64,000 nucleotides of DNA from an uncultured archaeon (GTDB lineage Archaea > Altiarchaeota > Altiarchaeia > IMC4 > SCGC-AAA252-I15): the NCBI GenBank assembly GCA_902384455.1, contig CABMCB010000018.1:19008-83007 (forward strand), written 5' to 3'. Below are positions 1-64,000 of this stretch, piece by piece. A program made the translations under genes and the position numbers. Every line of letters begins with the position of its first letter. Within the stretch, counting starts at the first letter, position 1. A model generated the notes under the pieces. It saw only the letters and a program-made list of their open reading frames with translations, ran no database searches and had not been told where the DNA came from.

Positions 1-946
1 TGAAGTGCAGGTAGCCGGCCAGCCGCCCCAACCCGAACTGGTTTTCCGAATACGCTTTCCTGTATTCGCCGTGTATTAGGCGGCGAAGCCCTGCTTCCAG
101 TTGAGTAAGAGGACCTCCCGCCTCAGGCATAAGCCCCGTCAAGCGCCTGCCCAGGTGAGTGTCTTTGAATGCCGCAACCCATTCTCCTTCGTCTGTTATG
201 CCGCTTTTGAACAAATGCTGGGGCACGTTCACATAGGCGGGTATTACCACCGCATCAAGAGAGTAACCAAGACGCAGCGCCCTAATGTAGTTTAAGACGT
301 TTGTCTTGTCTATCTCAAGGCCGGTGAGATTTCGCGCCGTTTTACCGTCTGAACCCGAAAGATTCGCAGCCTCCTTCCACAGGAGACTGTAGTACAGCCG
401 GTCCAAGGGAAGCGTCGTAGGAGGCATACCGTTCCTGTTTGCGCGGCTTCTGACCGACTCCTCCATAGCTCCGTAATAGATAGTTCCGTCAAGCGCTTTG
501 GCGGCCTCCTCGATTGTTTTCGCTTCGTTTAATGCCGTGATTCGGCCGGAAATTTTTTCGGTTAGAGCGGCTTTAGGCCATCTTGGCTGGGGCGTGCGGC
601 CTTGGTGTATCGCCACGAAGGCGTCCTTTAGGTATTCCACTTCTATGCGGCGGCTTCTTGCGGTGAAGTAGGGTTTTACTTTGTCGGGGGCTATGTCTTC
701 TACGAAGCGGGCGGCTGCAGCAAGGTCTTCTATGAATGCGGCTTCCAACGCGTAGGCGTCAGCTTTTGCTGAAGGTATTTTGGTTCTGTACGGAGTTCCC
801 TCAAGCGCCCGGATGAATTCCGCCATGTTGGATGAGTCCGCAAGCGCCTTTTGCGATTGGGCGGATAGAATCTGGCTTCTTCGCGCGGAAACGCGGGTTG
901 AAGCATACGAGTACGTTATTACTTGGTTGGGGGATAAGGCACCCAT
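1..946 (-). CDS. atpC: V/A-type ATP synthase subunit C (3'-partial, runs off the window start)
   Basis: Not in the ORF track. Manual translation from ATG 946 gives MGALSPNQVITYSYASTRVSARRSQIL...LEGTPY...LDRLYY...LEIDKTNV, typical of subunit C. Directly downstream of subunit H. Confidence 0.85.
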   Translation of the reverse strand, partial: MGALSPNQVITYSYASTRVSARRSQILSAQSQKALADSSNMAEFIRALEGTPYRTKIPSAKADAYALEAAFIEDLAAAARFVEDIAPDKVKPYFTARSRRIEVEYLKDAFVAIHQGRTPQPRWPKAALTEKISGRITALNEAKTIEEAAKALDGTIYYGAMEESVRSRANRNGMPPTTLPLDRLYYSLLWKEAANLSGSDGKTARNLTGLEIDKTNVLNYIRALRLGYSLDAVVIPAYVNVPQHLFKSGITDEGEWVAAFKDTHLGRRLTGLMPEAGGPLTQLEAGLRRLIHGEYRKAYSENQFGLGRLAGYLHF

Positions 947-947
947 T

Positions 948-1256
948 TTACCGTATTTTCGCGAGTATGACGCCGACTGCGGCGTCCATATTCAGGCGGG
1001 CTTTTTTTTCCACGCGCTTGGATTCCGCTTCAGCCTCCTTGCGTATGGATTCGGCGTCGGCTTCCGCTTTTTTCTTGGCGGACGCCTCTTTGGCGTCCCA
1101 TTCCGCCTTGGCTTTGATTTCCGCCTGGTTTATTGCGGCCGTTTTTCGGCTTTTTGTTTCTTCTGTTTTTCGGCGGGATTTCTCTCGTTGCGCTTCTATT
1201 TGCGCTGTGACTTCAGCCTCCACCTTCTTGAGGTATTCGAGGTCGTTTGAGGTCAT
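948..1256 (-). CDS. atpH: V/A-type ATP synthase subunit H/G (peripheral stalk)
   Basis: 102 aa charged coiled coil (E/K/A-rich) ending MDAAVGVILAKI; immediately upstream of subunit C. Confidence 0.7.
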   Translation of the reverse strand: MTSNDLEYLKKVEAEVTAQIEAQREKSRRKTEETKSRKTAAINQAEIKAKAEWDAKEASAKKKAEADAESIRKEAEAESKRVEKKARLNMDAAVGVILAKIR

Positions 1257-2855
1257 TTACCTGTTTTTGACGAGTATTTCTATTGTTTTGGCGTAGGCGG
1301 GCCGTGTTATGAAGACGCCTAGTAGTACGCCGAGTGTTGTGGTGAATGCGAATCCTTTGAGCATTCCTGCGCCTATTGAGAGAAGCGGGAGCATTGCGGA
1401 TATCATTGTGGCGGCTGACACCATGATGATGAATATTGCGCGTCTTATGCGTTCGCCGACGTTGATTATTTTCTCGTGCATCTTCCCTTTCTTGAGGGTT
1501 TCGTCGGTTATGACTATTTGGTTGTCGACTCCTGTTCCTACTGCGGCGATTATTCCGGCTATTGCGGGCAGGTCGAGGTTCCAGTTTATGATGGCTGCGG
1601 CTCCTAGTATTATTATTATTTCGCAGAATCCGGCTATCATTATGGGTATGACTATTACCGGCTGGCGGTAGCGTATCAGAAGTACCAGTCCGACTGTTAT
1701 GAATCCGATTATGGCCGTGAAGAAGCTGTATCTTAGGAACTTGTATCCCAGTGTTGGGGGCGTTGTGGTGCGGGATTCTATCGCCAGTTTTGCGGGTAGG
1801 TTTCCGCTTGTCAGAAGCACCTGGTTCTTCTGTACTTCGGCGCGGGCGGCCTCTATTGTGGTGGCGCCGCCTGTGATTTGGGCGTTGTAGACGCATTCGC
1901 CTTTGGTGTCGAAGTTTAGGCGGGGGCTGCTTTGGAGTCCCGTCAAATCCTGAATCCACTCTTCATACGTCTTGTTTCCTTGCGTCTTGCGCTCCACAAC
2001 GAACCCTGAGTCGGCAACGTAGTTTCTGATTGACTCCGGAAGGTGGTCTTCGTCGTCGCCCATTATGACCCGGTAGAAGCCAGCTTTCTTAAGCTCCAAA
2101 AGCTGCTTCAGAGTCGCGTTTATGTCGCCGTCGTAAGCTACTACCGGAATGGCGCTGCGGTTCTCTAAGACGTCTAAGGCAGTGCCTCCGTAGTATATGT
2201 CGCTTTGGGTTCCTACGCTGCTTATGTTTCCTAGAATGAGGTACGTGCCCGAACTGAAAAGTATGGTTGTGTTGACTGGGCGGTCAATGTATATGTCCAC
2301 TGGCCGGCCGAACTTGCCTGAACCGACTTCTCCGAATCTGCATGCGCCCTCTTTGGTGTGTATGACGGATACGGCCCACTCGTAGCCGGATGTGGTGCGG
2401 CCTATCTGTGTTCCCGTGGGCTTGAGGTCGACTGTTATTTCGTCTCCGAGCACCGCCAGTTGTCCGTCTATGCGTTCTTCGAATCGGGCTTGGCGGCGCA
2501 GTATGTCTTCTATTTGGCCTAGTTGTCCGGGGCTTAGGCCGGCTACTTGGACGATTATGTATTGGTCTCCCCAGGGTCTAACTGGTATGTCTTTGAGTCC
2601 GAAGCTGTTTAGCCGGCTTTCAAGTATTCCTTTCTCCACCGCCATTGTGCTTGCGTCCAGCTGGTTTTCCAGGCGCAGCTGCAGCTGAGTTCCTCCGACG
2701 AAGTCGAGGCCGTAGTCGAGGCCGTTTCCGAATCCTATTGGTTGGTCGGGGTTTAGGCGGGGTATGTTTGAGGCCAGCAGTAGTGAGAGTAGTGTTATGA
2801 TGAGTGCGAATCGTACCTGTAGGCTTTTGAGGACTATGTTTACGGGTAGTTTCAT
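1257..2855 (-). CDS. secD: Protein-export membrane protein SecD
   Basis: GLDFVGGTQL, RLNSFGL, PPTLG and GTGVDNQIVI motifs; multiple C-terminal TM helices. Confidence 0.93.
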   Translation of the reverse strand: MKLPVNIVLKSLQVRFALIITLLSLLLASNIPRLNPDQPIGFGNGLDYGLDFVGGTQLQLRLENQLDASTMAVEKGILESRLNSFGLKDIPVRPWGDQYIIVQVAGLSPGQLGQIEDILRRQARFEERIDGQLAVLGDEITVDLKPTGTQIGRTTSGYEWAVSVIHTKEGACRFGEVGSGKFGRPVDIYIDRPVNTTILFSSGTYLILGNISSVGTQSDIYYGGTALDVLENRSAIPVVAYDGDINATLKQLLELKKAGFYRVIMGDDEDHLPESIRNYVADSGFVVERKTQGNKTYEEWIQDLTGLQSSPRLNFDTKGECVYNAQITGGATTIEAARAEVQKNQVLLTSGNLPAKLAIESRTTTPPTLGYKFLRYSFFTAIIGFITVGLVLLIRYRQPVIVIPIMIAGFCEIIIILGAAAIINWNLDLPAIAGIIAAVGTGVDNQIVITDETLKKGKMHEKIINVGERIRRAIFIIMVSAATMISAMLPLLSIGAGMLKGFAFTTTLGVLLGVFITRPAYAKTIEILVKNR

Positions 2856-3961
2856 TTTTTCTTATGGGTTTTTCTTTCCAGGAAGTACCATCTGAGTAGT
2901 CCTGTGTTTGTGAACCATGTGCATATTATGTCGCCGAACAGGCCGAATATTAGGACGCTGCTTATGCTTTTTAGGGTGGCTATTTGGGTGAGCGTTGATG
3001 AGACTATGTAGACGACGACCATTACTACGATGGTGCATGTGGTCATTGTTAGTCCTGTGACTACTGCGTCGTCCATTATTTCCATTATTTCTCCGCCTTT
3101 GCGTTTGACTACGCGGGTGGTGAGCATTATGTCTGTGTCCACGCTGTATCCGATTATCATGAGTAAGGCGGCTAAGCTTGATGGTTCGAGGGGTATGTGG
3201 AATATGCTCATTGCGCCAAGCGATATGGCCGCGTCGGATACTGCGGATTGCATTACTGCTATGCTTGGGATTATTTCGCGGAAGGCGATGAACACGACGA
3301 TTCCCATGAGGATGAATGATATTATGAGGGCCTTTATTCCTTGGTCGCGGAACGTCTGTCCGAGTGTTGCGCCTACTGTGCGGAGGTTGAAGTTTTTGTA
3401 TTTGACTGTTACGGGTATGTCTGAGTTGTAGTAGAAGTCTAGGGCGCTCTTTAGTTCGTCCCGGTTTATGTCTATGGCCGTTACCGTCATGTTGGGTTGC
3501 GCGTATGAGACGTCGACTTTCGCCTTAAGTCGCGTGTTTAGTTTGTCGGTTAGGTCTCCGGATGGTTCGTGGGGTACTGTGGCGACGGCCGAGTCGAATT
3601 CCTGAAGGTCCCCCAGTATCGGCTGAAGCAGTCCCACGACTTCGGTGTCGTTGACTGTGGATGTGGTGATTATAGTCAGCTTGTTTTTCCCGGAGTCTAC
3701 GTCGAAGCCCTCGTATACTTTTAGTTCAGAGAGGCCTGCGTTGGTGAAAGAGGACTCTATGCTTTTGAGCCCCGCGTCCCCCAGCGGCTTGTCCGTGAGA
3801 ATTTCCATCAGCATTCCGCCCTTGAAGTCTATGCCGAAGTCTAATCCGTGAAACGCAACAATCAGTATTGACAGTATGGTGAAGATCGGCGGGATGGCAG
3901 TCAGCAGCTTGTAGGGGACAACTTTCGTCAAACGCGTGTATAGCCCCTCAGACGAAGACAT
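2852..3961 (-). CDS. secF: Protein-export membrane protein SecF
   Basis: GIDFKGG and IGYSVDTDI motifs; 4-bp overlap with secD. Confidence 0.93.
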   Translation of the reverse strand: MSSSEGLYTRLTKVVPYKLLTAIPPIFTILSILIVAFHGLDFGIDFKGGMLMEILTDKPLGDAGLKSIESSFTNAGLSELKVYEGFDVDSGKNKLTIITTSTVNDTEVVGLLQPILGDLQEFDSAVATVPHEPSGDLTDKLNTRLKAKVDVSYAQPNMTVTAIDINRDELKSALDFYYNSDIPVTVKYKNFNLRTVGATLGQTFRDQGIKALIISFILMGIVVFIAFREIIPSIAVMQSAVSDAAISLGAMSIFHIPLEPSSLAALLMIIGYSVDTDIMLTTRVVKRKGGEIMEIMDDAVVTGLTMTTCTIVVMVVVYIVSSTLTQIATLKSISSVLIFGLFGDIICTWFTNTGLLRWYFLERKTHKKK

Positions 3962-4014
3962 AGGTAATACTTAAGGGCAACGTTTTAAAAATGGTTAATA
4001 CAGGGGTTTTATCC

Positions 4015-4464
4015 ATGCTAAAGAAGGTAATTGTAGGCGGAACATTCGACGGCCTCCACGCAGGCCACCAGCGCATACTTACGGTTGCGGCCGAAGTGGG
4101 TGAATCTGTTATCGTGGGGCTTACGTCTGATGAATTCGCGGGGCGTTTCAGAACCAGATCTCCGTTGCCTTATGCGAAGCGGAAGGCGGCTTTGGAGAAG
4201 TTTCTTGGCAGGTTTAAGAAGCCTCATGAGGTGGTCAAGATTCAGGACAGTTATGGTTTCGCCACTTTGATGGAGGATTTGGAGGCTATTGTGGTCAGCG
4301 AGGAGACTCTTCTTAGGGCTGAGGAAATCAACCACATCCGCTTCAAGAAGGGTCTGCCTAAGCTTGTCATAGTGGTCATTCCTCTTGTTGTCACAGGAAA
4401 CGGCGAGCCAATATCCACGGAGCGCATCAAAAAGGCGGCGGGACGCGGGAAGAAGAGCAGATGA
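4015..4464 (+). CDS. coaD: Phosphopantetheine adenylyltransferase (archaeal type)
   Basis: GGTFDGLHAGH (HxGH), IVVSEET, ISTERI; ATG 4015 preferred over 3991. Confidence 0.88.
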   Translation: MLKKVIVGGTFDGLHAGHQRILTVAAEVGESVIVGLTSDEFAGRFRTRSPLPYAKRKAALEKFLGRFKKPHEVVKIQDSYGFATLMEDLEAIVVSEETLLRAEEINHIRFKKGLPKLVIVVIPLVVTGNGEPISTERIKKAAGRGKKSR

Positions 4465-5102
4465 AAGTTGTCGTTTCTGCGGGCCCCACCCGGGAGTATT
4501 TGGATGACGTGAGGTTTTTGAGTAACGGGAGCAGCGGCAAAATGGGTTATGCGATGGCTGCGGAAGCCGCCAAACGCGGGTTTGATGTTGTGGTTGTTTC
4601 AGGCCCTGTTTCTGTTAAGCCTCCCGCAGATGTTCGCGTCGTATCAGTGTCTTCCGCCGAGCAGATGCATAAGGCTGTGATGAAGGAGGTTAAAGACGCT
4701 GATTATTTCATTTCTGCGGCCGCTGTTTCAGATTTTATGCCGGCGGTTAGGGTTGGTGGGAAGAGGAGTAGCGACGGCGTTTGGACTCTTCGTCTTGTTC
4801 CCACAGTCAAGATTGTTTCGGAGGTTGTTAAGCGTTTTCCTCGCGTTAAAGTTGTGGGCTTTAAGGCGGAGCATGGAGTTTCACAGAAGGAATTGTTAAG
4901 CAGGGCCGGGCGGAGGTTGAGGGAGTATGGGTTGCCGTGGATTGTTGCCAACGACGTTTCAGTTAGCCCTTTTGGAGGAGACTTTACCAAGGTTTGGGTT
5001 TTGGGGGCTGACGGGTCTGTTACTTCCTTTTGCGGAAGGAAACGGGCGGTTGCGTCTCGGGTTTGGGGGGTTCTTCTTTCGGGGGCTCCTCGGCGGAGAT
5101 AG
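4461..5102 (+). CDS. coaB: Phosphopantothenate--cysteine ligase (stand-alone CoaB domain)
   Basis: SAGPTREYLDDVRFLSNGSSGKMG, AAAVSDF, VGFKAE and ANDV motifs of the CoaBC C-terminal domain; no CoaC flavoprotein domain. Confidence 0.85.
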   Translation: MKVVVSAGPTREYLDDVRFLSNGSSGKMGYAMAAEAAKRGFDVVVVSGPVSVKPPADVRVVSVSSAEQMHKAVMKEVKDADYFISAAAVSDFMPAVRVGGKRSSDGVWTLRLVPTVKIVSEVVKRFPRVKVVGFKAEHGVSQKELLSRAGRRLREYGLPWIVANDVSVSPFGGDFTKVWVLGADGSVTSFCGRKRAVASRVWGVLLSGAPRRR

Positions 5103-6960
5103 ATTCTGTTTCGCTTAGCATCTGAGTGAGCGTTTTGACGCCCAAACCGAACTGCTCCTGGTTCAGCATGAGGATTAGAAGTATGCAAAATCCTACCGCG
5201 AAGTTTATGTACTTGTTGTGTTCCCCCAGCACAATCTGGCTTACGCTCGCCTGCGGATGAAGCATCACCAAAAACGAAGTCAAAAACAGCAGAAGACCCA
5301 TGAGGAAGAGCATGTTTTGCCTAAGATTCTTGCGCGGATGGTATATGAGGATTATAACTCCGACCGAAACAAGGATGAGGTAAAGGTAGGCGACGTTGGA
5401 CGTAATCGTGTATCGCCCCACTGAAGCAAGAAGAGTCAGAAACATGACTAACGCCCCGAAGTGGCTTTTGTTGTTAATGATAATTTCAACCATCTTGCGG
5501 GGCAAACGAATCAAGTGAACAAACAAGTCGACAACACCAGCAAACCTCATCTTCTCCCGATAATTGCGGTAAATCAAAACAACCGCCGAAAGCAAAACGC
5601 TCGCCACAAGAAAATTAAGCGGCGTATTGTTGGGGTCCCGATAGAAACCCATGAAAAGGCTAATTGACTCAGCCAAAAGAATGAAGAACAAAGCATCAAC
5701 CTTATTCCTCCAAAACGAAACGAAAAAAGCCTGAAACACATTAGAAGGCAACTTAGCGCTCTTAATAGGAGCCTGCTTCTGGGACTTCTCCACGATTTTA
5801 CGCTCCAAATCAAGAATCCGCCTGCGGCCAGCAGAATTAATCCGGTACACAGCCGAATCCATCCCCTTGTCTTCAATCGTAATCCAATTGTTCGCCTCAA
5901 GGCTTATGGCCCAACTGTCTATCGTTTCAGGTTCGACAGAAAGCAGCCGAGACGCACCTTTCCGGTCTATGACGTTCAGGTTAAGAAGAAGCGCCAAAAG
6001 CTCGTTTCCTGCGATTTTACTGCTTAACACGGCAGTCACCGTCTGCTCTCCCTGCTCAGAGGGCCCCTCAACTTTTTCCCCCTTCTTCTTAACAACTTCA
6101 TGAAGCCCCTCTTTGACTTCTTTAGCTGCCGCCTTAGAAGGCGCTAACGATGCGGCAGAATCAGCCGCCTTGGACGCGGCAGTAATGGGAGCTTCCACCG
6201 CAGCCTTAATCTCCTTATGCTCTGCCGCAGTAGTTTTGCCGCCACCTTCTTCTTTGACCTGCGCCGCATGCTTTTTCTGGGGCGCACTTTTGGGCTTTGC
6301 GCCAAATACGCCCTTAATGCGCGCAAGAAGCGAGGGCCGCACTTTCTTTTCTGCCATGCCCGCAGGAAGGAGCTTTTCTTTTGAGCCTTCAATCAGCAGT
6401 TCTTTTGGGGCTGAAATAAAGACTTTCTTTTCATTTACGGCCGCCTTTTTTGGTTTCTGCGCGGCTTCTTCTGCTGCGGCTTTTTCTTTTTTTGACTCTT
6501 TTTTTTGCGTGAGGTCTATGGGGGTTTCTACTGCTTCCGTTGGGAAATCCCTGAAGTGATTTGCCGGCTTTTTCTGCAGTCCCGAGAAAAGGTGGCTTAT
6601 TCTTGTGGAGAATGACGCGCTTGATGGCTTGGCTTTGGGGGCGGGCGGCATTTGTTGCTCGGCCTTTTTTTCTTCTTCTTCTTTTGCCTCTTTTTTCTTC
6701 GGCTTTTCCTCGGCGGGCTTTTTGTTTTTTTCCGGCGGCTTCTCTTTCTTTGATTCTGGTTTTTGCGCCGTAAGAAGCGGGGTTTCAAGCGCTTCTTCGG
6801 GGAAGTCTCTGTAGCCGGCGGGTTTTTTGCCAAACTGGGGGATTATGTTTCTAAGACGCGCAGATATGGGCGCAGAGGGCCTCTTTGGCTTGGTTGCTTT
6901 AGAAGATGGTTCCGCCTGTTTTTTGGCGTCCTTTTTTTCGGCGCCCTCTCCCGCAGCCAT
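5020..6960 (-). CDS. Hypothetical membrane protein (repetitive K/E/P/A-rich N-terminus, central winged-HTH-like segment, multi-TM C-terminus)
   Basis: 646 aa ORF; duplicated RDFPxEAxETP module; hydrophobic helices in the C-terminal third. Confidence 0.75.
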   Translation of the reverse strand: MAAGEGAEKKDAKKQAEPSSKATKPKRPSAPISARLRNIIPQFGKKPAGYRDFPEEALETPLLTAQKPESKKEKPPEKNKKPAEEKPKKKEAKEEEEKKAEQQMPPAPKAKPSSASFSTRISHLFSGLQKKPANHFRDFPTEAVETPIDLTQKKESKKEKAAAEEAAQKPKKAAVNEKKVFISAPKELLIEGSKEKLLPAGMAEKKVRPSLLARIKGVFGAKPKSAPQKKHAAQVKEEGGGKTTAAEHKEIKAAVEAPITAASKAADSAASLAPSKAAAKEVKEGLHEVVKKKGEKVEGPSEQGEQTVTAVLSSKIAGNELLALLLNLNVIDRKGASRLLSVEPETIDSWAISLEANNWITIEDKGMDSAVYRINSAGRRRILDLERKIVEKSQKQAPIKSAKLPSNVFQAFFVSFWRNKVDALFFILLAESISLFMGFYRDPNNTPLNFLVASVLLSAVVLIYRNYREKMRFAGVVDLFVHLIRLPRKMVEIIINNKSHFGALVMFLTLLASVGRYTITSNVAYLYLILVSVGVIILIYHPRKNLRQNMLFLMGLLLFLTSFLVMLHPQASVSQIVLGEHNKYINFAVGFCILLILMLNQEQFGLGVKTLTQMLSETESISAEEPPKEEPPKPETQPPVSFRKRK

Positions 6961-7026
6961 AAAAGGAATTAGGGGTCGCTGAATATAACTGAGGAAAAAG
7001 CGACCGTACGCTTCCTGAAGGCCGCC

Positions 7027-8118
7027 TTATGGCAGCAGGTTGCCGCTGTTGATTTTCTCTGGTAGGTATTCTTCGGCTACGAACTCCAAGCTTTTGCTGG
7101 CGAGCGCCTGCTGCTCAATCCTCACGCCTTTGTCCGTCATGAGTTTGAGCTGCTCGCGCCACTCCTTCTTCTGGAACCACGGGTACATCAATAGCTCGTT
7201 TATTCTCTTCTTGTCCAGGTCCTTCAGCTTCTCCGTCACCTTCTCCAGGCCGTAAGTGTCTATGTCCGTCATGGTCATGCCGACGTACCTGGCTTCGGGG
7301 GTTCCAAGCCGGAGGCTTTCGTGGGCTAACGCCATGCTTCCTGCTTTAACGACGCTATAAATGTAGTACCCCCATGGGTCTCCGTCTGTGAATACGATTA
7401 TGGGGAGCTTCTTTTCCTTGTGGATTCGGTTCACCAGGCGGCGGCATCCGCGGGCGGCCTGACCTTTGGTGGAAATCATGATGCAGTTGTTTTTAGTGTG
7501 GTATTTCTCTTCGACTAGGCGGTCGAACATGGCGGCCGTCTCTATGACTAGCACGTATTCTGCTTTCACGTCCTTGAATTTGTAGTGCTCGACTATGCTT
7601 GGTATGGCTAGTCCGCTTCTGCCTAGTTTGTTGCAGTCTATGAAGTCTCCGCTGTCTTCTATGACTATGTTTCCTATTATCGTCCCTTTGTCGTCGGCCT
7701 TGAGGTGGAGTTCTTCCCTTAGCACTTCGAGGCTTGTTTCCAGGTCGACGATAAGCGGGTCGCTTTCGCTTTGGTCTTCGAAAGTGTTTTCCTTTGTGTT
7801 GGCGATTGTGTGCTTCAGCTGGTAATACAACTCTCTGATGCTGGCGGTCTTGTCGCGTTCCACAAGCTCCTTCGCCTTGCCGGCGATAATCATCGTCTGC
7901 ATGAACTTTCGGCTGTGAGCGAGGTTCAAGAAGTTTCTGCTGCTCTTCTTGTCGCCCAGACGCAGAAGATTCTCAGTCTTGTCGAAGACTACGTTGTTTA
8001 GGCCGCGCTGCGGCACCTTCATTTTTGGGGCTTTGCCGGCGTGTACGTCTGCTGTTATTTCCTCGCCTAGTCCCTTGAGTTTTGATACGACTTCCTTCCT
8101 TCGTTTTTGCATGTCCAT
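7027..8118 (-). CDS. top6A: DNA topoisomerase VI subunit A
   Basis: SIRELYY (catalytic Tyr), Toprim VIET and TDGDPWG motifs. Confidence 0.96.
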   Translation of the reverse strand: MDMQKRRKEVVSKLKGLGEEITADVHAGKAPKMKVPQRGLNNVVFDKTENLLRLGDKKSSRNFLNLAHSRKFMQTMIIAGKAKELVERDKTASIRELYYQLKHTIANTKENTFEDQSESDPLIVDLETSLEVLREELHLKADDKGTIIGNIVIEDSGDFIDCNKLGRSGLAIPSIVEHYKFKDVKAEYVLVIETAAMFDRLVEEKYHTKNNCIMISTKGQAARGCRRLVNRIHKEKKLPIIVFTDGDPWGYYIYSVVKAGSMALAHESLRLGTPEARYVGMTMTDIDTYGLEKVTEKLKDLDKKRINELLMYPWFQKKEWREQLKLMTDKGVRIEQQALASKSLEFVAEEYLPEKINSGNLLP

Positions 8119-8121
8119 TGT

Positions 8122-9774
8122 TTAAGCCTCCTTGTCCTCCACGAAGGTTTCCTGCGGCAGCTCCTCTTCAGAGCCCTCCTCCATTTCCTGCTCCAAATCC
8201 TCCATGCGCAGTTTCTCGCGGATGAGGTGGTCGAGGGCCTTAAGCAGCTTGGGGGAATCCCCGTCTTTCTCTATCAGCCTTGCGAGCGCCGGCGCCAGCT
8301 CTGTGCTGTACTTGAGTAGGGTGTTGAGTTTCGCCTCCTTCTCTATCTCATGACGCATGTGGCTGTGGTATAGCTGGAACTTTCTGCCTACGTCCATCAA
8401 AGCGAACCTTATTTCCTTGACGACTTCCTCGTCTGAGGCCACACTTTGCTTTCCTGCGCTAGTATAGGGGACGTGGGTGGAAACGAGGTTTACGACCAAA
8501 GTCACGGGGCTGTTTTCGAAGTCCTTTATGTCGTAGCGCTTCCAGTCGATGCTTTGGACGGCTTCGGTCAAGGCGCACCCTCCCGCGTCAAACAACAGCG
8601 GCGCGCGGTTGGCGAACCTCATGACCTCGGACTTGGTCTGGCCGTCGCCAAGTATCCGCCCTGCTTTTCCGCCGTATGCTATGGCGACTTCCACCTGGAA
8701 GGGTATTCCGCCCGAGTGAACAGTCGGCTTTCTTGTGACGACGGCCTCGAATTCGGGTTCGAGCACGTTGAGTATTGACTTGCGGATTATTTCCTCCCCC
8801 AAAGGAGACAGTCCTTCTGTGGGCGGAGCCATGAACTCCACTTTTTCGAAGGCTTTTACTATTTCTTCGGCTTCCGCCCACTGGAGCCTGTGGGGGTTCT
8901 TTTTCATGTCGAAGTTTACGAGCTCCTGGATTTCCGCGACTTTCGCCGCGCTTATGCGGGAGAAGTCGCTCATCAAGAAGCTGCTGACGCGCCTTGCCTC
9001 AGTCACCTTCGCTAGCGTAATGAACTGGTCCACATCCATCCCCTTAGGATGCTGCTTTTGAGGCTGAGGCGGCTTTATGACTGTGTTTGTGGCGCGGTTG
9101 AATATCGTCTTCCTGCCTTCAGGGTCGATGAACACTATTTTGGCGTGCGGGTTGGCGACTGCTGTGCGCCGTATGTACTCGTAAGGGCCGCCTTCGCGCA
9201 AAGTGAACTGGACTCCTTTGACTTCGCCTTCAAGTTCGGTTCCCCGCCAGTACTCCGAGTATGTGCCGGTTTCGATTATGTCGGCTTTGTTTTTTGAGAC
9301 GTCTATGAGGAGCTTTATGTCGTTGACTGTGCCGTCGCCGGTGCTTGTGCGTATGCGCATGGGCTTGCCGGTGGTCATCTGGCAGTACAGGGTTACTCCC
9401 GCGACGCCTATTCCCTGTTGGCCCCTTAGTTGCACGTTTCTGTGGAATTTTGTTCCCGCAAGCATCTGGCCGAATACGCCTTCTATGTGTTTGCGCGGTA
9501 TGCCTGGGCCGTTGTCTTGGCATATGAAGCGGTAGTGGTCTTCGCCCATTTGTTTGATTTCGACTGTGACTTCGGGCAGTATTCCGGCTTCTTCGCATGC
9601 GTCTAGGCTGTTTGTGACTACTTCGTGTATTATGGTGGTGAGGCTTCTTAGTTTGCCGGCGTATCCGAGGTGGGCTTTGTTTTTCCTGAAGAATTCGGTT
9701 ACTGAGACTTCTCTGAACTCCTCGAACAGTTTGTCTGCGCTTTTGACTGGTATCGTTTCTTCTGCTTCCGCCAT
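8122..9774 (-). CDS. top6B: DNA topoisomerase VI subunit B
   Basis: GHKL motifs EVVTNSLDA, DNGPGI, RGQQGIG; RFANRAPLLF; VPYTSAGKQS. Confidence 0.96.
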   Translation of the reverse strand: MAEAEETIPVKSADKLFEEFREVSVTEFFRKNKAHLGYAGKLRSLTTIIHEVVTNSLDACEEAGILPEVTVEIKQMGEDHYRFICQDNGPGIPRKHIEGVFGQMLAGTKFHRNVQLRGQQGIGVAGVTLYCQMTTGKPMRIRTSTGDGTVNDIKLLIDVSKNKADIIETGTYSEYWRGTELEGEVKGVQFTLREGGPYEYIRRTAVANPHAKIVFIDPEGRKTIFNRATNTVIKPPQPQKQHPKGMDVDQFITLAKVTEARRVSSFLMSDFSRISAAKVAEIQELVNFDMKKNPHRLQWAEAEEIVKAFEKVEFMAPPTEGLSPLGEEIIRKSILNVLEPEFEAVVTRKPTVHSGGIPFQVEVAIAYGGKAGRILGDGQTKSEVMRFANRAPLLFDAGGCALTEAVQSIDWKRYDIKDFENSPVTLVVNLVSTHVPYTSAGKQSVASDEEVVKEIRFALMDVGRKFQLYHSHMRHEIEKEAKLNTLLKYSTELAPALARLIEKDGDSPKLLKALDHLIREKLRMEDLEQEMEEGSEEELPQETFVEDKEA

Positions 9775-9794
9775 GATAAATTGCCTCTAAATAG

Positions 9795-10343
9795 TTACGT
9801 GGGGGGATTAATAAATGGTGGCTCTCCGCGCCGTCTCTCGCTTGCGGTCTTCTCCAGGAATCGGTATACTCCGCTGTGGGGCGCGCCTTCAAGAAGAAGC
9901 TCCACGCAGTGGACTGCTGAATCGACGGCTTCGTAACCGCCTATTAGGGCTACTGTCTTGCCGTATACTGAGACCAGCGCCCCCGAGTCTTTTTCTATTA
10001 TCTTGCGGGTTTTGCCTTCTTTCCCTATTATGCGGCCTTTAATGCGCAGGAGCGATTTTTCCGACAGGTCAGACAGCGACATCACGACGATTGTCGTGTC
10101 GTCTGCAAGGAGGGTCATAGCGTTTTTTGGAGAGAATCCTCGGGCTATAGCCTGAACTATGTTCTGGGCCTTAAGCGCGCCCAACCCTTCGCCTTCGACC
10201 GTAACAGCGTTGTTTTCAATGTTGATGGATGTGCCGGTGCTCTTTTCAATGTACCTCTTAGTCTTGCCTCCTTCTCCTATTAGGGCGCCAACGCGTTCTT
10301 CCGGTATCAGGACAAAATCCATACGCATAGTTATGGTCGCCAC
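9795..10343 (-). CDS. KH-domain rRNA-processing protein (Dim2/Pno1/Krr1 family)
   Basis: Two KH GxxG loops (LIGEGGKTK, RIIGKEGKTR), AIARGFSP, GAPHSGVY; usual neighbour of top6B. Confidence 0.9.
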   Translation of the reverse strand: MATITMRMDFVLIPEERVGALIGEGGKTKRYIEKSTGTSINIENNAVTVEGEGLGALKAQNIVQAIARGFSPKNAMTLLADDTTIVVMSLSDLSEKSLLRIKGRIIGKEGKTRKIIEKDSGALVSVYGKTVALIGGYEAVDSAVHCVELLLEGAPHSGVYRFLEKTASERRRGEPPFINPPT

Positions 10344-10378
10344 CGTATTTTAATCCAGTCCCGAAAGCACTAACCGAC

Positions 10379-11395
10379 ATGCCCCACGAAGCCGCGCTGT
10401 ACGAGAAAAACGAGGGCAACGCAGTCCGATGCAGGCTCTGCGCCCACAGGTGTTTGGTACAGGAGGGGAAGCGCGGGGTCTGCGGCGTAAGAGGGAATGA
10501 AGGAGGCAAACTTTACGCCTTGTCTTACGGCAAAATTATTTCAAGCGCAATAGACCCAGTTGAAAAAAAGCCGCTCTTCCATTTTCTCCCCGGCACCCGC
10601 ATATACAGCATAGCGGGGGTAGGATGCAACTTCAGATGCAAATTCTGCCAAAACTGGGAAATAAGCCAGCACCTTAGGCTCGGCGGAGACATAACAGGCG
10701 AAGAGACGACGCCCGAGGAAGTTGTGGAGGCGGCCGCGCAAACCCAATGCAAGAGCATTGCGTTCACTTACACTGAGCCCACAATTTTCCATGAGTTCAA
10801 CGTGGACGTCATGAAGCTCGCAAAAAAGAGGGGTTTGAAGACGGCGTACGTAAGCAACGGATTCATAACCCCTGAGGCGGTTACCGAATTGTCTGGTCTT
10901 CTTGACGCGGTGAACGTTGACATCAAGGCATTCACAAATGATTTTTACGTGAAGATTTGCGGCGCCACCCTTGAGGGGGTCCTTGAGGGCTGCAGGCAGT
11001 ACAGGAAAAACGGCGTCTGGCTGGAGATTACTACGCTTGTGATACCAGGCCAAAACGACGACGACGCGCAGCTGACAGGCATCGCCAGGTTCATTGCCGA
11101 AGAGCTTGGAGCGGATGTCCCGTGGCATGTGACCGCGTTCCACCCGGACTACCAGATGAAAGACGTTCCTGCTACACCTGTTGAAGCGCTTCAGAAGGCG
11201 TACGACATAGGCAAGAAGGCGGGGTTGCGCTACGTCTACGCCGGAAACATCCCTCACACTGAAGCAGAAAACACTTTATGCCCCAAATGCCAAACCCTCC
11301 TCATAGAACGCGACTATTACGCCATAAAGAAAAACGCTCTTAAAGTCGGCGCGTGCCCCCGCTGCAGCACGAAAATAGCGGGCGTATGGAAATAA
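10379..11395 (+). CDS. amrS: AmmeMemoRadiSam system radical SAM enzyme
   Basis: N-terminal CxxCxxxC...C, DPVEKKPLFHF, CNFRCKFCQN radical SAM motif, YVYAGN, C-terminal Cys pairs. Confidence 0.9.
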   Translation: MPHEAALYEKNEGNAVRCRLCAHRCLVQEGKRGVCGVRGNEGGKLYALSYGKIISSAIDPVEKKPLFHFLPGTRIYSIAGVGCNFRCKFCQNWEISQHLRLGGDITGEETTPEEVVEAAAQTQCKSIAFTYTEPTIFHEFNVDVMKLAKKRGLKTAYVSNGFITPEAVTELSGLLDAVNVDIKAFTNDFYVKICGATLEGVLEGCRQYRKNGVWLEITTLVIPGQNDDDAQLTGIARFIAEELGADVPWHVTAFHPDYQMKDVPATPVEALQKAYDIGKKAGLRYVYAGNIPHTEAENTLCPKCQTLLIERDYYAIKKNALKVGACPRCSTKIAGVWK

Positions 11396-11449
11396 GGCGC
11401 ATGCCGGCAGAATAAGGCACGTATTTTACGTCCTTTCCCCTATTTCAGG

Positions 11450-12805
11450 TTGATGGAGAATCTTCTTGCTCGCATTCTAGAAAAAATAACCCCCACACAG
11501 GAGGAAAGAAAAAAAGAAGCCGCGTTAATCGAAAATATTATGCGGGAGATAAGACACGCAGAACCGGAAGGAGAACCTCTGCTTGTGGGGTCGCTCGCCA
11601 AAGACACGGACCTTAGCGGAAACAAAGACATAGACATATTCGTAACATTCGACCCCAGCGTCCCAAGAAGCGACCTGGAAAAACGCGGCCTAAAGATGGG
11701 GAAAAAGGTCGTGAAGGCATTGGGCTCAGAACCCGAGATAGACTACGCAGAACACCCCTACGTGAAGGGAGTCTTAGAGGGTTATGTCGTCGAAATTGTG
11801 CCTTGCTACAGGGGCCCGAAGATTCAGTCTTCCGTCGACCGCACACCCTACCACACCCAGCACATCAAGAAGAAGCTTTCTGAAAAGCCGGGTCTTAGGG
11901 AGGACATTCGCCTGATGAAGCAGCTCATGAAGGCGTGCGGCGTCTACGGCGCGGAAAGCAAAGTAGAAGGATTCTCAGGGTACCTCACGGAACTCATCGT
12001 AATCCACTACGGAGGATTCCTTGGAACAGTGGAAGCCGCATCCAACTTATGGAAATACGGGCTCGCAATAGACTCCGAAAAGCACTGGGACAAGCCAGAA
12101 AACCTGAAGCATTTCTTCCCAAACTCGCCCTTAATCGTCGTAGACCCCGTCGACAAGGACCGAAACGTCGCGGCGGCGGTGAGCAAGCAGAAGATGGCGG
12201 AATTGATGGTCGCATGCAGGGACTTCCTCACAAAACCATCTGAAGAATCGTTCTTCCCAAAGAAAGAGCATCCGCCCACGAAGGAGGCGCTTAAGGCCCG
12301 CATCAAAGAGAGGGGGACTCTTCTTGTCGCCGTTGAAATCACCCACCCTAAACTCAACGAAAACATGCTTTACAGCCAGCTGCGCAGGACGCTTGTGGGA
12401 CTTGAAACGCACATAAAGGAATTCGACTTCACCATATTCAAAACTGACGTCTGGACTGACGAAAAAACAAAAAGCGCTTTGCTTCTTGAGATGACCGTGT
12501 GGGAGCTTCCGCAAGTAATGCGGGTGTACGGGCCGCCTGCGGACAGCAACAAGGAGGACCAGCTGAAGTTCTATGAAAAATACAAGGCGTATCGTCCTTA
12601 CGTCAGCGAAGGCCGTTGGATGACTGATGCGCCGCGCCCGGTGAAAACGGTTCAGAAGGCGGTGGAGTTTGCGTTGAATGAACGGCGGGGGTTTGGGAAA
12701 AACCTGCAGGACGCCCAGTTAAAAACGCATTACTTGGAAGATGTCCTCAAATTGTCTGAAGACGACGGGTACAAGATGTTTCTAGGGAAATTCCTCAGAG
12801 CATGA
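11450..12805 (+). CDS. cca: CCA-adding enzyme (archaeal class I)
   Basis: GSLAKDTDLSGNKDIDIF, YAEHPY, DRTPYH, GFSGYLTEL, DPVDKDRNVAAA. Confidence 0.95.
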   Translation: MMENLLARILEKITPTQEERKKEAALIENIMREIRHAEPEGEPLLVGSLAKDTDLSGNKDIDIFVTFDPSVPRSDLEKRGLKMGKKVVKALGSEPEIDYAEHPYVKGVLEGYVVEIVPCYRGPKIQSSVDRTPYHTQHIKKKLSEKPGLREDIRLMKQLMKACGVYGAESKVEGFSGYLTELIVIHYGGFLGTVEAASNLWKYGLAIDSEKHWDKPENLKHFFPNSPLIVVDPVDKDRNVAAAVSKQKMAELMVACRDFLTKPSEESFFPKKEHPPTKEALKARIKERGTLLVAVEITHPKLNENMLYSQLRRTLVGLETHIKEFDFTIFKTDVWTDEKTKSALLLEMTVWELPQVMRVYGPPADSNKEDQLKFYEKYKAYRPYVSEGRWMTDAPRPVKTVQKAVEFALNERRGFGKNLQDAQLKTHYLEDVLKLSEDDGYKMFLGKFLRA

Positions 12806-13452
12806 CAGTCGCACAAAACATAGCGCAAATACGCTCGGCCGTAGAAGCGGCCTGCCTGCGAGCAAAAAGAAACCCGAGTGAAGTTCTAATAGAGGCCGTA
12901 ATCAAAAACAGAGCCGACGACGAAATAAAGAAGGCAATCGACGCTGGCGTCCGAATCGTAGGAGTAAACCGCATACAAGACGCTGAAACAAAATTCCCGC
13001 ATCTGCCCGCAAACGTTGAGAAACACATCATAGGCCCCATTCAAAGCAACAAAGCAGGGAAGGCCGCCGAGATTGCGGACGTAATCGAAAGCTTGGATAG
13101 GATTAAGATTGCAAAAATACTCAACGACCACGCGCCCCGCACCCTGCCTGTTTATGTGGAAGTGAACGTCGGAAGCGAACCGCAAAAACACGGAATAAAA
13201 CCAGAAGAACTCCCGCAATTCCTTACCGATCTCAAACCCCTAACAAACCTGAAAATAATGGGCCTTATGACGGTCGCCCCACTTGGCCCGCCTGAAAAAA
13301 CCCGCCCAATCTTTAAGGAACTCCAGCAACTCGCACACGCGCACAACATCACCGGCCTTAGCATGGGAATGACAGACGACTATGTTACCGCAGTCGAGGA
13401 AGGAAGCACGCTTGTAAGAATAGGAAGAGCACTGTTTGACGACAAAAACTGA
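12802..13452 (+). CDS. yggS: PLP homeostasis protein (YggS family)
   Basis: HIIGPIQSNK, GLMT, LSMGMTDDY, EEGSTLVRIGRALF. Confidence 0.92.
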   Translation: MTVAQNIAQIRSAVEAACLRAKRNPSEVLIEAVIKNRADDEIKKAIDAGVRIVGVNRIQDAETKFPHLPANVEKHIIGPIQSNKAGKAAEIADVIESLDRIKIAKILNDHAPRTLPVYVEVNVGSEPQKHGIKPEELPQFLTDLKPLTNLKIMGLMTVAPLGPPEKTRPIFKELQQLAHAHNITGLSMGMTDDYVTAVEEGSTLVRIGRALFDDKN

Positions 13453-13504
13453 CGAGTTACTTCTGAGCAGGGGTATTAAGGCACCACGTACGGGATGATT
13501 TACT

Positions 13505-13816
13505 TCAATTCTTTTTCAATTCCTCGAACAGTTGATGTACTAGTTTAGCATAGTCGGCATTAAGCTCAGTATAACTCAGGTCACTTCCGTCTTTGGGCGA
13601 TAACGCAAGTTCATGCATTGAACCCATTCCACCCGGAATCGCATTTTTTATCTCCTTTAAAATAGCAGCCCTTTCGTGAGGATTCGACCCCTGCTCTAGT
13701 TTTTCTCTTCTCTCAGATAAGAATTTTTTCCAAAATTGTATTGTCTTATTTTCCTTTCCTTTTTCTAGTAACAACTCGATTTTTTTGATAAGAGTGACAA
13801 CTTCTTCTTTTTTCAA
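13505..13816 (-). CDS. Small low-GC hypothetical protein with GGMGS motif (resembles DUF6966-type proteins)
   Basis: 103 aa helical ORF with TTG start, visibly AT-richer than its neighbours; IPGGMGSMHEL motif. Confidence 0.6.
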   Translation of the reverse strand: MKKEEVVTLIKKIELLLEKGKENKTIQFWKKFLSERREKLEQGSNPHERAAILKEIKNAIPGGMGSMHELALSPKDGSDLSYTELNADYAKLVHQLFEELKKN

Positions 13817-13864
13817 TTTAATACCGACACTCAGTATTAAAAAGAATTATTAAAAAGCCCCGCT

Positions 13865-13955
13865 TTATTCTTTCCCGAAGAATTTTCTGAACGCTAGCGA
13901 CCTTCGGTCGCTGCGCCCACGGACTTCGTCCGTAGGGCATTGGGTTCATGTCTAC
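13865..13955 (-). pseudogene. Displaced copy of the secY 3' end (DMNPM/FRKFFGKE*), interrupted by a 46-bp hairpin insert
   Basis: Reverse strand reads GAC ATG AAC CCA ATG [46 bp] TTC AGA AAA TTC TTC GGG AAA GAA TAA, the same peptide as the secY C-terminus. Confidence 0.85.
13892..13937. repeat. Twin-hairpin REP-like palindromic element
   Basis: cgc-t-agcgacc-TTC-ggtcgct-gcg followed by ccc-acggac-TTC-gtccgt-a-ggg; both have GAA triloops on the minus strand. Confidence 0.75.
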
Positions 13956-13982
13956 GGATTCTTTTAGAAAAAAATTAACTGA

Positions 13983-15368
13983 CTACTCTTTCCCAAAGAA
14001 CTTTCGGAACATAGGATTCATATCAGCCATTTGTTCCCGCTGGATGTCTTCGTACATGCGGTATAGTATGCCGACGGTAAGGAGTATTCCTGTTCCGCTT
14101 CCAAGGGCCCCGACGAATTCTGCGAGAGACGCGAGCAATCCGATTGCGACGCTTGAGATGATTGTTATTTGGGGTATGTACCTATCGAGCATTCTTTTGA
14201 CTACGCGTTCGTCGCGGCGGAAGCCGGGAATCTGTAGGCCGCCTTGTTGTATTTGTTTGGCGACTGCTTCTGAGCCTAGGTTTGTGGTTTCAACCCAGAA
14301 TTTTCCGAATAGGATGCAGAGTGCGACGAACACTGCGAGGTAGATTACCATATGGAGGATTATCAGGGGGTCGAATATTCTCATCCATGAGCCGGGGCTT
14401 AGTATTCCGTAGAGGTCTCCTATGGTGACGTATGTCGTGAAGTAGTAGACTATTTTCTGGAACATGGTTAGGCTTGCGTACGATACTCCTTCCTGGAGTC
14501 CTGCGACGTTTGCGAGCATCCTCACGTTCATCAAAAGCGCAGAAGCTAGTATGACTGGGATGTTGCTTACGTAGAAGAATTTTATAGGGAACCTTCCTCC
14601 GACGCCGCGGATTCCTCCGTAAGATAGTGGAATCTCCATCCTCAAGCTTTCGCAGAAGACGACGATCAGGAAGACTATGATTGTGGCGATTACGGGGAAT
14701 ATGAGTGCGAACTCGAATTTGCCGCCCATAAGCTGCTCAATGAAGTTTGGGATGTAACCGGGGAAAGTGCCCGCCTCAGTCCTGATGAAGTTCAATGAGC
14801 CGGTTATTATCTGGTGGGACACGCCGCCCGCGATGAACAAGCTTATTCCGCTTCCTATGCCCCATTTGCTGACGACCTCGTCAAGGTACATCAAAAGAAT
14901 GCTTCCCAAGGCAATCTGGAATATGGTGAAAAATATAAGAGCCTGACCAGTAACCATCTGAGTGGCATAAACCAAAGCAGCCGCCTCAAAGAAAGCTACT
15001 ACTACAGTAAGAATCTTCTGGGCCCCCTGAAACAGCGCCTTGCCTTCCGGCTTACTCAAGTCTATGTCCACCATGTCGGCGCCCACCATCAACTGCAAAA
15101 TAATTGACGCAGTGACTATGGGGCCTATCCCGGCCGACACTATTGAGCCGATTGAGCTTGCGAATATGGTTGTTAGTTGGTCGAATCCGCGGATTTTCTC
15201 TCGCAAAGTCTCGGGCGACACCCCGTAGGGGTATATTACGCCCATGATGAAGAACAAGAGCAATGCGACGGCAGTCCACTGGAGCTTCTGCTTGAACGGA
15301 ACCCGGCCTTCGGGCATCCGCACTTCAGGCAGATACTTTATGAACGGCCTCAGGAACTCCAGGTTCAT
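13983..15368 (-). CDS. secY: Preprotein translocase subunit SecY
   Basis: GIGPIVTASIILQL, KWGIGSGISLFI, FFYVSNIPVIL, IPGFRRD, GTGILLTV. Confidence 0.97.
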   Translation of the reverse strand: MNLEFLRPFIKYLPEVRMPEGRVPFKQKLQWTAVALLLFFIMGVIYPYGVSPETLREKIRGFDQLTTIFASSIGSIVSAGIGPIVTASIILQLMVGADMVDIDLSKPEGKALFQGAQKILTVVVAFFEAAALVYATQMVTGQALIFFTIFQIALGSILLMYLDEVVSKWGIGSGISLFIAGGVSHQIITGSLNFIRTEAGTFPGYIPNFIEQLMGGKFEFALIFPVIATIIVFLIVVFCESLRMEIPLSYGGIRGVGGRFPIKFFYVSNIPVILASALLMNVRMLANVAGLQEGVSYASLTMFQKIVYYFTTYVTIGDLYGILSPGSWMRIFDPLIILHMVIYLAVFVALCILFGKFWVETTNLGSEAVAKQIQQGGLQIPGFRRDERVVKRMLDRYIPQITIISSVAIGLLASLAEFVGALGSGTGILLTVGILYRMYEDIQREQMADMNPMFRKFFGKE

Positions 15369-15379
15369 TGTTTGGTTGT

Positions 15380-15856
15380 TTACGATGTTTCTTCGGCTGA
15401 ATCCGCTTTTTCAGTCGGAGATAGTACTGTGACGCTGCCGCCTGCGGCCTCCACTTTTTCGACTGCTTTTGCCGAGGCTGCGTTTACTGTCACCTCTATT
15501 TTTTGGGTGACTGCGCCTGAGCCGAGTAGTTTTCCGTATCCGAGGTCTGTTAGGTTTATGCGGATTTTGTCGCCGGTTTTTTCTGCGTGTTTTGCGGCGA
15601 CAAGTAGGGGTATTTGCCGGCATAGGTCGCCGACGTTGATTGCTTCAGTTTCGAATAGTATGTTTGTGTGGCGTTTGAATCCTTTTCCGCCGAAGTATCC
15701 GGGCATGAATTTGCTGACGTGCATCCACTTGTGTTTTTTGCTGCCGGCCATTCCGTGGCCTCCTCTGCTTCCGGCTCCCCGGTGTTTTTGGGTGTTGCCG
15801 TAGCCGCAGCTTCTGGTGCCGCGTTTGCTCTGGTTTTTTCGGTCTTTCTGGGCCAT
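15380..15856 (-). CDS. rpl15: 50S ribosomal protein uL15
   Basis: RGAGSRGGHGMAG, GYFGGKGF, KLLGSG; spc-operon position. Confidence 0.95.
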   Translation of the reverse strand: MAQKDRKNQSKRGTRSCGYGNTQKHRGAGSRGGHGMAGSKKHKWMHVSKFMPGYFGGKGFKRHTNILFETEAINVGDLCRQIPLLVAAKHAEKTGDKIRINLTDLGYGKLLGSGAVTQKIEVTVNAASAKAVEKVEAAGGSVTVLSPTEKADSAEETS

Positions 15857-16360
15857 TTATAGCATCCTCTCTATGAGTTCGGCTATTTTGGCGCCTCTGT
15901 ATCCTAGTGCGCCGCCGATGCTGTAGGGCTTTTTGATTCCGCCTTTGTCGAATCCTTTCTTTGGCGGGTTGAGTCTTATTACGGGTATGATGCCTTCGAC
16001 GTCCTTGAATGAGGCTTTGTTTGAGGATAATGCGGCTGCGTAGTCTTTGATTGTCGCGTACTTGGAGTGCGCCTTCATGTAGGCGTCGTCAAGCGCTTTT
16101 CTTCCTGCGGATTTTCCTCGCGTAGACAGGACTTTTTCCACTATGTGGGCGTCCACTTCTCCCCATGTGACGTAGTCGTTGACTTTAATCAGCATGCCCC
16201 TCGTGGAGTCGTTGTATGGTATGAATGTGGCGTGGTTCTTGTGGTTTAGGTTCATGAGCATGAGGGTATCCTCTATGTCGCCTTTAACATGGACGCTGCC
16301 GCGGACTCTCACCACCGCAACCATCTTCCCGTTCAATGATTCTCTGGATGACATACTCAC
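15857..16360 (-). CDS. rpl30: 50S ribosomal protein uL30
   Basis: AVVRVRG, VNDYVTWGE, RLNPPKKG, GGALGYRG. Confidence 0.95.
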   Translation of the reverse strand: MSMSSRESLNGKMVAVVRVRGSVHVKGDIEDTLMLMNLNHKNHATFIPYNDSTRGMLIKVNDYVTWGEVDAHIVEKVLSTRGKSAGRKALDDAYMKAHSKYATIKDYAAALSSNKASFKDVEGIIPVIRLNPPKKGFDKGGIKKPYSIGGALGYRGAKIAELIERML

Positions 16361-17067
16361 TCAGTTGGAACTACCGGTTTTACCTCTCCGACAACAACAC
16401 CCAACTTCTTCTCCTGATCGGAAAGAGTCTTCGGGTTGTTGGTGTTCTTTAGGGCGTCATACACGGCGAAAGCGAAGTTGATGCTAGTGCGGGTGTGGCC
16501 GGAAGTCTGAACGTACACGTCCTTGATTCCGGACAACGCAATAATCTTGCGCGCAATCTCACCCGAAACGATGCCGGTCCCCTTAGGCGCCGGCTTAAGA
16601 ATCACGGTGACGCTGCCCGCCTTACCTTCAACAGTAAAAGGAACGCTGTGGTGACCGCCGCACATGCACTCCCAGCTGCCGCACCCACGCTTGACTTCAA
16701 TGAGAGCAAGCTTAGCGCGCTCAATGGAACTGCGGATTGTAGGCCCAGCCTCCTTCCCCTTGGAAGTGCCCACACCCACGTATCCGTCACCGTTCCCTAT
16801 TGCCGTAACAATCCTGAACTTAAGCCTGCGCCCGCTGTCCGTAACACGCTGGACGCGGCCGACGTCAAGTATTTCCTCCGACGTTGTGGGAAGCAGCTTG
16901 TCTACGATTTCGACTTCCTTGATTGGTTGCTGGCTTCGTATTACGTCGTGGATGCTTGTTATCTGGCCTGTTCTGACTTGGAGGCCGAGTTTTGTGCGCG
17001 GCTTCCATATTACAGGCTCTTCTCCCGCCCCTTCGCCGGTGGCCCATGGATCTGTTTCGGAGTTCAT
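16357..17067 (-). CDS. rps5: 30S ribosomal protein uS5
   Basis: WKPRTKLG, QRVTDSGR, RGCGSWEC, PAPKGTG. Confidence 0.96.
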   Translation of the reverse strand: MNSETDPWATGEGAGEEPVIWKPRTKLGLQVRTGQITSIHDVIRSQQPIKEVEIVDKLLPTTSEEILDVGRVQRVTDSGRRLKFRIVTAIGNGDGYVGVGTSKGKEAGPTIRSSIERAKLALIEVKRGCGSWECMCGGHHSVPFTVEGKAGSVTVILKPAPKGTGIVSGEIARKIIALSGIKDVYVQTSGHTRTSINFAFAVYDALKNTNNPKTLSDQEKKLGVVVGEVKPVVPTE

Positions 17068-17594
17068 TCTGCTGATACTGATTTTTGAGTTAGGATTTTC
17101 TCCTTGATTTTAGCGACGTCTTCTGTTAAGTGCGTTTTCCTGTATGCGTCAATTATTTTCCCGCTTGTGCGGTCGTCGGACGGCAGCGCCTCCTTGTCGT
17201 GCGGGACGTTCAGTCCGCCTTCGACTGCGCCTTTTACCACAGCATACAGGCGGTTGCCTTTGATGCTTCGGCTTAAACCCAAGTCGATTATTGCTTCCTC
17301 CACTTGAGCGTTCTTGGCGCGAACCGCAATCAACAACCCCACAAGGTAAGCCGTAGGCGAGTTCACCAGCGCGTTGCTCCAACCCAACTTCCTTATGTCG
17401 TCTGAAGACGCCTGAGCGAGAACAACGTCTCCGGCCCTCTCGTAGTTGATTATTTGAGCGCGAATGTGGTGGCCTGTGCGCCTAATCACCAGCCGGGGCA
17501 TTCCTCCCTTGAGGGAATTAAGGCGGTGCTTGTAGTTAGTCCGCCCGCTCCTTGCCCGCCGGTAGCGCACCACGTAAGTAGGTCCAGTTGCCAT
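17064..17594 (-). CDS. rpl18: 50S ribosomal protein uL18
   Basis: GPTYVVRYRR...GRTNY, PRLVIRRT, AYLVGL, GGLNVPH. Confidence 0.95.
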   Translation of the reverse strand: MATGPTYVVRYRRARSGRTNYKHRLNSLKGGMPRLVIRRTGHHIRAQIINYERAGDVVLAQASSDDIRKLGWSNALVNSPTAYLVGLLIAVRAKNAQVEEAIIDLGLSRSIKGNRLYAVVKGAVEGGLNVPHDKEALPSDDRTSGKIIDAYRKTHLTEDVAKIKEKILTQKSVSAE

Positions 17595-17599
17595 GTTAA

Positions 17600-18040
17600 T
17601 TACTCTTTAGTTCTAGCATGCTGCTCGCGCAAGTGGCGCCTGCTGTGGAACAGGTTCCCCTTAGCCTGCAAATACATGCTGCGATACGTATTAGCGTCAA
17701 TTTCCCCTTCAGCCTTCATCTTCCTCAACTCCTCCCTAAGAGCCCGAATCTTCTGCATCCACGCGGACTTAGGCTGCTTGCGCGCCTTCTGCGTCCCCGT
17801 CCTCTTAGCGCTGCCCTTATAACGACCAGACGCCTTCCGCCCAGCCCGCTCTCTAACGCGGCCGCGGCTGATGCTTCTGGCTGGCGCGGCGTATATTGAG
17901 CCGTCTTTGATGAGAGCTCTGACGTCGTCCCGCGTTATTGCCTCGGAGATTTCATCGAGCTTTTCAACGTCAAACCTAATGCGGTTGACTCCGGCCTTCA
18001 ATAACTCTGAAGCGAGACGTTTTTGGCTTGCGAGATTCAT
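17600..18040 (-). CDS. rpl19e: 50S ribosomal protein eL19
   Basis: QKRLASELL, AITRDDVRALI, WMQKIRALR, YLQAKGN. Confidence 0.96.
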   Translation of the reverse strand: MNLASQKRLASELLKAGVNRIRFDVEKLDEISEAITRDDVRALIKDGSIYAAPARSISRGRVRERAGRKASGRYKGSAKRTGTQKARKQPKSAWMQKIRALREELRKMKAEGEIDANTYRSMYLQAKGNLFHSRRHLREQHARTKE

Positions 18041-18795
18041 ACTTCACCTCGTCTGGGATTTAAGACGACGATTTTCTTGGCGTTTGCCGCCTTGATTATT
18101 TCATTGCGTTTTTTGCGGCCGACACTTGCGGCTATGATTGCGCCGTCCTGTTTGGGCTTGAGTTTTGCCAGGTCTTCGGTGGTTTTCACGAGTATTGGGA
18201 CGTAGCCGGCAGGCGTAAGTCCCCGGAATTCTTCTGGCTTCTTGTAGCCGATGGAGGGCATCAGGGGTTTTCCGCGTTTTCCTTCAAGCTGCTTGCTGTC
18301 TATTCCGCGCGGAGTCCTCCATCTTTCCTTCAGCTGCGGCTTCTTCCACAACTCTGGCCCTATGAAGCGCGGCTTCTTCTTTTTGGCGAGATTGACTTCG
18401 GCGAATGTTTCTGCGTCTTTCCCTTCGAATTTGCGAGCGTGAACTTCGACTATTTTCTCTACGGGAGGCTTAAACGGAACCTTGACTTTCTTCTCCTTCT
18501 TTACCGGCTTCTTCTCCTTTGGCTCAGCCTCAGCTTCTGCGGCAACACCTTCGGAAGACTCTTCTTCAACAGACTCTTCTCCCGCTTTTACTGCTTTTTT
18601 CGCCTTCTTCTTTTCAGCGGGCTTCTTGGGCGCCGCCTTCTCCTCATGCTTGTGAACGTGCTCCTCCTTCTTTTCTTCTGCTGGCGCAGGCTCCGCAGGT
18701 TCGGCATGCTTGTGGGCTTCGGCTTTTGAGGCCTCCTTTTTGCCTTCGGTTTTTGCCGATCCCTTGTGGGCGTGCGATTCTTTTTCTTCTGCCAT
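18037..18795 (-). CDS. rpl32e: 50S ribosomal protein eL32 with long charged N-terminal extension
   Basis: KKPRF, WRTPRGIDSK, PSIGY, VGRKKR, VLNP; ATG 18795 preferred. Confidence 0.9.
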   Translation of the reverse strand: MAEEKESHAHKGSAKTEGKKEASKAEAHKHAEPAEPAPAEEKKEEHVHKHEEKAAPKKPAEKKKAKKAVKAGEESVEEESSEGVAAEAEAEPKEKKPVKKEKKVKVPFKPPVEKIVEVHARKFEGKDAETFAEVNLAKKKKPRFIGPELWKKPQLKERWRTPRGIDSKQLEGKRGKPLMPSIGYKKPEEFRGLTPAGYVPILVKTTEDLAKLKPKQDGAIIAASVGRKKRNEIIKAANAKKIVVLNPRRGEV

Positions 18796-18808
18796 TATCT
18801 TTAAACCT

Positions 18809-19357
18809 TTATTTGACTGGCACTCCGTTGCGTTCAATCAGGTATATGCCGTCTTGGAATACCCGGTGGTCTCTGTCGAGGATGCGAGTCGCCTGCTCTA
18901 TGTTGGCGGCTGTTTGGCCGACTGATTCCCTGCCGTTTCCTGTGACTGTGAGTATCTGGCCTTTAACTTCTACTTTTGAGTCGCCGATTATTTTCGCTTT
19001 CCGCGGGTTGTGTTCGCCGAGGAAGTTTTCGATTACCAGCTCTTTCCCCTGCGTCTTGATTGTCATGGGGAAGTGGCTGTAGACGAGCTTGAGTTTGGAC
19101 GTGTAACCGTCCGTGACGCCGGTAATCAGGCTTTTGATGTGCGATGACACCGTTCCTGCCACAGCCCGCGTGTTCTTTTTGCTTGCCGCAGACTTGATTG
19201 TGATTTTACCGTCTTTTGACGCGAACTTAAGGCCGGTACCCATGAATGTGCGCGAGACCGTCCCCTTCGGCCCTTTCACCGAGACGGTGTCTCCCGTGAC
19301 TGTGACTTCAATGCCCTGCGGGATTTCCACTTCCATTGAAAGCGCGTTGGATGCCAT
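18809..19357 (-). CDS. rpl6: 50S ribosomal protein uL6
   Basis: VKGPKG, YSHFPM, ENFLGE, GQTAANIEQ, FQDGIY; ATG 19357 avoids overlap with uS8. Confidence 0.95.
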   Translation of the reverse strand: MASNALSMEVEIPQGIEVTVTGDTVSVKGPKGTVSRTFMGTGLKFASKDGKITIKSAASKKNTRAVAGTVSSHIKSLITGVTDGYTSKLKLVYSHFPMTIKTQGKELVIENFLGEHNPRKAKIIGDSKVEVKGQILTVTGNGRESVGQTAANIEQATRILDRDHRVFQDGIYLIERNGVPVK

Positions 19358-19362
19358 GTTGT

Positions 19363-19752
19363 TTAGTAGACGTATGCGAGCAGTTTTCCGCCCAAGTTTT
19401 TCTCGCTTGCTTCGCGGTGGCTCATCACGCCGTTGGACGTTGAGACGACGAGCGTACCCACAGCAAAACTTGGCAGGAAGCGTTTCTCCCATTTGGAAAA
19501 CTCGGCGGCCTTAACCGGGAAGCGTGGCCGGACTATGCCGCAGTCGTTAATCTTTTTGTTGAGGCGTATTTTGACGCCGCCGCCGTGGTTGTTTTCGTAT
19601 GGTTCGGCGGACTCCACGTATCCTTCCTGCGCGAACACACGGAGGATTTCCATAAGAAGCTTGCTTTTCGGCTCTACCGTGAGCTCAGAAGCCCCGATTC
19701 TCTCGTGGTTCTTTATGTCCGCGATGGCGTCGTTAATTATGTCGTGCCTCAT
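19363..19752 (-). CDS. rps8: 30S ribosomal protein uS8
   Basis: INDCGIVRPRF, FLPS, STSNGVMSH, GGKLLAYVY. Confidence 0.96.
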   Translation of the reverse strand: MRHDIINDAIADIKNHERIGASELTVEPKSKLLMEILRVFAQEGYVESAEPYENNHGGGVKIRLNKKINDCGIVRPRFPVKAAEFSKWEKRFLPSFAVGTLVVSTSNGVMSHREASEKNLGGKLLAYVY

Positions 19753-19790
19753 TTTAATCGTAAATTGTTACGAGTAAGTATGAGGACCTG

Positions 19791-20219
19791 CTAGCGCTGA
19801 GGTTTCTCCTTCCTGTGGTGGACTAGCATATCCAAGCTTACGTCGTTGACTTTGATTACTTTGTATCGGACACCTGATAGGTCTCCCATACTGCGGCCTT
19901 TCCTGCCGCCGATTCCTTCTATGGTGACTTCATCGTGCTCTTCGATGAATGTGATGGCTTTGTCTCGGGGGGCGAATGCGGTGCATTGCCTGCCGTTTTT
20001 GATGAGCTGAACCCGCACACACTTGCGGATGGCTGAGTTGGGCTGCTTCGCTTCTATTCCGACCTTCTCAAGGACTATTCCTCTGCCTTGCGGGGCGCCT
20101 TCTAGGGGGTCGTGCTTTTCCTTCAGGTGCAGTATCCGGCGGCTGTAGTCCGCTTTTTTCCAGCGGAGCATGTGCCGGTCGTCCCTCAGTTTTTTAGCTG
20201 CGAATTCTCCGTTACCCAT
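19791..20219 (-). CDS. rps12: 30S ribosomal protein uS12
   Basis: [23 protein letters not shown]. Confidence 0.97.
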
Positions 20220-20281
20220 TTTTTAGCGTGCAAAAGATAATGTTTTCAGCCTTTAAAAATAAAAGGCCGGTTGTTTTTCCG

Positions 20282-20704
20282 TCAGTACGCTGACGTGACG
20301 TTTAGTTTTATGTTGTGATGTCTTTCCGCCAGCTCCTTGATGACCTTGAGGCGTATGCCCCCCAACCCCATTATTCGGCCGCGGTCGTGCCTGCTTAGTT
20401 CGACGTTGAACGAACCGTCTGTTTCTTTTGTTATGCGGCGTACGCTTGCGGGTTTGAGTATGTTTCGCATGAATTTTTCCGGGTCGTCCGACGATTCGAA
20501 CACCCATACGGTCCGGTTGAGTTTGGAGCGGACTTTTTCTATTGCGGCTCCGCCTTTGCCGACCGCCAGCCCCAAGTCGCCTTCGCGCACAAGGAACGTG
20601 GTCGTATCCTCTTCTTGAAGGCAGTCTATTGCTTTGACGCCCGTGAGATGCTCAAAAGTCGACAGTAACGCTAAGGCATTAGGATCCAGCCTTATGCGGC
20701 CCAC
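20282..20704 (-). CDS. nusA: NusA-like transcription factor (archaeal KH)
   Basis: GLAVGKGG and IMGLGG KH loops; lies between eL30 and uS12. Confidence 0.9.
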   Translation of the reverse strand: MGRIRLDPNALALLSTFEHLTGVKAIDCLQEEDTTTFLVREGDLGLAVGKGGAAIEKVRSKLNRTVWVFESSDDPEKFMRNILKPASVRRITKETDGSFNVELSRHDRGRIMGLGGIRLKVIKELAERHHNIKLNVTSAY

Positions 20705-21001
20705 CTACTCCACCTCAGCGAGGTTGAGTCCCCCTGCGTCCAGTACGGCAAGCGCCGACACTGGGTATGGGTTTACGGTCAACCCGCCGAGTTCGCGCGA
20801 TGACAGTTGGATGGTCTTTAGTGGGATGCCGGCTAGTCGGCTGTAGTAGGCAAGCGTGTCTTGAACTTCTGTTGGGCAGTTGTTGGATAGTACTACAAGC
20901 TTGGGTTCGCCTGTAAGAAGTGCTTCAGTTGTCTGCCTGGTTCCGTAGAGGATTTTTCCTGAGCGTACCAGATTCCCTAAGGCTTCTTTGAGTGTCTTCA
21001 T
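20705..21001 (-). CDS. rpl30e: 50S ribosomal protein eL30
   Basis: SGKILYG, LSNNCP, ELGGL...PYPVSALAV; conserved position. Confidence 0.9.
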   Translation of the reverse strand: MKTLKEALGNLVRSGKILYGTRQTTEALLTGEPKLVVLSNNCPTEVQDTLAYYSRLAGIPLKTIQLSSRELGGLTVNPYPVSALAVLDAGGLNLAEVE

Positions 21002-21004
21002 TTT

Positions 21005-24576
<3,572 letters not shown>

Positions 24577-24586
24577 TTTTTTGGCC

Positions 24587-26392
24587 TCATGCTTTGTCTG
24601 TTAGGTTCAGTTGCGGGTAAATACACATTCCCATTAGCTCGTTTATGAGCAGCTTAAACGCGTACGCGACTTCCACTGGATACGTCGGAATGTCGCCGCA
24701 CTGCGGGCAGTAAATGCGTTTGTTCACGTAATCAACCTCCGCTACTAGGCCGCATTCGCTGCAAATGTGGATTATGACTTTGTCGGACTCGTCCAAGAGG
24801 CGGTCCTTAAGCATCATGCTTGCGCCGTGCCCGATTAAACAGTCTCGCTCCATCTCTCCGAAACGCAAACCACCCTCGCGGGCTCGCCCCTCGGTCGGCT
24901 GACGCGTAAGCATCTGAACCGGACCGCGGCTTCTGGCGTGCATCTTGTTTGCGACCATGTGGTGGAGCTTCTGGTAGTATATGACGCCGATGAATATGTC
25001 GGCCTCTATTTTCTGGCCGGTTTCGCCGTCGTAGAACGCTTCTTTTCCATTGTGCCTGAAGCCGTGCTTCTCAAGGTCTTCCCTCAGGTCGTCTTCGCGT
25101 TCCCCCTTGAATATGGTGCTGTTGATGAAACGCCCCTCCATGCTGCCGACCTTGCCGCCTATCATCTCTAGGACGTGGCCGACCGTCATACGAGACGGGA
25201 TTGCGTGCGGGTTTATTATGAGGTCTGGGACTGTGCCGTCCTTGGTGAAAGGCATGTCTTCATGCGACACTATGAGGCCGACGACTCCTTTTTGCCCGTG
25301 GCGGCTGGCGAATTTGTCTCCCAATTCGGGAACTCGCAGGCTTCTGACTCGGACTTTAGCTAGCTTGTTTTTCTCCAACGTCTCAGTTAGCACGACGCAG
25401 TCCACAACTCCGGATTCCATGTGGCGGACTGTGGTGGACGTTTCACGGCGCATCTCCTCGATGAGGCCGTAAGGTCCGATTTCCTCTAGGAAGCGCGGGG
25501 GGCTTGTCTTCCCGATTAGGACTCCTCCGCTTCCGACGTAAACTTCGGGCAACGTCAGGCCGTCAGGCTCCAAGTTGCCGTATGTCTCCTCGCCTTGAAC
25601 GCCTTCAACGTTTTCGGTGGGAACCTCAAACTTGTCTTTCTGGCCGCTTGGGTACCCGCGCTCTTCGCTCGTGTACGTGCGATAGAATGTGCTGCGACCT
25701 AGGCCGCGCTCTATTGAGCTTTTGTTGAGTATGATGGCGTCCTCCATGTTGTAGCCTTTGTAGCTCATGACCGCCACGACGAAGTTCTGGCCTGCTGGGC
25801 GGTTGTTGTAGTCGAGTACGTCTGTAACGTCGGTCTTGACTAGGGGAGACTGCGGGTAGTGGAGAACGTTTGCCCGGCTGTCGAAGCGCTGGAAGAAGTT
25901 GGACGAATAGAGCCCTAACGTCTGCTTGGACATGGCTGCCGCCATTGTGACTCTGGGGCTGCTGTTGTATTCAGGGTAGGGGGCGAATCCGCTGCTTACT
26001 CCGAGTATGACGCTGGGAGTCACTTCCAGGTGAGTGTGCTCTTCCGTGAGTTTGTCCAAGTAGAGGGATACGTAAGCGTTTTCCTCTTCTTCGGCGTCCA
26101 AGTACTCTATGATTCCCTGCTTGATCAGGTCTTCCCAGAGTATTTTCCCGCTCCTAAGCTCCTTAACCTGTTGCTCAGACAAGAGGGGCTTGCCGTCTTT
26201 GACTACTATGAGGGGGCGAAGCACCCGACCTTTGTCGGTATAAATCTGGACTTCGTTGTTTTCCTCCGAGTAGGTGATTGCAACAGAGTAGTTTATTTCT
26301 CCGCGGCGGCGGAAGTCGCGCAGACGCCCAACCAGCTTCTGAGGCTGACTGTGCTCGCCAATTAATCGGCCGTTAAGGTATACGCCAGTCAT
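24587..26392 (-). CDS. rpoB1: RNA polymerase subunit B' (Rpo2C)
   Basis: [32 protein letters not shown]. Confidence 0.98.
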
Positions 26393-26397
26393 TTTAG

Positions 26398-27831
26398 TTA
26401 TACGCCAAATTCGTGAAGGTATTTCTCGACGGCTTTCTCGTCGATTTCAGGTGAAATGACAGAGCCCACTGCTAGGTTCTTTACGAGCCCGCAGTTCTGC
26501 CCTTCAGGAGTCTCGTTGGGGCATATGCGCCCCCACTGCGTCGCGTGAAGGTCTCGAGCTTCGAAGTGCGGGTGACTCCGTGACAGGAGACTTGATACGC
26601 GGCGGCGGTGGGCAATTGACGCCAGGTGGTTGGTTCTGTCCAATACTTGGCTTACCCCGCTTCTTCCGCCGGTCCAGTTTCCTGTCGCAAGAGCGTAGTT
26701 GATTGACTCAGTCAGGTTGTTTGAGCGGACAGCAGTCTTGATGTTGACTTGCCTGTGCCGAGCATGCTGCTTCTCCAGCTGGTACTTGATGTCGCGGCTG
26801 ATTTTGTTGAAACTGACTCTGAACAACTCCTGCATGAGGTCTCCGGCAAGGCGCAACCGCTTGTTGCTGTAATGGTCCTTGTCGTCCGGCTCCCTCTTAT
26901 CCAAATCAAGGTCTATGACCTTCTGCGCCATAATGGCAAGATACCTCGCCTTGGCCTTCCGGTCATCCTCGGTGTTGCCTATGTGCGGGAGAAGGAAATT
27001 GTTTATGACCTGGTTGGCTCGAGTCGCCTGATACTGCTTGGCGTGGCCTGCGCCGGCCCGCTTACCCAAGTAATCGAATGCTTCCGCGCCCTCCATGTCC
27101 TTTAGTTCAAGGTTGAGTGTGACTTCGAGCTTGGCGTCGTCGTCGAACTGGTCGAGTATCTCGTCGGTGGTCATCCCCAACGCCTTCATTAGTATTGTGA
27201 GGTTGATTCTGTTGGGTATGCCGGGGAAAGTGACAAACAAGCTTCCGCTTCCTGCGGTCTCCCTTTTTTCCACCGTCACGCGGCTTCTGAAGCCCTGCCT
27301 AACTGAAAAGACCTTTGCCACAACAACGTCTTTCCCGGCTATAGTCTCCTTTGTGGTGACTATTCTGTTGGGAGCAAGGTCCTCGACGATAATGAGGCTT
27401 CTCTCGGTCCCGTTTATTATGAAGTATCCGCCCAAATCCTCAGGGTCTTCGCCGGATTCGATCAACTCCTGACGAGACAACCCATGAAGCATGCAGATGT
27501 TGGAGTCCAACATTACCGGCAGATAACCCACCTCCACCTCAACGGACTCGCCATTCTGCTTGAACTCCAAAAGAATTGGAGCGCTATAAGTAAGGTTTCT
27601 AAGACGGCACTCAAAAGGCGACCGGGGAACAGGCCCCTCACCGGACTCGTTCACACGGGGACTCCCCACGCGAATCTTGCCCAACTCAAGAGCATAATCA
27701 GGAATATCAATCTCCAACGCGCCTTTCTCGTCAATGACCTCCTGAAGGCCGCGTTCTATAAGCCAGTTGTAGCTGTCCAGTTGAAAGCGAGTCAAATCCT
27801 CGCGTTTAACGAAATCTTGTATGCTAAGCAC
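26398..27831 (-). CDS. rpoB2: RNA polymerase subunit B'' (Rpo2N)
   Basis: [36 protein letters not shown]. Confidence 0.97.
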
Positions 27832-27842
27832 TTTTTTACCCC

Positions 27843-28061
27843 TTACAATACTACACGATAGTAGAAGCTTTTGCCGACACCCTGAGTGTTGCGGGAAATG
27901 CGAATCAAATCCCCGGACTTAGGTTCAAGGGCGGCTACCGCCGGATCAGTCTTCCTTATTTTAGGAAATTCCTCCGGGGAAGCCGAATACTTATCAAAAA
28001 CCTTTTTGGCTTCTTCAGGAGACAAAATTTCATGTTTCGGCACCAGTACGTTATCAATCAA
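27843..28061 (-). CDS. rpoH: RNA polymerase subunit H (Rpo5)
   Basis: LVPKHEIL, PKIRKTDP, YYRVV. Confidence 0.95.
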   Translation of the reverse strand: MIDNVLVPKHEILSPEEAKKVFDKYSASPEEFPKIRKTDPAVAALEPKSGDLIRISRNTQGVGKSFYYRVVL

Positions 28062-28248
28062 ATTGCATACCCCCCGCTAAGAGAAACAAAGTAAGCCAAT
28101 TATTAGTCTTGACTAATATATAAATGTATTTATTTTAGCAATCTCACGCAAATCGTACCCCGCGCGCCCTCAGCCAGTCGATTAAGACCAAATTATCCTT
28201 AAAGGAGCTTATTTTATCACGCACCCCCATATAAAAGGCGTTAACTCA

Positions 28249-29547
28249 ATGACGACCATAATACTCGGCGGAGGACTCGCCGGCCTCTCTCTCGCACACT
28301 TCCTAAAAGACGATTCGATAGTGTTGGAGAAAGAGGAGCAGACAGGCGGCTTATGCAGGAGCTTCCAGCTGAACGGCGTGTCCTACGATGTCGGTCCGCA
28401 CATTATGTTCTCAAGAAACCACGTGGTTCTTGATGAAATGGTTTCTCTGGTTGAGACAAGCAGAATAAAGAGGTCCAACAAGATTTTTCATAAAGGCCGT
28501 TTGGTGAAGTATCCTTTTGAGAACGATTTGGCTGCGCTTGAGCCGGCGGAGCGCGATTATTGCCTTAAGGAGTTTTTGAGCAACCCTTATGAGGGTTATG
28601 GCGCTGGGAACATGCTCCATTTTTTCCTTAAGACGTTTGGCGAGGGGATTACGAAGCTGTATCTTCAGCCGTATAACGAGAAGATTTGGAAGTTCGACCC
28701 CGCTTTCATGGACACCCAGATGGTTGAGCGCATCCCCAAGCCGCCTAAGGAGGACATCATAAAGTCCGCGCAGGGTGTGGAGACTGAGGGCTACGTTCAT
28801 CAGCTTTACTTTCATTATCCGAAAAAGGGGGGGATACAATGCCTCGTTGATGCGTACAGGAATCTCGCTTCTAAGAAGGCGAAGATAGTCAGTTCCGTGA
28901 ATATTCGCAAGATAGGGAAGGATAAGGGCGGTTGGATTGTTGAGACGGACAAGGGACGTTTCAGCGGGAAAACACTAATCAACTGCATGCCGCTGCACGA
29001 ACTATTCCAGTACATTGAAGCGCCCGACGAGATAAGGAACACCCTTAATGAACTGAAATACAACTCCCTCTACACGATAACTGTGCAATCCAAGAAAGAC
29101 AACGCCGGCGACAACTTCGCGCTCAACTTCGCAGACAAAAACGTCGTATTCCACAGGATTTCAAAGCTGAATTTCCTCGGGAAAAACTACTGCCTGCCAA
29201 AAGGCGGCTCCACAATAATTGCGGAAATAACATACCGACCCGAAAGCTACCTGGCAGGATTCACCGACGAGGAAATTAAGCAGAAGGTGCTGGACGACCT
29301 TGAGGCCTTGAAGTTGGTGAAGAAAACGGACGTCACTGCGGTAGAGCTTAGGAAGTTCAAGTACGCATACGTTATATACGATTTAAGCCACAGGAAAAAC
29401 GCTGCCAAAGTACTGCAATACCTAAAGGGTATTGGCATACGGTGCTGCGGCAGATTTGCCGAATTCGAGTATCTTAACATGGACCAGACGATAGAGCACA
29501 GCCATAATTTGGCCGACGAATTCAACGGGGTGTCTCATGGCGGATAA
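28249..29547 (+). CDS. FAD-dependent oxidoreductase (UDP-galactopyranose mutase/HemY-like family)
   Basis: GGGLAGL Rossmann motif, GGLCRS, DVGPH, PYNEKIW, GRFAEFEYLNMD. Confidence 0.8.
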   Translation: MTTIILGGGLAGLSLAHFLKDDSIVLEKEEQTGGLCRSFQLNGVSYDVGPHIMFSRNHVVLDEMVSLVETSRIKRSNKIFHKGRLVKYPFENDLAALEPAERDYCLKEFLSNPYEGYGAGNMLHFFLKTFGEGITKLYLQPYNEKIWKFDPAFMDTQMVERIPKPPKEDIIKSAQGVETEGYVHQLYFHYPKKGGIQCLVDAYRNLASKKAKIVSSVNIRKIGKDKGGWIVETDKGRFSGKTLINCMPLHELFQYIEAPDEIRNTLNELKYNSLYTITVQSKKDNAGDNFALNFADKNVVFHRISKLNFLGKNYCLPKGGSTIIAEITYRPESYLAGFTDEEIKQKVLDDLEALKLVKKTDVTAVELRKFKYAYVIYDLSHRKNAAKVLQYLKGIGIRCCGRFAEFEYLNMDQTIEHSHNLADEFNGVSHGG

Positions 29548-30235
29548 AATCACGGTTTCTGTTGTTATGCCGAGTTTTAACGAGGAGGAGGCTATTGGGC
29601 GGATGATTGAGAGCATCAGGGAGAACACTAAGGATTTTGAGACGGAGATTTTGCTTGTGGATTCCAGCAAGGATAGGACTCCTGAAATCGCAAGGCAGAT
29701 GGGCGCCAAAGTTATCGTCCAGCCGCCTCAGGGCCATGGAGTGGCGTTGAGGACTGCCATATCCAGTGCTTCAAACGACGTTATTATCACATCGGACTGC
29801 GACAACACTTATCCTATGGAGTACATCCCCAAACTGGTTGATTTAGCGGTTAATGAGGGGTACGACGTGGTTTCCTGCAACAGGCTGACTAAGGAATTGG
29901 GGAAGCAGATGCCTTTCACAAACAAAGTAGGGAACACCTTGTTTGCGACGTTAGTCCGAGTTCTGTATGGAGTGAAAGTTCACGACGTAAGCACCGGAAT
30001 GTTCTGCCTGCGCCGCGACGCAGTAAATAAGATGACGTGGGAAACCAACTACTCTTTCCCGTGCGAGCTGATACTAAAGTCTGCGCGCGCAGGACTCAAA
30101 CACAAGGAAATAGACATCCCGTATAGGATAAGAATCGGCGAAGTCACCCTGAACAAGTGGAGAAGCGGGAAAGCTTACATCCTGTGCATTTTCAAATATA
30201 GGTTTAATCTCCCCATTAATCCCAAGAAGCTTTAA
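29537..30235 (+). CDS. Glycosyltransferase family 2 (polyprenol-phosphate glycosyltransferase-like)
   Basis: MPSFNEEE, DCD DxD motif, HDVSTG, IPYRIRIGE. Confidence 0.85.
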   Translation: MADKITVSVVMPSFNEEEAIGRMIESIRENTKDFETEILLVDSSKDRTPEIARQMGAKVIVQPPQGHGVALRTAISSASNDVIITSDCDNTYPMEYIPKLVDLAVNEGYDVVSCNRLTKELGKQMPFTNKVGNTLFATLVRVLYGVKVHDVSTGMFCLRRDAVNKMTWETNYSFPCELILKSARAGLKHKEIDIPYRIRIGEVTLNKWRSGKAYILCIFKYRFNLPINPKKL

Positions 30236-30245
30236 AGAGTATACC

Positions 30246-31190
30246 ATGAAAATCCTGGTGACTGGGGGCGCGGGTTTTGTGGGAAGCCACCTTACGGAGC
30301 ATCTGCTTAAACTGGGCCACAACGTCGTTGCAGTCGACGACCTAAGCCTGGGAACCCTTGAGAACATACGTGGATTCGAAAAAAACCCGAGGTTCACTTT
30401 CATTAAGCTAAACCTTCTTGCCAAAAAACGCACAGAAGAACTTTTCAAAAAAAACAAATTCGACTGCGTATTCCACCTGGCCGCAAACTCCGACATACAA
30501 AAAAGCAGGCTTTACCCCAGCATCGACCTCAAGAAGACTTTCATGACGACGTACAACGTGCTGGAGTGCATGAGGTCTGCGGGGGTTGAGCAAATCGTTT
30601 TCACGTCCAGCTCCGCGATATACGGGGAGACCGACCAGCGAATACACGAAGATTTAGGCCCTCTTCTGCCCACGTCCTTTTACGGGGCGGCGAAACTAAG
30701 CTCTGAAGGATTCATCAGCGCGTTCTGCGTTAACTACGGCATAAAGGCGTGGATACTCAGGTTCCCAAACGTTGTGGGAGAGCGGGCTACTCACGGCGTA
30801 GTCTACGACTTCGTCCGGAAGCTGAAGAAGAACCCGAAAGAACTTGAGATACTAGGAGACGGCAAACAGGAGAAACCCTACGCATACGTCAAAGACATCG
30901 TCGAAGGAATCATATACGCATGGAAACACTCCAACGACGACATCAACATCTTCAACCTTGGCACGCAAACCACCACCACAGTAACCAAAATAGCCCAAAC
31001 ACTCGTAACGGAAATGAACCTGAAAAACGTGAAGTTCAAGTACACCGGAGGAGACAGAGGATGGACCGGCGACGTGCCAAAATACCAATACGACCTAACC
31101 AAAATCCACAAACTAGGCTGGAAAGCCAAACATAACTCCGACCAAGCAGTACGCACCGCAATAAAAGCCATCCTCAAAAACGGAAGATAA
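30246..31190 (+). CDS. NAD-dependent nucleotide-sugar epimerase/dehydratase
   Basis: TGGAGFVG, SSSAIYG, YGAAK (YxxxK), RFPNVVG. Confidence 0.9.
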   Translation: MKILVTGGAGFVGSHLTEHLLKLGHNVVAVDDLSLGTLENIRGFEKNPRFTFIKLNLLAKKRTEELFKKNKFDCVFHLAANSDIQKSRLYPSIDLKKTFMTTYNVLECMRSAGVEQIVFTSSSAIYGETDQRIHEDLGPLLPTSFYGAAKLSSEGFISAFCVNYGIKAWILRFPNVVGERATHGVVYDFVRKLKKNPKELEILGDGKQEKPYAYVKDIVEGIIYAWKHSNDDINIFNLGTQTTTTVTKIAQTLVTEMNLKNVKFKYTGGDRGWTGDVPKYQYDLTKIHKLGWKAKHNSDQAVRTAIKAILKNGR

Positions 31191-31195
31191 AAACA

Positions 31196-32491
31196 ATGAA
31201 GGCCGTAATACTTGCGGGAGGGAAGGGAACGCGCCTGGGGGAACTAACCCGCAACGTACCCAAGCCGATGGTTAAAATAGGCGAAAAAACCCTTCTTGAA
31301 CACAACATAAACCTCCTTACGAGGTACGGCATCAAAGACGAAATCATAATAACCACAGGCCACCTCGCAGACGCCATCGAAGACCACTTCAAAGACGGAA
31401 AAGAATACGGCGTATCAATAACTTACTACCGCGAGGAAACGCCGCTTGGGACGACAGGCGCACTCAAGGAACTTGAAGGCAAACTCACCCACGACTTTCT
31501 GGTGCTCTCAGGAGACGTCCTGACGAACATGGACCTCAAACGGCTCATCGAATACCACAAGAAGAAAAAAGCCACCGCAACCCTTGTCCTGCACCCAAAC
31601 GACCACCCCTACGACAGCGACCTTGCGGAAATCGACGACGAAGGCAGAATCACCGCATTCATACCCAAACCCCACGACGACGGCAGACTCCACAAGAACC
31701 TCGTGAACGCAGGACTCTACGTTCTGTCGCCCAACGCGCTTGGGCATATTCACCGCGGTAAAGGCGACTTTGGGAAAGACCTATTCCCCCGCCTAATCAA
31801 AACCGAACCAATATACGGCTACGTCACCACCGAATACATTAAGGACGCCGGAACGCCACAACGCCTTGAAGAAGTCACTGCGGCGTACGTAAGCGGAAAA
31901 TCCGAGCGACGAAACCTGGAGCACAAGCAGAAGGCGATTTTCCTGGATCGAGACGGCGTAATCAACAAGGAAATAAACCTGCTCCACCGCAAAGAAGACT
32001 TTGAGCTTCTGCCCGGCTCGGCCGAAGCAATAAAGAAAATCAACCAATCAGACTACCTCGCCATCGTGGCGACTAACCAGCCGGTTGTGGCCAGAAACCT
32101 GTGCAGCATCGAGGACGTGAAGGGGATACACATGAAGATGGAGACGCTTCTTGGGGAAAAAGGCGCCTACGTTGACGCCGTATATTTCTGCCCGCACCAC
32201 CCCGACAAAGGATACCCGGAAGAGAACCCGGCATACAAGATTGAGTGCTCATGCAGGAAGCCTAAGACCGGGATGATTGACGAAGCGGTTGCGGCATACA
32301 ACATAGACCGCCATGAGTCATACATCATAGGAGACTCCCAACGCGACGTTCAATGCGGGAAAAACGCGGGACTCACCGCAATAGGCATAAGAAACGCGTC
32401 ATCAAGCCAACCCGTCAAAGAAGCGGACCACGTCTTCGAAAGCCTTAATGACGCCGTAGACTTCATCCTCGACAAAAAAAAACAAAGCTAA
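31196..32491 (+). CDS. Fused sugar-phosphate nucleotidyltransferase (HddC-like) and heptose-1,7-bisphosphate phosphatase (GmhB-like)
   Basis: LAGGKGTRL...PKPM at the N-terminus; FLDRDGVIN, TNQ, CPHHP, CSCRKP and IGD HAD-IIIA motifs at the C-terminus. Confidence 0.9.
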   Translation: MKAVILAGGKGTRLGELTRNVPKPMVKIGEKTLLEHNINLLTRYGIKDEIIITTGHLADAIEDHFKDGKEYGVSITYYREETPLGTTGALKELEGKLTHDFLVLSGDVLTNMDLKRLIEYHKKKKATATLVLHPNDHPYDSDLAEIDDEGRITAFIPKPHDDGRLHKNLVNAGLYVLSPNALGHIHRGKGDFGKDLFPRLIKTEPIYGYVTTEYIKDAGTPQRLEEVTAAYVSGKSERRNLEHKQKAIFLDRDGVINKEINLLHRKEDFELLPGSAEAIKKINQSDYLAIVATNQPVVARNLCSIEDVKGIHMKMETLLGEKGAYVDAVYFCPHHPDKGYPEENPAYKIECSCRKPKTGMIDEAVAAYNIDRHESYIIGDSQRDVQCGKNAGLTAIGIRNASSSQPVKEADHVFESLNDAVDFILDKKKQS

Positions 32492-32526
32492 GCTGATATA
32501 AACAGAAAACAAATAGACGACCGCCA

Positions 32527-33516
32527 ATGATAATCACAAAAACGCCCTTCCGCGTCAGCTTCGTCGGAGGAGGCTCCGACGTAAAAGAATTCTACGAACA
32601 AAGCCCCGGAGCGGTACTATCCACCACCATAAACAAATACATGTACATAAGCTCCCACCGCTTCTTCGACGTAGACAAAATACGAGTCAAATACTCCAAA
32701 ACAGAAACCGCATCAAACGTAAACGAAATAGAACACCCCATAGTACGAGAAGTACTCAAAAAATTCAAGATAGAAGGCGCAATAGAAATAAGCTCAAACG
32801 CCGACGTACCCGCAGGAACAGGACTCGGCTCATCCTCATCATTCACCGTAGGCCTGCTGCACAACCTATACGCACGCCAAGGCAAACACACCACAAAAGA
32901 AAAACTCGCAGAAGAAGCATGCGACATAGAAATAAGCCGCCTAAAGGAACCAATCGGCAAACAAGACCAGTACGCCGCCGCCTTCGGCGGACTCAACGTC
33001 CTCACATTCAGCCCGACCGGCAAAGTCGCAGTCGAACCCATCCACTTAAAAAAAGACACGTTCGAAGAGCTCCAGAAAAACCTCCTCATGTTCTACACCG
33101 GCGACCAAAGAAAAACTTCCGCCATACTTGAAGAGCAAAAGAAGAACATGCAGTCCGAAGACAAAGTAGAAACGCTCAAGAAAATGGTGGCGCTCGTAGG
33201 GGAACTCAGAAACGCACTATACAACGGAGACCTCAACGAATTCGGACAACTACTCAACCAAAACTGGACGCTAAAACAAAAACTCGCCTCCAAAATAACC
33301 AACCCACAAATAAACGCCCACTACGAAAAAGCCCTCAAAAACGGCGCACTAGGCGGAAAACTACTGGGAGCAGGCGGAGGAGGATTCTTACTCTTCTACT
33401 GCGAAGAAGGAAAACAAGACAAACTAAGAAACGCCCTCACCCCACTAAGAGAACTCACATTCAAATTCGACACAGAAGGAAGCAAAGTAATCTACGTAGG
33501 TGACGAATATGACTGA
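32527..33516 (+). CDS. hddA: D-glycero-alpha-D-manno-heptose-7-phosphate kinase (GHMP family)
   Basis: TPFRVSFVGGGSD, PAGTGLGSSS, GKQDQYAAAFGG, KLLGAGGGG. Confidence 0.85.
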   Translation: MIITKTPFRVSFVGGGSDVKEFYEQSPGAVLSTTINKYMYISSHRFFDVDKIRVKYSKTETASNVNEIEHPIVREVLKKFKIEGAIEISSNADVPAGTGLGSSSSFTVGLLHNLYARQGKHTTKEKLAEEACDIEISRLKEPIGKQDQYAAAFGGLNVLTFSPTGKVAVEPIHLKKDTFEELQKNLLMFYTGDQRKTSAILEEQKKNMQSEDKVETLKKMVALVGELRNALYNGDLNEFGQLLNQNWTLKQKLASKITNPQINAHYEKALKNGALGGKLLGAGGGGFLLFYCEEGKQDKLRNALTPLRELTFKFDTEGSKVIYVGDEYD

Positions 33517-34087
33517 CCCAGAAAAAGAAGCAGACAAATACCTCAAAAAAGTAGCCGACACCATAAACAAAATCGACCGCAAAAAAATAGCCCAACTAAC
33601 AGACCTAATGCTCACAACATACCAAAAAAACGGCACAATCTACATATTCGGAAACGGCGGCTCAGCAGCAAACGCAAGCCACATGACAGGCGACATAATC
33701 AAAGACTACTCATACGGCCGAAAAAAACGGTTCAAAGCCATCTGCTTAAGCGACAACACCCCCGCTTTGATGGCTTACGCCAACGACGTCTCGTATGAGG
33801 ACGTGTTCGTGGAGCAGCTTAAGAATTTTCTGGATAAAGACGACTTGGTGATAGGCATCTCAGGCAGCGGAAACAGCATGAACGTCGTAAAGGCGCTGCT
33901 TTACGCCAAAGAGAAAGGGGCGAAAACAGTGGCCTTCTGCGGGTTTGACGGCGGAAAAATAAGGGGAATCGCAGACCTCGCCCTGCACGCTGAAATCAAT
34001 GACATGGAAGTGTCTGAGGACGTGCACCTAGCCCTCGCCCACTGCGCAAAGCGAATTATCTCAAAGAAAATTCCGCCGGAAAAATAA
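33509..34087 (+). CDS. gmhA: Phosphoheptose isomerase (SIS domain)
   Basis: GNGGSAANASH, AYAND, ISGSGNS, SEDVH; GGTGA ribosome-binding site before ATG 33509. Confidence 0.85.
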   Translation: MTDPEKEADKYLKKVADTINKIDRKKIAQLTDLMLTTYQKNGTIYIFGNGGSAANASHMTGDIIKDYSYGRKKRFKAICLSDNTPALMAYANDVSYEDVFVEQLKNFLDKDDLVIGISGSGNSMNVVKALLYAKEKGAKTVAFCGFDGGKIRGIADLALHAEINDMEVSEDVHLALAHCAKRIISKKIPPEK

Positions 34088-34102
34088 CTCCTTCCAGTCC
34101 GA

Positions 34103-35014
34103 CTAACTTTGTAGGTACACCCACTTGAGCACGTCAGTTGACGTGACAATGCCCAGAACATTCTCTTCCTCCACTACGGGAAACCCGCCGAAACCTGTCT
34201 CGTGAATCAAACGCGGCACAACAGACAAATCATCGTCAGGACTAACCGTAACAGGCTCAGACATGACCTCGCTGACGCGCGTAGACAAATTCTCCTCCGC
34301 GTTCACTCCCCTGAAATTACCCTTCTCAAGAAACTTCAGGACGTCAAAGACCGTCACAATGCCCGTCAGACGGCACTCCTGGATAACAGGAAGCCGCCTT
34401 AAACCATTTCTCACCATAACGCGGCTGACGTCAGACAACATCATTCCGGGAGTGGCCTCAATCAGCTTTGTGTTCATCACATCACCTACGGTAACGCCAA
34501 AGTCCTCGCCGGAAGGCAAAATGTCGCGCTCAGTCACAATCGCCTCAACCCTCATGCTCTCAACGCTGTCAACCACAGGCAAACAACTGGTATGCTTAGT
34601 GACAATAAAACGGATGACGTCCGAAACAGACTCCTTCCTCGTGACAAAACTCGCCTCAGACATAATCTTAGTAATAGGCGCATTAATCGCAGAAAGAAAA
34701 TTCCCCCTATAATCCTCCTCAATAATCCTATACTTAGGCCCACCACCCAAGAAATCCAAAATACTAATCGCAGTAACAAGACCCAAAAGACGATTAGTAC
34801 CCGCATCAGTAACAGGCAACCGCCTAAAATCATGCTGACGCATAAGACGCGCAGACTCCAAAACAGACGAAGTAGGCCTTACCGAAACAACCTTCGTCTC
34901 GGCAACCTTCAGCACGTCGCTCTCCTTAATGTGCTTGTGGTGCGCTTTGGCCTCGTGAGCCCCCCGGTCAACCTTGCTCCTGTTGTCTGAAAAAGACGTT
35001 GGATTAGACTTCAT
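34103..35014 (-). CDS. CBS-domain protein (four CBS repeats)
   Basis: RRLPV, CLPVV and GFPVV repeats with GIVT motifs. Confidence 0.88.
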   Translation of the reverse strand: MKSNPTSFSDNRSKVDRGAHEAKAHHKHIKESDVLKVAETKVVSVRPTSSVLESARLMRQHDFRRLPVTDAGTNRLLGLVTAISILDFLGGGPKYRIIEEDYRGNFLSAINAPITKIMSEASFVTRKESVSDVIRFIVTKHTSCLPVVDSVESMRVEAIVTERDILPSGEDFGVTVGDVMNTKLIEATPGMMLSDVSRVMVRNGLRRLPVIQECRLTGIVTVFDVLKFLEKGNFRGVNAEENLSTRVSEVMSEPVTVSPDDDLSVVPRLIHETGFGGFPVVEEENVLGIVTSTDVLKWVYLQS

Positions 35015-35034
35015 TTTGAAAATGAAAACACCCC

Positions 35035-35796
35035 TTACTTCTTGCTGTGAACCAACTCGCAAAGCTTGCGAGTCATCGCTGTCACATCATCAGCCTGAAA
35101 CACGTTCCTGCCAATGCTAACGCCGGCAGCACCGGAATCCATAGCATCGCGAATCATCTGGAACAAAGCCTCGTCGCTGTCCACCTTAGGACCCCCCGCA
35201 ATCACCACGGGAGCAGGACAACCCTCGACAACCTCCCTAAACGACTTCTTGTCGCCAGTATAAGGGCACTTAATGATGTCAGCGCCCAACTCAGCGCCCA
35301 AACGAGCCACATGCTTAACATACTTCACGTCAGTCTCACTCTTAACGTTGCGGCCGCGCGGGTACATCATTGCGATAAGAGGCATGCCGTATTCAGCGCA
35401 GTCCTCAGCAACCCTCCCCAAATCAAAGAGCATCTGGCTTTCGTTGTCTGCGCCAACGTTAATGTGAACGCTCACAGCGTCAGCCCCAAGCCGAACAGCC
35501 TCCTTGACGGTGCTCGCTAAAACCTTAGTGTTAGGGTCAGGACCGATGCTAGAACCAGCCGAAAGATGAATGATAAGACCAATGTCGTGGCCGTAGCCGC
35601 GGTGCCCATACTGCACCATGCCCTTATGCACTAGGACGGCATTAGCGCCCCCCTCCGCTATCTTGTTGATTGTCGCCGGAAGGTCCTCAAGACCCCTGAT
35701 GGGGCCGACTGTTACTCCGTGGTCCAAAGGCACAATAACGGTTTTCCCGCTCTTGCGGTCGATTATGCGCTCAAGGCGGACTTTCTTGCCAATCAT
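35035..35796 (-). CDS. Class I aldolase, DhnA family (2-amino-3,7-dideoxy-D-threo-hept-6-ulosonate synthase or FBP aldolase)
   Basis: [19 protein letters not shown] (Schiff-base Lys), IAGGPK, GRNVFQ. Confidence 0.88.
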
Positions 35797-35947
35797 ACTT
35801 AAACACCCCCGCTGGGAGGTTAATATTATCAAACCACGCCCTTAAAACCCGCTTTAGAGGCATATGCGGCATTTCTACCGGCAGCAAAAAACAAAACACA
35901 AAAATCCGCTAAAAACGCCGTATACACCGGGTTTTACGTTCTTTTAA

Positions 35948-35978
35948 CGCCGTTTTCCTTAAAAACGGCGGTTTTATA
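35948..35978 (+). promoter_or_regulatory. Palindrome abutting a putative TATA box
   Basis: cgccgtttt-N5-aaaacggcg (35948-35970) then TTTATA (35973-35978), about 20 nt before ATG 35999. Confidence 0.4.
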
Positions 35979-35998
35979 GGAATGCTCCAAATACCTTA

Positions 35999-36550
35999 AT
36001 GGTGGTTGGTGTGAAGAAAACGAAAAAGATTCAGAAGACTTCTCGCTCCTTGGGAAAAAAACCATCCGCTAAAAGCACCCCAACGAAGCCCACCAAACCC
36101 CCGGCCAAGCCGAAAAAGACGACTGCCCCAAAGAAACCAGTAAAAAAGGCCAAGTCAGCCGTCAAAAAGCCAATAAAGGCGGCGCCTAAAAAACAGTCTC
36201 CACCAAAGAGGGCAGCACCAACAAAGGCTGCCGCACCAAAAACCGCTGCGCCTAAAACAACGTACGGCGGGCCATCTACGCTTTCAGTGCCTATCACTCA
36301 CCCGTCTGACGTAGTGGTGATGGGCGAAGTCGTAACCCCCGCCAGCATCAAATCCTTGACTAAGGAGGCTAAACGTAAGATGCGGTTCACCATAGACGAC
36401 GTCAACATAGTCGACATCATACCCCATCAGGATCCAAACAATCTCTTCGTCAAGATTGCCGTAATAGACCGAGTCCAAGAAGAGGCCGTCAAAATGTTCC
36501 CTAAATCGGCAGTTAGGCGTCTGAACAAGATAACCTTGGAAATCCGTTGA
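35999..36550 (+). CDS. Hypothetical protein with histone-H1-like K/P/A-rich N-terminus and small globular C-terminal domain
   Basis: KKPVKKAK and AAPK repeats over about 85 aa, followed by an ordered beta/alpha-like region. Confidence 0.7.
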   Translation: MVVGVKKTKKIQKTSRSLGKKPSAKSTPTKPTKPPAKPKKTTAPKKPVKKAKSAVKKPIKAAPKKQSPPKRAAPTKAAAPKTAAPKTTYGGPSTLSVPITHPSDVVVMGEVVTPASIKSLTKEAKRKMRFTIDDVNIVDIIPHQDPNNLFVKIAVIDRVQEEAVKMFPKSAVRRLNKITLEIR

Positions 36551-36593
36551 TTGACGTAAAGAGCGCTTATTTGTTTATATGGCGGCTGCTCCT

Positions 36594-36749
36594 AAGGGGA
36601 TTATGAGGGGGCTCCGCTCGCTCACAACATAAAAACTCTCTGTCCGCGACCTTCCGCCGAGTCAAACTGTGACGTCGGGAGGCGGGGCGGACGGATTAAT
36701 AATCAAATAAACGACGACCCCCTCACCAATCTCCTTTTTGCAGTTTTTT
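36594..36749 (+). ncRNA. Candidate structured small RNA (rod with central bubble)
   Basis: Long terminal stem, A-rich bubble, GC-rich apical hairpin; upstream TTTATA and downstream T-tracts; G.U pairs favour the + strand. Confidence 0.55.
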
Positions 36750-36753
36750 GGGG

Positions 36754-36972
36754 TTATTGGAATAGAATCATCAGGGAGACTACGAGTCCGTATATTGCTA
36801 TGGCTTCTGCTAGGGCGACAAATAGTAGGACTTTTCCGCTTGTTTCGGGTTTTTCTTTTACTGCGTTTGCGGCTGCGGATCCTGTGGCTGCTATTGCGTA
36901 GGCTGATGCCATGGCGGCCATTCCTATTGCGAGTGCGGCGCATATTTCCTTGCCTACGTCTATTGAGACCAT
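36754..36972 (-). CDS. atpK: Stand-alone V/A-type ATP synthase proteolipid subunit K/c
   Basis: 72 aa two-helix hairpin from ATG 36972; loop EKPE; ion-binding Glu in ALAEAIAIYG. Confidence 0.88.
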   Translation of the reverse strand: MVSIDVGKEICAALAIGMAAMASAYAIAATGSAAANAVKEKPETSGKVLLFVALAEAIAIYGLVVSLMILFQ

Positions 36973-36974
36973 GC

Positions 36975-37109
36975 TTATTTTGCTCTGTTTTTGATTTGTT
37001 TTGGGCGGGATTCTAGTTTGTCGTGGAAGTTGTATATGGTGCGGGTTATGCCTGCCCATATGGCGAATCCGAAAAAGGCGATTAGTCCCAGTGCGAGTAT
37101 GCTTGCCAT
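36975..37109 (-). CDS. Small single-TM membrane protein (44 aa)
   Basis: Not in the ORF track: MASILALGLIAFFGFAIWAGITRTIYNFHDKLESRPKQIKNRAK*, with its stop 2 nt before the atpK ATG. Confidence 0.55.
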   Translation of the reverse strand: MASILALGLIAFFGFAIWAGITRTIYNFHDKLESRPKQIKNRAK

Positions 37110-37188
37110 TATAGTCTTTATAGTTCTCTCATATTGTGTTTATAAATAGTTTATATATAAGTTATGTAGAATATTTATTGTATATAGA

Positions 37189-38127
37189 ATGCTTGAGCAC
37201 AGGAAGCTTCAGATTACTGGGGGAGCGACATACACAATAAGCCTCCCTAGGCAGTGGGTCATCAAGAACAAACTGAAAAAAGGCTCTGAACTTACGGTTA
37301 TAGACCTGACCACCAACGACCTTCTAATCAGAACTCACACCCAGAAAGACGAGAGAACCGCAACCCTTGACATATCCGGCGAAGAGGACGCCGGCTACAT
37401 AATCCGCAGATTCATAACAAAATACATTCAGGGGTACACTACAATCGCTTTCATCGCGAATCCTAAAATCACTCCCACCGCCCGCAAAATACTTAAGGAA
37501 ACCGCCGTCTTGCTCATAGGCCTTGAGTTGTATGACGATTCGGCTACTGAGGTCACTTTTCGGGTGCTTTTGAGGGAGGATATTTCAGTTGATGAGTCGG
37601 TTAGTCAGATGGCGGATTTGTGTTTTTCGTCTGTGGAGGAGGTGGGGGAATTTTTGAGTAATCCTTCTTCTGATGTTGCTTCAAATGTCGCTCAAAGGGA
37701 GGTTGAGGTTGACAAGTTTTATTTCCTTGTCCTTAGGCAGCTTGCGACCACTGCCGGCATCCCCAATACCACGTGGATTCGGGCGGCGACCGCGATTGAG
37801 AGGGCTCACGATCAGATTGAGCGGATTGTTAAGCTTGCTTCCGACGTAGACAAGACGGCGTTGAGGAAGAATCAACGGATAAAGGACGCTTACGGCAGGC
37901 TTCGCCGCCTTTATTCTGACGCCTCAGACTCGTTGAAGCGTGTTGATGCGGTCAAAGCCAACCGCGTCGTCGAAGAGGTTACTGCGTTTGAGCAGTCTCA
38001 AAGCAAACAGCTTGATGAAATAATCAAGCAGAAGGAGGACCCCCGAAGCATATTGATTTACGACGGATTCTATAGGCTTGCCGCCCACATAAGCGACGTG
38101 GGCGAAGCCGTTGTTAATTTGACTTGA
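37189..38127 (+). CDS. phoU: Phosphate uptake regulator (AbrB-like N-terminus plus PhoU domains)
   Basis: RKLQITGGATYTISLPRQWV, EVEVDKFYFLVLRQL, IERAHD. Confidence 0.88.
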   Translation: MLEHRKLQITGGATYTISLPRQWVIKNKLKKGSELTVIDLTTNDLLIRTHTQKDERTATLDISGEEDAGYIIRRFITKYIQGYTTIAFIANPKITPTARKILKETAVLLIGLELYDDSATEVTFRVLLREDISVDESVSQMADLCFSSVEEVGEFLSNPSSDVASNVAQREVEVDKFYFLVLRQLATTAGIPNTTWIRAATAIERAHDQIERIVKLASDVDKTALRKNQRIKDAYGRLRRLYSDASDSLKRVDAVKANRVVEEVTAFEQSQSKQLDEIIKQKEDPRSILIYDGFYRLAAHISDVGEAVVNLT

Positions 38128-38129
38128 TT

Positions 38130-38984
38130 TTAGCGCATGAGTGTTGCGCTTCCTCCTCCGCCTGGCATTTCATGTAGGCGTTTGATTCTTTCTTTGGCTG
38201 GGGGGTGGGTTGAGAATAGGTTTATGAAGTTCGTTCCTCCGAATGGGTTGGCGATGTACATGTGGGCGGTGGAGGGGTTTCCTTGCTTTGGGTGGGTGCG
38301 TACGTTTGAGTCGATTTTTTCAAGCGCGGATGCGAGCCATTGGGGATTTGTGAGTTGCGCGCCTCCTTCGTCTGCGGCGTATTCGCGGCTTCTGCTTATC
38401 GCAAGTTGGATTAGCATGCCGGCAATCGGGGCGAGTATTACGGCAACGAGAGCTAGGGCGTTTCCGCCTCGGTCTTCTCTGTCGCTTCTGTTCCACATGA
38501 AAGCGTAACCCAGGTAACTTAGTACGCCTGCCATTACTGCGGCTATTGTGGATATGAGCACGTCCCTGTTTTTCACGTGCGTCAGCTCATGCCCTATGAC
38601 GCCTTCAACTTCCTGCGCAGTGCAGGCGGAAAGTAGTCCTGTGTGGACGACTATTGCTGCGTGCCCCGGCCCTCGGCCTGTGGCGAATGCGTTTAGTGTG
38701 GGGTCGTTTACTATGTAGGCTTTTGGCGTTGGGATGTTTGCTTTGCGCGCTACTTTTTCCACTATCTCATTCAGCTGCTTGTACTGAGCGGGGTCTGCGG
38801 GCTGGGCATGGGTCATTGCAAGAACAATCCTGTCGCTGAACCAGTACGTCAGGATGTTCATCAGGCCGCCTACTATTAGGCCCATGAATGCGTAGTTTTT
38901 TCCTCCGACTAGTGTGAATGCGGCGATGACGACGCCCATAAGTAGCGCCATCAGGAAAGTCGTTTTAAGCATGTTCCAGGCCAT
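38130..38984 (-). CDS. htpX: Zinc metalloprotease HtpX (M48)
   Basis: NAFATGR, GHELTH (HExxH), SRSREYAAD, FSTHPP. Confidence 0.95.
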   Translation of the reverse strand: MAWNMLKTTFLMALLMGVVIAAFTLVGGKNYAFMGLIVGGLMNILTYWFSDRIVLAMTHAQPADPAQYKQLNEIVEKVARKANIPTPKAYIVNDPTLNAFATGRGPGHAAIVVHTGLLSACTAQEVEGVIGHELTHVKNRDVLISTIAAVMAGVLSYLGYAFMWNRSDREDRGGNALALVAVILAPIAGMLIQLAISRSREYAADEGGAQLTNPQWLASALEKIDSNVRTHPKQGNPSTAHMYIANPFGGTNFINLFSTHPPAKERIKRLHEMPGGGGSATLMR

Positions 38985-39047
38985 TTTGGTTCACCTCTTT
39001 GTGTGAGATGTCTTAAGGTGAATGGGAATATAAAAATGGCTTGTTGG

Positions 39048-40160
39048 TTATAGTTGTATTTCTGCGTATACTCTTCGGTCTTCTTCTTCGTGGAATTCTA
39101 TTTTGGAGTTGTTTGTTGGGTCTTGGCTCCATTTGCGGGCTATTCTGCGCATGAGTATTTCGCCTTTTGCTGCAAGCGGTCCGAGGCTTACTCGTGTTAC
39201 TCCCGCTTCTTTGGCTTCTTCTATTACGTGGTACGTGAGTTGTTCGCCTGTTGTGGGCTGGCCTTGGGTTTGTGCGCCTCTCGCGCTTGGTTCTATGTAT
39301 AGGGCGTGGCCGTAGTATGTTTTGCCGGTTATTTTTCCGGCGGTGAATCCTGCGAGGTATCCTCTGTGGTATACGCCCCATTTCATTCCTGCTTCCCGTA
39401 TTTCTTTTCTGTCTTCGGATGGTGCTCTTGCTTCTTGGATGAAGGCGTCTATCATGTAGTCTGGGACGGCGTCTATTCTTTGGAGTGTGATTTGATTTGG
39501 GTGGTCTATCGGCGGTTGTGGCCCGGTGGGTCTTACGCGTAGGTCGCAGAGTGGTCTGTCGTCTTCGCCTTTGGAGAATATGAGTCTGAAGGGGCTGTTT
39601 GGTTGGTCGGCACCTGTTGCGTTTCTGAATCTGTCGGCGTATCCGTCGGGCATTCCGTCGAGGTCCGCTCCTGCGAGGCCGTTTTTCTGCGCTTCGCCTG
39701 CAAGTGCGCCTGCGAGTCCTCTGAGTGCCGCTGCTTCAACGGAGTTTGCCTGCTCGCCGCCTCCTCGTATCACGTATAGTTCGCTTACGCTGTATACGCC
39801 GTAGTCGCCTTTGTTGAATGGGTTGGCGATTACGTGTCCTACGGTTTCGCCGTCGTGAACGGCTTCAAACGCAATTCCTCCTTCTTTAATCTGCGGGGGG
39901 CCTTCTCCCCAGCGTCTCATTACTACGCCGTACATGTTTGGGGGTATTTCCGCAGGCGCTGCTGTTAGGGGATGGATTGTGACTTGAGGTTGAGCTGATG
40001 TTTGCGCTGGCATTAAGGGTGGGGGTTCTGCAGCGTTAGGTGGGCGTGTTTCTTCTATTAGAGGGGGTTCCGGCGGGGCTTGAGCTTCTTGTTGAGGGGG
40101 GACTTCTCTTTGTTGTCTTTCCTTCTGCAAGTCTTCAAGAATGCGTTTAATATTGCTCAT
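39048..40160 (-). CDS. Hypothetical protein, Pro/Gln-rich N-terminus, possible GNAT-like C-terminal domain
   Basis: 370 aa ORF; ALYIEPSARG...GEQL resembles GNAT motif A. Confidence 0.6.
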   Translation of the reverse strand: MSNIKRILEDLQKERQQREVPPQQEAQAPPEPPLIEETRPPNAAEPPPLMPAQTSAQPQVTIHPLTAAPAEIPPNMYGVVMRRWGEGPPQIKEGGIAFEAVHDGETVGHVIANPFNKGDYGVYSVSELYVIRGGGEQANSVEAAALRGLAGALAGEAQKNGLAGADLDGMPDGYADRFRNATGADQPNSPFRLIFSKGEDDRPLCDLRVRPTGPQPPIDHPNQITLQRIDAVPDYMIDAFIQEARAPSEDRKEIREAGMKWGVYHRGYLAGFTAGKITGKTYYGHALYIEPSARGAQTQGQPTTGEQLTYHVIEEAKEAGVTRVSLGPLAAKGEILMRRIARKWSQDPTNNSKIEFHEEEDRRVYAEIQL

Positions 40161-40259
40161 GATATTATAGCCCCGTGGTTATTACCGGGAGTTTAGAACG
40201 GAAATAAATAGAGAACGGGCTTTTTGTGTTTTATTGTAGTCTTGGCTGTAGTTAATTGC

Positions 40260-41162
40260 ATGGCCAGTGTAGTGGACAAGCGCAATTACGCCGAGGAAGT
40301 CAGGGAGACCAATAGATTCCTTGGCGGAGGGCTTGTTTCGTCGGCTGACTTGATGACTTTGGCTGTGGACCGCAGGGTCATGAAGGAGATTGTCTCGGCT
40401 GCGAAAGTAGTGCATATGAACGAGTTTGGTGAAGGGGACGGGCCCTTAGACTCCGTCTATGACAGGTTCAATCTCGTTTATGAGGGTCCGCAGAGGAAGT
40501 TGTGGTATTTAGGCCGCGAGGGAGCTAGGACTGAGTTTACGCTTTATACGGGTGAGACTATGGCGCATCTTTCTTGTAGGATGAGCAATTTTTTTCCTAA
40601 TGACTTGTTGGCTGGGTTGCTTGAGATGAAGGCTGGCGGAGGCAGTCAGGCGGATGTTTTCGGTGCTTTTCGCGGGTATTATAGTGAACGGGGTAGGGTG
40701 GCTCCTAAGTATGAGGATGCTAAGTTGTCGCTTGTCACAGTAAAGGTGGGAGACGGTGATCCTAATAATGTAAGGGTTGACCCTAAGTTTCCTGATGGGA
40801 ATGTTTTCCTTATTTTCTCTGAGGCTGAGCCTTACTTGAGGGGTATGCAGGTTACTGGTTTGCTTTTGGATTCTGCTGTGGCGCATTTTAAGGGAGTGGG
40901 TTATTCGCCTAAGTATGCTGTTGGTTATGCTAGGATGGCTAGGTTCTCTGAGGTTAGCGGGCAGACGTCTACAGCGACTGCAGATGAGGCGATGGAATAT
41001 CTGGAGCGTTATGGTGATTCCGACTGGAGCGTCAGGTTCCATAGGAACATCGGCGGGAATGTTCTTTGCGCTTTGCCGGGGTTTGCAGTTGACCCTCAAA
41101 GCAGGAACGCCGGCGTCTTGGTAGTCTACGACTTAGGGGAGCGACTTAAGGCTTTGCCGTAG
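40260..41162 (+). CDS. Hypothetical protein, possible GNAT-fold acetyltransferase-like
   Basis: 300 aa; PYLRGMQVTGLLL (motif A-like) and DWSVRFH...DPQSRNAGVLVVY. Confidence 0.6.
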   Translation: MASVVDKRNYAEEVRETNRFLGGGLVSSADLMTLAVDRRVMKEIVSAAKVVHMNEFGEGDGPLDSVYDRFNLVYEGPQRKLWYLGREGARTEFTLYTGETMAHLSCRMSNFFPNDLLAGLLEMKAGGGSQADVFGAFRGYYSERGRVAPKYEDAKLSLVTVKVGDGDPNNVRVDPKFPDGNVFLIFSEAEPYLRGMQVTGLLLDSAVAHFKGVGYSPKYAVGYARMARFSEVSGQTSTATADEAMEYLERYGDSDWSVRFHRNIGGNVLCALPGFAVDPQSRNAGVLVVYDLGERLKALP

Positions 41163-41181
41163 TTCACAGGGCCTGAATTTT

Positions 41182-42522
41182 TTACGCCGCGTTTTGTGTT
41201 GGGTTGTTTATTTTTCCTATGAATAGTATGTTGCCGGTGTCTGTTTGTTGTATTATGTAGATGAAGGGGCGGTCTGCGCGGAATATTGGTGTTGGTGCGG
41301 GCATTGCGCTTGTGAGTCCGACTATGACTGCGGTTGCTGCGGCTGCTTCTGTGCCTTCTTCGTTGACTTCGACGTATGCTTGGTGTATTACGTCTGTTAT
41401 TGAGAGGTTTCTTGTTCCGTCCATGCCTGAGAAGTCGGCGTTTGAGGTGAATGCTGTTGGCATTCCCATGCTGCTTAGTTGCTGGGGCAGGAAGTATTTT
41501 GTTTCAACTTTGAATTTAGGCAGGTACACGTCCACGCGGCGTTCGTAGATGGAGTTTCTCCATTCCGAGATTTTCTCTGCGCTGATTTCTTTCTCAAATG
41601 CGGGCATATCGCCTTCTTTGGGCAGGAGTATCAGCATGGAGATTTCTTTTCCTTCGTAAGGCAGCTCCAGGATTTGTGTGCCGCTTATTTCGGCGTACTT
41701 GAACTTCGCTTTTTCCCCTGTTTTTTTCATCAAAGGAGCTTTTACTTTTGCGGTTGCGTTGACTTTGAAGTCTTCCTGCTTCGTGTTTGTTTCGTTGAAC
41801 TGCAGCACCCATTTGCCTTTGAAGTAGATTGCGTTGGTGAGCACAAGGCGCGTCATAGGCGTCAACGCTCCCTGAGGTATAAGGTCCTTGATTTTGTCGT
41901 TAGTCTTGTTTTCCACCCACGAGTTGATTATCTGCCTTGACCCTTCCGCGTTTGACACGTAGTCCATCGGCCTTGATTCTCCGCCGTACGAGTTTTGGAT
42001 GATGCTTGTGTATTCGGGGAGGAATGGGTAATTGTTCTGCGGCCAAATGGCGTTTGCCGTGGACAGCCGGTAGTCTTTGGAGCCGGCGTTTATTTGGTCT
42101 TGGATTTGTTTGAATGAGTTTCTTCTTGCCGCATCGTCGGAGGGAATGCCGAGGACTTTTTGCATTTCAGACGCCGTCTTTCCTCTTGCGCCTTCGTATG
42201 TCATTGAGAGCGCAGTTTCTATGCTCCAGGGCGAGAAGAATATGTTTCCGCCATCGTTCTTGAGGATTTCTTTGTAGAGGTTTATTGCGAACCTGTTGTT
42301 GGCTTCAACAAGAGAGGCGGCCTGCGTAGAAGGCACTGTAGTTGTTGGGTTTGAGGTAATTAGAGTTGTGGTGGTTGAGGAGGATTGAATGGAAATAACG
42401 GACGTGGTGGTCGAGGCTTCTTGTTGCGGGGTGGTTGTGGTGGTCGTCGGGTTTGGGGTGTTGTCTATGCATCCTGCAGCCAGTACTGTGAGCGCAATTA
42501 GGAGTAAGGCCGTTTTTTTCAT
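41182..42522 (-). CDS. Serpin (serine protease inhibitor), lipoprotein-like
   Basis: LAAGC lipobox, Thr-rich linker, NIFFSPWSI, NAIYFKGKW, EEGTEAAAAT hinge, FRADRPF. Confidence 0.95.
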   Translation of the reverse strand: MKKTALLLIALTVLAAGCIDNTPNPTTTTTTPQQEASTTTSVISIQSSSTTTTLITSNPTTTVPSTQAASLVEANNRFAINLYKEILKNDGGNIFFSPWSIETALSMTYEGARGKTASEMQKVLGIPSDDAARRNSFKQIQDQINAGSKDYRLSTANAIWPQNNYPFLPEYTSIIQNSYGGESRPMDYVSNAEGSRQIINSWVENKTNDKIKDLIPQGALTPMTRLVLTNAIYFKGKWVLQFNETNTKQEDFKVNATAKVKAPLMKKTGEKAKFKYAEISGTQILELPYEGKEISMLILLPKEGDMPAFEKEISAEKISEWRNSIYERRVDVYLPKFKVETKYFLPQQLSSMGMPTAFTSNADFSGMDGTRNLSITDVIHQAYVEVNEEGTEAAAATAVIVGLTSAMPAPTPIFRADRPFIYIIQQTDTGNILFIGKINNPTQNAA

Positions 42523-42586
42523 TGTGTTAAGTTAGTCCGAAAGGGAGGATTTATAAGCGCTGGTTTTTCTGCGGCTTACGCCGAAT

Positions 42587-43837
42587 TTACTCGGGTTTCC
42601 GAACCACCACAATTGTCTCCCTCACAGGTCTTTCTTTTGTGATTCCGTGTACGTCGCACCAGCGTGCGTTTGCTACAAGCAGTGCTTCTGGCTTGAGGCC
42701 TGCGTTTTTTGCTAGTTCTGCGAGTATTGTGTCTACGTCTACTGTTTGGTTTGGTAGGCAGGCGTTTCCTACGACGAGGCTTGCGGGTGCGCCGGGTGCT
42801 AGTGTGCGGGATATCTCCTTGAGGACGCGGTACATGTCTGTGAAGTATCCTTCTATTACTTGGGGGTTGTGTGTTTTGGTTTCGGGTATGTTTCTGGATT
42901 TTTCTATGACTTCGGTTACGAGGGGTAGGGGTGGCATGTTTTTTTCGTGGGCTTCTGCGTTGACGTGGCTTTTGAGGCTTTTTTTGCGGTAGCTTTTGAG
43001 TTCTCCTCCGTCTCCGACAAGCAGTGCGAGTTCTAGGGCGTATAGTTTGGTATAGTCCACGTAGTTTAGGTAGGGTGGGCTTGTTATGCAGGCGCCAAAT
43101 GAGTTGTCTTCAGCAGGTAGGGCGCGGGCGTCCGCTACTTCGGCGCGGGATTCCGGACCTTCTTTTATGTGTTCTATGTCTCGTTGCATATGCTTTAGTT
43201 TCTGCTTCAACAGGTGTCTGACTGGCGGAAGGTGTTGTTTTTCCTTGATTTTTAGTACGCCTCCATCGCGCTTGAGGTTGCTTGATTGGAGCGCGATTGA
43301 GATGAGTGCGAGCATCATGAAGTTGCGGATTTTTTCGTCTTCGACGGCGAGTATTCTTTCTCGGAAGAACATTAGGTCTTCGCGGGCGTAGCGTCCTACT
43401 GCGCGGTGTGTGTCTAGGAAGTCTATTCTGGGGAATTTTTGTGTGGGTGTGCCGAATTTGACGGATAGTAGTTTGCGGCATTCGTCGGCTAGTTTTGTTG
43501 TGTCGTATCCTGTTTGTAGTTTTGTGTTTGCGACGAAGACGCCGAGCGGCAGTATGTCTGTTCCAACGGAGGGAAATCCTGCGTCGCGGGAGGCGAGTAG
43601 TGTTGTTCCTGTGCCGCAGAATGGGTCGAGCACGGGTAGGTTTGCGGTTGGGGGGTATTCTTTTAGTAGGGTTGTGACGAGGTTTGGGCTGTATCCTTCT
43701 TTGTAGTAGAACCAGCGGTGTAGGGGTATTTGTTTGTTTTCTTGGAATGTAACTTGGCTTTCGAGGTCGAATCTGGGTGTGAGTAGTTTTTCGTATTCTG
43801 ATTTTTTGGCGAGGCTTTCCAGTAGTAGGTTGCGCAT
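42587..43837 (-). CDS. DNA amino-methyltransferase (probably N4-cytosine; motif I precedes SPPY)
   Basis: HRWFYYKEGYS, DPFCGTGTT (SAM-binding), ITSPPY (catalytic). Confidence 0.85.
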   Translation of the reverse strand: MRNLLLESLAKKSEYEKLLTPRFDLESQVTFQENKQIPLHRWFYYKEGYSPNLVTTLLKEYPPTANLPVLDPFCGTGTTLLASRDAGFPSVGTDILPLGVFVANTKLQTGYDTTKLADECRKLLSVKFGTPTQKFPRIDFLDTHRAVGRYAREDLMFFRERILAVEDEKIRNFMMLALISIALQSSNLKRDGGVLKIKEKQHLPPVRHLLKQKLKHMQRDIEHIKEGPESRAEVADARALPAEDNSFGACITSPPYLNYVDYTKLYALELALLVGDGGELKSYRKKSLKSHVNAEAHEKNMPPLPLVTEVIEKSRNIPETKTHNPQVIEGYFTDMYRVLKEISRTLAPGAPASLVVGNACLPNQTVDVDTILAELAKNAGLKPEALLVANARWCDVHGITKERPVRETIVVVRKPE

Positions 43838-43878
43838 TGTCCTTATCTTCTTGCGTGAAAGTCTATAAGGAGAGGAGT

Positions 43879-44742
43879 ATGTTTTGGCTTACGAGGTTTG
43901 ATGCTTTGCGCCTGCTTGCGGCGAGGAGGGCTTGTGTGCCGTATGCTGAGGTTTCTTTGGATTTGGGTATGACTCGTTCGGTCGTTGATATGGAGGATGC
44001 GGGTGTTTCGCTTCCTGGGGGTGTGGTTGTCGGTTGGGATGAGGTTGAGGCGATTTCGACCTCCGTTTTGTGTCATACTGTTGAGGATGGCGTCGTCTAT
44101 AAGGCGCAGTTTTTCGCGGCGGACACTAACAGGATGTACCGTCTTATCGCGTCCAAGGAGGGTTGTCCTCCGACCGCGGAGATTGGTAGTGTGCGGATGC
44201 ATCGCGTCAAGGAGATGGATCCTTGGACTGACGCGCGAATGAAAGTTCAGGAGGTTACGCCTGTTTTTGGGCGATGCCTTGATACTTGCACTGGCCTTGG
44301 TTATTCGGCGATTAATTTGGTTGATGCTGGTGCGGCGGAGGTTGTTACTGTGGAGCGCGACCCTAATATGGTCAAACTTCAGGACGTGAACCCGTGGAGT
44401 GCGGGACTGAATAATTTGCGGGTCAAGAGGGTTGAGGGAGATGTTTCCTGCGTCATAAAGACTTTCGGTGACGCGTCGTTTAGCCGTGTTCTGCATGATC
44501 CGCCGCGGGTTAGTCTTGCGGGGGAATTGTATGGCCGCGTTTTTTATGGCGATTTGTTTAGGGTGCTTTTGCCGGGCGGTTTTTTGTATCATTACGTTGG
44601 TTCTCCGGGGAACAAGTATCGCGGTAGGAATGCTGTGCGCGGCGTCATTGATAGGCTGAAAGAGGCGGGTTTTTCTGATGTGAGGGAGGTTTCGGCTGCG
44701 TTGGGTGTTGTTGCGAGAAAGGATGGTTTTGTGCGCGGATGA
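43879..44742 (+). CDS. SAM-dependent methyltransferase (archaeal COG2521-like)
   Basis: MHR, LDTCTGLGYSA, NPWS, HDPPR...AGELY, YHYVGSPG. Confidence 0.85.
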   Translation: MFWLTRFDALRLLAARRACVPYAEVSLDLGMTRSVVDMEDAGVSLPGGVVVGWDEVEAISTSVLCHTVEDGVVYKAQFFAADTNRMYRLIASKEGCPPTAEIGSVRMHRVKEMDPWTDARMKVQEVTPVFGRCLDTCTGLGYSAINLVDAGAAEVVTVERDPNMVKLQDVNPWSAGLNNLRVKRVEGDVSCVIKTFGDASFSRVLHDPPRVSLAGELYGRVFYGDLFRVLLPGGFLYHYVGSPGNKYRGRNAVRGVIDRLKEAGFSDVREVSAALGVVARKDGFVRG

Positions 44743-44760
44743 TTCTATTGTCTGCCTGCG

Positions 44761-45336
44761 TCACTTTAGTTTCATTTTTGTGATTTCGGGTTCTTTTGGT
44801 GGTTCGAGGGGTTCTTCTTTTTCTACGAGTTTCAGCTGGCCTTTTGTTATTAGTTTGTTTGGGTCTTCTATGTGGAAGTATTGGCGGAATTTTGGCGTCG
44901 TGTATATTTCCTTTGTTTTTCCTTTTTTGCGCCGTAGTATCAGCTCCATTTCTTCTAGCCGGTCTAGGTAGGTGTATGTTCTGTTGCCGCGTAGTTTTAC
45001 TAGGGCGGATTGTATCATGGGTTCTTCCACTGCGATTATGGCGAGCACTTTGAGCATTGCCTGGGGCATGTCTGTTTCCGTGATGAGGTGGGATACTTTG
45101 CCGTCTAGGTCGCTTCTGACTCGCATCGAGTAGGCGTCTTCGTTGCTGATTATTTCTATGCCTGACTGGCGGGTGATGTATTCTAGTTTGAGTTCTTCCA
45201 GGAGGCGGACTGCTTGGGGTTTGGTTAGCTGAGCGAGGTCTGCTATCTCCTTTAGGGTTATGGGCTCTGCGGATGAGAATAAGGCCGCTTCTAGTGTGGC
45301 TTTGGCGTTTGGGTTTGTGGGGTGTTCTTCTTGCAT
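44761..45336 (-). CDS. scpB: SMC-Scp complex subunit ScpB
   Basis: LEAALFSSAEP, LKVLAIIA, LVKLRG, TTPKFRQYF. Confidence 0.9.
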   Translation of the reverse strand: MQEEHPTNPNAKATLEAALFSSAEPITLKEIADLAQLTKPQAVRLLEELKLEYITRQSGIEIISNEDAYSMRVRSDLDGKVSHLITETDMPQAMLKVLAIIAVEEPMIQSALVKLRGNRTYTYLDRLEEMELILRRKKGKTKEIYTTPKFRQYFHIEDPNKLITKGQLKLVEKEEPLEPPKEPEITKMKLK

Positions 45337-45363
45337 TTCTTTGTATATGCTGGTAGGTTGGGG

Positions 45364-45951
45364 TTATATTGTTGCGTGTCGGAGTGAAAAAAGTAGGAGT
45401 TCTTCCATAAAGAGTTTTTTCTTGGCGGTGATTCTTGCGGTGAGTTTGTTTGCTTTGGCTGCGGCTCTTATGCGTTTTATGTTTCCGTGGTTGCTTGCGA
45501 CTAGCATTATTCGCCCGTTTCTTTTCAGGTGGGCGGGCGTCTGGTTTAGGAATTTTTCTATTACGTCGGTCCCTTCTTTTCCTCCGCTCCATGCTAAGCC
45601 GGCTTTGTCGTATTCTTCCGCGGGCAGGTAGGGTGCGTTGAATAGTATCAGGTCGAATTTTTCCGGGATTTTTTGGAATAGGTTTGTTGTTCGGAATTCT
45701 ATGTTCATGATTTTGTTTTTTGCCGCGTTTTTTCTTGCGCATTTTATTGCGTCTGGGTTTACGTCGGCGGCAACGACGCAGAAGGCTTTTTGCGCGGAGA
45801 TAAGCGCCTGTATTCCAGAACCTGTTCCCATGTCCAAGACAGAGTCTTTTCTGCGGGGATTGACGTGCTGGGCCAACAGAAAACTGTCTTCCTGGGGCTC
45901 GTAAACCGTGGGGTCGACTTCGAGGGTTAGGTTTTGGAAATAAATAGCCAT
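45364..45951 (-). CDS. HemK2/Mtq2-family protein methyltransferase
   Basis: VYEPQEDSFLL, LDMGTGSG, FNAPY, WSGG. Confidence 0.9.
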   Translation of the reverse strand: MAIYFQNLTLEVDPTVYEPQEDSFLLAQHVNPRRKDSVLDMGTGSGIQALISAQKAFCVVAADVNPDAIKCARKNAAKNKIMNIEFRTTNLFQKIPEKFDLILFNAPYLPAEEYDKAGLAWSGGKEGTDVIEKFLNQTPAHLKRNGRIMLVASNHGNIKRIRAAAKANKLTARITAKKKLFMEELLLFSLRHATI

Positions 45952-45972
45952 TGTTCGTATGTGTTGTTGAGT

Positions 45973-46836
45973 ATGGCGTGGGAGAGTTTATACGTGGAGA
46001 GGAATCTCGTCTTGGAGAATTCCTGCGACTTGAAGAATGCGTCGTCCGCTTTTTTGGGCGTGCCCTTCGACGGAACCGCTTCGTTTAGGCCGGGCTCCCG
46101 TTTCGGCCCTCTTGCTGTTAGGCGCATGCTTTTGGAGATGGAGAAGGAGACTTCTTCTGGGGATTTTTTTAAGGCGGGCTTTTTTGATGTTGGCAACGTT
46201 GCTGTCGTGCCGGGTAATGCGGAGAAGACTTTGGGTTTTGTCGAGGACGTTTTGAAGGGTGTTGTTGCCGAGAATTCGAACGTTAAGTTTTTGGTTGCTG
46301 GCGGGGAGCATCTCGTGTCTTTGCCGGCGGTCAGGGTTTTGTCTGAGGGGTATAGGGGTCTTCAGGTTGTCAGCGTTGATGCTCATGCGGATTTGAGAAA
46401 TGACTTTATGGGCGAGCGCTTAAGCCATGCGTCTGTTATGCGGCGTATCCACGAGTTGAATGTGGGCGTGCATCTTGCGGGAGTCAGAAGTGCAAGCAAG
46501 GATGAGGCGGAATACATTCGCAGGAATCATTTGAGCAATTACGGCCCTGAGGAAGTAGAGTCTCTTGCGAAGAAAATTAAGGGCAAACCAGTGTATTTGT
46601 CGGTGGACATCGACGTTTTGGACCCAGGCTGCGCCCCGGGCGTTGGGACGCCTGAAGCGGACGGCTGGATGTTCAATGAACTGAGGAGCTTCGTCTGGGA
46701 GATTCTTTCCAATACCGAAGTCGTAGGATTCGACGTCACAGAAGTGTGTCCGCCCTACGACGCAGGAGACGCGACAGCGCTAGCTGCCGCCCGCCTGTTT
46801 ATGGATGCTGCTTTGTCTATGAAGCGCAGGAAGTAG
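45973..46836 (+). CDS. speB: Agmatinase (arginase family)
   Basis: GVPFDGTASFRPGSRFGP, GGEH, DAHAD, SVDIDVLDP, APGVGTP. Confidence 0.92.
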   Translation: MAWESLYVERNLVLENSCDLKNASSAFLGVPFDGTASFRPGSRFGPLAVRRMLLEMEKETSSGDFFKAGFFDVGNVAVVPGNAEKTLGFVEDVLKGVVAENSNVKFLVAGGEHLVSLPAVRVLSEGYRGLQVVSVDAHADLRNDFMGERLSHASVMRRIHELNVGVHLAGVRSASKDEAEYIRRNHLSNYGPEEVESLAKKIKGKPVYLSVDIDVLDPGCAPGVGTPEADGWMFNELRSFVWEILSNTEVVGFDVTEVCPPYDAGDATALAAARLFMDAALSMKRRK

Positions 46837-46846
46837 TTGTTTTGTC

Positions 46847-49317
46847 TTAGTCTCTTACCCAGCGGGCTATTCCTTCAAGTACGAAGTGCCCTTCCCACGT
46901 TGGGTCTGCAACTCTGCGTATTCCTTGGGCTAGGCGTTTTTGAGTTTGTAGTTCAGTGGTGTTTTCGCATTGGGGTTCCTCGCCCGTGAGGAGGAAGCGC
47001 CCCATGTTTATGTGTGCGTTTTCGTCTGCTATTGGACCCATTATTGAGACGGATAGCCATTGGATTCCGTCTTGTTCAGAGATTATTTCTTGGGAGCGCC
47101 TTGTTACAGTAACTTGGTGGTTTGGTTGGGTCAGGTATTCGCGCAGTTCCCGCCGGGCCTCCAGGCGTACTCTGCTGCTTACTGTGTGGGCTGCGAGCGC
47201 TAAGTAGGTTGTTGCGGTGGGGTTTTGGTCGTGTAGTTGGCGTATCACGGGTATAGAGCTTTCTTCGCCCATGTTGGCTAGCACGTGGAGGATGCTGTCC
47301 CGCTCTTCTGGGCGGGTGTCTGGTTGGGTTAGCACATCAAGTAGCAGAGGTGTCGACAGAGGGTTGTCGTAGGCTTCAAGGCCTTTTGCAGCCCATGTTC
47401 GGCAGAGGGGTTGGCGTAGTGTTTCTCTGAATATGCGTTCTATTGGTTCGTCGGCGAATGCTGTTGTTTGTGTTTGTTCGTCTTGTGTGTCTTGGGCGTG
47501 TACTATGTTTGAGAGGGCTCTTACTATTGCTGGGACTCTTTTTTCGTATGGCTCTAGTGTTTCGTCGGCTGTTTTGGCCCTCTCGTATGCGGTTGCTAGT
47601 ATGTCTTTGGCTTGGGGTCCTCCTATTGTTTGTACTGCTTCTGCTGCGCTGTTTGCTACGTGTCCTTCTGGGTCTGTAAGCAGAGGGGATAGGTGGGGTA
47701 GGGCGTCTGCTGTGGGGTTGGCGGTGAAGAAGTGGACTGCCGTGTTTCTTACGTCTGCTGCTTCGTCGGCTAGTAGGTCGCGCATTTCCCTGTATATTAT
47801 CGGTCTGTTGGCTTCTGTGACTGATGTGTGGAGTAGGCCTTCTGCTGCTGCTTCTCTTTCTTTTTGGGGGCCGTTTGTTAGTATCTGGTGTATTTTGCGA
47901 GTGCGGGGTATATTGTGTCTTCTGTTGTTGGTCCTATTGTTGCTATTGTTTTTATGAGGTTGTTTCTTGTTTCGGGGTCTGTTTCTGTGTCTAGGTGGGC
48001 AAGGAGTGTGTTGAATGCGCTGTTTCTTATTGTTTCTGCTGTTTGGCGTTTGTGTCTGGCGTCTGTTTCCGCGGGTATTACTCCGATTATTAGGGGGAAG
48101 CCGAGTATGCCTTCTTGTGGTTTGCTGCATGCGTATGAGCTCATTCTGGCTATTGCTGCTGTCGCTGTTCTTCTTAGGTTTATGTCTGTTTGGTCGTCTG
48201 CCGCGAGGGCGGCTAGTTGGGGTATGTGCGTTCTGTTTGTTGTGTTTTGGATGGCGTCGAGTATTGTTCTGCGGTATTCTGGGGGGTTGGATGCTGTTTG
48301 TGGGGGGTTTCTGTATTCGGCAGTGAGTATGTCGAGTGCTTCTGGCGTTCTCATTGACGCTATTGTTCTTGCTGCCTCTCTGCGTAGGCCTCTTTTGTCG
48401 TGGTCTTCGCTTGATGCTGTTTCCCGTAGTACTGTTGTAAGTTGAGGTATGCTTTCTGCGTCTCTGAGCATGCCTATCATTCTTATGCCGTTGGAACATA
48501 TGTGAGGGTCTTCAGAGGTTAATTGCGCGCGGGCTATTGAGGCGGCGGCTGAAGCCATCTCGTCGGTTACTCGCGCCTCAGCCACGAAACGATGTTTGGG
48601 TAGGTATCTGTGGTAGTACAGTTGGAATAGTGTTTCATCATGGCGTATGCCCATGGTTTCTTGGGTGCTGTATCTTTCCGCAATCATGTATGCGGAGTTG
48701 CTTACGGATCGTTCTCTGTCGGAATTAAGCCCGCTCCGCTGGTCTTCCGTAAGCGGTGCGCCGCCTGCTTCCACAACGTCCGTTTCATACGAACGCTGTA
48801 TTAGAGCCATATGAGTCTGATTTCGTATAGGAAGCCCTTCTCTTGCCATTTCGAGTAAGAGGTGTGTTGCTGTGCTTCTCACGTGGGCGTCAGGATCGTT
48901 CACCATGCTCCATGCGGCGATGTCGGCAACATCGTGCATCAGGTCCACCCAGGGACGGAAGACTTGTTCCCTATAGTCTGTTGAATGTGTATGTAGGCCT
49001 TGTTGTCTGAGGGTGGTTTCGACGGAGTCTATTGCGATTTCTATTCGGCGGTCGTCCATTACCTGTTTTATGAGTTGCATGTCGCGGCCAAGAGGTATGC
49101 TTAATGCGTGGTCTATCAGTTGATTTCGGTATTCCGGCTTGGACGATAGCGCGTTCGTGCCGGGGTTTGTTGTTGTGAGGCCTGTTTTTATTGCGGTTAG
49201 GGTTCTTCTTTGGTCTAAGACTAGGGTTAGCAGGGAGTTTTCTTCTCCTGCGGGGAATTGATGTAGGTTGTCTTCGTGTCTTCTGTTGTCTCCGTGGGGG
49301 AAGGGGGGTAGTTCCAT
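46847..49317 (-). pseudogene. HEAT/PBS-lyase repeat protein split by an apparent frameshift near 47895
   Basis: The 479-aa ORF (49317-47878) continues in another frame with further HEAT repeats (DVRNTAV, VANSAAEAV) down to 46847. Confidence 0.6.
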
Positions 49318-49438
49318 GCGCGCACCTATGTATTATACTGAGCATTACGAAGTTAAGACGGTAGGTACTGTGAAGCTTTTTGACTCACTTTTCTTGGGCG
49401 GGGACGGCGTTAATGTTAGGCGGCCGTCTTTGGATAAT

Positions 49439-51301
49439 GTGGATTTTTTTCCTTATCCTGTGGTGCGTGGTGGTCAGAAGGCTTTTTTGGGTGATGTTGA
49501 GGAGGTTGTGCGTGATGGGGGTTTTTTGTTTGCGCATGCGCCCACTGGTATTGGTAAGACTGCGGCTGCTTTGGCTCCCTCTTTGAAGGATGCGCTTGGG
49601 AATAATCGCACCGTCTTTTTTTTGACGCCTAAGCATACGCAGCATAGGGTTGTTGTTGAGACTTTGCAGGCGGTTAAGAGGAGGTATAAGGTTGATGTGA
49701 CTGTGGTGGACATTGTGGGTAAGCAGTGGATGTGTCCTCATGAGGTCCAGAATTTGGATAGCAGGGAGTTTAATGAGTATTGCCGCATCCAGAAGAGGGA
49801 GGAGGTTTGCAGGGAGTACGTTAATACGGGCCGCGTGGTGGGGAAGCAGTCTGAAGCCATGAAGAAGGCGGTTGGTGCGGTGAAGAAGGAGCCTTTGCAT
49901 AATGAGGATGTTTTGCGCGTCTGCGGGGAGTGCGGTGTTTGTCCGTATGAGGTTTGCGTTGATGTGGTGCGGGATGCGCATCTTGTGATTTGCGATTATT
50001 ATCATCTTTTTTCTGAGGGTGTGCGGAAGGCTTTTTTGGGTAAGGCGGGTAAGCGTCTTTCGCAGGCGACTTTCATTGTTGATGAGGCGCATAATCTTCC
50101 TGAGAGAATTAGGAGTTTGCAGAGCGTTTCGGTTTCCGGCTTCGTTTTGAAGAATGCTGCGAAGGAGGCGGGCGTCTTGGGGCGTTTTAATTTGCAGGAT
50201 GAGGCGGTTATGGTTGAGGAGCTTCTTAGGTCTGCGGGCAAGAGGATGCGTGAGGGCGACGAGAGGTTTGTTGAGGGGGATGCTTTTGTTTCTGCTGTCG
50301 AGAAGACGACTGGACGGAAGATTGAGGATTTCAGGGAGGATCTTGATGCGACTGGCGAGGAGGTCCTTAAGATGCCCAGGCGCTTCCGCTCGTACTGTAA
50401 GACGGCGGCTACTTTCATTGACGCTTGGCTTGGGGAGGACGTGGGTTACGCGCGAATATTGAGGCGCACTAAGGATGACCACCGTCTGTCTTACCAGTGT
50501 TTAGACCCAAGTTTGTCTGCAAGCAAAGTGTTCGACGGGATTCACGCCGCAGTTTTCATGAGCGGCACGCTTCTTCCCCTTGAAATGTACGCTGACGTTT
50601 TGGGGGTCGCCGAGAAGAAGACTCGTCTTAGGGCTTATCCTTCGCCTTTTCCGCCGGAAAACAGGCTTGTGCTTTCAGTCCCGTTCGTCACGACACAATA
50701 CAAGAAGAGGACGCCCGCGATGTTCCAGAAAATAGCCGACGTGATAAAAGAGTCCGTCGCGGTCGTCCCAGGAAACGTCGCAATATTCTACCCCGCATAC
50801 CACCTGATGCAGACGGTTCAAGGCTTACTCGACGGGAAACTTAGTAAGCCGGTTTTCATTGAACGTCAGGACATGACCAAGAAGGAACGCCACGACCTTT
50901 ACCGCCGCCTGATTGACGCAAAGGAAAAAGGCGGGGCTGTGCTTGCGGGAGTGCAGGCGGGAAGCCTGTCTGAAGGTGTCGATTATCCCGGAGTGCTTGA
51001 CGCCGTCATAGTCGTAGGGCTTCCTCTTGAGACGCCGGACCTTGAAACAAAATCTTTAATCAACTACTACGACGTGAAATTCAAGCGCGGATGGGACTAC
51101 GGATACATCTACCCCGCAGTAAACCGCGCCTTGCAAGCCGCCGGCCGCTGCATCAGGAGCGAAACGGATAGGGGCGCGATTCTTCTTCTTGATGAGCGTT
51201 TCAGCTGGAAGAATTATAGCAAGTGTTTTCCGCCGGATTATAATTTCACGGTCGCACAAAAGCCGGCTGAGCAGCTTAAGAGATTCTTCGCAAGCAAATA
51301 G
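49439..51301 (+). CDS. xpd: XPD/Rad3-family Fe-S DNA helicase
   Basis: Q motif, APTGIGKT, Cys cluster, DEAH, SGTL, SEGVDY, QAAGRCIR; start uncertain (GTG 49439 or TTG 49430). Confidence 0.92.
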   Translation: MDFFPYPVVRGGQKAFLGDVEEVVRDGGFLFAHAPTGIGKTAAALAPSLKDALGNNRTVFFLTPKHTQHRVVVETLQAVKRRYKVDVTVVDIVGKQWMCPHEVQNLDSREFNEYCRIQKREEVCREYVNTGRVVGKQSEAMKKAVGAVKKEPLHNEDVLRVCGECGVCPYEVCVDVVRDAHLVICDYYHLFSEGVRKAFLGKAGKRLSQATFIVDEAHNLPERIRSLQSVSVSGFVLKNAAKEAGVLGRFNLQDEAVMVEELLRSAGKRMREGDERFVEGDAFVSAVEKTTGRKIEDFREDLDATGEEVLKMPRRFRSYCKTAATFIDAWLGEDVGYARILRRTKDDHRLSYQCLDPSLSASKVFDGIHAAVFMSGTLLPLEMYADVLGVAEKKTRLRAYPSPFPPENRLVLSVPFVTTQYKKRTPAMFQKIADVIKESVAVVPGNVAIFYPAYHLMQTVQGLLDGKLSKPVFIERQDMTKKERHDLYRRLIDAKEKGGAVLAGVQAGSLSEGVDYPGVLDAVIVVGLPLETPDLETKSLINYYDVKFKRGWDYGYIYPAVNRALQAAGRCIRSETDRGAILLLDERFSWKNYSKCFPPDYNFTVAQKPAEQLKRFFASK

Positions 51302-51359
51302 GAGTTCGCCAACTGCTACGTATTGAGTGAAGCAGGCCTTACGGTTTAGTTTAGTGGGG

Positions 51360-52244
51360 TTATGTGGAGGGGTAATTCCCGGTGAACACTTCGGCTGCCG
51401 GCCCTATTAGGTAGACTCGGACGATATTATTTTTCTCCACTTTGAATTCTACTGTTATGTCTCCGCCTCTTGCGTGGAATAGTATAGGGCGCGTGGGGTC
51501 TGATTTTTTGAGCAGCACTGACGCTACGGCTGAGGCGCATATGCCGGTGCCGCACGCGAGCGTTTCGTCTTCGACTCCGCGTTCGTATGTGCGAATCTTA
51601 TATTCGTTTTTCCCCACCTGCTGTATGGCGTGGACGTTGACTCCCTTGGGCCAGACCGTCGTCGTGTAACGTACGGCTGCGCCGGCTTTCCTTATGTCAT
51701 AGGATTCTGCGTCGTCAGTTTCCACTATCGCGTGGGGGTTGCCCATTCCTACGGCTGTGACTTTGAATGTGCCGGATTTGGTTTTCACGGGCTCGTTCAC
51801 GGCAGGTGTTGTTGATTCGCCTTGAGTCATTTGAGCGTCGCCGCGCCTGATTTGCGGCGGCCCCATGTCTACTTTGACTGCTGTGACCAGTCCGCCTTTC
51901 ACAGTGAGGTTGAGGATTTTGATTCCCGCCCGGGTGTTCGCCCTGATTGTTTCTTTGCGCACCAGCCCGTGTTCGTACAGGTATTTCGCGAAGCAGCGTA
52001 TTCCGTTTCCGCACATTTCGGCGGTGCTTCCGTCGCTGTTGTAGTAGTTGAAGAAAGCGTCCGCTGAGTTGTCGCCGTTTTTTTGGACGAATACTGCTCC
52101 GTCTGCGCCTACTCCGAAGTGGCGGTCGCATACTGAGGCGACGAAGTCCTTCTTCTTTTTTTCAGGCACGACTTCGTGCCCCCACTCTTCAATGAACACG
52201 AAGTCATTGCCTGCTCCGTGCATCTTGGTGAATTTTACGTTCAT
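51360..52244 (-). CDS. dapF: Diaminopimelate epimerase
   Basis: KMHGAGNDF, EMCGNGIRC, GNPH, ERGVEDETLACGTG. Confidence 0.95.
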   Translation of the reverse strand: MNVKFTKMHGAGNDFVFIEEWGHEVVPEKKKKDFVASVCDRHFGVGADGAVFVQKNGDNSADAFFNYYNSDGSTAEMCGNGIRCFAKYLYEHGLVRKETIRANTRAGIKILNLTVKGGLVTAVKVDMGPPQIRRGDAQMTQGESTTPAVNEPVKTKSGTFKVTAVGMGNPHAIVETDDAESYDIRKAGAAVRYTTTVWPKGVNVHAIQQVGKNEYKIRTYERGVEDETLACGTGICASAVASVLLKKSDPTRPILFHARGGDITVEFKVEKNNIVRVYLIGPAAEVFTGNYPST

Positions 52245-52321
52245 TTTCGTTTTTCTTTTCGTCAACGTTTTCTTTTCCTAAAAGAAAAGGTTGTCACGAA
52301 GTCATTGCCTGCTCCGTGCAT
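52197..52321. repeat. 27-bp direct repeat (dapF codons MHGAGNDFV) flanking a 35-bp imperfect palindrome
   Basis: cacgaagtcattgcctgctccgtgcat at 52197-52223 and 52295-52321; gtcaacgttttctttt-cct-aaaagaaaaggttgtc at 52261-52295. Confidence 0.9.
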
Positions 52322-52351
52322 TTTTACGAAGGGGACGTTTATGGAACTCAT
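52262..52351 (-). pseudogene. Truncated alternative dapF N-terminus (MSSINVPFVKMHGAGNDFV..., then stop)
   Basis: ATG 52351 opens a dapF-like peptide that diverges into the palindrome and stops at TGA 52264-52262. Confidence 0.75.
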
Positions 52352-52398
52352 CGTACCTTATTTTATTCAGGCAGACAATAAAAGAGGGGGGAATCAAC

Positions 52399-53190
52399 AT
52401 GGTAAACATCGTTGACGTAAGAAAGTATCGGGGCTTCATTTTCGACTTGGACGGAGTGCTGTGGAGAGGCGACGAAACAGTTGCAGGCGCGCCCCAGACA
52501 GTCAACAGGCTTAGGGAATTAGGCGGCAGACTCGCATTCGTCACAAACAACGCAAGCAAACACCGGACAAAATGCCTCGACAAACTCAAGTCGGCGGGCG
52601 TAAAAGCAACGCTCGAAGAAGTCATATCCTCAGGCTCCGCCACCGCACAATACCTAAAGGAAAAACACGGGGAAGGCCGCGTTCACGTGATGGGTACGGA
52701 CGATTTGAAGAGGGAGATGGTTGAGGCGGGCCATGAGGTCGTTGAAACCGAGGCGGATTATGTTGTGGTGGGGTTCGACAAGGGGTTCAACTATGAGAAA
52801 CTTGACAAGGCTTACCGGACTCTTGCCGAGCATAATGGCTTGTTTGTGGCCTGCAACGGGAACAGGCTTTTCGTTGAGGAGGACGGCAGGCACCCGGGAG
52901 TGCTGCCAAGCGTTGAAGCTCTCGCCTGCGCGTCAGGTAGGCGGCCGGATGTGTTTGTGGGCAAACCTAATGCGCCTATAATGGAGATGACGCTTGAGTT
53001 GCTGGGGCTTTCGCCTGGGGAGTGTCTTATTGTTGGCGACACTTTGGACATGGATATTCAGTGGGGTTTGAACTGCGGCGTGGACACTTTGTTTGTTCTT
53101 TCCGGTATGGATTCGCTGAATACTGTTAAGGCGACGGGTATTAAGCCGACTTATGTGCTGAGTTCTGTTTCAGAGATTCCTCTGCCTTAA
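52399..53190 (+). CDS. HAD-superfamily hydrolase, subfamily IIA (NagD-like)
   Basis: FDLDGVLW, VTNNAS, GKP, VGDTLDMDI. Confidence 0.92.
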   Translation: MVNIVDVRKYRGFIFDLDGVLWRGDETVAGAPQTVNRLRELGGRLAFVTNNASKHRTKCLDKLKSAGVKATLEEVISSGSATAQYLKEKHGEGRVHVMGTDDLKREMVEAGHEVVETEADYVVVGFDKGFNYEKLDKAYRTLAEHNGLFVACNGNRLFVEEDGRHPGVLPSVEALACASGRRPDVFVGKPNAPIMEMTLELLGLSPGECLIVGDTLDMDIQWGLNCGVDTLFVLSGMDSLNTVKATGIKPTYVLSSVSEIPLP

Positions 53191-53203
53191 TTTGGCGGAT
53201 GCT

Positions 53204-53833
53204 TTAGGCGCCTAATTCGCCGGCTAATTCGTCCCTGCTTTGGAATCCTCTTTTTGCTGCGTCGTCTATTACGAGGGAGGGCGCGCCGGTTATTCCGTAT
53301 TCGTCTTTGAGCGTCTGTACTGCTAAGTTGTCGCTTCCAGCGTCAAAAGAGTAGACGAGGACTGGCGTCTTTGAATTTTGTCTGACGTCTTCGAGTATTT
53401 GCCCTTGGGCTTCGCATCTGTCGCAGTCTCCTGCGTTTGAGTAGAAGTACAGGACGAAGTGGGAGGGAATCCCGCATTTTTCCACCATGTTGCGCATGAA
53501 AAGGTAGTCGCGGATTTCAATCAAATAGTATTCTTGCTTTCGCGCAATCACCTGCGGATGGGTTCTCCCAAGTTCATCCTCAAGGCGCTCTATGTCCGCC
53601 CCCATGCTCCACCTTTCCTTGCTTACTTTGCTGTAGTTGAGGTCGCAGCGGCTTTGCTCGCTCGACAGCAATTGCGTGCTTAGGTCGAGCGCCTCCATGT
53701 CCACCTTCGCCTGCTGGACCTTGGAGTCGACTCCGCTCATGTACTGCTCGCTTATAGCCGAACCCAAAAGGAAGCCGAACAAAAAGACAATCAATGTAAG
53801 AGAAAACGCAGCGATATAGATGGAGTACCTCAT
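53204..53833 (-). CDS. Membrane-anchored thioredoxin-fold protein
   Basis: N-terminal TM helix, coiled coil, YFYS...CDRC (CxxC), YGITGAPSLVID. Confidence 0.7.
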   Translation of the reverse strand: MRYSIYIAAFSLTLIVFLFGFLLGSAISEQYMSGVDSKVQQAKVDMEALDLSTQLLSSEQSRCDLNYSKVSKERWSMGADIERLEDELGRTHPQVIARKQEYYLIEIRDYLFMRNMVEKCGIPSHFVLYFYSNAGDCDRCEAQGQILEDVRQNSKTPVLVYSFDAGSDNLAVQTLKDEYGITGAPSLVIDDAAKRGFQSRDELAGELGA

Positions 53834-55095
53834 TTCCTCACCTTCTTCCAGCCGGGGCTCTTGCCCGTCAGGTACAGTACTAGGGCCTTGACGCTAAAGA
53901 AAGAGAAGATGAACCAGTATCCTAGGAGGTAGGCGAAGAATGCGAAGTTGAGTTTTTTGATTCCCAAGTAGCGTTTGCTGAGTGCGAAAGTAAGCAGGCT
54001 TGCTATGAAGCAGAACGCGAGCAGATACGGCATAGGGTTTAATCCCGGATGGAAGTCGACTGACAGGCTAATGCCCCTTAATATGACGCCTATTCCAGCG
54101 TAATGAACAAGGAGGATGTTGTTGTATAGGATTAGGCCGATTGTGTATAGTGTGTAGAGGAATAGGAGTATTGTGAGGAATATTGATATGATTGTGGCGG
54201 GAAAATTGAATAGGCCGAAGTCTTCGTATTTTTTGTTTAGGAGGAATTTTCGGTAGGTTATTATGTTGTCGTATCCGCCGTAGTACCATCTGAGTCGTTG
54301 TCGGCTTAGTCCTTTTAGTGTGTCTGGTACGCGGGTGTGGGCTGATACGTCGTGGGCTTGGGCTATTTTGTATCCGTGGGATCTTATTCTGAGTCCCATT
54401 TCGTAGTCTTCTGTTAGTACTGTTTCGTCGAATCCTCCGTGGGTTGTGAGGAATTGGCGTTTCATGAGTACGCATGCGGGTACGAGTGAGAGGCTGTTTA
54501 TGAATGTGAGTATTTTGCGCAGGAAGTTTCCGACTGCGTATTCAACCATCTGGATGCTCTCAAGGAGAGTCGCCGGCTTGTAGACTTTGATTGTAGTGAT
54601 GACTGCCATGACTTTGGGGTCTTCGAAGTAGGGTAGCATTGAGAGTAGCGCCCCCTTGTCTAGGTAGCTGTCTGCGTCTATTATCAGGAGGTAGTCGGAG
54701 GTTGCGTGTTTGATGCCGTAGTTTGTGGAGGCGGCTTTTCCGCTGTTTTTCTTTGTGAGCGCTTTCACGTGGGGTCCTTCGTATGTTTTGGCTTTTGCTA
54801 GGGTGTCGTCTGTGGAGCCGTCGTCCACCACGAGAACGTTGAGTTTGTTTTTGGGGTAGTCTAGGTCGAGTATTGATTCTATTGTGCTTCCTATGCAGTC
54901 GCTTTCGTTGTATGCGGGGATGATTGCTGTGACTTCTGGGAGGGTGGCGTCAGTTACGGCGTATCTTCTTATTCGCCTCATCTCCTCGATGTTTTCGAGC
55001 AGTATAATGAAGAAGACGAATGTTGTGAATGTCCCGAAGAATATTGCGGCGTATCTTGCGGCAGCAAGCGCGTTGATTGAGGGGATGATCAGCAT
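53830..55095 (-). CDS. Processive-type GT2 glycosyltransferase (PgaC/IcaA/cellulose synthase-like)
   Basis: PAYNE, DDGSTD, DAD, TED and QRLRW motifs plus TM helices. Confidence 0.88.
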   Translation of the reverse strand: MLIIPSINALAAARYAAIFFGTFTTFVFFIILLENIEEMRRIRRYAVTDATLPEVTAIIPAYNESDCIGSTIESILDLDYPKNKLNVLVVDDGSTDDTLAKAKTYEGPHVKALTKKNSGKAASTNYGIKHATSDYLLIIDADSYLDKGALLSMLPYFEDPKVMAVITTIKVYKPATLLESIQMVEYAVGNFLRKILTFINSLSLVPACVLMKRQFLTTHGGFDETVLTEDYEMGLRIRSHGYKIAQAHDVSAHTRVPDTLKGLSRQRLRWYYGGYDNIITYRKFLLNKKYEDFGLFNFPATIISIFLTILLFLYTLYTIGLILYNNILLVHYAGIGVILRGISLSVDFHPGLNPMPYLLAFCFIASLLTFALSKRYLGIKKLNFAFFAYLLGYWFIFSFFSVKALVLYLTGKSPGWKKVRK

Positions 55096-55158
55096 ACCAT
55101 ATTATTCCGTTTTGATTGCGGAAAAACCCTTTTTTATTGGACGCCCATACATTACGGA

Positions 55159-57531
55159 ATGACTAAGACTCTTCTTGACGCCGAATACGTCGTGCGCGGT
55201 AACGGCGCCGTAGTCCGCCTGTTCTATAGGACGAAGGACGGGCGCACGGTGGAGGAGGTCACGGACTTTAAGCCTTATTTTTACGTTGTGCCGCACGGCG
55301 ACGCCAAGAAAGCCGCCGACGCAATCAAGGGGTTGGCTAATGTCATGGAAGTTGACGTTAGGAATATGAAGTATGGGGGTGAGGAGGTTTCTGTGCTTCA
55401 TGTTGTGACTAGGTTGCCTTCTGATGTGCCGCAAGTTAGGGATGCTGCGCAGAAGCTTCCTGAGGTCAAAAGCATCCATGAGGCGCATGTTCCTTTCGTC
55501 AGGCGCTTCCTTACGGACAGCAAGCTTATCCCCATGGAGCACGCCGACGAGATGAACTTGACGGTCGCTGCCGTAGACATCGAAGTCTACAACCCGCAGG
55601 GTGAGCCGCACGCTGAACGCGACCCCATACTCATGATAAGCTACGCCGACAGCAAGGGGTATCAGAAAGTCTGGTCGCTTAAAAACAAGACGAACACCAA
55701 ACTCAACATTCCTTACGTCGAGATTGTGGACGACGAAAAAACGCTTCTATCCCGCCTTGTTTCAGCAGTGAAGGAACACGAAGTCGACGTCATAGTAGGA
55801 TACAACAGCGACAACTTCGACTTCCCTTACCTTAAGGAACGCTCAGAACGGCTTAAGGTGCCACTCACATTAGGCGTGGAAGACAACGTAGTGAAAACTG
55901 AGAGGCGCGGAATGAACATGGGAGCGCGCATCTTGGGTCGGCCTCACGTTGATTTGTATCCTGTTTGCAGGCAGACTTTCAATTTGCCGAGGTACCGTCT
56001 TGAAGACGTTTTTGAAGCGCTTTTTGATGAGGAGAAGTTGGAGGTGGATTCCGTCCACATGGCAGCGATTTGGGATTCCCCTAATCCTGCGGATTATGAG
56101 GCGCTTGCGGCGTACAGTTTAAGCGACGTAGTCAGCACCTTGAGGATTGCTCAGCATGTTTTGCCTTTGCAGTATGAGCTTGCCCGAGTCATCCGCGAGC
56201 CGCTTTATGAGAGCAGCAGGATGGCGAGCGGGCAGAGAGTCGAGCAGCTTCTGATAAACGAGGCGCACGAGAGGAGCATACTTGTTCCAAGCAGGCCGGG
56301 AGGCGACGAGTACGCCGAGCGACAGGACCAGCAGATTACGGGGGGATTCGTTTTGGAGCCGGAGAAGGGGTTGCATGACACCCTCTTGATATTCGACTTC
56401 CGTTCGCTGTATCCGTCAATCATAATAAGCCACAACGTAGACCCGGATACTCTCGTGAAGAAGCCGCCTGAGGATGACGACAGCCTGCATTATGCGCCAA
56501 ACGGCGTCGCATTCAGGAAGACTCCGCGCGGGTTCATTCCTCAGGTGATTGAGACTTTGCTTGTCCGAAGGCAGGAGACTAAGGCGGCGATGAAGAAGGA
56601 GACAGACCCGCAGAAAAAAGCGATTTTTGACGTAAAACAAACTGCGCTCAAGCTCCTCGCAAACAGCATGTACGGCTACTACGGGTACGCCCGAGCCCGC
56701 TGGTACAACCGCGACTGCGCAGACGCAATAACACACTACGGCCGCGACTACATCCACAAGACTATGCGGGGAGCGCAGGAGCACGGCTTCAAAGTGATTT
56801 ACGGGGATACGGACAGCATTTTCATAACCAAAGAGAAGGTTGAGGACAGGGAGACTGTAGTGAAGGAAGCGAAGGCGTTCGCCAAAGACATAAACAGCAA
56901 ACTGCCTTCGACGATGGAGTTGGATTACCAGGGGTTTTATCCCAGAGGCGTTTTCGTAAGCAAAAAAAGGTACGCACTAATCACCGAAGAAGGTAAGCTC
57001 GTAATAAAGGGCCTTGAGACTAAGCGCCGAGACTGGGCGGACGTCGCCAAGAAGACGCAGGAGAAGGTGTTGGACGCTTTGCTTCGCGACCGCGACCCTG
57101 AGAAAGCCGCCAGGATAGTGCGCGAAGTGGTCGAAGACATCAAGGCAGGCAAAATGAAGCTTTCGGACCTCGCAATCCACAGCCAAATAACCCGCAACTT
57201 CGGCGAATACGTAAGCCCAGGCCCCCACATCGCCGCCGCCAAAAAAGCGATGAAGCAGGGCTACGACTTCAAGCAGGGCGCGATAATAAGCTACATCGTC
57301 TGCAAGAGGGCTGAGCACCTGGCCGGAGATACTTATGCGGCAGGCGACGACAAGATTTCCGCTAAAGCAAAAATCATAGAGCTCGCCAAGGAAGGCGAAT
57401 ACGACCCAGACTACTACATAAACAACCAAGTATTGCCTGCAGTCCACCGCATACTAGAAGCCTTCGGATACAGCGAAGACGAACTAAAGGGCCTCGGCAA
57501 ACAAAAAACCCTCGGCGACTACTGGGGGTAG
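55159..57531 (+). CDS. polB: Family B DNA polymerase
   Basis: Exonuclease DIE and YNSDNFD; DFRSLYPS, KLLANSMYGY, YGDTDS, KKRY; C-terminal PIP-like QKTLGDYW; no intein. Confidence 0.97.
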   Translation: MTKTLLDAEYVVRGNGAVVRLFYRTKDGRTVEEVTDFKPYFYVVPHGDAKKAADAIKGLANVMEVDVRNMKYGGEEVSVLHVVTRLPSDVPQVRDAAQKLPEVKSIHEAHVPFVRRFLTDSKLIPMEHADEMNLTVAAVDIEVYNPQGEPHAERDPILMISYADSKGYQKVWSLKNKTNTKLNIPYVEIVDDEKTLLSRLVSAVKEHEVDVIVGYNSDNFDFPYLKERSERLKVPLTLGVEDNVVKTERRGMNMGARILGRPHVDLYPVCRQTFNLPRYRLEDVFEALFDEEKLEVDSVHMAAIWDSPNPADYEALAAYSLSDVVSTLRIAQHVLPLQYELARVIREPLYESSRMASGQRVEQLLINEAHERSILVPSRPGGDEYAERQDQQITGGFVLEPEKGLHDTLLIFDFRSLYPSIIISHNVDPDTLVKKPPEDDDSLHYAPNGVAFRKTPRGFIPQVIETLLVRRQETKAAMKKETDPQKKAIFDVKQTALKLLANSMYGYYGYARARWYNRDCADAITHYGRDYIHKTMRGAQEHGFKVIYGDTDSIFITKEKVEDRETVVKEAKAFAKDINSKLPSTMELDYQGFYPRGVFVSKKRYALITEEGKLVIKGLETKRRDWADVAKKTQEKVLDALLRDRDPEKAARIVREVVEDIKAGKMKLSDLAIHSQITRNFGEYVSPGPHIAAAKKAMKQGYDFKQGAIISYIVCKRAEHLAGDTYAAGDDKISAKAKIIELAKEGEYDPDYYINNQVLPAVHRILEAFGYSEDELKGLGKQKTLGDYWG

Positions 57532-57570
57532 AAGCCGCTTATATTTTCTCGCGCCCGATACCTTACTGTC

Positions 57571-58836
57571 ATGTCTGTTGTTGAGCGTCCGAGGGGCACG
57601 AGGGATTTCGACCCAAGAAGGCAGGCCGTCTACGACGGCGTCTTGAGTGTCGTAAGGCGGGTTTTTGAGTCTTATGGTTACGGGCGGGTTACTACTCCGA
57701 CGTTTGAGCACGTTGAGTTGTTCACCAAGAAAAGCGGGGAAGATATTAGCGAGCACCTTTACGTTTTCACGGACAAGAGCGAGAGAAAATTGTGTTTGAG
57801 GCCTGAGGCGACTGCGTCGGTTGCCAGGTTTTTCGCTCAGGATTTGAGGAATAGTCCTTTGCCGTTGAGGCTGTGGTATTTTGCGCCCATGTTCAGGTAT
57901 GAGCGCCCGCAGAAGGGGCGGTATAGGGAGTTTTGGCAGATGGGACTGGAGTTGTTGGGCGCCAAAGGAGTCGAGTCAGACGCCGAAGCCGTGCTTGTAG
58001 CCTCCGACGCCATGAAAGAGTTGGGGCTTGCGTATCGGCTTGAGTTGAATCACGTCGGAATCTTAAGGGGGCTTCTTACTGACCTTAGTATTCCCGTTGA
58101 AAAGCACGAGCACATCCTCCATTTGATAGACACGGGAGAAGAGAAGGCTTTGCTTGACGAAACAGGCTCAGAAGCCCTCGCATCAATACTCTCACTTAAA
58201 GGCGGCCCGGACATAGCTGAGAAAGCAAGGAAAACACTTGCAATATACCCCACCGCGCTTGCCGGACTTGAGGAGCTTATCGCAGTCGCAAACAAGCTCG
58301 CCAAAGCAGGCGCACCCTACACGCTAAACCTCGGCATAGCCCGCGGACTTGCCTACTACACCGGCCTCGTCTTTGAGGTCCGCGTTGAGGGGTTGGGCGC
58401 TCAAAACCAAGTCTGCGGAGGAGGCAGATACGACAACCTAATAGAATTGTTCGGCGGACCTCAGACTCCTGCGGTAGGTTTCGCTTTCGGCTTCGACCGC
58501 ATAGTCGAGGCGCTTGAGATGCAAAATAAACTGCCGACAACTCCCACCCCAGACGTACTGGTGATGGCGGCGACAGAAGAATTAAGGCCTATTGCCTCTG
58601 AAGTCGCTTTTACGCTTAGGAGAGAAAGCGAGCATGCTCTTTCTGTCGTCTACGACGTGGCCGGGAAGAAGCTGGGGAAGAATCTGGAGTATGCAGCTTC
58701 GGCTGGATTCAAGTACGCTGTTATAGTAGGGCCTCGCGAGTGGGCTGAAGGAAATGTAGTAGTCAGAGACCTAACCTCAGGCACGGAAGAACGCCTGACC
58801 CCTAAAAAAGCCGCCGAAAAAATACTGCGCCGCTAA
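57571..58836 (+). CDS. hisS: Histidine--tRNA ligase
   Basis: RPRGTRDF, LRPEATAS, RYERPQKGRYREF, RGLAYYTG, GGGRYD. Confidence 0.97.
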   Translation: MSVVERPRGTRDFDPRRQAVYDGVLSVVRRVFESYGYGRVTTPTFEHVELFTKKSGEDISEHLYVFTDKSERKLCLRPEATASVARFFAQDLRNSPLPLRLWYFAPMFRYERPQKGRYREFWQMGLELLGAKGVESDAEAVLVASDAMKELGLAYRLELNHVGILRGLLTDLSIPVEKHEHILHLIDTGEEKALLDETGSEALASILSLKGGPDIAEKARKTLAIYPTALAGLEELIAVANKLAKAGAPYTLNLGIARGLAYYTGLVFEVRVEGLGAQNQVCGGGRYDNLIELFGGPQTPAVGFAFGFDRIVEALEMQNKLPTTPTPDVLVMAATEELRPIASEVAFTLRRESEHALSVVYDVAGKKLGKNLEYAASAGFKYAVIVGPREWAEGNVVVRDLTSGTEERLTPKKAAEKILRR

Positions 58837-59579
58837 CAGCAGGCCGCCAGAATCCTGCCTATCTTATCCACTTCTTCTGCGGAAAACAGCGGCCGTCCTT
58901 CCGACTCTATGAACGATGGAAGCTCCGTCGGATGCAGTATGTTCACCGTCGGACTGTCAAGCCTCAGGACGACTTTAGGGTGCGTGAAAACTACTATTGC
59001 GTTCACCCAAATATGCGGAGAACGCCCCCCCACAAAAACATCCTTCTTCTTGGAAAGCAGATAGTCCTTCAACACCTTAGCATTCCTCTTAACCTGATTG
59101 CTGGGGCTGCCCATCTCAAGAGGATAAGGCGTACCCCGGCGGCCTATTTTCTGGCGGCTCCACTCATCCCCTTTGCATGACACGACGCCGGATATGTTTT
59201 TGACTTCAATGACGAAGAGGCCGTTTGGCCCCACCACGATGTGGTCTACGTCGCCTCTGTTTGGGGGTATTGTTATGTTGCTTATGAGCACGAAGCGGTC
59301 GGATAGGTTGAGTAGCTGCGCGACAACCTGCGCTTCGCCCACTCCCCCGCTTTCCCACGCCAGAATCTTCCCGTAAGAGTATATGCCAAGAAGGTAAGAC
59401 ATGGGGATGAGTATTATCCCAAGCAGCGTGTAGGGAATTGTGAAAAGAAGCAGAAGCATAACCGCAAGCACGAAAAGAGCCGAAAACAGCATGACCCGGC
59501 TCCGGTAAAGCTGGATGTTCCTCCAGACGTACATCGTCTCCCGCCCTTTCCTCAAAATCCGCATAATCGGCCCACCCAC
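58833..59579 (-). CDS. NERD (nuclease-related domain) protein with N-terminal TM helices
   Basis: GGVGE, DVDHIVVGPNGLFVIEVKN, SPSNQ. Confidence 0.85.
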   Translation of the reverse strand: MGGPIMRILRKGRETMYVWRNIQLYRSRVMLFSALFVLAVMLLLLFTIPYTLLGIILIPMSYLLGIYSYGKILAWESGGVGEAQVVAQLLNLSDRFVLISNITIPPNRGDVDHIVVGPNGLFVIEVKNISGVVSCKGDEWSRQKIGRRGTPYPLEMGSPSNQVKRNAKVLKDYLLSKKKDVFVGGRSPHIWVNAIVVFTHPKVVLRLDSPTVNILHPTELPSFIESEGRPLFSAEEVDKIGRILAACC

Positions 59580-59660
59580 CCTCTTTTATATATGATAGCG
59601 GCTGAATAGATAACTTGAATGTCGGCCCACCAAGGGACGGCAACTTAGGTGAATAAAAAA

Positions 59661-60146
59661 ATGAAGAATTTCGGACGAAAAGGTCAAGGTGCCATGGAGT
59701 ACCTGATGACATACGGATGGGCGATCTTAGTTGTTATGATCGTCGGAATAGTGATGTGGCAGCTGGGAATATTCAGCATGGGAACTACCACACTGACAGC
59801 AACCGGGTTCGGCAAAATAAAGCCCCAACTTGCGGCAACAAAGCTGACCGCAGGAGGAACGTTCATAGGGACGTTCACCAACGGAGCAGGAACCACAATC
59901 ACAGTGGATTCCGTAAACGTCACCGACACCCAAAAATCAAGCAACAACAACTGCATAAACAGCACAGACACATCAGTCGGAGCAGGAGACAACTTCCAGT
60001 CCACCTGCGTAATGGGAAGTTACGTAGGTAAGGCAGGAGACGTCTACACCGCCAACGTAGTCATAGGCTACAACGTCACCATCGGCGGCCTCACAAGCGA
60101 GCACAAGGACACAGGAACAATCCGCGGCCCGCTAGAGTCTGCATAG
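59661..60146 (+). CDS. Type IV pilin 1 (class III signal peptide)
   Basis: RKG/QGAMEYLMTYGWAILVV; GGTGA ribosome-binding site before ATG 59661. Confidence 0.88.
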   Translation: MKNFGRKGQGAMEYLMTYGWAILVVMIVGIVMWQLGIFSMGTTTLTATGFGKIKPQLAATKLTAGGTFIGTFTNGAGTTITVDSVNVTDTQKSSNNNCINSTDTSVGAGDNFQSTCVMGSYVGKAGDVYTANVVIGYNVTIGGLTSEHKDTGTIRGPLESA

Positions 60147-60158
60147 ACGTTAAACCAA

Positions 60159-60195
60159 GAAGCGCCGCATTAAACGGCGCTTCAACCCTTTTTTT
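60159..60195 (+). terminator. Hairpin plus T-tract after pilin 1
   Basis: gaagcgccg-cattaaa-cggcgcttc followed by T7. Confidence 0.55.
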
Positions 60196-60210
60196 ATTTT
60201 AAGTTTTTTC

Positions 60211-60708
60211 ATGAAACGCATCCGTCACTCCAAACGCGGCCAAGGTGCCGTAGAGTACATCACATCGTACGGTTGGGCTCTTTTAGTCGTCATAGTCATC
60301 GGAGTCATCTTTTACGGCTTGGGCATATTCGATTCTAGGACGCCGTCAATCACCACAAGCGGATTCCCCAAGATAAGGCCTGTCGTTACGGCGACCAAAC
60401 TGGATAGGGCGGGAAATTTTGCGGGCACTTTCGTCAACGGCGCCGGAGTAGTTATTACTTTGGTGTCGGTGAATCTTACTGATTCGCTTCTTTCGGACAA
60501 CAACAACTGCGTTTATACTCCTCCAACGCCGATTCAGATTAGCGGCGGCGACGGTTTCATAGCAAACTGCACCATCCCAGGGTATTCGTCGACGCAGAAA
60601 CAGACTTATTCTCTCCAGACCATCATCACCTACACGGTGACCATGAGCGGCTCAACCACCATGTTCAACGATGTGGGAATAATAAGCGGGCCGCTTGAGG
60701 CGGCGTAA
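60211..60708 (+). CDS. Type IV pilin 2
   Basis: KRG/QGAVEYITSYGWALLVV; ends GIISGPLE. Confidence 0.87.
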   Translation: MKRIRHSKRGQGAVEYITSYGWALLVVIVIGVIFYGLGIFDSRTPSITTSGFPKIRPVVTATKLDRAGNFAGTFVNGAGVVITLVSVNLTDSLLSDNNNCVYTPPTPIQISGGDGFIANCTIPGYSSTQKQTYSLQTIITYTVTMSGSTTMFNDVGIISGPLEAA

Positions 60709-60730
60709 CAGTAGGTAAGGAGGTATGACA

Positions 60731-61216
60731 ATGGCTCGTTTTGGACGGAAAGGTCAGGGTGCTATGGAGTACCTGATGACCTACAGCTGGGCGATACTCG
60801 TCGTAATGCTTGTTGGAATAGTGATGTGGCAGATGGGCCTTTTCAGCATGGGGTCTGGCACTTTGACTTCGACTGGGTTCGGCAAAATCAAGCCTCAGCT
60901 CGCTGCGACGAAGTTGTCTACAGACGGCTTTTTCCTTGCGACTTTCTCCAACGGCGCGGGAACAACCGCAATAGTGGACTTGATAAACGTCACCGACACG
61001 CAGAAGTCAAACAACAACAACTGCGTAAACAAAAGCGTGCAGACGATACTGCCCGGAGAAAACTTCCAGGCGACATGCAAGTTAGACGGATACCCCGGAA
61101 AACAAGGAGACGTCTACATAGCCCAAGTAACCATCGGCTACAACATAACAATCGGCGGCCAAGTGTCCACCCACAAGGACACAGGAACAATCCGCGGACA
61201 ACTCGAAGCGGTGTAA
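60731..61216 (+). CDS. Type IV pilin 3
   Basis: RKG/QGAMEYLMTYSWAILVV; GGAGGT ribosome-binding site; close paralog of pilin 1. Confidence 0.87.
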   Translation: MARFGRKGQGAMEYLMTYSWAILVVMLVGIVMWQMGLFSMGSGTLTSTGFGKIKPQLAATKLSTDGFFLATFSNGAGTTAIVDLINVTDTQKSNNNNCVNKSVQTILPGENFQATCKLDGYPGKQGDVYIAQVTIGYNITIGGQVSTHKDTGTIRGQLEAV

Positions 61217-61302
61217 CAAGGTTTTGCGTCAGCCAACAAAGCCGTTTAGAAACAGAAAACCCGGGAGGCCGCCTTTTTTATCCCGCCAACCAATAACTCA
61301 AC

Positions 61303-61800
61303 GTGACCTCAAAGCAAGCCAGCATCGGCAAAAAAGGTCAAGCTACGGCCGAGTATCTTATGACTTACGGCTGGGCTATTTTGGTTCTTTTGATTGTTGG
61401 GGTTATTCTTTGGAAGCTTGGTTTGTTCAGCAGCGGGGAAAACACGACGGTTGTTTCGACCGGGTTCGCCAGGGTAAAGCCGCAGTCGTCTACGTTGCGC
61501 CTTTCTTCGGCCGGAGACTTCAATTGCGCTTTCATCAACGGGGCGGGCGGCACAATCACCGTTTATGACGTAATAGTGAACAACACAGACAGGAAGGTGA
61601 CGTGCCAGCCGGTAACCTCCGCAAGCCCCGTAAGCGTTCCGGCAGGCGAGAATTTTCAGGCGCAGGCATCCGGCTGCGGCACAGACAAGGCGGGAGAAGT
61701 TTATCATCTTGACGTTACAATAAACTATTCTATAACAAGAGGCAGCTCCGAGACGTTCCATACGGACTTCGGAGTGATACGCGGACCATATGAAGCATAG
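61303..61800 (+). CDS. Type IV pilin 4
   Basis: KKG/QATAEYLMTYGWAILVL; ends GVIRGPYE. Confidence 0.87.
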   Translation: MTSKQASIGKKGQATAEYLMTYGWAILVLLIVGVILWKLGLFSSGENTTVVSTGFARVKPQSSTLRLSSAGDFNCAFINGAGGTITVYDVIVNNTDRKVTCQPVTSASPVSVPAGENFQAQASGCGTDKAGEVYHLDVTINYSITRGSSETFHTDFGVIRGPYEA

Positions 61801-62323
61801 AACAAGAGAAATACGGAAGAGAAGACTAAGGCGAGGTCAGGGTGCCATGGAGTATCTGATGACCTACAGCTGGGCGATACTCGTCGTAATGCTTGTGGGC
61901 ATAGTAATGTGGCAGCTGGGCATATTCAACATGGGATCCACCACAATGACATTCAAAGGATTCACCAGGATAAAGCCCCAGCTTGCGGGAACCGCCATGA
62001 GAGAAGACGGCACATTCACGGGAGTTTTCTTCAACGGAGCAGGAACAGACATCGCAATAACAGCAGTAGAAATAAACAGCACACTGCCGGCCGGCTCATG
62101 CCAAGGCAGAGTGACACTGCTAGGAAACGTCGTAACGCCTCAAAACGTCGTAAAAGCCGGAAGCGGCGACAACTTCGTAGTGTACGCCTCAGGCTGCGCC
62201 GCAGGCAAACGAGGAGAAGTCTACTCCATCGACATAACCATGGAGTACAACCTCAGCATAGGAAACGTCATGACCGTACACAAGGAATTCGGAACAATCC
62301 GAGGCCCATACGAAACCGCGTAA
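61790..62323 (+). CDS. Type IV pilin 5
   Basis: RRG/QGAMEYLMTYSWAILVV; ends GTIRGPYE. Confidence 0.87.
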   Translation: MKHRTREIRKRRLRRGQGAMEYLMTYSWAILVVMLVGIVMWQLGIFNMGSTTMTFKGFTRIKPQLAGTAMREDGTFTGVFFNGAGTDIAITAVEINSTLPAGSCQGRVTLLGNVVTPQNVVKAGSGDNFVVYASGCAAGKRGEVYSIDITMEYNLSIGNVMTVHKEFGTIRGPYETA

Positions 62324-62336
62324 GCCAAACAAAAAA

Positions 62337-62825
62337 ATGAGTTTCAGAAGAAACCGCCGGGGACAAAGCGCCATCGAATACACGATGACGTACGGCTGGG
62401 CGATACTCGTCATAATCATAGCCGCAGTCATCCTATGGAGGAGCGGACTATTGGAGTTCAGCCGCGACGTACAACCGGGAAGCCGCGGATTCAGCCAAAT
62501 CAGGCCTCTGGACTGGAAGCTTTCCGCTGACGGGACTCTGCTTATTACGATTGAAAACGACGCCGGAAGCATCCTTGTGCTGCCGGCAGGAGGCGTGACG
62601 GCTAGCGTACTAGGCGGCGCGGCGTCATGCACAGGAAGCGCCCCCGCAGCGGACGTAAGCCCCTTCAGGCCTGCCGCCGTTCAGACTGTGACTTTGACCG
62701 GATGCGGCGCTCCCCCGGGCGGCACAGGCACATACTACAGGGCGAACGTGAGCATACTGTACAGCAACCCCGGAAGCGGCCTCAACCATCAGAGTGTTGG
62801 GATTTTGTGGGGTCCTCTGGAGTAG
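62337..62825 (+). CDS. Type IV pilin 6
   Basis: RRG/QSAIEYTMTYGWAILVI; ends GILWGPLE. Confidence 0.87.
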   Translation: MSFRRNRRGQSAIEYTMTYGWAILVIIIAAVILWRSGLLEFSRDVQPGSRGFSQIRPLDWKLSADGTLLITIENDAGSILVLPAGGVTASVLGGAASCTGSAPAADVSPFRPAAVQTVTLTGCGAPPGGTGTYYRANVSILYSNPGSGLNHQSVGILWGPLE

Positions 62826-62838
62826 TTTGTTTTTTTTG

Positions 62839-63993
62839 TCAGGTTACGAGTAGTCCTGCGAAGAATTGTCTTAGCGCCCAGTTTAGGAATAGGTAGATGA
62901 CTATTGCCACTATTGCGAGGAGAGGGATGTTTTGTACTCCTGAGACTGCTTTTCCTGTGCGTATGATTGACAGAAGTAGGGCTCCGAATATGCTGCTTGC
63001 GATGAGGATCATGATTGCGTACTGGAAGAAGAAGTCTGGTGTTATCGTCAGGGGGTGCAGAGTTATGATTCCTCCGCGGCTTATGTGGGATAGTGATTCG
63101 AAGTCGACTTGCTTGAATATGCTGGAGAATATGTTGATGAACTGCGTGCTTACGGCAAAAAGCAGGGGGGAGCCGATTACTATGGCGAACATTATGAACA
63201 GCGCCTGAGCGTAAGTTTCAGCTTCCATCTGCTTTTGGAGGTTCAGTTCCGCGCGCATGTCGCGGGCGATGCCCTTAAGGACCGCCGGCAATTCTCCGCC
63301 CGACCGCATACCCTGGATTATGAGACGGATGCTTCGCTCCAGCTTGTCGGACTGAATGCGGTTAGTCACCCTAATCAAAGCGTCAGTCAAAGGCGTCCCG
63401 GTAAGAGTCGCCCTCGCAGCACCCTGAATCTCTATCGCAAGCGGCCCGAATTCAGGTCGCGCGGCCGCCCACAGGGCGTTGTATGTCGTCATTCCCGCGG
63501 AAATGTTTTGGGCGATTATGTCCAATACGTCCGGCAGGACGTCTTCCACGCTCTGAGTCCGCCTGAAGATAAGCAAGTTCAATAAGGCCTGCGGGAGGAA
63601 TATGACTATTGCGCCGGCAAGAAGCGCCGAAGCCACTACCATCAAAGTTGATGCCCCCACGGCTCTTACGACCAGCGCCGTCACACCCGCGACCAAAACG
63701 CTGTAGACTACGGTCATCCCCACAACCTCTTCGCTTGTCATGTCTACTCCCGCATATATGAGCTGCTGGTCCAAGCGGGTCACCACTATCGTGGGGATGA
63801 ATCCGCCAATCAAACGCGGAATGTAAACCATGAATATGCGCACCAAACGCATAAGAGTCCTGAAGAAAAGCAGGCAGAACAACAGAATTATGTTTACGGC
63901 ACAAAGCAGGACGCCCACAAGGTTGCCCGATATTTTAAGAAGAATAATTAGGAATGGAGAGAACGGAAGATTCCATTTTGGGCCGGATTCCAT
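62839..63993 (-). CDS. Type II secretion system F / TadC-like pilus platform membrane protein
   Basis: LPDVLDIIAQNISAGMT, PEFGPLAIEI, GMRSGGELPAVL, multiple TM helices; start uncertain. Confidence 0.88.
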   Translation of the reverse strand: MESGPKWNLPFSPFLIILLKISGNLVGVLLCAVNIILLFCLLFFRTLMRLVRIFMVYIPRLIGGFIPTIVVTRLDQQLIYAGVDMTSEEVVGMTVVYSVLVAGVTALVVRAVGASTLMVVASALLAGAIVIFLPQALLNLLIFRRTQSVEDVLPDVLDIIAQNISAGMTTYNALWAAARPEFGPLAIEIQGAARATLTGTPLTDALIRVTNRIQSDKLERSIRLIIQGMRSGGELPAVLKGIARDMRAELNLQKQMEAETYAQALFIMFAIVIGSPLLFAVSTQFINIFSSIFKQVDFESLSHISRGGIITLHPLTITPDFFFQYAIMILIASSIFGALLLSIIRTGKAVSGVQNIPLLAIVAIVIYLFLNWALRQFFAGLLVT

Positions 63994-64000
63994 TGTAGTC

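Follow-up and report, generated by a model that had tools for sequence, protein, structure and literature searches.

A predicted single-copy RNA family of Altiarchaeota with a rod-and-bubble fold and its own promoter signature

The 64,000-nucleotide stretch of archaeal DNA analysed here (the window) contains, in one intergenic gap, a predicted RNA gene that represents a new conserved archaeal noncoding RNA family and, by sequence comparison, a member of none of the known families tested. Its homologs very probably constitute single-copy, independently transcribed RNAs of about 110-130 nt in a clade of Altiarchaeota, in which a closing stem is followed by a two-stranded A/U-rich bubble and by an apical arm that is often capped by a K-loop.

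The source locus and its predicted fold

The element is present in a single copy in the source genome, an assembly of 2.4 Mb that is 92% complete, and its features are collected in Table 1. All motifs that the original prediction had named in this gap are in place, and the rod with a central bubble that it had described is recovered on folding. For the region 36590-36745 the folding energy is -57 kcal/mol (z -3.99, none of 200 shuffles as good), the shorter predicted RNA folds at z -3.76 relative to shuffles, and our final covariance model, which has the source element among its rows, scores 36605..36727 at 87.5 bits. The minus strand of the element folds equally well, at -61 kcal/mol (z -3.52, matched by 2 of 200 shuffles), so that folding cannot fix the strand, and the G.U pairs previously taken to mark the + strand fail as an argument. 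The hairpin CCGA-GTCA/TGAC-G-TCGG proposed for the apex is the energy minimum of the single sequence, but comparison of homologs places a K-loop there. This K-loop and a conserved AAC-purine motif in the bubble had been missed. At the element itself no tRNA, 5S, SRP or RNase P model gave a match, as had been claimed from inspection; covariance models located the 5S rRNA, SRP RNA and archaeal RNase P RNA of the source genome on other contigs. In the 20 nt downstream of the RNA, the pyrimidine share among the homologs averaged 0.62 compared with 0.55 further off, which is a weak signal.

Table 1. Predicted parts of the RNA gene and its flanking genes (positions in the window)
Feature	Position	Strand	Remarks
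Upstream gene	35999..36550	+	Lys/Pro/Ala-rich N-terminus and conserved ~80-aa domain
Setting of the RNA locus			gap between + strand gene ending at 36550 and convergent - strand gene ending at 36754
TATA box of RNA gene	36574..36581	+	-31 to -24; -28 to -25 A/T in 20/20 homologs
-10 A/T and initiator	36595..36605	+	predicted +1 = G36605
Predicted ncRNA, ~123 nt	36605..36727	+	3' end uncertain by a few nt
P1 closing stem, 5' strand	36605..36611	+	begins exactly at +1; partner 36718-36724
Weak inner closing helices	36615..36620	+	partner 36712-36716; predicted fold
Central bubble, 5' strand	36621..36638	+	AAC-purine at 36626-36629; C36628 = candidate template +1
Apical arm, 5' side	36639..36657	+	P2 36639-647, internal loop, P3 36650-657; partner 36674-36695
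K-loop, predicted L7Ae site	36658..36673	+	tandem G.A pairs, C-G pair at -1, 3-nt N-R-U bulge, 5-nt loop
Central bubble, 3' strand, A/U-rich	36696..36711	+	unpaired in predicted folds; UAA conserved at >=70%
P1 3' strand and 3-nt tail	36718..36727	+	tail = AC plus A/U/C in 14/20
Oligo-T tracts, probable terminator	36735..36749	+	from sequence
Downstream convergent gene, A/V-type ATP synthase subunit K	36754..36972	-	PF00137 E 2e-17; PRK06251

Several observations concern the source assembly and the window more widely. The archaeal RNase P RNA (C2:1-561) scores 71.6 bits, below the cut-off of 84, and lies ~130 nt behind the 3' end of an archaeal 23S gene, while the model search recovered only the 3' end of a 23S gene in the source assembly. 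The single 16S gene returned for this assembly (C6:1064-2419) is bacterial-type by eye and probably a binning contaminant, and it was therefore left out of the target tests described below. Three contigs (C4, C38, and C59) carry large tRNA arrays of about 22, 30, and 34 genes, and in two of the three arrays lies a bacterial class A-like RNase P RNA (79.8 and 95 bits, below the cut-off of 100; L076:1493-1782 and L077:1490-1827). Such arrays in an archaeal assembly could be due to contamination, a giant virus or a mobile element. The window also encodes a serpin (41182-42522, - strand; PF00079, E 8e-123) that begins like a signal peptide and contains a Thr-rich linker. A 170-nt DNA contig from sequencing runs covers 36636-36804 with 8 differences. 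For the neighboring aldolase, the closest named relative (75% identity) is labelled Ca. Altiarchaeota, and the genome of that relative holds a weak match to the RNA family.

Homologs, covariation, and promoter signature

A blastn search of the element against 60 relatives returned only short chance matches, the best at 33.7 bits. Orthologs of the upstream protein occur in 14 of the 20 other genomes of the same family, and three of these 14, all members of a single other genus, have a similar rod behind the stop codon. We built a first covariance model from those three rods alone, leaving the source element out. The model returned that element as its only match in the source genome (29.5 bits, E 0.017) along with three new loci, for a total of 7 of 61 genomes. 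A second model matched 12 of 61 genomes, and a strict pattern search contributed three extra metagenome loci, all near already known members. A third model, of 15 rows, matched 17 of the 21 genomes of the family once each (16 at E<0.001 and one at 0.09), with 8 of the 17 matches falling outside its training rows; in good-quality genomes of the family, the RNA was single-copy in five of five. Beyond the family the third model gave matches in 4 of 40 genomes, namely one each in families f2, f3, and f4, all three in training, and one that we rejected. The latter, from family f5 (G035, E 0.015, 92 nt), runs antisense inside a 424-codon frame and is devoid of the arm. Two weak matches beside a helicase gene in family f8 (E 0.08 and 0.32) were also rejected.

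The RNA accordingly counts 20 members among the 61 genomes of the phylum (Ca. Altiarchaeota-like), one copy each, 17 of them in the source family f1 and the others in f2, f3, and f4. These include the match at E 0.09, in which the promoter, the AAC motif, and the two ends are all present but the 3' strand of the bubble is shortened. In pairwise comparison the members are on average ~52% identical, and the source RNA is 43-56% identical to the others. Searches of limited sensitivity recovered no member in the searched genomes of families f5-f9 and of a second phylum, and 41 of the 61 phylum genomes were without a member; 38 genomes of another phylum, searched with no positive control, also gave none, nor did 10 of 11 in an overlapping set of genomes reached through named loci. 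Viral contigs searched with one strict pattern, and phages, gave no match, and motif searches of the 61 genomes performed no better than reversed controls among the matches listed. The RNA tree was poorly resolved, with 2 of 17 branches supported, and we therefore claim no order for gain and loss of the K-loop. Two further observations were made in these genomes. A tRNA match over 161 nt (L068:18-178, - strand), likely with a long intron, lies ~270 nt behind the RNA homolog of genome G017. The 16S gene of genome G023 (C5:1297-2942) measures 1646 nt, compared with about 1485 in two relatives, which suggests an insertion.

The comparison with Rfam that had been proposed places the element outside every catalogued family: the window had no gathering-level match, with just two chance-level ones nearby (E 4.9 and 8.6), and no Rfam model touched any of the 20 member loci. 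The literature surveyed, mostly at the level of titles and abstracts and with subscription journals and supplements largely outside its range, contained no paper on an archaeal 6S-like RNA or on one in Altiarchaeota; a motif in a supplementary table could escape such a survey.

The collection of homologs also allowed covariation to be examined. In a 7-row alignment the paired fraction of cells is 91.5% and both partners have changed in 17 of 32 pairs, a level that none of 500 shuffles reached, while slid controls pair at 33-47%. In a 22-row alignment, which includes two near-duplicates and the rejected G035 match and leaves out the weakest member, 92.4% of the cells pair (slid controls 39-47%) and compensatory change is seen at 23 of the 26 pairs. 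Because the covariance model was used to fit the two alignments, they are biased towards it. In the 22 rows, the terminal stem P1 is paired in 98% of the cells, with compensatory change in five of seven pairs, P2 in 96%, with compensatory change in all six pairs, and the P3 helices in 86-87%. The inner closing helices differ in register among the homologs, and in the 7 rows helix 2 is 70% paired and shows no covariation. G.U pairs and tandem G.A pairs are retained across the alignment. The 20 members range from 108 to 132 nt, with apical arms 44-58 nt long. Every one of them is more stable than its shuffles when folded on the sense strand (z -2.4 to -6.2), and 14 of the 20 lack a long reading frame spanning the RNA. 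The bubble is A/U-rich and variable around a 4-nt core, and its strands partly pair in the energy minimum of several members.

For the promoter, we took the G that opens the closing stem as +1, an anchor that comes from the RNA alignment and not from the promoter itself. Counted from this base, A/T occupies -28 to -25 in 20 of 20 homologs and -10 in 20 of 20, a pyrimidine stands at -1 in 19 of 20 and a purine at +1 in all 20; as a background, 3.1% of the YR sites in the source genome have the -28 to -25 plus -10 signature. On antisense reading, the signature was found in only 2 of 20 even with nine offsets, which supports the + strand as the sense strand. A sigma-70 promoter scan was set aside as unsuited to archaea. 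Because the signature puts the predicted +1 at 36605, the RNA would be ~123 nt long, and the outermost stem of the original prediction (36594-602/36728-736) would lie upstream of the start. That stem does pair, but it is probably not part of the transcript; the energy of the outer duplex is -10.4 in the source genome, -7.0 in one other, and no stronger than -5.6 in the other 18 of the 20.

An independently transcribed RNA of ~140 nt had been proposed, and of this the independence is strongly supported by comparison, through the promoter signature, covariation, single copy and variable neighbors, while the length is not. With convergent genes on its two sides and a fold on either strand, the source locus might be read as a UTR element, a two-way terminator, a MITE, or a DNA structure, and not as a free RNA. 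Across the 20 genomes, however, the upstream gene is divergent in 13 and on the same strand in seven (ORF lists read by eye), and such variable neighbors argue for an independent gene and make a UTR element or a MITE unlikely. The promoter signature in every member and the G.U and tandem G.A pairs kept in the alignment also count against a cis-acting element, as does the occurrence of one copy per genome, with one match in each positive genome and one in the source genome, which is contrary to the multi-copy distribution of a MITE. We consider a cis-acting element very improbable.

K-loop, bubble motif, and candidate partners

Two conserved features of the family bear on its function, the K-loop and the AAC-purine motif. 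By the definition in PMC5061560, a strict K-loop pattern is present in 10 of 20 members including the source RNA, a variant with a 2-nt bulge in two, and no K-loop in eight; the strict pattern appeared in 153 of 40,000 shuffles (0.4%). AAC-purine is found in the 5' bubble strand of 19 of 20 members, the remaining one having no AAC. In the 19-row alignment, its two A's are the sole invariant columns outside the terminal stem, and the C is conserved at 90% or more. This C stands 12-14 nt away from the apical arm in 16 of the 19 members (12 nt in the source RNA; the other three have 11, 16, and 17 nt), whereas its distance to the 5' end varies from 20 to 31 nt. The helix borders behind this spacing were set by hand, and the assignment of +1 was chosen after the data had been seen.

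The K-loop brings to mind an RNP derived from box H/ACA RNAs, in which Cbf5 would hold the closing stem and 3' tail, L7Ae the K-loop, and the large loop would be a chaperone or a non-catalytic pocket. Archaeal H/ACA K-loop guides are likewise single hairpins with a 7-bp basal stem, a short 3' tail, a large internal loop, and an apical K-loop whose G.A pairs point towards the loop below. In the new RNA the K-loop has the H/ACA orientation in its 10 members, a 7-bp stem starting at +1 is followed directly by a 3-nt AC-N tail in 14 of 20, and the source genome holds L7Ae-family and TruB/Cbf5-family genes. In a guide, however, the GA stem has to measure 10 bp and the ANA box has to follow the pocket by 14-16 nt (PMC4652768), whereas 18 of 19 members have 28-33 nt between pocket and tail, the arm is about twice too long, an ANA box is present in 7 of 20 (ACC in the source RNA), and the K-loop is absent in eight. 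A two-sided guide scan of the own rRNA in three genomes yielded two matches, both in one genome, with no target shared. Guide function was rejected on this geometry, and an H/ACA-derived particle of another kind appears distinctly unlikely. Even less probable is a regulatory RNA that base-pairs through its bubble with rRNA, tRNA or mRNA. Two long unpaired strands are indeed exposed, but the bubble is very A/U-rich and variable around its core, and the own 16S, 23S and spacers contained no Watson-Crick run of at least 10 nt in three of three genomes. The rRNA matches were three 9-mers, all from stems and none shared among genomes, and exact words searched against mRNAs of the source genome gave nothing beyond a few 12-14-nt matches.

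A scaffold or sponge for a non-polymerase protein that reads A/U-rich single strands between two helices, such as an Sm-like ring, a helicase, or a lineage-specific RNA-binding protein, is a more serious competitor, though in our judgment still an unlikely one. Any protein site could account for the fixed geometry and for a conserved single-stranded motif of this small size, and in 7 of 20 genomes the RNA gene is divergent from a gene for an Lhr-type helicase (ORF reading; family checked on one, PRK13767). The Lhr gene, however, also occurs in 20 of 40 genomes without an RNA match and with none nearby, so that it is no travelling partner, and a single motif with no repeats is unlike typical sponges. 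Nor does the upstream protein travel with the RNA: its domain is confined to f1 (15 of 61 genomes), whereas the RNA also occurs in f2-f4, and its gene adjoins the RNA in 4 of 15 genomes. It is a neighbor, not an obligatory partner. The protein had no Pfam or NCBIfam match, and no usable match in Protein Atlas; its model (pLDDT 87) has a weak winged-helix resemblance (best structural match Z 6.3, rmsd 2.9, 66 aligned), and 16 strong representatives with a variable, Lys-rich N-terminus were found among 1.84 billion proteins. It is possibly a chromatin protein.

Y RNAs are about 100-130 nt long, with paired ends and a large internal loop. The new RNA resembles them in length, paired ends, and internal loop; unlike the Y RNA/Ro60 system, it has no Rfam Y-RNA match, and no TROVE (Ro60) gene was found in the 92%-complete source genome.

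RNA polymerase as the predicted target

The 6S-like architecture of the original prediction stands as a layout, supported by fold and covariation, but not as homology. RF00013 gave no match at E<=10 in the source genome, the region or the 20 member loci, and in the reverse test our family model scored at most 4.3 bits against E. coli ssrS, so that a 6S RNA by homology was rejected in both directions. Bacterial 6S RNA (SsrS), of ~200 nt, is composed of a closing stem, a central bubble, and an apical stem (PMC8876501). The new RNA shares with it the unbranched rod, paired ends, A/U-rich central bubble, variable apical arm, and single copy, and differs in its length (108-132 nt compared with 183-200 nt), its archaeal TATA promoter in a host type without sigma-factor initiation, and the K-loop cap in half of its members. 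Short length is no bar to a decoy function, since 78-82-nt derivatives of 6S-1 still cycle in vitro (PMC8876501). As archaeal initiation depends on TBP/TFB/TFE and no sigma factor (PMC7289017), the contacts known from 6S cannot apply. A precedent closer to the archaeal enzyme is mouse B2 RNA, which inhibits the related polymerase II until transcription templated by the RNA itself brings release (PMC8058203). It shows that an enzyme of the archaeal/Pol II type can be blocked by an RNA and freed by copying it, although B2, in contrast to the new RNA, is a multi-copy SINE transcript.

By analogy with these systems, our leading mechanism is an open-promoter mimic for RNA polymerase, 6S- or B2-like, to which we give a probability of about 40%. 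The rod would fill the DNA channel of the archaeal polymerase as a pre-opened promoter, with the closing stem standing for downstream DNA, the apical arm for upstream DNA, and the 5' bubble strand for the template strand. Since polymerases begin transcripts with a purine, the C is the one base of AAC that can serve as template start. The C of AAC-purine would be the +1 template base, and the purine next to it, at -1, would give a pyrimidine-purine initiator. The 12-14 nt from there to the apical arm would correspond to the melted region from -1 to -13; the archaeal transcription bubble spans -12 to +4 (PMC4495717). E. coli 6S, whose template start is U44 (PMC8876501), has a purine at -1 and, measured alike, 14 nt from this base to the apical helix. 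The bound polymerase would be held idle until a short product RNA opens the closing helices and brings about release. This product is predicted to start with GUU, as does that of B. subtilis 6S-1 (PMC8876501).

Beyond the three-part layout of 6S, the open-promoter mimic is favored by the finding that the invariant sequence outside the terminal stem sits in the unpaired 5' bubble strand. Against it, a 3' hairpin released after a mock 14-nt product was seen in only some members, and the lack of a member in 41 of the 61 phylum genomes, in searches of limited sensitivity, is odd for a general regulator of polymerase. Because the +1 base was chosen post hoc and any protein reading a fixed geometry would be able to impose the same spacing, we keep the figure no higher. 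More doubtful is the fuller proposal of an archaeal counterpart of 6S, in which a polymerase-bound pre-opened promoter would be copied into a GUU-starting release RNA without a sigma factor and an L7Ae-bound K-loop, where present, would kink the arm about where TBP bends the TATA box.

At minimum, the family adds an RNA gene so far uncatalogued: it is conserved, occurs once per genome, has a predicted promoter of its own, and belongs to an archaeal lineage known only from metagenomes. The open-promoter mimic predicts a product starting at one base, and twenty natural variants exist, some with the K-loop and some lacking it. The global inhibitors of archaeal transcription named in passages of a review are proteins, TFS4 and RIP (PMC7289017). 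Judged by analogy, the new RNA most plausibly works like 6S RNA; if it is indeed an open-promoter mimic, RNA control of RNA polymerase, known in bacteria (6S) and mammals (B2), would be found in archaea as well.
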